Shown here one piece after another: positions 1 through 36,756 of a stretch of DNA of 36,756 nucleotides. The translations under genes were made by a program, and so were the position numbers. Under the pieces are notes generated by a model. That model was not told where the DNA came from. It saw nothing but the letters and a program-made list of their open reading frames with translations, and searched no databases. The DNA is from an uncultured virus (IMG/VR IMGVR_UViG_3300030376_004364) (lineage: Duplodnaviria > Heunggongvirae > Uroviricota > Caudoviricetes > Crassvirales): the IMG/VR virus record IMGVR_UViG_3300030376_004364; one strand, 5' to 3'. How positions within the stretch are numbered: the first letter of the stretch is position 1; every line of letters begins with the position of its first letter.

Positions 1-216
1 CCTTGTAAAACAATTATGAAAAATGCAGGGTTAGAATATGAACATATAAATAAAAAAGATTTTGGTGTTAATGTTGAAACTGGGAAAACAGTAAATATGT
101 TTAAAGCAGGCATTATAGATCCTGTGTTAGTTACCAAGTCGGCATTAAAAAATGCTGCCTCAGTTGCTTCGACTATATTGTCCACCAACTGTGTTATGTC
201 TAACGTAAGAGGATAA
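1..216 (+). CDS. groEL: Chaperonin GroEL (Cpn60), C-terminal fragment; gene begins before the window
   Basis: Frame is open from base 1 (PCKTIMKNAG...). GIIDPVLVTKSALKNAASVASTILST matches the conserved GroEL C-terminal GIIDP..V...AL.NAASVA motif. There is no GGM tail. Confidence 0.95.
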   Translation, partial: PCKTIMKNAGLEYEHINKKDFGVNVETGKTVNMFKAGIIDPVLVTKSALKNAASVASTILSTNCVMSNVRG

Positions 217-217
217 T

Positions 218-478
218 ATGAATGCAATAGGTAGAAACATAATAATAAAAAAATTAAAAGAAGGTGTTACTAAAACTAAAGGCGGTTTGCTTTTAGCGGA
301 AAATCACCGAGAAGATATAAGATACGTAGAAGCTACAGTAGTGTCTACTGGATCTGAATGTGACGGAATAAATAAAGATGATGTGATATATTACGATCGT
401 CATGCGGGCCACAAAATTGAACTTGATAAAGAAACATATCATGTTATTAAAGCTCAAGATGTAGTATTTGTTTTATGA
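218..478 (+). CDS. groES: Co-chaperonin GroES (Cpn10)
   Basis: 86 aa with a KTKGGLLL mobile loop, ATVVSTG, DDVIYY..HAG and YHVIKAQDVV; directly after groEL. Confidence 0.92.
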   Translation: MNAIGRNIIIKKLKEGVTKTKGGLLLAENHREDIRYVEATVVSTGSECDGINKDDVIYYDRHAGHKIELDKETYHVIKAQDVVFVL

Positions 479-921
479 GAGAGTTAACCGGCCAAAAGTT
501 AAAAGAAATAGGTCTGTTAAAACATTATAGAGTAATACGAAGATGGGCTTGTAAAAAAACAGGCTTAACTGATGCTGATTTGGAATTACTAATATACTTT
601 GATTGTTTAGGTAACTTCACAAGAAAAGATTTTGAAGATGGCATTTTAATTTATTCTTGGGATAATAGAAGATGGAATAGATTGCTAAAAGAAGGTTGGA
701 TAGTTAAATGGAGAGGTTATAATGGAGCAGATAAAAGCTATAGTATATATCAGGTTAGTTTACAAACAAAAAATATAATACAACAGATTTATAGAATAAT
801 GCTTGGGACCGAAGATATACCAACTTCTACAAGACGCAACCCAGCAATGAAAAGAATTTCTTACAGTGACAAAACTTTAGCCACTGCTATAGAAAAAATT
901 AATAAAGATAAAACAAGATAA
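475..921 (+). CDS. Hypothetical protein, possible winged helix-turn-helix DNA-binding protein
   Basis: LTDADLELLIYF...WNRLLKEGWIVKW...YQVS resembles a MarR-like wHTH pattern; ATGA overlap with groES. Confidence 0.5.
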   Translation: MRELTGQKLKEIGLLKHYRVIRRWACKKTGLTDADLELLIYFDCLGNFTRKDFEDGILIYSWDNRRWNRLLKEGWIVKWRGYNGADKSYSIYQVSLQTKNIIQQIYRIMLGTEDIPTSTRRNPAMKRISYSDKTLATAIEKINKDKTR

Positions 922-923
922 TT

Positions 924-1307
924 ATGGCAGGAATAATGGCAGCAATGAAAAGTTTTGATGAATTGGGTTCTAAGTTTTCAAATAACCCAGCTCTTAAAGC
1001 GATACAGCAGGCTCAACAAAGAAGACAAGCTCGGCAAAAAGCAGTAAGTCAAACAGCAGGAGTAGCTAGAGCAATAGAGCCAATCTCAACAGTGGCTACA
1101 TCCGCAAATCCAGCAGATACTACTGAACTAGAAACTAGAATAGCAGCATTAGAGGCAGGTGGGTCTAATACACCCGGAACGCCACCTCCATCTACACCGT
1201 CATCTATGTCCCCAGGGGCTATAGCTACAGGGGAAGCAATTTTTGGAACTCAACCGCAGCGAGATATGGCTGTAGATCCTAATATTTTTAACAGAAGATT
1301 TAATTAA
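924..1307 (+). CDS. Hypothetical low-complexity (Ala/Gln/Pro/Thr) protein
   Basis: 127-aa ORF tightly packed in the operon; short coiled-coil LETRIAALE and a Pro/Ser/Thr tract. Confidence 0.7.
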   Translation: MAGIMAAMKSFDELGSKFSNNPALKAIQQAQQRRQARQKAVSQTAGVARAIEPISTVATSANPADTTELETRIAALEAGGSNTPGTPPPSTPSSMSPGAIATGEAIFGTQPQRDMAVDPNIFNRRFN

Positions 1308-1315
1308 TAAACGAT

Positions 1316-1546
1316 ATGGAATATAGAAAAAGAATGGTTGACAACCCAACGGGAAAAGCAACTAACTCAAAAGAAATAGGTGAAAGCGCTTTATGGGATG
1401 GACCATTAAGTCAGGAGGGCAGACCTCACGCAAAGGGTAATTCTTCTGGAATAAACCCAATACAAGTTTTAAAATACCCTTGCAGGTATGAGTCAAAACC
1501 AATAACAGAATGTGCCAAAAAAGGAAGGTACAATGAAACTTACTAA
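1316..1546 (+). CDS. Hypothetical protein
   Basis: 76-aa ORF, two Cys near the C-terminus, overlapping the endolysin start. Confidence 0.7.
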   Translation: MEYRKRMVDNPTGKATNSKEIGESALWDGPLSQEGRPHAKGNSSGINPIQVLKYPCRYESKPITECAKKGRYNETY

Positions 1547-1919
1547 GAATTTTAATAAATCTGAATTTGAATGTAAGTGCGGTTGTGAAATGCCTCAGAA
1601 TGTTATGTTTGAAATACAAAAACTAGCAGCTCAGTTACAAACAATAAGAGATTTTATAAGAAAACCTATAAAGCTTACAAATGCATATAGGTGTCCTAAG
1701 CACAATAAAGCAGTTGGTGGAGTTTCAAACTCACAACATATTTTAGGAAAAGCTGCAGATATTCAAATTAGTAATATGGAACCTGCGGAAGTCTATAAAA
1801 CTATAGATAACTTAACTGAACACGGTCATATATTACAAGGAGGATTAGGTAAGTATAATACCTTTACTCATTACGATATAAGAAAGACTAAAGCTCGCTG
1901 GGATAAAACATCAGAATAA
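1533..1919 (+). CDS. Peptidase M15A-family (Zn peptidase) probable endolysin
   Basis: MKLTKNFNKSEFECKCG, AYRCPKHNKAVGGVSNSQHILGKAADI and FTHYDIR are typical M15_3 motifs with His/Asp/His Zn ligands. ATG at 1533 is preferred over GTG at 1512. Confidence 0.9.
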   Translation: MKLTKNFNKSEFECKCGCEMPQNVMFEIQKLAAQLQTIRDFIRKPIKLTNAYRCPKHNKAVGGVSNSQHILGKAADIQISNMEPAEVYKTIDNLTEHGHILQGGLGKYNTFTHYDIRKTKARWDKTSE

Positions 1920-2050
1920 TGGCAACAAAAAAATTTAAAGTACATAAAATGTACAAAGGTAAAGTTACAAAAATAGCTAAAACTATGGCTCAACATAATG
2001 CTTTAAAAAAGCAGGGCTATACTCATACTAAACCTAAAAATAAAAAGTAA
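1919..2050 (+). CDS. Small basic protein (43 aa), not in ORF track
   Basis: MATKKFKVHKMYKGKVTKIAKTMAQHNALKKQGYTHTKPKNKK; TAATG overlaps at both ends fill the gap exactly; 14 Lys, no Asp/Glu. Confidence 0.85.
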   Translation: MATKKFKVHKMYKGKVTKIAKTMAQHNALKKQGYTHTKPKNKK

Positions 2051-2364
2051 TGGCAGTTAAAAAAAAAGCAGCACCTAAAAAAAGAGGTAAGGCGCCCTCG
2101 CGTAAAAAATCAAAAGGAAATTACGCAGCAGTAAAAAAAGGTAAAGGTCGAGGTAAGAAAGCCGGAGGAGGAATGACTGCTAAAGGGGTTGCTAAATATC
2201 GCAAGGATAATCCGGGTAGTAAATTAAAAACTGCGGTGACTACACCTCCTTCAAAGCTTAAAAAAGGAAGCAAAGCTGCTAAAAGACGTAAATCATTTTG
2301 CGCAAGATCTAAAGGCTGGAAATCAGAAAGAGGATTAGCTGCGCGAAGAAAATGGAACTGTTAG
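2050..2364 (+). CDS. Highly basic protein with RRKSFCAR...RKWNC motif (DUF6321-like)
   Basis: 38 K+R in 104 aa. The C-terminal KRRKSFCARS...RRKWNC motif is recalled from phage proteins of unknown function. Confidence 0.8.
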   Translation: MAVKKKAAPKKRGKAPSRKKSKGNYAAVKKGKGRGKKAGGGMTAKGVAKYRKDNPGSKLKTAVTTPPSKLKKGSKAAKRRKSFCARSKGWKSERGLAARRKWNC

Positions 2365-2365
2365 T

Positions 2366-2500
2366 ATGAAAAATAAAAAAAATTGTGGGTGCTTTAGTAA
2401 ATATATGAAGCCCTCTGTAAAAGGAACTAAAGGATCAAAAGGTAGAAACGGCTGGGATGCAAAGCCGGTATTTAGGATAACTAATCCAGGTAGAAGATGA
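2366..2500 (+). CDS. Small basic protein (44 aa), not in ORF track
   Basis: MKNKKNCGCFSKYMKPSVKGTKGSKGRNGWDAKPVFRITNPGRR; starts after a 1-nt gap following the previous TAG and ends in an ATGA overlap. Confidence 0.8.
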   Translation: MKNKKNCGCFSKYMKPSVKGTKGSKGRNGWDAKPVFRITNPGRR

Positions 2501-2619
2501 AAAATAAAACAAACAAAGATGCTTGTTATTGGAAAATAAAAAAAAGCTATAAAGTATTTCCATCCGCCTATGCCAGCGGGGCAATTGCAAAGTGTCGTAA
2601 GAATAAAGGCAAAAAGTAA
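2497..2619 (+). CDS. Small basic protein (40 aa) with DACY...PSAYASGA..KCRK motif, not in ORF track
   Basis: MKNKTNKDACYWKIKKSYKVFPSAYASGAIAKCRKNKGKK; ATGA and TAATG overlaps; motif recalled from marine phage hypothetical proteins. Confidence 0.85.
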   Translation: MKNKTNKDACYWKIKKSYKVFPSAYASGAIAKCRKNKGKK

Positions 2620-2876
2620 TGGCTGTTCGTAAAACAAAAAAAGGAGCGGCATTAAAAAGGTGGTTTAAAGAAAAGTGGACAGACGAAAAAGGTAATGTCT
2701 GTGGTTCTACTAAAAACAAAAAAACCAAAAAGTGTAGACCTTCTAAAAGAGTGAGTTCAAAAACTCCAAAAACCTGGAAAGAAATGTCTCCAGCTGAAAA
2801 GAAAAAAGCTGTAGCGGAAAAGAAAAGAACAGGTATGGGTAAAAGAACTTCTTCTTTAAAAAGAAAAAAGAAATGA
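2619..2876 (+). CDS. Highly basic protein with LKRWFKEKW motif (DUF5872-like)
   Basis: LKRWFKEKWTD...CG...KCRPSKRVS..TPKT; coupled to both neighbours. Confidence 0.8.
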   Translation: MAVRKTKKGAALKRWFKEKWTDEKGNVCGSTKNKKTKKCRPSKRVSSKTPKTWKEMSPAEKKKAVAEKKRTGMGKRTSSLKRKKK

Positions 2877-3364
2877 GTAAAAATCCTAATTTAAAAAGAA
2901 ACGGCGGCGAAGGAACAGCTGTAGGAAAAGCTTTAAGATTTTTAGCTGCTCAAGGAAAAAAGTTTGCACCAGAACTGCTTGATATGGCGGGATCATTAAC
3001 TGGTGTTGAAGCATTAAGTAAATTAGGGGATGCAATTAAAGGCGATCCTGGTTTATCTGAAATAGATAAAAAAATATTACTGGCTGAGCTGGAAACAGAT
3101 GCAGTGAGAGAACAAGAGATAACTAAACGTTGGCAAGCAGATTTGCATTCAGATAGTTGGTTGTCAAAAAATGTACGACCATTAACGTTATCATTTTTAT
3201 TAATGTGTATGTTTTTGTTTGTTATATTAGATAGCACAGATTCAATACCATTTAACATAGATGCAGAATGGATTGATCTTCTTAAATCGCTTATGATAAC
3301 TGCCGTGGGCGGTTACTTTGTTGTTAGATCAGGAGAAAAAATAACAAATAAATTAAAAAAATAA
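2873..3364 (+). CDS. Probable holin (3TM / GTA-type holin family)
   Basis: RWQADLHSDSWLSKNVRPL motif followed by hydrophobic segments (LTLSFLLMCMFLFVIL; LLKSLMITAVGGYFVV) and a basic C-terminus. Confidence 0.75.
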   Translation: MSKNPNLKRNGGEGTAVGKALRFLAAQGKKFAPELLDMAGSLTGVEALSKLGDAIKGDPGLSEIDKKILLAELETDAVREQEITKRWQADLHSDSWLSKNVRPLTLSFLLMCMFLFVILDSTDSIPFNIDAEWIDLLKSLMITAVGGYFVVRSGEKITNKLKK

Positions 3365-3384
3365 CCATAAACACAAACAAAACC

Positions 3385-3612
3385 ATGAACAAGTACGACA
3401 AAAAAATGATGCATGAAAGAGAATTAATCTATGATGCAAAAGGACAACTTCACCGAGCTGATAAAGAGTACAAAAAAGGTGACCACCACGCAAAACAAAC
3501 AATGATTCACGACCGTGAATTAATTTATGATGCTAAAACCGCTATTCACCGAGTAGACGATTACAAACATAGCGGACACCCTCTAAGTAAGCACTGGCAA
3601 AATAACAGATAA
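3385..3612 (+). CDS. His-rich small protein with internal tandem repeat
   Basis: MMHERELIYDAKGQLHRAD / MIHDRELIYDAKTAIHRVD with a 32-aa period; 9 His in 75 aa. Confidence 0.8.
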   Translation: MNKYDKKMMHERELIYDAKGQLHRADKEYKKGDHHAKQTMIHDRELIYDAKTAIHRVDDYKHSGHPLSKHWQNNR

Positions 3613-3614
3613 TT

Positions 3615-3929
3615 ATGGGACAATTTCCAACAAATCCAAGTTATATAACAAGAGCACAAACGTGGATCCCCACCAATAGTATAAATCCTAAATCCGCTTG
3701 GCTTTTTGAAAATCAGTCCGGCTCTTTAGGAACTAATTTAACAGGATCGGTAGTGTACGTAGGAACTGCAGGTACAGTAAAAGTAATTGTAGCAGGAACA
3801 CCAGACCCCGAAGCTGCAGATGCATTAGAATTTAAAAACGTAGCTGCTGGAACAATTTTACCAGTTGTAGTAGATTATGTATTGATTCCTTCATCTGGCG
3901 CTGCAACTGATATAGTAGTAGGAAAATAA
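3615..3929 (+). CDS. Probable capsid vertex spike-base protein (RcGTA Rcc01079-like)
   Basis: VYVGTAGTVKV...FKNVAAGTILPVVVDYV...ATDIV matches the recalled family pattern YVG.aG.v.V...F.nv.aG..LP..V..V...At.Iv. Confidence 0.65.
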   Translation: MGQFPTNPSYITRAQTWIPTNSINPKSAWLFENQSGSLGTNLTGSVVYVGTAGTVKVIVAGTPDPEAADALEFKNVAAGTILPVVVDYVLIPSSGAATDIVVGK

Positions 3930-3952
3930 CAGAATAGGACTGTATAAACCTA
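3929..3952 (+). promoter_or_regulatory. Putative H-type RNA pseudoknot in the 5' leader of the 3993 gene
   Basis: ACAG(3929-32)-AA-TAGG(3935-38)-A-CTGT(3940-43)-ATAAA-CCTA(3949-52): two interleaved 4-bp stems. Confidence 0.5.
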
Positions 3953-3954
3953 AA

Positions 3955-4376
<422 letters not shown>

Positions 4377-4390
4377 TAAATTAAATATAG

Positions 4391-4421
4391 TCTTGCGGGA
4401 GTAATATCTCGCAAGATTTTT
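4391..4421 (+). terminator. Rho-independent terminator
   Basis: TCTTGCGGGA-GTAATA-TCTCGCAAGA (10-bp stem with one G.U) followed by TTTTT. Confidence 0.8.
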
Positions 4422-4442
4422 ATTAATAAAAAAAAAATAATT

Positions 4443-5147
4443 ATGGCACTATACGGAGATGACCCAACGGATCCAAAAAAGAAAACAAAAACTACTACCA
4501 CGGTTACCACAGGAAAGCCAACAACCACTGTTTCAACAAGAAGAGGAGAAATAAGAAAGGGAATACCAGGTACATTTACAGACACTAGAGTTGATACACC
4601 AGTTACAACGACAACAAACACTAAGGGTAGCGGTAGCGTTCCATTCCAAAAAGCTTTTGCAGCCGCTTCAGCAGAAGGTAAATCTACATTTACTTTTGGA
4701 AAAAACGAGTATACTACTGAGAAGGCTGACAGCAAGACTGATACTAGGTCTTCTACAACTTCTACGTTTAAAAGAGATAAAGTAAAAGGCGTAACTCCAT
4801 TAAATCCATCAGGTATTAAATTTGTGCCACAAAAATATAAAATGGGTAAGACTCAAACTATTCAAACCCCTAACAGCATGGGAGCATATTCAGTTTCTAG
4901 AGGTGATGGTAGAGATGCTAGTATCGGAAAGCTTAAAACTCAAAGCGCAATGGTGCTTAATGAAAAGCAAGGAGCAAGCTTAAGAGATGCAGGTGATAGA
5001 ATCAATCAACAATTAGAAAGTAGATTTGGAGAAGAGCGAATTAGAGAAAAGTTTGCAGATAGGTCATCAGCGTTTATTGACAAGCAAGTAGCAAAGGGAG
5101 CAGCGCGGATAGCTAATAACAAAGTAACAGTAAAAAAAGCAAAATAA
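4443..5147 (+). CDS. Hypothetical Thr/Lys-rich protein with a F..AF..A...GK.TF.F....YTT module
   Basis: Low-complexity Thr tracts flank PFQKAFAAASAEGKSTFTFGKNEYTTE. Confidence 0.75.
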   Translation: MALYGDDPTDPKKKTKTTTTVTTGKPTTTVSTRRGEIRKGIPGTFTDTRVDTPVTTTTNTKGSGSVPFQKAFAAASAEGKSTFTFGKNEYTTEKADSKTDTRSSTTSTFKRDKVKGVTPLNPSGIKFVPQKYKMGKTQTIQTPNSMGAYSVSRGDGRDASIGKLKTQSAMVLNEKQGASLRDAGDRINQQLESRFGEERIREKFADRSSAFIDKQVAKGAARIANNKVTVKKAK

Positions 5148-5175
5148 CAATTATTAACAATTAAATTAAATTAAA

Positions 5176-5445
5176 ATGAGTAAAGTAAAAAAAATGAAAT
5201 CAGAAAACTTATCAATCAGTAAAGAACAATTAGAAAAAGTACAAGCACTGCAAGCAGACTTACAGAAGTTTTGCGCACACATTGGAGGATTAGAAGTTCA
5301 AAAAGCAAAAGCTATTTATCAAATAAATATGCTTGAGAAAGAAATGGACGACTTTAAAAAATCTATTGAAGATGAGTACGGACCTATTAACATTAATTTA
5401 ACTGATGGTACTTATGAAGTGATACCTACGGATAAAAAAGAGTAG
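5176..5445 (+). CDS. Hypothetical coiled-coil protein
   Basis: Heptad pattern followed by EYGPININLTDGTY; leader contains (TTAAA)x3. Confidence 0.75.
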   Translation: MSKVKKMKSENLSISKEQLEKVQALQADLQKFCAHIGGLEVQKAKAIYQINMLEKEMDDFKKSIEDEYGPININLTDGTYEVIPTDKKE

Positions 5446-5449
5446 GGTC

Positions 5450-5677
5450 ATGGGTAATATTATAAGAAAGATAAGTATAGGTGCTGACTATAAGAACGAA
5501 GCAATGCATTACTCTGTTAAGCAGACAGTTTACGGTGGGCACGAAATTTCTCATATAATATTTGAAGAATCTGATAATTCTTATAATATATTTATAAAAA
5601 AAGAAGATGAGGTAATGCCATGGAAGAAGTTTAATTCTAACATGGCAATATCCGTTGAGTATGACTTGGAGTACTAA
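5450..5677 (+). CDS. Hypothetical protein
   Basis: 75-aa ORF with a TAATG overlap with the next gene. Confidence 0.75.
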   Translation: MGNIIRKISIGADYKNEAMHYSVKQTVYGGHEISHIIFEESDNSYNIFIKKEDEVMPWKKFNSNMAISVEYDLEY

Positions 5678-6282
5678 TGAGAAGTATATACGATTTTATC
5701 ATAAAGCCGGTAGGCCAAAGATATGATAATACGGTAAAGGTTGGGGAAGTGGACCTAGTAACTAACACTTCTATAGAAAGTTTTAAGCACGTTAATAATA
5801 TAGCTGAAGTTGTAGCGACTCCAGCGGCATTTGCAACACCAATAAAAAAAGGTGATTTAATAGTTGTTCATCATAATGTGTTTAGAGTTTTTTATGATAT
5901 GAAAGGACTTAAAAAAAATAGTAGATCGTTTCTTAAAGACGGACTTTTTATGTGTGCAATAGATCAAATATATTTGTACAAAAATAAAAAAACCTGGAAA
6001 TCTTTTGGCGATAGATGCTTTGTTGCTCCGGTCAAAAATAAAGACCCTTTTAACAGCAATAAAACAGCTAGCCTTATTGGTATACTAAAAATAGGTAATA
6101 AGTCCTTAAAACGCGCTGGAATCAATCCAGGGGACATAATTGGTTTTACACCTAATAGCGAATGGGAATTTGTTATAGATAATCAGATTATGTATTGTAT
6201 GAAATCAAATGATATTGTTATAAAGTATGAACTCGATAGAAACGAAGAAGAATATAATAGCAGCTGGGCGAGAAGCAATTAA
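5677..6282 (+). CDS. Tandem GroES-like (two Cpn10-type domains) protein
   Basis: Domain 1: FIIKP...AEVVATP...IKKGDLIVV. Domain 2: GDRCFVAPV...IGILKIG...INPGDIIGF...EFVIDNQIMYCMKSNDIV, resembling GroES GDRV.v.p...G.V...G...GD.V.f...e..idg.eyl.m.e.DIl. Confidence 0.6.
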   Translation: MRSIYDFIIKPVGQRYDNTVKVGEVDLVTNTSIESFKHVNNIAEVVATPAAFATPIKKGDLIVVHHNVFRVFYDMKGLKKNSRSFLKDGLFMCAIDQIYLYKNKKTWKSFGDRCFVAPVKNKDPFNSNKTASLIGILKIGNKSLKRAGINPGDIIGFTPNSEWEFVIDNQIMYCMKSNDIVIKYELDRNEEEYNSSWARSN

Positions 6283-6499
6283 AGAATTAGTAAAGGTAGC
6301 AAAAGAAAAGATCGTTGACTCAGAAGAAGATATATCCGCTGACAGACTTAAAAATGCTGCCGCTACTAAAAAGCTTTGTATATTTGATGCTTTCGAAATA
6401 TTGAATAAAATTCAAGAGGAAGAACAAATGATAGCGGACTCCAATAATAAAGCAAACAAACCAGCTTTTAAAGGCTTTGCAGAGGGGAGATCTAAATAA
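6227..6499 (+). CDS. Hypothetical helical protein, possible terminase small subunit
   Basis: Immediately upstream of terL with a TAATG overlap; 56-nt overlap with the upstream gene. The TerS call is positional only. Confidence 0.5.
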   Translation: MNSIETKKNIIAAGREAIKELVKVAKEKIVDSEEDISADRLKNAAATKKLCIFDAFEILNKIQEEEQMIADSNNKANKPAFKGFAEGRSK

Positions 6500-8709
6500 T
6501 GGCTTATGAACAAACGTTATACAGAGTTGTTAAAGATTACATTAAGTCCTCTGTAATTAAAAAAAAGAATCGCTATTCTAAATGGGATTATGGTTACAAC
6601 AAAGAATATGATGTTGTTGTGATTAGCAAAACCGGCAAGATTGGAGAAATATATGAAATTGGTGATGTAATGATTGCATTACCTAAACCAGAAGATATAA
6701 AAGATTTAGGAAACAACAGGTGGAAAGCCGCAGAATATCCTAAATTACTAAAAAAAATTAAAAGTGTTCAAGATTGGAATGCTTATCCAAATAGTTTTAA
6801 AGAACAGTGGCATCCGTATATAGATGAAGAGTTTGAAAGGCGTGAAAAAGGTTTTTGGTTTATTAACAAAAGTAAGCCTACTTACATTACTGGTACTCAC
6901 TACATGTACCTGCAGTGGTCCAAGATTGATGTCGGATTACCGGACTTTAGGGAATCAAATAGATTATTTTATATATTCTGGGAAGCCTGCAAAGCGGATT
7001 CAAGATCGTACGGTATTTGTTACCTTAAAAATCGACGCTCTGGATTTTCATTCATGTCGTCGGGAGAAACAGTTAATTCAGCTACGATATCTTCAGACTC
7101 TAGATTCGGTATATTATCCAAATCGGGGGCTGATGCTAAAAAAATGTTTACGGATAAAGTTGTACCAATCTCGGTAAATTACCCGTTTTTCTTTAAACCA
7201 ATACAAGACGGTATGGACCGTCCAAAAACAGAATTAGCCTATAGAGTACCCGCTTCTAAATTTACAAGACGTAAATTAGAAGACAATCAAATAGCTACTG
7301 AGCTTGACGGATTAGATACAACAATTGATTGGAAAAATACAGGTGATAACAGTTATGATGGTGAAAAACTAAAATTACTAGTTCATGATGAATCAGGTAA
7401 GTGGGAAAAACCTACTAATATACTTAATAACTGGAGGGTAACTAAAACCTGCTTAAGATTAGGTAGTAGAATTGTAGGAAAATGTATGATGGGTTCAACC
7501 TCAAATGCTTTAGACAAAGGAGGCAAGAACTTTAAAAAATTATATGATGGCTCTGATGCATCATCAAGAAATAAAAACGGGCAAACTAAGACAGGCTTAT
7601 ATAAACTTTTTATTCCTATGGAATGGAATTATGAGGGTTTTATTGATCAGTATGGCTATCCTGTGTTTGATACTCCAAAAAAAGAAACATTAGATCCTCA
7701 GGGAAATTTAATTACTGAAGGTGTAATACAGCACTGGGAAAACGAAGTTGAAGGATTAAAAGACGATGCTGACGCCTTAAATGAATATTACCGTCAATTT
7801 CCAAGAACAGAGCAACACGCTTTTAGAGATGAAGCTAAACAATCTATTTTTAATTTAACAAAAATTTATCAGCAAATAGATTACAACGAAGAATTAAGAA
7901 ATTCTTCAATGGTTACGCAAGGTAATTTTCAATGGGAAAATGGAATTAAAGATACTAAGGTAATTTTCTACCCAAATAAAAGTGGTAGATTTTTTATTAC
8001 CTGGGTACCGGATCAAGGACAACAAAATAACTTAATAATAAAAAATGGTATTAAATATCCTGGTAATGAGCATTTGGGGGCATTTGGATGTGACAGCTAT
8101 GATATTAGTGGTGTTGTTGGTGGCGGCGGATCTAACGGGGCACTTCATGGATTAACAAAATTTTCTATAGAAGATGTACCGCCTAATCATTTTTTTCTTG
8201 AGTATATTGCAAGACCTTCTACTGCGGAAATGTTTTTTGAAGATGTATTAATGGCTTTAGTATTTTATGGGATGCCTTTATTAGCAGAAAATAATAAACC
8301 TAGATTGCTTTACTATTTAAAACGTAGAGGGTACAGAGGTTTTAGTATTAATAGACCAGACAAAACATATAATAAACTATCAGTTTCTGAAAGAGAAGTA
8401 GGGGGAATACCAAATTCAAGTGAAGATATAAAACAAGCCCATGCTTCTGCTATAGAAACATATATAGAAGATTTTATAGGCGAAAAAAAAGATGGGTATG
8501 GAGATATGTATTTACAAAGAACACTGGAAGATTGGGCTAGATTTGATATAAATAATAGAACTAAACATGATGCTTCTATAAGTTCAGGGCTTGCTTTGAT
8601 GGCCTGCAATAAACATAGATATAATCCTAAAGGCTTAACTAAAATTAAATCGTATTCTTTAGGTTTTAAAAAGTATAATAACGAGGGGACTACTTCAAAA
8701 ATAATATAA
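6499..8709 (+). CDS. terL: Terminase large subunit
   Basis: Walker A-like LKNRRSGFS, Walker B LLVHDESGK, motif III MGST, nuclease GCDSYD and C-terminal HDASISSGLAL. Confidence 0.93.
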   Translation: MAYEQTLYRVVKDYIKSSVIKKKNRYSKWDYGYNKEYDVVVISKTGKIGEIYEIGDVMIALPKPEDIKDLGNNRWKAAEYPKLLKKIKSVQDWNAYPNSFKEQWHPYIDEEFERREKGFWFINKSKPTYITGTHYMYLQWSKIDVGLPDFRESNRLFYIFWEACKADSRSYGICYLKNRRSGFSFMSSGETVNSATISSDSRFGILSKSGADAKKMFTDKVVPISVNYPFFFKPIQDGMDRPKTELAYRVPASKFTRRKLEDNQIATELDGLDTTIDWKNTGDNSYDGEKLKLLVHDESGKWEKPTNILNNWRVTKTCLRLGSRIVGKCMMGSTSNALDKGGKNFKKLYDGSDASSRNKNGQTKTGLYKLFIPMEWNYEGFIDQYGYPVFDTPKKETLDPQGNLITEGVIQHWENEVEGLKDDADALNEYYRQFPRTEQHAFRDEAKQSIFNLTKIYQQIDYNEELRNSSMVTQGNFQWENGIKDTKVIFYPNKSGRFFITWVPDQGQQNNLIIKNGIKYPGNEHLGAFGCDSYDISGVVGGGGSNGALHGLTKFSIEDVPPNHFFLEYIARPSTAEMFFEDVLMALVFYGMPLLAENNKPRLLYYLKRRGYRGFSINRPDKTYNKLSVSEREVGGIPNSSEDIKQAHASAIETYIEDFIGEKKDGYGDMYLQRTLEDWARFDINNRTKHDASISSGLALMACNKHRYNPKGLTKIKSYSLGFKKYNNEGTTSKII

Positions 8710-8712
8710 TAA

Positions 8713-11124
8713 ATGAATATAAGTACAAATACTAATAGCCCATTTCCAGATCAGGTTGTAAGTGACGCTGAGAAAGCAACGTGGGAATACGGACTTCAAG
8801 TTAGTAGAGCTATTGAACAAGAATGGTTCAATTATGGGGGTAGTGGCTCAAATCGTTATGCCGCAAATTGGAATAACTTTCATAATCTACGGTTATATGC
8901 TAGAGGTGAACAAAGCGTACAAAAGTATAAAGACGAATTAGCTATTAATGGAGATTTGTCTTATCTTAATTTAGATTGGAAACCAGTTCCTATATTATCT
9001 AAGTTTTCTAATATAGTTGCTAACGGCATAACTCAAAAGCAGTATGATTTAACCTCGTATGCTCAAGACCCTGAGTCTTTAAAAAAGAGAACGGATTTTG
9101 CGGAAGACATATTGTTTGATATGTTAACCAAAAATGAGCAGGCTCAAGCTTCAGAAGTTGTTAATGTTAATTTAAGCCGATCTAACATCCCTCCAGAAAG
9201 TCTTCCTGAAACTATAGAGGAAAGAGACTTACACATGCAGCTAAGCTATAAACAAGCCATCGAGGTGGCCGAAGAAGAAGCTATCAGTACGGTTTTAGCA
9301 ACTAATGAATTTGATCTTACTAAAGCTAGAGTAAATCAAGATTTAGTAAATATAGGAATAGGTATTACAAAAACTTCTTTTAATCCAGCTGAGGGTATTG
9401 TGGTTGATTATGTAGACCCAGCTTATTGTGTTTGGTCTTACACAGAAGATCCTCATTTTGAAGATATATATTATGTAGGAGAAGTCAAATCTATAACTAT
9501 TCCAGAGCTTAAAAAAGAATTTCCTAATATTTCTAATGAAGAATTAGAAAGAATACAAAAAATGCCTGGTAATCGAAGAATGATAAGAGGCTTTGAAAAT
9601 TACGATTATAATACTGTTCAAGTTTTATATTTTGAATATAAAACATATACGGACCAAGTATTTAAAATAAAAAGAACGGATTCTGGATTAGAAAAAGCAA
9701 TTGAAAAAACTGATGAATTTAATCCTCCTCCAAATGACAATTTTGAAAGAGTAGCTAGATCTATAGAAGTTTTATATGAAGGAGCTAAAGTTATTGGAAC
9801 TGATATAATGCTTAAGTGGGAAATGTCCGAAAACATGACAAGACCTTTAGCTGATACAACTCGTGTTGAAATGAGCTATTCTTTATGTGCTCCGAGAATG
9901 TATAAAGGAAAAATACAATCCTTAATAAGTAAATGTATAGGATTTGCCGATGTTATTCAACTAACCCATTTAAAAATACAGCAAGTTTTATCTAGAATGG
10001 TTCCTGATGGTATATTTTTAGATATGGACGGATTAGCTGAAGTGGATTTAGGTAACGGAACAAATTATAATCCAGCCGAGGCATTAAACATGTACTTCCA
10101 AACAGGTTCTGTCGTAGGTAGATCTCTCACCCAAGATGGTGATATGAATAGAGGCAAAGTTCCTATTCAGGAGTTAAACTCTTCTAATGGTATGGGTAAA
10201 ATACAATCCCTTATTACAGCATATAATTATAATATGCAAATGATTAGAGATGTTACTGGATTAAATGAAGCAAGAGATGGGTCCTTACCTGATGCGGATT
10301 CTTTAGTTGGCTTACAAAAAATGGCGGCTAATGCTTCTAATGTAGCTACTAAACATATTCAAGATGCTAGTTTATTTTTAGCTTTAAGCACTTGCGAAAA
10401 CATTTCTTTAAAAATAGCGGATGTATTAAATTTCCCTCTTACTAAAAATTCTTTAATGAATAGTATATCTACTTTTAATGTAGAAACTTTAAAAGAAATA
10501 GAAAACTTAAATCTTCATGACTTTGGAATATATTTAGAAATGGAACCAGACGACGAAGAAAAAGCTGAATTAGCGGCCAACATAAATGCTTCATTAAAAC
10601 AAGGTAGTATTGATATAGAAGACGCTATCGATATACGTGAAATTAAAAATCTTAAGCTAGCTAATCAAATGTTAAAGCTTAAGCGTAAGAAAAAATTAGA
10701 AAGAGAACAAGCTGTAACACAACAAAACATACAAGCTCAGGCAGAAGCAAATGCTCAAGCTTCTGAAAAAGCTGCAATGGCGGAAGTACAAAAACAACAA
10801 GCTCTTACTGCTGAAAAGGTATCTATAGAACAAGCCAAGTCTCAATTTGAAATACAAAGAATGGAAAGGGAAGCTCAAATTAAAAAACAGCTAATGGCAG
10901 CTGAATTTGAGTATAATATGCAATTAGCTCAAGCACAAATTGGTGCTACTACACAAAAAGAAAAAGAAATAGAAGATAGAAAAGATAAGCGAGTAAAAAT
11001 ACAAGGCACACAGCAAAGTGAGCTAATACAACAAAGACAAACTGAGGGAATGCCTAAGAATTTTGAATCCCAAGGTAATGACGTTATGGGAGGATTTGAT
11101 TTATCTTCATTTGATCCCAGTTAA
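8713..11124 (+). CDS. Portal protein (with long C-terminal coiled-coil barrel)
   Basis: 803 aa, follows terL; IRDVTGLNEARDG motif; Q/E/A-rich C-terminal helix as in P22/crAss-type portals. Confidence 0.88.
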   Translation: MNISTNTNSPFPDQVVSDAEKATWEYGLQVSRAIEQEWFNYGGSGSNRYAANWNNFHNLRLYARGEQSVQKYKDELAINGDLSYLNLDWKPVPILSKFSNIVANGITQKQYDLTSYAQDPESLKKRTDFAEDILFDMLTKNEQAQASEVVNVNLSRSNIPPESLPETIEERDLHMQLSYKQAIEVAEEEAISTVLATNEFDLTKARVNQDLVNIGIGITKTSFNPAEGIVVDYVDPAYCVWSYTEDPHFEDIYYVGEVKSITIPELKKEFPNISNEELERIQKMPGNRRMIRGFENYDYNTVQVLYFEYKTYTDQVFKIKRTDSGLEKAIEKTDEFNPPPNDNFERVARSIEVLYEGAKVIGTDIMLKWEMSENMTRPLADTTRVEMSYSLCAPRMYKGKIQSLISKCIGFADVIQLTHLKIQQVLSRMVPDGIFLDMDGLAEVDLGNGTNYNPAEALNMYFQTGSVVGRSLTQDGDMNRGKVPIQELNSSNGMGKIQSLITAYNYNMQMIRDVTGLNEARDGSLPDADSLVGLQKMAANASNVATKHIQDASLFLALSTCENISLKIADVLNFPLTKNSLMNSISTFNVETLKEIENLNLHDFGIYLEMEPDDEEKAELAANINASLKQGSIDIEDAIDIREIKNLKLANQMLKLKRKKKLEREQAVTQQNIQAQAEANAQASEKAAMAEVQKQQALTAEKVSIEQAKSQFEIQRMEREAQIKKQLMAAEFEYNMQLAQAQIGATTQKEKEIEDRKDKRVKIQGTQQSELIQQRQTEGMPKNFESQGNDVMGGFDLSSFDPS

Positions 11125-11156
11125 ATAAGTATTTAATAATTATATAATATTATATC

Positions 11157-12308
11157 ATGAACGAACAAGTAAAAACGGAAGGGTCTTTTAAGATTCAATC
11201 CAAGCCAAAGCTAACTGATGAGCAGATAGCTGCAAAAAACAAGGAGCCTTTAATAGACGTTCCAAGCAATGTAACTAGAGTAGTAATTCCTAAAGAAGAA
11301 AAAGATGCCGTTCAAGAGCCAAGCTCAGATGGTGTGGATGAGAATAAACAAGCCGAAGATGTACAAAAAGTGGAGGAAGGAACATCCGAACCAATCATTA
11401 AAGAAATTACCGAAGAAAAAGAAGAAGTAAAAACTAAAGATCCTGTTGAAGAAAAATCAGTAGAACCAGAATCTGTAAAGAATGATTTACCAGAAAATAT
11501 AAATAAACTGGTAGATTTTATGAGAGAGACAGGCGGAACTATGCAGGATTATATTAGATTAAATACTAACTACGAGGATGTAGATAGAGACGTTCTAGTA
11601 AAAGAATATTACAAAAGTACTAAGCCTCATTTGTCAAAAGAAGAAATCAACTTTATGATTGAAGACACTTTTGCATTTGATGAAGATATTGATGAAGAGC
11701 GAGACATCAAAAGAAAAAAACTCGCATACAAAGAAGAGGTTTCAAAAGCCCGTAAGTTTTTAGAAGATACAAAGAAAAAGTATTATGACGACATCAAGTT
11801 GAAGTCGCCTCAACTTTCGGAAGATCAACAAAAAGCATCGGACTTTTTTAATCGATATAAAGAGGATCAGGAAAGAAACTCACAAAACCATGAGAAGTTT
11901 AAAGCTCAAACCGAACAGTTATTCAATAAAGAATTCGAAGGTTTCGATTTTAATTTAGGAGAAAAAAAGTTTAGGTATGGAGTGCAAAATGCGTCTCAAG
12001 TGGGAGAAAACCAATCGGACATCAGTAATTTCATAGGGAAGTTCCTTGGGGAAGATGGTACGATTGAAGATACCAAAGGGTATCACAAGGCTTTATATGC
12101 AGGAGCGAATGCTGATAAAATAGCAAATCACTTCTACGAACAAGGTAAGGCAGATGCTATTAGAGATGTTGTAAACAAATCTAATAATACATCTACCGAA
12201 GCTAGAAAAGCAGCACCTGTTGAAAGTGCTCGGTTCGGAGCTTATAAAGTTAAGTCAATTTCTGGAGCGGACTCTGCAAAACTGAAAATTAAAAAGTTTA
12301 AAAACTAA
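11157..12308 (+). CDS. Probable scaffolding/head assembly protein
   Basis: Acidic disordered N-terminal half and helical C-terminal half; lies between portal and MCP. Confidence 0.6.
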   Translation: MNEQVKTEGSFKIQSKPKLTDEQIAAKNKEPLIDVPSNVTRVVIPKEEKDAVQEPSSDGVDENKQAEDVQKVEEGTSEPIIKEITEEKEEVKTKDPVEEKSVEPESVKNDLPENINKLVDFMRETGGTMQDYIRLNTNYEDVDRDVLVKEYYKSTKPHLSKEEINFMIEDTFAFDEDIDEERDIKRKKLAYKEEVSKARKFLEDTKKKYYDDIKLKSPQLSEDQQKASDFFNRYKEDQERNSQNHEKFKAQTEQLFNKEFEGFDFNLGEKKFRYGVQNASQVGENQSDISNFIGKFLGEDGTIEDTKGYHKALYAGANADKIANHFYEQGKADAIRDVVNKSNNTSTEARKAAPVESARFGAYKVKSISGADSAKLKIKKFKN

Positions 12309-12313
12309 TAAAA

Positions 12314-13774
12314 ATGAGTTTATTACCACAATTTGGGAGTATAGTCCCATCACAAACACAGCAATTACTTGCTACAAATTATTTACAATGGAACAACAAC
12401 GGCGCAGGTGGTGGTGTTCCAGGAAACTTTGCTGACTTTGCTCAGCAGTATTTACCAGAAATCTACGAAGCAGAAGTAGAGCGTTATGGAAACAGAACGT
12501 TATCTGGATTTTTACGAATGGTTGGCGCTGAAATGCCAATGACTTCTGATCAAGTTATTTGGTCTGAACAAAACAGATTACACATTTCTTACGCTGGAGT
12601 ATCTCAAGCTAACGGAGCTGGTACATTATCTGTAATTACTCTTAACCCAGGCGCTGTAGCAGGAGTTAATAATGTAATATCAGTAAATGACACTGTTGTT
12701 GTTTTAGATCCAGCTACTGGATTAGAAGCTAAAGGTATTGTAACAGTATCTGTACTAGGTGCAGCTGGAACAATTACTATTCAGCCTTTTGCTGGAACTA
12801 CTTTGACTACTCAAGGTTTCTCTGCGACTGGATTAAAAGTATTCGTTTATGGATCTGATTATTCTAAAGGAACTACAATCGGAACTGGAGCAGGTAACTC
12901 AGCTGCAAGAAATAGTGTTGAGCCTGTATTAACACAGTTTTCTAACTCTCCAATCATTATTAGAGATCAATACGTTGTATCTGGATCTGATACTGCACAA
13001 ATCGGATGGGTAAATGTAGCTACTGAAGATGGAACTGACGGGTACTTATGGTATTTGAAAGCTGAATCTGAAACACGTCTACGTTTTGAAGATTATTTAG
13101 AAATGGCAATGGTAGAAGGTGAATTAAATGCATCTGCTCTTAACCCATTAACTCAGCCAGGAACTCAAGGTTTATTCGCAGCTATTCAAGCTAGAGGAAA
13201 TGTTGAAACTGGATTTACTGCGGCTCAAGGGTTAACTGAATTTGATGCAATCCTTAAAAACCTTGATACTCAAGGAGCAATTGAGGAAAACATGTTATTC
13301 TTAAATCGCCAGACCGCTTTAGATTTTGATGATATGCTAGCAAGCATTTCTTCAGGAGTTTCAGGAGGTGTTGCTTATGGATTATTTGAAAATTCAGAAG
13401 ACATGGCGCTTAACTTAGGATTTAGCGGTTTCCGTAGAGGATCTTATGACTTTTACAAAACAGATTGGAAATACTTAAATGATGCATCTACTCGTGGAGC
13501 TATCAATGGAGTTAATTCAATTGAAGGTGTATTAGTACCTGCTGGAACTTCAACTGTTTACGATCAAGTTTTAGGAACTAACATTCGTCGTCCATTCTTG
13601 CACGTACGATACAGAGCCTCTCAAACTGATGACCGTAGAATGAAATCTTGGTTAACAGGATCTGTTGGAGGTGCTAGTAATTCAACTCTTGATGCAATGG
13701 AAGTAAACTTCCTATCTGAAAGATGTTTGATTACTCAAGCAGCTAATAACTTTGTATTATTTAGAGGAATCTAA
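12314..13774 (+). CDS. Major capsid protein
   Basis: 486 aa; position after the scaffold; strong codon bias; QQYLPEIYE..VERYGNRT, a beta-rich insertion, TQGLFAAI, GFRRGSYDFYK; followed by a strong terminator. Confidence 0.88.
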   Translation: MSLLPQFGSIVPSQTQQLLATNYLQWNNNGAGGGVPGNFADFAQQYLPEIYEAEVERYGNRTLSGFLRMVGAEMPMTSDQVIWSEQNRLHISYAGVSQANGAGTLSVITLNPGAVAGVNNVISVNDTVVVLDPATGLEAKGIVTVSVLGAAGTITIQPFAGTTLTTQGFSATGLKVFVYGSDYSKGTTIGTGAGNSAARNSVEPVLTQFSNSPIIIRDQYVVSGSDTAQIGWVNVATEDGTDGYLWYLKAESETRLRFEDYLEMAMVEGELNASALNPLTQPGTQGLFAAIQARGNVETGFTAAQGLTEFDAILKNLDTQGAIEENMLFLNRQTALDFDDMLASISSGVSGGVAYGLFENSEDMALNLGFSGFRRGSYDFYKTDWKYLNDASTRGAINGVNSIEGVLVPAGTSTVYDQVLGTNIRRPFLHVRYRASQTDDRRMKSWLTGSVGGASNSTLDAMEVNFLSERCLITQAANNFVLFRGI

Positions 13775-13786
13775 TAATTTCAATAC

Positions 13787-13822
13787 TAAAGGTGAGGGCC
13801 TTCGGGTCCTCCCTTTATTTTT
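13787..13822 (+). terminator. Rho-independent terminator after the MCP (cUUCGg tetraloop)
   Basis: TAAAGGTGAGGGCC-TTCG-GGTCCTCCCTTTA followed by TTTTT. Confidence 0.9.
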
Positions 13823-13844
13823 AACTATTTAATTATATTATATT

Positions 13845-14699
13845 ATGGCAAATAAAAAACCTGCGGCTAAAAAAGCTGCACCACAAGAACCAATTACAGA
13901 CGGGTTACCAGAAGTAGTTGCTACAAAACCAGTTGTTGAAACACCAAAAAAACCAACTAAACCTAAATGGGAAATTAAAGATAGGTTATATTACTTAATA
14001 GGTAGACATACGCCTCTTACATTAACTATTCCAGGTAAGCATACTAGAAAGCATGCGCTGTTGTATTTTGACCCAGAAACTGGTACACAAAAAGAAATTA
14101 GATATGCAACTAATCATGATTCACCTTTTAAAAGTGAACAAGAAGGAGAAGCTACATTAGGGCATATTATGTTTAGAGATGGGGACTTAAGAGTTCCTAA
14201 AGAACAACAAAATTTACAAAAACTTCTTTCTTTATATCATCCTTTAAAAGGTAGAATTTACGAGGAGTATGATCCCGTTGAAGAAGCTTATGATGATTTA
14301 GAATTACTTGATCTGCAAACTGATGCAGCAGTGTTCGCTAGAGATATGGATATTGACGATGCTGAGGCTATACTAAGAGTTGAAATGGGTAATGCAGTAA
14401 ACAATTTATCCTCTAAAGAAATTAAAAGAGATTTAAGATTGTTTGCAAATAACAACCCTGAATTATTTTTAGAATTAGCACAAGATGAAAATGTGGGGCT
14501 TAGAAATGTAGCAATAAAAGCTACAGAAGCGAGTATAATTACTTTGTCTCAAGATCAAAGAACTTTTTCTTGGACATCTAATGGTAGAAAGCTAATGTCT
14601 GTACCTTTTGATGAAAACCCATACTCAGCTATGGCAGCATTCTTTAAAACTGATGAAGGAGTTGAAGTATATAGATCTATAGAAAAGAAATTTAATTAG
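13845..14699 (+). CDS. Hypothetical protein following the MCP
   Basis: 284 aa with a K/P-rich N-terminus and a helical C-terminal domain. Confidence 0.8.
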   Translation: MANKKPAAKKAAPQEPITDGLPEVVATKPVVETPKKPTKPKWEIKDRLYYLIGRHTPLTLTIPGKHTRKHALLYFDPETGTQKEIRYATNHDSPFKSEQEGEATLGHIMFRDGDLRVPKEQQNLQKLLSLYHPLKGRIYEEYDPVEEAYDDLELLDLQTDAAVFARDMDIDDAEAILRVEMGNAVNNLSSKEIKRDLRLFANNNPELFLELAQDENVGLRNVAIKATEASIITLSQDQRTFSWTSNGRKLMSVPFDENPYSAMAAFFKTDEGVEVYRSIEKKFN

Positions 14700-14745
14700 T
14701 AGTTTTTTTTAAAAACACGTGATTATATTATAGATGGTGAATTAT

Positions 14746-14779
14746 TATTAGCCGGTTTCCTAAGTGAGACCGGTTAATA
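14746..14779 (+). other. 14-bp intergenic hairpin (weak terminator, processing site or 5' stabilizer)
   Basis: TATTAGCCGGTTTC-CTAAGT-GAGACCGGTTAATA pairs fully on the + strand with two G.U; only TTT follows. Confidence 0.7.
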
Positions 14780-14799
14780 TTTATAACAAAAGAAATAAA

Positions 14800-15717
14800 A
14801 TGGCAGTAAACGTAGACATAGTTTATAAAACGGTGTTACTTATTCTTAATAAAGAACAGAGAGGTAACTTATCACCAGACGAATTTAACAAAGTTGCAAC
14901 ACAGGTACAACTTGAAATATTTGAAAGTTATTTTGATACTGTAAATCAGCAGCTTAGAAGGCCAGATAATGATACAGAATACGGTGACCGAATTAAAAAT
15001 GTAGACCAAGATATTTCTATTTTTAAACAATACGGAAATGCAACTTATGTAGCAGGAGGAAAATACTTTACTCTTCCCACAACATCAGGAGCTAGTGTAG
15101 CTACACAAAACTTTACAGGGAATGGTACATCTATATCGTTTCCTTTTACGTCAATAACTTCTTCTCAATTAGCTAGCAGTGTAATATCAGTTACAATAAA
15201 TGGAGTATCTACTACAGCATTTACCATTAGTGGAGCTAATATAATATTTAACAGTATTCCAGCTAATTTAGCCGCTATAGTCGTTACGGCGACTCCAGAG
15301 GACTTTTATAGACTAGGTACAGTTATATATAAAGACAGCACAGAAGCTCAACTGGTGCAACGAAATGAGCTTTTGTATATAAATACTACACCTTTAATTG
15401 CGCCAACAACTACATATCCAATATACTTATACGAAAATCATAAGTTATATGTATATCCACAAACTATTACATCGGATATAACAGTAAGTTATTTAAGAAA
15501 ACCTTTAGATGTTATTTGGAATTTTACAATACCATCGGGACAAAATTATTATCAATGGGACCCAACTAATTCTGTTGATTTTGAATTATCAAAAACAGAA
15601 CAAACTAATATTATATTAAAAATATTACTTTATTCAGGGGTAGTAATACGTGATCCATCGGTGGTTCAAATAGCTTCACAACAAGTTCAACAAGAAGTAC
15701 AACGCTCAACACTATAA
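14800..15717 (+). CDS. Tail ring / head-tail adaptor protein with inserted beta-sandwich
   Basis: VYKTVLLILNKEQRG.LSPDEFN N-terminus and YLRKP..V.W C-terminus recalled from crAss-like ring proteins. ATG 14800 is preferred because the GTG at 14764 lies inside the hairpin. Confidence 0.7.
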   Translation: MAVNVDIVYKTVLLILNKEQRGNLSPDEFNKVATQVQLEIFESYFDTVNQQLRRPDNDTEYGDRIKNVDQDISIFKQYGNATYVAGGKYFTLPTTSGASVATQNFTGNGTSISFPFTSITSSQLASSVISVTINGVSTTAFTISGANIIFNSIPANLAAIVVTATPEDFYRLGTVIYKDSTEAQLVQRNELLYINTTPLIAPTTTYPIYLYENHKLYVYPQTITSDITVSYLRKPLDVIWNFTIPSGQNYYQWDPTNSVDFELSKTEQTNIILKILLYSGVVIRDPSVVQIASQQVQQEVQRSTL

Positions 15718-15720
15718 GAT

Positions 15721-16935
15721 ATGCCTAAACCAAATGGAGGTTTAATAACCGAAACTAATGCCCAATATTATGCTGGAGCTCAAAAATTTATATCTGACGG
15801 TACCGGAGTATTTACAACTACATTTAATACTGATTTAGTATTTGCTTCTCATGATCCCGCTTCAGTTGATTATACATTAAACAATTTTGTTATCTACACT
15901 AGTGTAACTAATATGCCGGGATCTTATACCCGATATGTATTACCTTTTACGGTTGTAGAAAATACAATCACTATAACAACACCGCCAGCAGTAGGTGTTT
16001 ATGTAGTAGTACAATTAAAAGCTATGGACGGTGGTAGTTACGGCAACAATGAAGCCATTGGAACCGCTGTACAAGAAAATTATGGAGAATACGGTTATAC
16101 TTCTTTAAATACAATAATTGACGGGTTTATTGCTACCTATGTGGGTGAGCACAAACTAATACCTGATGTTAAAAGAACAGACGTAATATTTCATGCCAAG
16201 CGAGGATTGCAAGAATTTAGTTATGATACATTAAAAAGTATTAAGTCTCAAGAATTAACTATTCCTGCTAGTTTAAGTGTTATAATCCCTCAAGATTACG
16301 TTAATTATGTTGCTTTAAGTTATACTGACGCTCAGGGTGTAAAACATCCTATTTATCCGGCTAATAATTTAACAATAGCACCTTATGAAGTTCCTTTACA
16401 AGACGAACCTCAAGGTGATCCTATTCAAGATAACTTTGGTGATAACTTAGAGGGATCTTCTCAAACACTAGAATTTTGGGGTGAAGCTAATGATAATCTT
16501 TTAAATGGGAATATTACTTTACAAGAGTATTACTCTTATGCTGGTTGGTTAACTGGCGAGCCTTTTTACGGACAAAGATATGGGAATAACCCTCAATACT
16601 CTCAAAGAAATGGGTGGTTTAATATGAATGAAAGAGATGGAACAATAGCTTTTTCATCTAACTTAATAGATAAAAGAATAGTTTTAGAATATATTTCAGA
16701 TGGATTAGCTTATGCTTTAGATTCTAGAATACCTAAAATGGCAGAAGACGCATTATACGCTCATATATTATATTCTATATTGGCATCTAGAATTAACCAA
16801 CCTGAATATATTATACAAAGACTAAAAAGAGATAGATCAGCTAAATTAAGAAATGCAAAAATAAGATTATCAAATATTAAACTTGAAGAAATTGTTCAAG
16901 TAATGCGTGGTAAATCTAAATGGATTAAATCATAA
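15721..16935 (+). CDS. Second tail ring / tubular protein
   Basis: VIFHAKRGLQEFSYD, IPQDYVNYV and IVLEYISDG motifs; position before the stabilization protein. Confidence 0.7.
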   Translation: MPKPNGGLITETNAQYYAGAQKFISDGTGVFTTTFNTDLVFASHDPASVDYTLNNFVIYTSVTNMPGSYTRYVLPFTVVENTITITTPPAVGVYVVVQLKAMDGGSYGNNEAIGTAVQENYGEYGYTSLNTIIDGFIATYVGEHKLIPDVKRTDVIFHAKRGLQEFSYDTLKSIKSQELTIPASLSVIIPQDYVNYVALSYTDAQGVKHPIYPANNLTIAPYEVPLQDEPQGDPIQDNFGDNLEGSSQTLEFWGEANDNLLNGNITLQEYYSYAGWLTGEPFYGQRYGNNPQYSQRNGWFNMNERDGTIAFSSNLIDKRIVLEYISDGLAYALDSRIPKMAEDALYAHILYSILASRINQPEYIIQRLKRDRSAKLRNAKIRLSNIKLEEIVQVMRGKSKWIKS

Positions 16936-16939
16936 TTAA

Positions 16940-19900
16940 ATGGCTCAACAAATAAAAAACACATTTCTAAAGTCTAAGATGAACAAAGATCTTGACGATA
17001 GAATAGTGCCTAATGGCGAATATAGAGATGCTCGGAATATATCTGTTGGTAGGTCCGAAGACGACGATGTTGGTGCCCTAGAAAATCTAATAGGTAATAA
17101 TTTAGTTTCAGGAACAGATATTGGCAATGGGCTTACTATAATAGGTATAGAAAATAATAATTCTACAGACCAAATATTTGTTTTTTTAACAGATTATACT
17201 GACCCAGATCCATCTAATCCTACAGATGCTCCGCCTACTTCAAAACATTATATATATGTATATAATAATATTACAGGAGCATATACTCTTTTAGTAGAGG
17301 GTGAATTTTTAAATTTTTCTACTACTAATAGAATAATAGGCATTAATTTAATTGAAAATCTATTGTTTTGGACAGATAATAGAAATCAGCCTCGTAAAAT
17401 AAATATAGGCTTGCAATCGGTAGCAGGCAAAACTTCTCCAAGTTATTACACACAAGAACATCAAATTTCAGTAGCAAAATATAGTCCATATCAAGCCATA
17501 CAATTATATAATAGAATAAATTTAGTGGTTTTAACAGGAGCTACTGCATATTTTCAAGTAGCAGGAGATCAAGTCGCAGCTATAACACCATTTATAGGGG
17601 CAACTGTTGTTTCAGCAGAACAATCCCCCGCTATAACAGGATTGAGTCATATAAAAGTAATAGGGGTTGGCTTAGTAGGAGGTAATACTAGAATTACTGT
17701 TTCTCCTACTCTTCCTGTTGTTCCCGCTGTAGGTACTTATATATCTCTTATTATATCTACAATGACCAATAAAACGGGAGACGACACGTGGCCTGGAGAT
17801 CCTGATTACTTGGAAGATAGATTTGTTAGATTTAGTTATAGATTTAAGTACGACGATAATGAGTATTCTTTAATGGCCCCTTTTACTCAAATTGCATACA
17901 TTCCTAAGCAAGGAGGGTTTTTTATAAATGGTGATGAAGATGCTGCTTATCAATCTACAGTGGTAAATTTTATGGAGAATCATGTCCAAAATATAGGCTT
18001 AGTTATTCCATTACCTACTAACGCTGATCGAATAGTGCGTGATTATAAAATAAGCGAAGTAGAAATATTATTTAGAGAAAGCGATTCTGTAGCAGTTAAA
18101 GTTTTAGAAAGCATAACTGCAGGCGAAATATCAGGAGCTAGTGGAAATAGTAATTATTATACATACGATTATCAATCACGAAAACCTTATAAAACTTTAC
18201 CAGAAGCACAGACTGTTAGAGTTTATGATAAAGTGCCTGTAAGAGCTTTTTCTCAAGAAACTTCAGGTAATAGAATTATATACGGTAATTATAGAGATCA
18301 ACACACTCCACCTTCTAATATAAACTACAATTGTAAAATAACACCTAAAAGTTCTACAGGAACTTATAATAATTGGATAGAATATCCTAATCACTCAGTA
18401 AAAAGAAATAGGAATTATCAAATAGGGTTTGTATTAGCTGATAAATTTGGAAGACAATCCCCGGTTATTTTATCTTCTGTAGATAACGGAATAACCGATG
18501 GCGGGCAATTTTATTTTGGTTCTACAATATATAGCCCTTATGATATATCTGCTACGGATACAAGTGTTAAGGATTGGTTTGGCGATGCTATAATGGTTTT
18601 AGTAAATTCAGAAATAACCTCAACAAAAAACTTAGCAGAAGGTACTCCCGGATTATATGCTTTGAAGCAAAAAGCGGGGACCGGAACAGGGGATGGGTTT
18701 GCTATTAATGGTAATGCAGCAATTGTTGACGATTCTACGTACACGTTTTCTTTAAACAGTACTCCTTTTCCTAACAATAATCATATTCCTAATGTAGGCG
18801 ATTATATGAGAGGCGCTTATGAAGATTTTGTTAAAGTAACTAATAGAACAGGGCCATCAGGAGGTGGGCAAACTTATACCGTTACTACGTCCGGTAGAGT
18901 AAGTGATGTTTATCTACGAACAGATAACTTACCTTCGGGCACGCCTGATTTAAAATTTGCATATAACATAAATGATTTAGGCTGGTATAGTTACAAGATA
19001 GTAGTAAAACAAACAGAGCAAGAATATTATAATGTATATTTACCGGGCATACTTAATGGCTATCCTGGTCAATCGGGTAATGCTAATGATCCAACTGATC
19101 CCGCTACTTTTAACTCTGGAGGATTTGAAAACGGGTTATTTCCTACAGACGAAACTAATGTTACTGCTTTTACAGTTTTATTTAATGACAACATTAATAA
19201 AATACCTAGAGATCTAGCTGAGGTAGGACCTGATCAAAAACAATATAGAAGTTCGGTTACATTGTATGGTAGAGTTACTAATTTAATGACGGTAGATTCT
19301 TCAGGAACAGCGCCTTTTGCAGCCTCTGAACCTTATAATAGTCAATATTATGCTAGAATTAATTCTGAAGGTAAAACAGCAATATCTCATACATCAACTG
19401 CTATAGCCAGAGCGAAAGAGGTTAACATGGGTTATGCTGATTTATCGGATGGCTTTAATTCCCCCGGCTGTAGTACAGCTAATCCTCAGAGCTGTTTAAA
19501 CACAGGACCTGGGTTTGGTAATAAAGTTTTTTATCAAATAGACACAAATCCTTTAATTGCTAGAATTTCTACAATAAATAAACCTATAGGAGCAACTGCT
19601 TTAAATCAGTTTCCTGCAGATGATCTAAACACCCCTAAAGACACTGCTAATATGCTTCCTTATTTAGCAATATATGAAACGGAACCTGTAGAGTCATTAT
19701 TAGATATATATTGGGAAACAACTAGCGAAGGATTAATAGTTGACTTAAATGCAGATGTATTAACGGGAGCAGGTGGAGCTACTTCTTTTAAAGATGTAAC
19801 ATGGGTATTTGATGAAACTACAGCTGCAGGAGCTTTTGTGACTACACAATATTTTGAGCCATTAGATGTTGAAGGAAATCCATTTGGCACACCTGTAGAG

Positions 19901-21892
19901 CGACTTGATTTAGTAGGACAATTTGATGGTGATGGAAATCCAGTAGAATTATTTCAAAGAGTTCTTGGAACTGGTAATAATGCAGGTAAAGCACAATTAA
20001 AATTTTTAGGAGATGCTAATGGACAGTCTTTAGTTTTTACTGCTGCTAGTAGAGAATTAAATGTTTACACGTTTGTATTTGAAATAGAAACTGCAAGCGG
20101 AGATATTTCTGAGCTAACATTAGAAGGCCAAGTGGGTGGCTTTGGAGCATTAAAAAATATAGCTCCTTCTTTTAGTACTTTATCCAATCCCGCAATAACA
20201 AACATAGATTCGGTGGTATTACCAGCGAGTGCTTGGTCAAATGCTGTAAATGGAACAGCATCAACTACTACGAATGCTAATAAAGAAGGTTTAATATATT
20301 TAATGGAAGCTATTCCTGGGGAAATTGATCCTATTGAGGAATACGGTTGGCAAATAGATCAAACTAACGGACAAATAACTCAACCGGTGCCTCCAGCTCC
20401 TGGCACGCCTATTCCAAATGGAATTTATAAAGTGAAAGTAATTTTGCAAGACGCTTACAATGTTGGTGGTGTTGAGGGAGACTATAGCTTTTTATCTTAC
20501 TCGCAAGATATAACTGTAACTATAGGCTATCCTGCTGTTAACCCCGGAGCTCTTTCCGACGCTTTATGTGTGTTAAGTATCACTAATAACATTCCAGGCA
20601 ATCCTACTGCTGGTCCATATTCACAAGCAAATCTAACTTCTATACAAGCTATAGGTACTCCAGCAAATGAAGCCGAACAAGGAAGCGGAAGTACTAAGGG
20701 TGAGCCTTGCACGGGTGTGTGGTATGTTGGAGATCAAGCGTTAACAGTAAACGCTCTAATAGATTCAATAGAAGCTCTTCCTGAAGTAGGAGCAGACTTT
20801 TTAGGTCCGACAAATGAGCAACGAAATTTTAATCAGTTTGGCGGAGGAACAGCTGTTTTTAATAGAATATACAAAATAGGGCCTGGTGGTATTCCTGGAA
20901 ACAACGGAACAGCTCATACATCGGGTACTGTAATGTTTACTATAAATATTGAAGCTACCGCTGGTATTACCGGAGGTGGTGCTACTCCAGGAACAACACA
21001 GTATTTTACAGAAGGCGTTAAATTTTATTATAGAAAAAAGAATGGGGCGGGTATTTATTCGGATTGGGTATTATTAGCAGGACAAGAAGGATTTCCTAAA
21101 GAATATAATAATGCTCTTTCCCTTAACCCTAGCAATGAGATTGGCGGTGATTGGCCTAACGTACCGGGTGAAAGCAACCCACAAGCCCCCGACGGATCTT
21201 CATATTTTAGACAAGAGGGGACACCTTTAACCATACAGTTTGTAAGAGCTTTTGATAAAGCCGATTTTGATACTCCTGAAAATTCTAACCCTGTAGAATA
21301 TTTAATTATTTTAGATAAATTTTCTGAGTCACTTGCAGCTTTACCCCCGGGAGGTCAAGCTCAAGGAGTTGCTTGGGTTACAGCAACGGATGTGCATTAC
21401 CCTACGTGTATTCCTTGGAGAGGACAAAATGCAGCAACGACTAGTAATAATGCATTGCCAAGTGGGTTTAAATCTTATAAATATGAAGCTTCCGCAGGAA
21501 GTTCCAATAGTGTAGCTATAGATAATACTTTTACACAAACTTTATATGCGGATAATCCAATGGGAGATTATGTTAATAATTTTTATACCGATGCATTATT
21601 AACTAATGTTTATTCTCCAACATCTCCTAATGAATATATAAATTATAAATTAGACACAACCACTTTTACTCCCCCTCTTCCAAATTTTAAACTATCCGGT
21701 AAGGGATATTATTTACAATGGATAGTAGGATTAGATAGCACTAGCGGAGTGCGTTTTTCGGGAACTTTTTTTGAGAGAGCAAAATGCTCAATAATAGGGA
21801 CTTATGATGGGGTATCAGGACAACCGTTTCCAACAGGCCCGGGAGGTGGTGGATTTTTTAAAGGAACAACTAGAATATATCAAGATCAATAA
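16940..21892 (+). CDS. Tail stabilization (P22 gp10-like / crAss muzzle-like) protein, N-terminal part with large beta-rich extension
   Basis: KMNKDLDDRIVPNGEYRDARNI, LFWTDNRNQPRKIN, RFSYRFKYDDNEYS, GNRIIYGNY, DKFGRQSPV, DNINKIPRDL, LDIYWET. Confidence 0.8.
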   Translation: MAQQIKNTFLKSKMNKDLDDRIVPNGEYRDARNISVGRSEDDDVGALENLIGNNLVSGTDIGNGLTIIGIENNNSTDQIFVFLTDYTDPDPSNPTDAPPTSKHYIYVYNNITGAYTLLVEGEFLNFSTTNRIIGINLIENLLFWTDNRNQPRKINIGLQSVAGKTSPSYYTQEHQISVAKYSPYQAIQLYNRINLVVLTGATAYFQVAGDQVAAITPFIGATVVSAEQSPAITGLSHIKVIGVGLVGGNTRITVSPTLPVVPAVGTYISLIISTMTNKTGDDTWPGDPDYLEDRFVRFSYRFKYDDNEYSLMAPFTQIAYIPKQGGFFINGDEDAAYQSTVVNFMENHVQNIGLVIPLPTNADRIVRDYKISEVEILFRESDSVAVKVLESITAGEISGASGNSNYYTYDYQSRKPYKTLPEAQTVRVYDKVPVRAFSQETSGNRIIYGNYRDQHTPPSNINYNCKITPKSSTGTYNNWIEYPNHSVKRNRNYQIGFVLADKFGRQSPVILSSVDNGITDGGQFYFGSTIYSPYDISATDTSVKDWFGDAIMVLVNSEITSTKNLAEGTPGLYALKQKAGTGTGDGFAINGNAAIVDDSTYTFSLNSTPFPNNNHIPNVGDYMRGAYEDFVKVTNRTGPSGGGQTYTVTTSGRVSDVYLRTDNLPSGTPDLKFAYNINDLGWYSYKIVVKQTEQEYYNVYLPGILNGYPGQSGNANDPTDPATFNSGGFENGLFPTDETNVTAFTVLFNDNINKIPRDLAEVGPDQKQYRSSVTLYGRVTNLMTVDSSGTAPFAASEPYNSQYYARINSEGKTAISHTSTAIARAKEVNMGYADLSDGFNSPGCSTANPQSCLNTGPGFGNKVFYQIDTNPLIARISTINKPIGATALNQFPADDLNTPKDTANMLPYLAIYETEPVESLLDIYWETTSEGLIVDLNADVLTGAGGATSFKDVTWVFDETTAAGAFVTTQYFEPLDVEGNPFGTPVERLDLVGQFDGDGNPVELFQRVLGTGNNAGKAQLKFLGDANGQSLVFTAASRELNVYTFVFEIETASGDISELTLEGQVGGFGALKNIAPSFSTLSNPAITNIDSVVLPASAWSNAVNGTASTTTNANKEGLIYLMEAIPGEIDPIEEYGWQIDQTNGQITQPVPPAPGTPIPNGIYKVKVILQDAYNVGGVEGDYSFLSYSQDITVTIGYPAVNPGALSDALCVLSITNNIPGNPTAGPYSQANLTSIQAIGTPANEAEQGSGSTKGEPCTGVWYVGDQALTVNALIDSIEALPEVGADFLGPTNEQRNFNQFGGGTAVFNRIYKIGPGGIPGNNGTAHTSGTVMFTINIEATAGITGGGATPGTTQYFTEGVKFYYRKKNGAGIYSDWVLLAGQEGFPKEYNNALSLNPSNEIGGDWPNVPGESNPQAPDGSSYFRQEGTPLTIQFVRAFDKADFDTPENSNPVEYLIILDKFSESLAALPPGGQAQGVAWVTATDVHYPTCIPWRGQNAATTSNNALPSGFKSYKYEASAGSSNSVAIDNTFTQTLYADNPMGDYVNNFYTDALLTNVYSPTSPNEYINYKLDTTTFTPPLPNFKLSGKGYYLQWIVGLDSTSGVRFSGTFFERAKCSIIGTYDGVSGQPFPTGPGGGGFFKGTTRIYQDQ

Positions 21893-21894
21893 AC

Positions 21895-23514
21895 ATGGCA
21901 GCAAATATAGAACTTAAATACTTTAATACATTCTGGTTAAAAAAGGTCAAGACAATAGCGGATGTAGCTCCTGATTTTTCAGCTACCATTGTGTCAGTAA
22001 GTGGTGTTACTTTTACTATTGGTCCGGATTACAAAAACCCTGATGGAACTATAATTGCACCGGCGCCAGCAGGACTAGATGATACAAGAATGAATGTAGG
22101 TCAAGAAGTTTCTATGGCTTATGTAGACGGTATATCAGGTGCTACTGTTAATTATACTTCTACTATAATATCAAAAACAAATGATACTACATTTGTTGTA
22201 GCTGATTCTCCAACTAATTTCACAGGAACTCCTGTAATAACTTTTGGTAAGATAACAAATTTTGACAGTATACCACAAGCTTACCAGGCAACTCCGGCTA
22301 GTGATTGGCTTATAGAAGAATCAAGAATACGAGGAGGGTATAATAATACATCGGTGGATTTTGGAGTTAAGGCTTATATAGTAGAAGACGAGCCAAAACA
22401 ATCACATAAATTTAGTGGGCTTATACACTCTGGTATATTTAATTCTAGAACAGGTATAAACCAAACCAACCAGTTTAGTGTAGGAGAAGACATAACTAGG
22501 ACTATAGATCCAGCTAACGGCTCTATTCAAAAATTATATGCAGAAGATACTAACCTTATTATATTTCAAGAAAACAAAGTAAGTAAGTCTTTAATTGATA
22601 AAGACGCTATATATTCTGCAGAAGGTAATGCTAGTGTTACTAGTCGTAATTTAGTTATAGGACAAAATGTAGCATTTGGAGGAGAGTATGGAATTAGTAG
22701 AGATCCAGAATCATTTGCGGTTAATGGTTATAGAAAATATTTTACAGATAAAGATCAAAATGTAGTTTGTAGATTATCTATGGACGGAATAACAGTAATA
22801 TCAAGCTATGGCATGACTGATTATTTTAGAGATAAGTTATCTACTGCAACATCAGGAGGAATTAAAGGCGGTTGGGATGCACACAATAAACAATATGTGG
22901 TTTCTATTACATCGGAAATTCCAAATCAAAGAGGATCTACCACTGAAAATAATACTTTAGCATTTGATGAAACTGTAAAAGGATGGACTAGTTTCTTTGA
23001 TTATAATCCTAATCATATAATAAGTTTAAATAATGATTACTTTACAGCTTATGCAGGTAAATTATATAAACATTATACACTAGCGCCTAATACAACGGAT
23101 AGAGCTGTATTTTACGGAACTCCATATAATTCTAATGTAACATTTGTATTTAATGGTGCTCCTTCTACAGTGAAAAATTTTCAAACAATAAATTACGAAG
23201 GATCTGACGGTTGGCGCGTGGAAAGCTTTTTTACTAATACAGATACGGCTTTACCTATAACAGAATCAGTATTTGTTACTAGCTTGGAACAAATGCAAAA
23301 TGCTTTGTTAATAAATAGATTTAAAGCTAAAGAAGATAAATACTATGCAGATATTGTTAATAGTACCCCCTCTCAAAATGGAGAGGTTGTTTGGGGATCT
23401 TCATCTTCTGGAATAAAAGGGTTTTTCGGTGAAGTAAAAATGGAAGTAAATAATACAAATACAGGCAAAAAAGAACTATTTGCAGTAAGCACAACTTTTG
23501 TGCAATCATCTTAA
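21895..23514 (+). CDS. Tail stabilization protein, C-terminal part encoded as a separate gene
   Basis: ESRIRGGYN, SGIFNSRTGINQTNQF, GSIQKL, GEYGISRDPESFA, YFTD...RLSMDGIT.IS, GWTSFFDY, KNFQTINYEG. Confidence 0.8.
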   Translation: MAANIELKYFNTFWLKKVKTIADVAPDFSATIVSVSGVTFTIGPDYKNPDGTIIAPAPAGLDDTRMNVGQEVSMAYVDGISGATVNYTSTIISKTNDTTFVVADSPTNFTGTPVITFGKITNFDSIPQAYQATPASDWLIEESRIRGGYNNTSVDFGVKAYIVEDEPKQSHKFSGLIHSGIFNSRTGINQTNQFSVGEDITRTIDPANGSIQKLYAEDTNLIIFQENKVSKSLIDKDAIYSAEGNASVTSRNLVIGQNVAFGGEYGISRDPESFAVNGYRKYFTDKDQNVVCRLSMDGITVISSYGMTDYFRDKLSTATSGGIKGGWDAHNKQYVVSITSEIPNQRGSTTENNTLAFDETVKGWTSFFDYNPNHIISLNNDYFTAYAGKLYKHYTLAPNTTDRAVFYGTPYNSNVTFVFNGAPSTVKNFQTINYEGSDGWRVESFFTNTDTALPITESVFVTSLEQMQNALLINRFKAKEDKYYADIVNSTPSQNGEVVWGSSSSGIKGFFGEVKMEVNNTNTGKKELFAVSTTFVQSS

Positions 23515-23524
23515 ATCAAATTAA

Positions 23525-23989
23525 ATGAATAATGAATTATCAATTAATTTTATAAAACAATTAGAAGTATTACAAAATGTACTTATAGAAAGTAATGAAG
23601 AAGGAATATATGGAGATGGTAAAAATTTAGTTAACAATGAAGAATTCCCCATAACTAATAATTTTACCGACGGATTGTATATGCGCCAAATGAAAATGAA
23701 AGCTGATACTATGGTTATAAGTGCTTTGCACCATACAAATCATTTTTGGTTTTTATTATCCGGCAAAGTAATAGTGCAAGCTGACAATGAAACCGTAGAA
23801 CATGTAGCTCCTTGTTGGTCGTACTCTTTAAAAGGAACTAAAAGATTAATTAAATGTGTAGAAGATTGTGTTTGGATAAACATAATAGCAAACCCTACAG
23901 ATACAAGAAATATAGAAGAGGTGGAGAATAATTTCTTTTCCTTTACAATGGAAGAATATAATAAAAAAGAAAAGTTATGTCAGGAATGA
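23525..23989 (+). CDS. Cupin-like (double-stranded beta-helix) protein
   Basis: FTDGLYMRQM...SALHHTNHFWFLLSGKV...GTKR..KCVEDCVW; His cluster typical of phage cupins. Confidence 0.65.
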   Translation: MNNELSINFIKQLEVLQNVLIESNEEGIYGDGKNLVNNEEFPITNNFTDGLYMRQMKMKADTMVISALHHTNHFWFLLSGKVIVQADNETVEHVAPCWSYSLKGTKRLIKCVEDCVWINIIANPTDTRNIEEVENNFFSFTMEEYNKKEKLCQE

Positions 23990-24813
23990 TCGTAGCCGCC
24001 GGTATAGGGGCGGCAACCCAGATAATCGGCGGAATTATTGGCGGCAGAAAAGCTAAAAAGCAAGCTAGAGCTGCTGCTAGAGAAAAGAAAAGAATTCAAG
24101 GAGCTATAAATGCTTTTGAAAGAAATAGACAAGATGTTATAAATCCTTATTCCGATGTTAAATCTTTAGCTGGTTTAGCTACTGATCTTAGCAGTGAAAT
24201 GTCTAACCCCTACGCAACTTTAGGAGTAGCTACTAGTGCGGCTGAAATAAAAATGGAACAAACTGATTTAGCTTTAGCTGCAACTCTAGATACTTTACAA
24301 GCTACAGGGGCCAGTGCTGGAGGTGCTACTGCTTTAGCAAATGCCGCGGCTCGTAGTAAAAAAGACGTGGCTGCGGATATTGAAAAACAAGAAGCTCAAA
24401 ATGAAAAACTAGCAGCTCAAGGAGAAGCCGATCTACAAGCTAAACAAATAGCTGAAAAAGCTAGAATACAAGGAATACAAATAGCTGAAGGAGGTAGGGC
24501 TCAAATGGCACAAGCACAAGGTGAAGCTTTTAAGTTTCAAGCTCAAGAAGGAAGGGACCAAGCTACCCTTGACAGAATGGCTGCAGGTCTTACCCAGGCT
24601 AGCGCAAATCAAGCTAATGCTAATGCAGCACAAGCAGCTAATACTGCCGCTATGATAAGTGGAATTGGTAATATTGCGGGGTCAGTGATTGGCCAAGGAG
24701 GATTCTCAAAGGGGGTTAATGCCCCCTCACCAGTAGGGGGCAACCTTGTGACTCGAGACGTGGTAGATATTAAACCCGACATACCTCTCACTGAGACAAT
24801 ACAATTTCCTTAA
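23977..24813 (+). CDS. Internal virion / DNA ejection protein 1
   Basis: Gly/Ala/Ile hydrophobic N-terminus (AAGIGAATQIIGGIIGG), basic stretch, Ala/Gln-rich helices and a C-terminal glycine zipper. Confidence 0.7.
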   Translation: MSGMIVAAGIGAATQIIGGIIGGRKAKKQARAAAREKKRIQGAINAFERNRQDVINPYSDVKSLAGLATDLSSEMSNPYATLGVATSAAEIKMEQTDLALAATLDTLQATGASAGGATALANAAARSKKDVAADIEKQEAQNEKLAAQGEADLQAKQIAEKARIQGIQIAEGGRAQMAQAQGEAFKFQAQEGRDQATLDRMAAGLTQASANQANANAAQAANTAAMISGIGNIAGSVIGQGGFSKGVNAPSPVGGNLVTRDVVDIKPDIPLTETIQFP

Positions 24814-24829
24814 TAAAAAAAAATATAAA

Positions 24830-26347
24830 ATGAGTTATAGAAATCCAAAAATAATAGAAGACCGATCTGGCGAAATTTTAGCTAAGGGACTTAGCCAGGG
24901 TATGGCAGGTTTAGCTAAAGGCATAACTGATTTAGGTACGCTTAGAAAAAAAGAAAGAGAACAAAGAAGATTACAACAAGAAAAATGGACTAAGTCTCTT
25001 AATGAGCTTGATCAAAAATTAGCTACAGACCCCACTTATCTTAACGACGGTTATCAAAAACTTGGGAATACCGCTATGGCAGGAGCACAAAGCGCAGGAG
25101 AATATGTAACACAAGGGCTTTACGATATATATAGTCCTACAGTTACAGGAGGTAGATTAGGTAGAGAAGGTGCTCAAGAAGCTCAAAGACTTAAAGGAGA
25201 AATTGGTATTAACAATAAAGCAATTGAAACAGTTATTGGTCATTCTACTTCTTACCCTGATTTAGCAAAAGAGATGAACCATGCTAATAACCGAGAGTTT
25301 TTAGTAACAGACGCCGATGGCAGTACTAATCGTTCTGAAACATTTTTGAAAGCTGTTAACAATATAGAAGGATTTTCTGGAAAGTTTGAGAATAGAAACG
25401 CGGATGGATTATGGTGGGTAGTAACCGGCCCTTACGGTAGTTATGAAGTACCCGCTAGGGATGTTCCTGATACCTACAGTAATCTGACTGCTAATTTTCC
25501 AAATGCTCAGCATAAATTACAAGGAGAAATACCCGCATTGTTTTATGACGAAAAAGGTGATGAGTTTTTGCCTAATTTAACTAACAACGAAGAAATTAAA
25601 AAAGAAATAATTACTAATGACCGAGGTCAAAAAGTTGTAGAAACTAAGCAATTTTTAAACGATACCGTTGTTAATACAAAAAGAGAATCACTAATGAACA
25701 CTACATTAGGGGTTATAGACGGCGCAAAAACCAATAAACAAGCTCAGGATACATACTTAGATGATTTAGCAATAGTAGATGAAGATGGAGCACCTGTATC
25801 TTCCGAAGACTGGCAAAAGTTAGATTCTACAAAAAAACAAGAATATGTTTATTCTTCTGTAGATAAAACATTTTTTAAAGAAACCGAAATTAAAGAGATA
25901 GATCCTGGAAATCCAAGACAAGGTTATTATAGATCAACATTTTCAAAACCTATTGTAGAAGATAAAAAAGGAAAAAAAATAGGTTCAGCTGAGCAAACTT
26001 TGATAGATTTAAAAGAAGATATAACAACTCAATTTGCTCAAGATATACCTATAGAAAAAGCAGTAGATTTAGCTTTAAATTTAGGAGATGATGTGGTTTT
26101 TACACAAAATGGGTTTACAATAGACTTAGGAGAAGATGAAGATGCTATAATAGAAGAAGGAAAACCTGCTAAAAGAAAATTAAAATCCTACACTTACAAC
26201 AGTGAAGATCCTATTAAAAATAAAGAAGCACAAAATAAGTTAATTGATTTAGTAAGAAAAAAATATTTTAGCGGGCAAGGAGGATATCCTAATGCCGCCA
26301 AATTGGTTAAAGACTTACTTAAAAAATACAAAGCAAAAACAAATTAA
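24830..26347 (+). CDS. Internal virion / ejection protein 2 (putative)
   Basis: Lies between the small and giant ejection proteins; amphipathic helical N-terminus. Confidence 0.55.
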   Translation: MSYRNPKIIEDRSGEILAKGLSQGMAGLAKGITDLGTLRKKEREQRRLQQEKWTKSLNELDQKLATDPTYLNDGYQKLGNTAMAGAQSAGEYVTQGLYDIYSPTVTGGRLGREGAQEAQRLKGEIGINNKAIETVIGHSTSYPDLAKEMNHANNREFLVTDADGSTNRSETFLKAVNNIEGFSGKFENRNADGLWWVVTGPYGSYEVPARDVPDTYSNLTANFPNAQHKLQGEIPALFYDEKGDEFLPNLTNNEEIKKEIITNDRGQKVVETKQFLNDTVVNTKRESLMNTTLGVIDGAKTNKQAQDTYLDDLAIVDEDGAPVSSEDWQKLDSTKKQEYVYSSVDKTFFKETEIKEIDPGNPRQGYYRSTFSKPIVEDKKGKKIGSAEQTLIDLKEDITTQFAQDIPIEKAVDLALNLGDDVVFTQNGFTIDLGEDEDAIIEEGKPAKRKLKSYTYNSEDPIKNKEAQNKLIDLVRKKYFSGQGGYPNAAKLVKDLLKKYKAKTN

Positions 26348-26353
26348 AATAAT

Positions 26354-29300
26354 ATGTTTGAATATTTAATTGATAACAAAACAGTAATATTTAATAGCCC
26401 GGAAGAGCTTAATATAGGTATAGCTGAAGCAGAAGAAAAAGGCCTTGAAATAGTATTTGTTTCAGGAGATTTAATGAGCTTAGCAGATGATCCCATAGAA
26501 GGGCCTGTTGAACAACAAGACGATATAATAGGAAAACCGGGTTTTCTCCCAGATGCTGCAAAGAGTGCGGATGTAGTATCGGAAATACTACCAGCACAAG
26601 ATACGGAATTACTCTCGGAAGATGGTTCTTCGGATTCACAAACTGAAGATGATTATGTTAAGAAATTACTAAAGTCTCCTTTTTCAACTATTACAAATGA
26701 AGAAAAAGATTTTGTAGATTCGCATATTAAAAATGTTTTATTTCCCGAAAGAACAGCTCAAACAGGAACTGCTAAAATGATTGGTAAAACATTTGTGGAA
26801 AGAGATGTTTTCCAATTAGAAGATAAATTACCTGGTCAAACTGTAAGCGAGATGGATAAAGAGGGCAAGCTAACTATGCTGACAGCCGAGGCTATTGATG
26901 ATTATTTCGGAAGACAACCTCTCGGGTTTGAAAGACATTTAGATAGCGAACAAATAGAGACAATAGCTTTTAATATTGTAAACGATCTAAAGCAAGCTGA
27001 AATAACTGAACAAAATAATCGCCGAATAAAAGCTGCTAAAAGACTAAAAGATCCAGACGCTTTTGTAGCTACTTCTATTAATAATAGGTTTGACAAAATG
27101 ACTAAGCCTCAGCAAGAGCTTATAGTTGCTAGACAAAATCTTGCTAATACTAATAAAATATTTGAAGGTGAAAACTATAATCAAAAAATGGCTAATTCTC
27201 AAAATATAATAGATCTTGAAGAAAAAGTAGAAATTGCTAGAGACAATTATAAAAAGGGAGCCACAGGTCTTTCGGATATTAACACTGGAAAACAATTAAC
27301 GCCGCCAGAGCTTGCACAATATGAATTAGAGGGTAAAGAAACCGCAGATTATTCCGATCAGGTAAAAGATTTAATGAAATCTTTGCCTACTACTAGCGAA
27401 AAGTTAAAGGCTTCATGGATAGGAAATACTATTGAAATTCAAGAACTCAATGAGGAGTTACAGAATAAAGTAACATTAGTTTCAAAACCTGGCAGAGGGT
27501 TGGGTATACCACGAGAGTATACTTTTGAAGAGTTAATGAATCTTAGAAATGCAGGTACAGACTTAGAAATATTTGATGTAGTTACTGATGCTGATACTAC
27601 TAAAGGTGCAACTATTTCTCAAAGTATTAGCAACAATATGTTTGACAATTACAACAATCGCCGTAGAGCTCTTAATATAAGACAACAAGCTTTAGATGAA
27701 TTGTATTTATATGACATTGACCCTGGATCTGTTGAAAAAAAGGGTACCGGCATACTTTCTCAGTTTGAAAAAACAGCTTTAAAAGCTACTTTTGGCGATG
27801 TTATTGAAGATATTTACCCTCAAACACAAAGAGACTTATTAGATGCTACAGAAAATGTATTTTCAGATTTAGGCATAGAAGCAACTGAAGCTCAAAAAAA
27901 GAATTTCGAAAGAACTTTTGGAATGCAAGTTGGGGAAGGTGTTGGTTATTTTTTCCCTGAATTAGGTAAATTTGCCATAGCTAACGCAATAACCGGAGGC
28001 GTTTTAGGAACTGTTAAAACTATGGTACAAACCGCTAATGGTTGGAAAGCTATTACTTGGGCTAATAGAATAAACCAATTAAAAAGAAGTGGAAGTACTT
28101 TAAATAAAGCAAAAGGCCTAGTGTTCGATGCTATAGTTGAAGAAATTAAATTTAAAGGAGTAACCGGCGGTGAATCTGCAACGGGAGCTGGAGCGGGATT
28201 TGCATTAGGCGGGGCTGGGTTTAGAGCGTTGCCTTTTAAATTAAGCCCTAAAGTATTAAGTTACAGAAACCAAGCTGTAATAAACCCTATATTTAATAAA
28301 ATTGTAGGGGGTGGAATTGGAGGTGCTACATCTTCAGAGGTTGCTTTAGTTGTTGAGGATATGTACAAAGCAGCTACTACCGACAAAGATTTACTTGACC
28401 TACTTAAGAAAAGTTTTGTAGAAGATGCTGATGGCAACGATGTAGACGTTTTAGAAAGATATTTTGTTAATGCTGCTATATTTTCTGCTATAGGGGTTAC
28501 TCACATGAGACCTAAAGATCTTAGAGCAATATCTACTGTTAGAAATTTTAACAATCAATATAAAGGCGAATTAGAATTAGAAAATGCGTTAAGAGCTCAG
28601 AATAAAGGTAAAATGACTGAAGTTGAGTACAATAATACTTTAGATAAGTATTATCAAACTGAAAGCGTTTTAGCTATGGCTGACAAAGGATATAATGATT
28701 TGAACATGTCTCAGATTAGAACTCAACGAGATGCTGCTCAAGAATGGTTAAGCACAGATCCTAGTAAAAGAAATAATGATTTTACAGATGCAGCTCAGGC
28801 TAGAGCTGTTATAAATAAGTACGACCAGTCTATTACTAGAGTAAGATCAGTTGTCAATAAAACATTAGAAAATGTAGGTGAGTCTAATATATTAGGCAAT
28901 GACTTTAAATATAAAATTGTAGATCAAGGCCTTGAAGGAGATAAAGGATTATTTCTTCCAAAGTCAAATGAAATTATAATAAATTTAAGCGAATTTAAAG
29001 CGGGCGTTACCGAACATGAAATTAATCACGCTATTGTTAATAAGCTTATAACATCTAATCCTGAATTAGCTATAGGATTAAGAAAAATAATAGAAGCTGA
29101 TGTATCTACTAAATTAAAAAATATAAAGTTTAATTTAGAAGGCGAAGCTTTAGAATTAAGTGAATGGATAGATAAAAAACACGCCGACAAAGACGAAAGA
29201 GGTAAAGCTGATGAGTATATATCATATTTAACTGAAATGTTTAATAATCCTAAGTACCGAGAAAAACTTGTTGACGTTGGCGTTATAAGCGATTTAAAAA

Positions 29301-32300
29301 ATTCGGTTAGCACGGTAATGGAAAACCTCGGAATGAAAAAAGGTGATTTTGCAGATCGTATAAACTTAAATGAAAATAACTTAAATAGAGCTAGTGATGT
29401 TCTTGCATTTTTTGATCAACTAAGTAATGGAGGCAAAAGAGCTAATAACTGGAGAAGCAAGTTTGATACTTACAATTTATTAGCTACTGATATTAAAAAT
29501 TTAGAATTAGTAGATATTCCTACTGGTAAAAAAGTAGAGAGCATAGAAAAAGGCGTTGAAGAAGTTATGAAATCTAGTAGCATGAAAGAAGTTACAGAAG
29601 ATTTTAAAAACAAAAACTTAGCTAAAATAAATGCTGAGTTTGAAAAAATGAAAGCCGAGGGTCAAGACAATACTTCTATAGGATTTAATATTGGGCTTAA
29701 GTTCCAAGATATAGCTAATAAGACTATGGAATCTTATTTAAAAGCTAAAGATCTTAATATTAACGCTGATACCAAATATGATATTGTTGCGGATTTAATG
29801 TATGAAGCAATACCTAAAGCTGTTAATGCTTATGTAGAGGGCCAAAGATTTATAGATTACGTTAAAGAAAATAACCTTTCTAAAGAAGAAGCTGCTGTTG
29901 AATTTAAAAACAGAAATTTGCGAGAAACTTCTGGAACGGAAAGATTTGACCGTTTATATGGAATGGCTAAGGGCGAAGTTAAGCAAGCAACTATTACGTC
30001 GTATATTTTAGGTAATTTAACTAATCAATTAATAGGTGTTTTTAAAATGCCTAAATACGAAGGTATATTTAAAAATGTTTCTTTTGATTCTCAAAAAGTT
30101 GATAAACTACAAGCTGAAGGTGAATTAGATATTCCGGTATCAGAACAAGGGTTTGTAGATATTTCTTCTCCGGTTCAAAAAGTACAAAGAACTAGAAAGT
30201 CAGCGGAAAGCATGCTTGGCTTATCCGAAAAAACTAAGACTAAAGTTAGTGATGTAGTTAGTGAAATGCTTAAGCAACCCATAAAAGATTTAGATGCTAA
30301 ATTTATAGGAAACATTGATGCTGGCCCCGCCGGAAAATTTAATATAGTTATGTTAGAGGGCAACAAAGCTAGAGTAACATATCCTAACGGCAAACAAGAA
30401 ATAATGCTGGGAGCTAGATCCGCTAAACCTATTGTATTAAAAATTATAAAAAAGCTTAAATCAGACGCCTTTCAAAGACTGAGAGCTCCTAAAGCTACAG
30501 AAGCTGAAAAAGCTAAGGCTCAAGAAGAATTTAATGTGTATAGCAAATTGATGGATAATCCACCTAAATTTGTAAAAGATAAAATATTAAAAACTGATTT
30601 AGGACTTACTGTTGAAAAAGGAGTGTATGAAGAAATGTCTAAAGATGCAGGAGAATTAGGAACTCCAGAGTATCAAGGTTTTATTGATAGATCATTTCCG
30701 TTGTTTAAAACTTATTTAAGTCAAAGAGCTATAAACAAAAGATTTCCAGAGTTTAAAGAGCCTTTAGTGGGTCCTGACGGAAAACAAATAAGGGCTAAAA
30801 CAGCAGCCGGAGCACCATTATTTCTTAAAAAAGATATAACTTTAGCAGAATGGAGAAAGTATTTCACAGGAAAAGACAGTCCAGATTTACAGCTTAGAAG
30901 GACATCGTTATTAGAAGCACTTTCTAGAGAGTTAGGATTTGATAGAGTTATGGAAGTAACTGTTGATGCTGAGCTTAGAAAGCAATTAGAAAATGATCAA
31001 AGAGCTATTGGAAATGAATTAGAAGACGCTTATGTAGCTTTGTTTCAAAGAGCAGTTGATAGAGGAATTAAAGATGGGGGAATGGCTTCTTCCGCATTAG
31101 TAGAGTATTCGGAAACTTCAGGAAAAAAATTAAAAGATATTCAGGAAAGATGGGTAGGTTTATTTACTCCAGGTGAAGAATTAAATCTTGAAAAGCTTAA
31201 AAAAGATAGCCCTTCTGACTTTGAGTTTTTTACAGAAATAATTAATAGAACCCATGGTTTTGGTTATGATGATTTAGCTGTAAAAGAAAAAGCGCTTTTA
31301 GGAAAAAAACTAAGGAACCAAGGAGTTGGTGATCCTGTAGTACTTGAAGGAATTCTTACAGATCCTAATAAAGCAATGTCTGATAGAACCCAGCAGGAAA
31401 GAGAAGCATTAGGCGAAACAATGGCTGTGTTTGAAAAACTAGCTTCCGAAGTTGTGGTTGGCGCATCAACTAGTCAGAACAGTAATTTGAAAAGACTTTT
31501 GCCTAATATGCTTGGTTTTACTAGCCGTCCAGATATAAACATTAAAGACAAAAAAGTTAATGCCGAAGAATATGAAAGTATAATAGAAAAAGTAAAAGCA
31601 AATTCTAAAATACTTTCTGAAATAGAAGCTTCTACGGAATTAAAGGCGGCTTGGAAAAAAGTTGAAGATTTATTAATTGAAACATCTTTAGTTGGCCTAA
31701 ATGCTAAAGGAAAAAAAGATATAAGTGGAACTTTTTTAACTAATACTTTTAATCGTAATATTGACGCTTTTATTAATGAATTTAACAAAATACAAGAATT
31801 ACCTAGAAAGTACAAAGAAACAGAAATAGCGGCTATAAATAGAAGAATTGAACTTTTAGATAAATATGCTAAAACACCCGAAGGTAAAGCTGCGATTAAA
31901 GATATTAAATTCAAAGATGCTTTATTAAATGCTTCGCTTTTAACCTTTGGAGAAATGTTTGAGTTTAGTGGCAAATTACAGAAAGCAAAGGTTGCAGACT
32001 TACTTGCTTCAACACTTCTAAATAACGATGGAGTAGGCTTTAGAGCTTTTTCTTCCCAAAGATATTTTGCGTTTACGGGAGAATCTTCTCCTACTATAAC
32101 TACGCCTACAGCTTTTGATCCTGTTACTAACAAAAAATTAACAAAAAAAGAAATAAAAGAATATACTGAAGATAATAAAGAAATAAAATACAAAAACATA
32201 AAAAGTAGAGCTACTGCTAAAAATGAGCATTTAAATCCAAAACAAAAATTTGGAGTTAGGGTTTTAGAGGCACTTATGAATAACGACTTAACAAATCCTG

Positions 32301-35294
32301 AAGTTGTTAAAGCATTGACCTCTGGATATAATAGTTTGTACGGCTCTGAAAGATATCAAGTAATAGCGGACAGTAGAATTGGAGCTGTTACATATTTGCC
32401 TAGCTATAAAAAAATGATAGCAGCTACGGCTAAGCCTACTAAAAAAGATGCTAGAAGAGTACGGAAAATGGTAGAGGGAAAACTAACATCTAAGGACCTA
32501 GATGCGCTATCTAGAATATATGATATAATTACTAAAAAAAGTGCGTTAGAAGAGCTTATATCAGACACAACAGCTAATTTAGACGCTGCAATTATAAAAG
32601 CTAATGCTAAGGCTGTAAAAAATAATGCAGAGCTTTTTAAATCCAGTAAAATGGAAGAGTCTGATAATCTTTCGACCAAGCAACAACTAGATCAATTAGA
32701 AAGTAAAATAGACAGAAAAAGACTTCAGATAACTGATAAAAAAACAGGTGAAGTAAGATTTGAAGGTGACAAAGAATATAAAACTAGAATGGAAGAACTG
32801 GAAGCTACTTCCCCAGAATTATTTTTACCTAAAGAGCTTGCTGGAATGATAGAGCGAAAAGGTGGGGCAAAAGCAGAAGACGAGGTATCCGATTCTAAAG
32901 CTTTCATGGAAGGTAAAAAAAGACGAGATGATTTCTTTTTGCCATCTAATTCTGAAGATCTTCAAGGCTTATTATATAAAGTTTATGGTAAAGGCAAGCA
33001 AGGAGAAAAAGATATGGCCTTTATAAAAGAACATATACTTAGGCCATTGACTAGAGCTGAGAACGATTTAAGTGTTTATAGAATGAATCTAGTAGTAGAT
33101 TATAAAACACTTGAAGCTAAAATGAAGAAGCTTGGAGATAATAAAGCCGAAAGAGCAGCGGTTAAAAGAGTAGAAAAACTTGGATATAACATTGATCAAG
33201 CAGTAAGAGTTTATATATGGAATAGGTTAGGTGAAAAAATTCCTGGCATTTCAGAGGTTGAAGTTGCTCAATTAGCAGGGGCAGTTCATAACTCGCCAAG
33301 ACTTCAAGCTTATGCTAAAGGTATAATGAACATAACAAAAACAACACAGCAATATCCTAAACCTACAGCAAATTGGTTTAGAAGTAATGTTCAATATGAC
33401 CTGTTTACTTATGCTACTGATGGAGTACGTGCTGATTTTTTAGCTCCTTGGCAAGCTAATGTAGACGCTATGTTTAATAAACAAAATCTAAACAAGTTAG
33501 AAGCCAGGTTCGGAGGCGAGTATGTAAAAAATCTTAAGCAAATGCTTAAAAGAATTGAGCGTGGTAAATCAAGACCCGAAAGTACTAATGACTCTTTTAA
33601 CAGAGCTTTAAACTATGTTAATGGGTCCGTAGCTACTATTATGTTTTTAAACATGCGATCCGCTGCTTTACAAACTATATCCGCAGCTAACTATGTCAAC
33701 TGGACAGATAACAATCCTGTTGCTATAGGTAAAGTTATTGCGGAAAACCCTGCTGAATTTATAAGAGTTGCTAAAAAAATATGGAGCTCCGATGCACTTA
33801 AAGATAGAAGATCTGGCCTTAGAATAAATGTAGAAGAAGCTGAAATGGCTAGAGCTATAAACCAAGGTGGCAGAACAAATCTTCAGGGTTTGTGGGATAC
33901 TATGGTTAAAGTAGGGTTTAAACCTACTCAAATGGCAGATAGTTTTGCTATTGTAACAGGGGGTACTCCTTTTTACATGAACAGAATGAAAACTTATGAA
34001 AAGCAAGGACTAAGCAAAAGCGAGGCAGAAAACAAAGCTTTTGAAGACTTTTTAGATGTTACTCAAGAAGGACAGCAATCATCACAAATGGACCGCGTTT
34101 CTAATATACAAACAGGTTTAATGGGTAGGTTAGTGTTTGCGTTTAATAATACGCCATTTCAAATGTCTAGAATACAAAAGAAAGCTGCTCTTGATTTAAT
34201 TAACAGAAGGGGTAGTGACCGTGCTAACGCATCAAGGCTAGCATATTATGCTTTTATACAAAGTACTTTGTTTTACGGATTACAACAAGGATTTTATGCA
34301 ACCCTTATGTCTGACGATGACGACAAATTAACAGAAAAACAACAAGAAGAAAAATATAAAGACTTTGAAAAAAGAATAGATAAGTTAGGTAAAAGTGTGT
34401 TTCAGGGAATATTAACAGGTTCCGGAATGTACGGAAAAGGAATAGTAACTTTGTATAATACTGTAGACAAGGCAATTGAAGAATATGATAAAGGCTATCA
34501 AGGTAAAGACTTTTTTCCTATATTAAACGAGTTTCTATCATTTTCTCCAACTCTTGGAAGTAAAGCTAGTAGGCTAGGTAGAAACTGGGAAAGTTTAATA
34601 TACACTGACTTTACTAAAAAAGGTAGGGAGATTAGAAATACTTATAGTGATTTTGACCCTAGAAACCCTAATGCTAAGGCTTATTTATCCATGTTTGGAA
34701 CCTTGACTAATATACCTTTAGATAGAATTGTTACTAAAATGGAAAACATCCAGGGAGTTCTTGATGACCAGTCTTCCGGCTGGGAAAAAGTTGCAATGGC
34801 ACTTGGTACCCCAAAATATCAACTGCAAACTAAAGAGCAAAATAAAGCTGATAGACAAGCAAGAATAGATAAATTTTATAAAGAAAATACGCCTAAAGGT
34901 GATCGCGATAGAAATGCTATAGATGATTTAACAAAAGCTGAACAAGAGGNNNNNNNNNNAAGCGTTTATATTAGATTTAGGTATTACACGTAAAAAACTT
35001 AAGTCACTTACAAACGAAGAAGATAGAATTAATTATATTATATTAAAAGGCTTACAACAAGGTCTTGATTTAGAATTAGAAGCAGAAAATTATATTAAAC
35101 CTAAAAAAGAAAGAAGCCAAACTTATAAAGATTTAGCTGAGCTTAAAAAGTCAGAGCAAGTAGATTTATTAATAAGATTAGGTGTAACTCGTAGAGAATT
35201 GAAAGCTGCAAATAATGAAGAAAAAAGAATTGAGCTTATAATAAAAAAAGAACAACAAAAAACAAATAAAAATAAACAAAACTCTTTAAAATAA
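26354..35294 (+). CDS. Giant internal virion / ejection (polyvalent-type) protein, ~2975 aa, with zincin metallopeptidase motif
   Basis: Open from 26354 to the N gap. After the gap a frame from 34962 stays open to TAA 35292-35294, 7 nt before the next ATG. HEINH at 29015-29029; Gly-rich hydrophobic segments at ~27930-28500. Confidence 0.8.
34950..34959. other. Assembly gap (10 N)
   Basis: Run of N; the placeholder length shifts the frame of the giant ORF. Confidence 1.
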
Positions 35295-35301
35295 AATCCT
35301 T

Positions 35302-35580
35302 ATGAACTTAAGTGAAAAAACACAAGTAACCTTAGATTTAAAAACAATAGGGATAGTTATCGGAGGAGCTATCTCTTTGGCAACATTATATTTTACATTA
35401 CAAAAAGATATAGAGCTTGCTAAAGAGCTGCCGAAGCCTACTATTACAAGAACGGAATATGATCTTAAAGATCAGTTAGTTCGAGAAACAATTATGAACA
35501 CCCAGGAAAAGGTTCAAGAGAATAGCGATAAATTAGATAAAATAGACGAAAAGCTGTATGAAATAATAGAAAAAAAATAG
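35302..35580 (+). CDS. Single-pass membrane protein with C-terminal coiled coil
   Basis: TM segment IGIVIGGAISLATLYFTL, then a heptad-rich tail. Confidence 0.8.
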   Translation: MNLSEKTQVTLDLKTIGIVIGGAISLATLYFTLQKDIELAKELPKPTITRTEYDLKDQLVRETIMNTQEKVQENSDKLDKIDEKLYEIIEKK

Positions 35581-35582
35581 CC

Positions 35583-35912
35583 ATGAAAAAAATTATAATT
35601 TTAATAACTTTACTAGCATGTTTGAATTCTTATAGTCAAGATTTTACTTTACTTGAAATAAACGCAAAGTGGAATAAACATAATAATATACCTGTTAATA
35701 AAATAGCAAATATTAAAATACAGTTTGCATGGTTAGAAGATCAGCCTGCTTCTATCCAAAGAAGTGTAATTTCTGTACCAACTTTAATATTAATGAATGA
35801 TGGTAAAAGTGTTGCTCAATGGAGAGCTGGAATAAATCTTAAATTAAAAATTACAGAAGAAGAAGTTTTAAAAGCAATAGAAATATTTAACAAAAGAAAA
35901 AACAAATCATGA
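35583..35912 (+). CDS. Exported thioredoxin-like protein lacking CxxC
   Basis: Signal peptide MKKIIILITLLACLNSYS-Q; LLEINAKWN in place of F.A.WC; cis-Pro loop VISVPTLILMNDGK. Confidence 0.6.
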   Translation: MKKIIILITLLACLNSYSQDFTLLEINAKWNKHNNIPVNKIANIKIQFAWLEDQPASIQRSVISVPTLILMNDGKSVAQWRAGINLKLKITEEEVLKAIEIFNKRKNKS

Positions 35913-36013
35913 CTGACCAAAAGAAAAAATCAAAGTTCAAACAATTTATTATATGGCTAATGAGTAAATGGAACTCATTACTTTATTTATTAATGTTTAA
36001 AAATTACGATTAA
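35909..36013 (+). CDS. Small basic/hydrophobic peptide (34 aa), not in ORF track
   Basis: MTDQKKKSKFKQFIIWLMSKWNSLLYLLMFKNYD; ATGA overlap with the upstream gene. Confidence 0.6.
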   Translation: MTDQKKKSKFKQFIIWLMSKWNSLLYLLMFKNYD

Positions 36014-36057
36014 AATAGAATTAAACAAAACAGGCTACCACACCTTAAAAATTCTAT

Positions 36058-36098
36058 AATAAAAAAGCCGCTACAATTAAGTAACGGCTTTTTTTATT
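36058..36098. terminator. Bidirectional Rho-independent terminator between convergent transcription units
   Basis: AATAAAAAAGCCGCTAC-AATTAA-GTAACGGCTTTTTTTATT, with A and T tracts on both sides. Confidence 0.9.
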
Positions 36099-36755
36099 TT
36101 AAGTAATCTCACATGCACCACCCGCACAAGCAAGCTCTCCAGATAGATCAGTTTCGTCTTCTTCCTCTTCAATTTTAGAAATATCTACTAATTTTAATGT
36201 TTCCATCATTTCATTATACTTAGCTTCATCAATATCTTCAAAAGGGGCTTGTACATAAGTACCTCCATTGTAAGGTAATACAGATAGACCATTGTAAAAT
36301 TCTTTATTATCCCACATCCAATCACCAATAATTTCCCATTCGTCTTCTTTAATAGATATTGTAGCAGATATATTATGTGTATTTCTACCACTTCTATGAC
36401 CAGGTTTAACCCACATTTCAGATACAAATTTTACACGCTCTAACAATTCTAAAGGATGCTCTGTTCTGAGCATAGATCCTTCTGGTGCTTTCTGTGGTAT
36501 TGATATTACTGCGGTGTCATGAGGTCTAAAATATTCATCTTCAATCAATTCCGGATGGTTTTCTGATAAAAATTTATACATGGATTCATTCTTACCTACA
36601 CGTATTCTACGGATATAATAATCATTATGCCAAGCATGAATACCCGATGATGTCCCTAGTGTTAATGATGTAGTCCCCGCAGGCTTAACAGTTGTTGATC
36701 TTGCCGATGCATTTATACCTATTAACTTAGCTACTCTTTTATTTTCTTTCTTAAC
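36099..36755 (-). CDS. nrdJ: Class II (adenosylcobalamin-dependent, monomeric RTPR-type) ribonucleotide reductase, C-terminal fragment
   Basis: Frame is open from the window end: ...ARSTTVKPAGTTSLTLGTSSGIHAWH...YIRRIR, THNISATI, GLSVLP, YVQAPFEDI and C-terminal redox pair CAGGAC. Confidence 0.88.
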   Translation of the reverse strand, partial: VKKENKRVAKLIGINASARSTTVKPAGTTSLTLGTSSGIHAWHNDYYIRRIRVGKNESMYKFLSENHPELIEDEYFRPHDTAVISIPQKAPEGSMLRTEHPLELLERVKFVSEMWVKPGHRSGRNTHNISATISIKEDEWEIIGDWMWDNKEFYNGLSVLPYNGGTYVQAPFEDIDEAKYNEMMETLKLVDISKIEEEEDETDLSGELACAGGACEIT

Positions 36756-36756
36756 T

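Follow-up and report, generated by a model that had tools for sequence, protein, structure and literature searches.

The window, by which we mean the whole 36,756-nucleotide stretch from an uncultured virus (IMG/VR IMGVR_UViG_3300030376_004364), carries on its plus strand five small ORFs that occupy the entire interval 1919-2876 between an M15 endolysin gene and a holin gene. The endolysin, a VanY-type peptidase (1533..1919, with an alternative GTG start at 1512), is followed by ORF2 (1919..2050), a His-containing basic module of 43 aa with a net charge of +14 and no Cys, and by ORF3 (2050..2364; 104 aa, net +36), which contains DUF6321. Next come ORF4 (2366..2500; 44 aa, net +12), a lineage-restricted protein with two adjacent-type Cys (N-C-G-C), ORF5 (2497..2619; 40 aa, net +12), the probable N-terminal half of DUF5872, and ORF6 (2619..2876; 85 aa, net +27), which has two invariant Cys and covers DUF5872 positions 48-112. 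The holin (2873..3364; 163 aa) closes the row. Three of the five array ORFs are shorter than 60 aa.

The junctions, read directly from the sequence, are TAATG at 1919, 2050 and 2619, TAG-T-ATG at 2362-2368, and ATGA at 2497 and 2873. From ORF2 to ORF6, the combined fraction of Lys and Arg is 0.33, 0.37, 0.30, 0.33 and 0.39, that of Asp and Glu 0.00-0.07, and the net charge +12 to +36. The original prediction of a five-ORF array with six such junctions, Lys/Arg-rich and poor in acidic residues, therefore describes the locus correctly. ORF3, ORF4, ORF5 and ORF6 each have exactly two conserved Cys, and ORF2 has none; these pairs are compatible with disulfide formation in an extracellular particle.

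All six array junctions have gaps of -4 to +1, while gaps of -4 to +2 occur at 6 of the 25 other junctions in the plus-strand gene chain; tight coupling is therefore denser in the array, yet it is the general style of this genome. A sigma-70 promoter scan was uninformative, with 17 sites against 23.2 expected. The five ORFs lie in different reading frames and each start is conserved, with no single multi-module polypeptide. Across 16 pairwise comparisons with five relatives (L005-L009), pN/pS was 0.00-0.26: 0.07-0.15 for ORF2, 0.04-0.06 for ORF3, 0.09-0.26 for ORF4, 0.09-0.18 for ORF5 and 0.00-0.06 for ORF6. The identical script gave control values of 0.15-0.17 for the endolysin and 0.10-0.12 for the holin. 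This purifying selection on every member, the conservation on which the proposal of an array depended, shows that the five ORFs are real, constrained and separate genes.

The flanking assignments to an M15 endolysin and a holin also held. The endolysin matches PF08291 (1.2e-20) and phrog_894 “endolysin” (1.6e-39), and the holin matches phrog_3427 “holin” (1.1e-19) and has a hydrophobic segment at residues 101-119 with a Kyte-Doolittle mean of 2.25. Within ORF2-ORF6 there is no hydrophobic segment (best 19-residue Kyte-Doolittle mean ≤0.03) and no lipobox, the sole lipobox ORF of the window being 35583-35912. As had been proposed, the cassette has no spanin pair: neither a transmembrane i-spanin nor a lipobox o-spanin is found among these ORFs.

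Two of the five proteins belong to domain families that the original prediction had named as candidates for HMM searches. ORF3 matches PF19846 (DUF6321) at 7e-12, with 46.2 bits against a gathering cut-off of 28.5, and it aligns to the C-terminal ends of phrog_10346, phrog_727 and phrog_3477. The protein consists of a disordered basic N-terminus and a DUF6321 core with an invariant Cys84 and the C-terminal Cys104. The core shares 57-98% identity with 55 aligned relatives on phage contigs, and the alignment of 56 sequences has 20 invariant columns. ORF3-type proteins form at least 7940 clusters at 90% identity (7940 of 8000 scored candidates at E≤0.001). An AF2 model gives residues 40-104 a pLDDT of about 80-90 and four short helices. 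With this model of DUF6321, Foldseek found nothing in the PDB at E≤0.001, and a wide VIA-align search reached a best Z of 3.2; neither matched a known DNA-binding fold. Similarly, a BFVD search returned almost only DUF6321 proteins (27 so named) and no informative fold, an ESM Atlas search with ORF3 returned DUF6321 clusters only, and a PDB sequence search had 0 matches for ORF3, ORF6 and the cyanophage protein S-SSM4 CYXG_00074.

ORF6 matches PF19197 (DUF5872) at 1.3e-15, with 58.4 bits against a cut-off of 27.5, over profile positions 48-112 of 116. Its family comprises at least 2870 clusters at 90% identity (2870 of 2906 candidates at E≤0.001), mostly of 84-85 aa, and 29 columns are invariant among 15 aligned sequences. 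The AF2 model of ORF6 is poor (pLDDT 60.6) and unfit for a fold search. We tried to equate ORF6 with the cyanophage “L-x-x-W-F...C...K-C” module; this was unsupported, as no target scored above 200 shuffles per target with a profile of ORF6 relatives.

ORF5, which has a P-S-A-Y-A-S-G motif between two invariant Cys, is probably the N-terminal part of DUF5872, carried on a gene separate from ORF6, to judge by profile matches and gene neighbourhood. For instance, three of eight ORF5-type relatives match PF19197 positions 7-45, below the cut-off (E 0.013-0.069), and ORF5 directly precedes ORF6 in 12 of the 14 loci that have both; the window's own ORF5 has no match to PF19197 at E≤10. ORF5 also matches phrog_727 positions 264-299 (8.4e-11), and it aligns with stretches of the long profiles phrog_727 and phrog_3477 that are separate from those matched by ORF3. 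With ORF5 as the query, tblastn retrieved 366 phage records, in which the module is part of cyanophage proteins of 395-591 aa and has 65-76% identity. A programmed -1 frameshift from ORF5 into ORF6 was rejected: the M/V-A-V-R-K start (ATG or GTG) is kept in 15 of 15 sequences, and in two loci (L018 and L019) the genes lie 1.1-2.3 kb apart.

ORF2 and ORF4 are rarer, and neither matches Pfam, PHROG or NCBIfam, the last of which returned 0 matches for all 8 proteins searched. Tblastn against cultured phages, a weak tool for low-complexity queries, gave 0 records for ORF2, 6 for ORF3 and 2 for ORF6. In metagenomes, ORF2 forms 23 clusters of 32-76 aa, one of them on 139 contigs, and its module also lies within a 426-aa ORF of another locus (L036; E 8e-6). 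A profile search of 1.84 billion representatives with ORF4 found 2, and ORF4 is present in 4 of 80 loci. Sequence comparison thus indicates that ORF2 is a rarer module and ORF4 a lineage-specific one.

Among 17 relatives covering the full interval, all five ORFs occur in one, four ORFs in two, two ORFs in two and ORF3 alone in 12. This distribution does not support the suggestion of a five-part unit whose stoichiometry is set by coupling. ORF2-ORF6 are not a fixed set of five and come from a pool of mini-protein modules that many marine viruses have in common.

Fused homologues in T4-like cyanophages provide the link to virions. S-SSM4 CYXG_00074 (395 aa) and S-RIM8 gp114 (591 aa) combine an ORF5 module with a C-terminal DUF6321; ORF3 matches the C-terminus of the former by BLASTP at 5e-9, and Pfam detects DUF6321 in the fused proteins at 1e-20 to 1e-23. 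ORF2 and ORF4 have no significant match in these two proteins. The fused gene is T4-GC_119 of Sullivan et al. 2010 (PMC3037559), listed in Table S8 as “Structural protein” with 13 peptide counts in purified S-SM1 virions. Syn9 encodes T4-GC119, yet the protein was undetected in Syn9 virions (PMC3037559). The record of S-SCSM1 gives its homologue, ORF29, the name “virion protein”, and the corresponding paper reports 45 proteins by mass spectrometry. In five fused proteins with 17 module starts, 15 starts are preceded by an [LIVMF]-x-E site at a distance of 0-15 residues, against a chance expectation of about a quarter from a site density of 0.010-0.021 per residue. In T4-like cyanophages the same modules are strung into T4-GC119, with what appear to be head-protease cut marks before each.

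Homologues, including solo forms, are also known from cultured phages that infect cyanobacteria, SAR11 and Roseobacter-group bacteria. In the cyanopodovirus P-SCSP2, the order is scaffold gp18, gp19, gp20, gp21, gp22, gp23 and major capsid gp24, where gp19 is of ORF5 type (1.5e-7), gp22 of ORF6 type (1.8e-26) and gp23 a DUF6321 protein (1.4e-15). The module genes gp65, gp64 and gp63 of roseophage CRP-7 are directly upstream of TerL, and in HTVC023P the capsid gene is followed by DUF6321. In 26 of 43 loci outside the window's lineage, virion or packaging genes are found no more than 3 kb from DUF6321; this census took the best matches to the window's ORF3 and ignored kinship among loci. The available text of the P-SCSP1u cryo-EM paper and of the MPP-C genome paper makes no mention of the small ORFs.

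The same census bears on whether these proteins act in lysis, as cationic peptides released at holin triggering that permeabilise the outer membrane in place of spanins. Of the 43 loci, 15 have lysis genes no more than 3 kb from DUF6321; by rough estimate, this is about double the frequency expected from a single lysis cassette in each 40-60-kb genome. Across the window's whole lineage ORF3 remains a near neighbour of the lysis genes, and in HTVC100P an M15 gene, a holin-like gene, basic ORFs and DUF6321 follow one another. A link to lysis therefore recurs. Such a disruptin-like role would also suit a cassette without spanins, and, going by the available text on coliphage phiKT, the order of endolysin, small cationic ORF(s) and holin matches its gp27-gp28-gp29. 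The proteins themselves are less hydrophobic and less amphipathic than the disruptin gp28. GRAVY values of ORF2-ORF6 are -1.09 to -1.56 against -0.06 for gp28, the ILFVWM content is 0.12-0.19 against 0.34, the best 18-residue hydrophobic moment is 0.33-0.58 against 0.68, and none of the five ORFs has sequence similarity to it. Moreover, ORF3 (104 aa) and ORF6 (85 aa) exceed the exploratory disruptin size limit of <80 aa given in the available text of 10.1101/515445. Rz-like spanins coexist with DUF6321 at three non-lineage loci with nearby lysis genes (L055, L057 and L063), array membership differs among close relatives, and modules of these families are also part of virion proteins, lie between scaffold and capsid genes elsewhere and are present in a giant algal virus. 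The annotation of DUF5872 in that virus, CpV-BQ1, indicates that this family does not act specifically on the bacterial envelope. The multi-peptide disruptin idea of the original prediction, which meets hydrophilic proteins less amphipathic than gp28 and families found beside head genes, consequently appears improbable. The endolysin-holin position is the synteny of an Elemovirus-like lineage of Flavobacteriia phages, at the start of the late operon, and is no evidence of a lysis role.

Carriage in the head with the DNA is more likely than a cell-bursting role for these mini-proteins. Our preferred reading, which we hold with about even confidence, is that the five ORFs encode stand-alone, late-expressed, nucleic-acid-binding capsid cargo, with packaging of the solo forms inferred from their relatives. 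Their extreme positive charge would allow them to bind nucleic acid; they would be loaded into the capsid as internal proteins, travel with the genome and enter the host together with the phage DNA. The other branch of the original prediction, protamine-like core proteins, thus fits better than the disruptin branch and is partly supported, with packaging and DNA binding both putative: fused homologues are found in virions and solo ones between scaffold and capsid genes, but the conserved, predicted helical core of ORF3 is unlike protamines.

Alternatively, the proteins could bind nucleic acid inside the cell and never be packaged, as late proteins condensing or chaperoning replicated phage DNA ahead of packaging, compacting the host nucleoid, or binding RNA or ribosomes. 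Their extreme basicity suits this role, as do the very low pN/pS values of ORF3 and ORF6 (0.00-0.06), a sign of very strong purifying selection. The high identity of the DUF6321 core, together with homologues in phages of cyanobacterial, SAR11 and Roseobacter-group hosts, points to a universal target, and the solo proteins carry no recognisable capsid-targeting leader, with no hydrophobic-x-Glu site at the five N-termini. Yet the fused homologues are found in purified virions, the neighbours are scaffold, capsid and terminase genes and not replication genes, and conserved Cys pairs would be harder to explain in a purely cytoplasmic protein. We regard this alternative as rather unlikely, though it has clearly better prospects than a lysis role.

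Detection of the fused form in virions gives no location within the particle, and the S-SCSM1 gene adjoins tail-fibre genes, so that cement, decoration or tail accessory proteins on the outside must also be weighed. Proteins of 40-104 residues with net charges of +12 to +36, and in ORF3 a disordered N-terminus, would be better suited to contact with DNA than to a place in a lattice. In addition, the available text on the cryo-EM structure of P-SCSP1u, a phage whose gene set was outside our comparison, describes a modelled capsid, portal, adaptor, nozzle and fibre only. We give an outer location as little credence as a lysis role.

A more specific form of the capsid-cargo reading, which we offer tentatively and consider doubtful, is that DUF6321 and the two-gene DUF5872, with ORF2 and ORF4 as variable extras, constitute a conserved “mini-chromatin” set that coats or condenses the packaged genome and is injected with the DNA. 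These would be Cys-stabilised basic proteins, which T4-like phages would make as a polyprotein to be cleaved by the head protease, and other phages from separate coupled genes. Podoviruses and myoviruses that infect cyanobacteria, Roseobacter-group bacteria and probably Flavobacteriia would have the set in common; DUF6321 would also extend to SAR11 phages and DUF5872 to giant algal viruses. Mimicin, a taxonomically restricted 74-aa mimivirus protein according to the available text of its report (10.64898/2026.09.16.751764), was considered and set aside as unlinked to these families.

Few small proteins are commoner in marine viromes than those of the ORF3 and ORF6 types, and in the full-text literature searched DUF6321 and DUF5872 appear as table entries only, with nothing in print on function. 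If they are capsid cargo that travels with the DNA, they represent an aspect of phage genome packaging or early infection that is unstudied in the phages that dominate the ocean. Lys/Arg-rich mini-proteins would tend to escape virion proteomics based on trypsin, which may be why only fused forms have been reported in virions. For lysis biology, our findings advise caution: a small cationic gene between endolysin and holin does not by itself denote a disruptin.

Among known systems, the internal proteins IPI-III of T4 are small and basic, are thought to be carried in the head with the DNA and have a capsid-targeting sequence, an N-terminal leader removed at a hydrophobic-x-Glu site; their locus varies among close relatives. 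The solo proteins described here share the small size, basic character and variable locus, but the leader is absent from them, and cut sites of the IPI-III type are seen only in the fused cyanophage forms. The likeness to phiKT gp28 lies in being small, cationic, without a signal sequence and located between endolysin and holin, as the available text of Holt et al. 2019 (10.1101/515445) describes that protein, with homologues only in one near-identical phage; gp28 is far more hydrophobic and amphipathic than the five ORFs. The T4-GC119 proteins (Syn9 gp114, S-SM1 SSM1_115, S-RIM8 gp114 and S-SCSM1 ORF29) have in common with the array an ORF5 module and DUF6321, a basic, Cys-pair-rich composition and a late gene beside packaging genes. 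They differ in being one mosaic protein of 170-990 aa in a terS-terL hot spot, with DUF3008, C-W-x-G-Y modules and acidic linkers as extras, whereas here the genes are separate and lie in a lysis cassette. Simple fission of a cyanophage-type gene was rejected because the module order differs, being ORF3, ORF5, ORF6 here, the ORF5 module followed by DUF6321 in T4-GC119, and ORF5, ORF6, DUF6321 in P-SCSP2.

The five small plus-strand ORFs at 1919-2876 (ORF2 to ORF6; 43, 104, 44, 40 and 85 aa), flanked by the M15 endolysin (1533-1919) and the holin (2873-3364), have the coordinates, six junctions and composition given in the original prediction, and all of them are real genes. Across 16 pairings with five related IMG/VR contigs (pS 0.13-0.82), pN/pS was constrained in every ORF, with values of 0.07-0.15 for ORF2, 0.04-0.06 for ORF3, 0.09-0.26 for ORF4, 0.09-0.18 for ORF5 and 0.00-0.06 for ORF6, so that constraint on them equals or exceeds that on the endolysin (0.15-0.17) and on the holin (0.10-0.12). 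Overlapping or near-abutting junctions make up 6/6 in the array versus 6/25 elsewhere in the gene chain; this tight style is denser in the array, yet shared with the rest of the chain.

Membership of the array varies among relatives. We fetched 80 loci, the best 80 of 571 confirmed ORF3 relatives, so the sample is biased towards the window; 37 belong to the window's lineage, and 17 of these span the whole interval from a 148-aa gene (475-921) to an 89-aa and 75-aa gene pair (5176-5677). All five ORFs occur together in one of the 17, ORF3 to ORF6 in two, ORF3 with ORF4 in one, ORF2 with ORF3 in one, and ORF3 alone in 12. Vacant places are filled by other tiny basic ORFs, such as a 34-37-aa C-W-x-G-Y...N-C module and Lys-rich ORFs of 31-41 aa. 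Variable membership and substitute basic ORFs count against a stoichiometric five-subunit device, and the proposed fixing of stoichiometry by coupling is not supported. Our reading, at about even confidence, is an assortment of basic mini-protein modules, stand-alone and lineage-specific, that are probably genome-binding capsid cargo.

Two further features mark these loci. Relatives that lack M15 encode a protein of about 103 aa with an H-E-x-x-H motif immediately 5' of the holin, or of a holin-like membrane protein (L010 2934-3245, L034 6509-6820, L011 6817-7131 and others), which weakly matches DUF6782, a putative metallopeptidase (E 0.00095), and may be an alternative small endolysin. Many small proteins of the variable region, ORF3 homologues and unrelated neighbours alike, begin with a similar leader, M-A-[YF]-x-Q-x-x-S-P-F or M-A-[YF]-K-[QM]-x-P (L010, L032, L034, L035, L040, L042, L053), which may be a shared N-terminal tag or a translation-start signature.

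The same modules occur fused in T4-like cyanophages. In S-SSM4 CYXG_00074 and S-RIM8 gp114, DUF3008 is joined to an ORF5 module, a C-W-x-G-Y module and, at the C-terminus, DUF6321, the family of ORF3. Sullivan et al. 2010 catalogued this gene, located in the terS-terL hot spot, as T4-GC_119; they list its product as structural, with 13 peptide counts from purified S-SM1 virions, while S-PM2 has no copy in its genome and Syn9 has one whose product went undetected in Syn9 virions (Table S8, PMC3037559). ORF5-type and other modules are present in the part of the S-SM1 protein ahead of its C-terminal end. The S-SCSM1 homologue carries the GenBank name "virion protein"; the 45 virion proteins reported for that phage by mass spectrometry are a whole-phage figure. 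In five fused proteins, we checked for [LIVMF]-x-E, a motif of head-protease type, and found that 15 of 17 module starts have one ending 0-15 residues ahead of them, where about a quarter would be expected by arithmetic from its density (0.010-0.021 per residue). Because motif and window were picked post hoc and the linkers are Glu-rich, this result does no more than suggest head-protease cuts, which would account for podoviruses encoding the same units as separate genes. The largest fusion seen is a 997-aa mosaic ORF (L075, 3703-6693) comprising DUF3008, two copies of the C-W-x-G-Y module, a hydrophobic stretch resembling a glycine zipper, a Cys-pair module of the L-x-x-W-F type, an internal DUF6321 and a tail rich in Gly and Asn.

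Solo forms also occur in cultured phages. The T7-like cyanopodovirus P-SCSP2 has gp19 (ORF5-type), gp22 (ORF6-type) and gp23 (DUF6321), all in the stretch that separates the scaffolding gene from the major capsid gene, and roseophage CRP-7 has gp65 (weakly DUF6321-like), gp64 (ORF5-type) and gp63 (ORF6-type) just upstream of TerL. Pelagiphage HTVC023P encodes DUF6321 after the capsid gene. In another pelagiphage, HTVC100P, the solo form lies beside lysis genes: M15 and a holin-like gene stand in a row with several basic ORFs and DUF6321. Two points favor capsid cargo: detection of a fused form in virions and the position of solo forms beside head genes.

DUF6321 relatives of ORF3 are extremely numerous (7940 of 8000 scorable candidates at E<=0.001) and uniform: 55 of them show 57-98% identity, with 20 columns that never vary and two invariant Cys, of which one is the C-terminal residue. 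ORF6 matches DUF5872 at profile positions 48-112 and has 2870 clusters, mostly of 84-85 aa. ORF5 matched 366 records of cultured phages at 65-76% identity, always within longer cyanophage proteins. Of 14 fetched loci with both genes, 12 place it directly 5' of ORF6, and three of eight ORF5-type proteins matched DUF5872 positions 7-45 below threshold, the copy in the window giving no match; ORF5 and ORF6 therefore look like a probable two-gene form of DUF5872, judging from sequence. ORF2 belongs to no family but has 23 metagenome clusters, and its module also lies inside a 426-aa ORF; ORF4 has just two representatives among 1.84 billion proteins. Exactly two Cys are kept in each of ORF3 to ORF6, ORF2 having none, and, in favor of capsid cargo, such pairs would fit a disulfide in a seawater-exposed particle or a shared metal site. 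The AlphaFold2 model of ORF3 (56 sequences) has a basic N-terminus that is disordered and a core of four helices (pLDDT about 80-90) that matched no known fold in fold searches, and the ORF6 model is poor. As modeled, the structures neither support nor exclude a specific DNA-binding fold. The main rival, nucleic-acid binding by proteins that are not packaged, appears possible but clearly less probable than capsid cargo. Full-text literature, searched by DUF names, Pfam accessions, cyanophage virion proteomics and disruptin terms, with preprint supplements outside the scope, yielded table entries and no functional study of DUF6321 or DUF5872.

The window reads, on the plus strand, GroEL C-terminus and GroES (within 1-478), small genes, M15 endolysin, the five ORFs, holin, small genes, a second GroES-like gene, TerL (6499), portal (8713), virion structural genes, a tail fibre gene and a 2879-aa ORF (26354-34993) that ends the structural block and has no PHROG match at E<=0.001. 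TerL is closest to Flavobacterium phage Elemovirus, which accounts for 68 of its 87 matching records (43.6% identity); Cellulophaga, Tenacibaculum and Maribacter phages come next. Elemovirus also arranges GroEL/GroES, endolysin, TerL and portal in the same way, which makes a host in the Flavobacteriia probable, as had been guessed. The second GroES-like protein (201 aa, 5677-6282, just upstream of TerL) is longer than the first and matches phrog_13932 at 4.9e-24; both GroES-type loci are kept across the lineage and in Elemovirus. Elemovirus lacks DUF6321, and the first gene after its GroEL is gp42 (1918-2166 of L091, the Elemovirus locus), a different small basic protein with Cys, so that a slot for tiny basic proteins is retained while its occupant changes. 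A 75-aa protein after the holin (3385-3612, +) contains two copies of H-[ED]-R-E-L-I-Y-D-A-K...H-R, has no family match and was found in one of the 80 loci, L008. A strong terminator-like hairpin (4389-4418, +; 12-bp stem and T-run) directly 3' of a 127-aa gene with a weak Hoc-like head-decoration match (3993-4376) points to an attenuator or the end of a transcript behind a late protein made in abundance. The sole lipobox ORF of the window (35583-35912, +; 109 aa, signal-like N-terminus ending L-L-A-C), which lies some 32 kb away from the lysis cassette, could encode an outer-membrane lipoprotein, unimolecular spanin or exclusion protein.

The original prediction also proposed a disruptin, and lysis genes do recur near DUF6321. 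Among 43 non-lineage loci, which are not independent lineages, we surveyed same-strand ORFs of at least 90 aa within 3 kb (150 of 153 family representatives scanned against PHROGs, E<=1e-5): virion or packaging genes were near in 26 loci, lysis genes in 15, both in nine and neither in 11, with one nine-member "lysis" family being ambiguous between endolysin and tail lysozyme. By rough estimate, lysis neighbors reach about twice the expectation of one lysis cassette per 40-60-kb genome, and virion neighbors are near that from the large structural-gene share. Lysis proximity is thus real and recurrent, in favor of the original prediction; lysis and virion genes are both late genes.

A lysis role nevertheless appears improbable, ranking after unpackaged nucleic-acid binding. 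The phiKT peptide gp28 is, per its authors (10.1101/515445), a 56-aa, +7, amphipathic helical peptide held at the membrane by hydrophobic interaction. With both measured alike, large hydrophobic residues make up 34% of gp28 versus 12-19% of the five ORFs, GRAVY is -0.06 versus -1.09 to -1.56, the best helical hydrophobic moment is 0.68 versus 0.33-0.58, and no sequence similarity was found between them. DUF5872 annotation extends to a giant virus whose host, a haptophyte alga, has no Gram-negative envelope to breach, and Rz-like spanins accompany lysis genes at three non-lineage loci (L055, L057, L063), which likewise argues against disruptin. In position gp28 does resemble the array, lying between endolysin and holin; particular to the window is that the module pool is inserted there.
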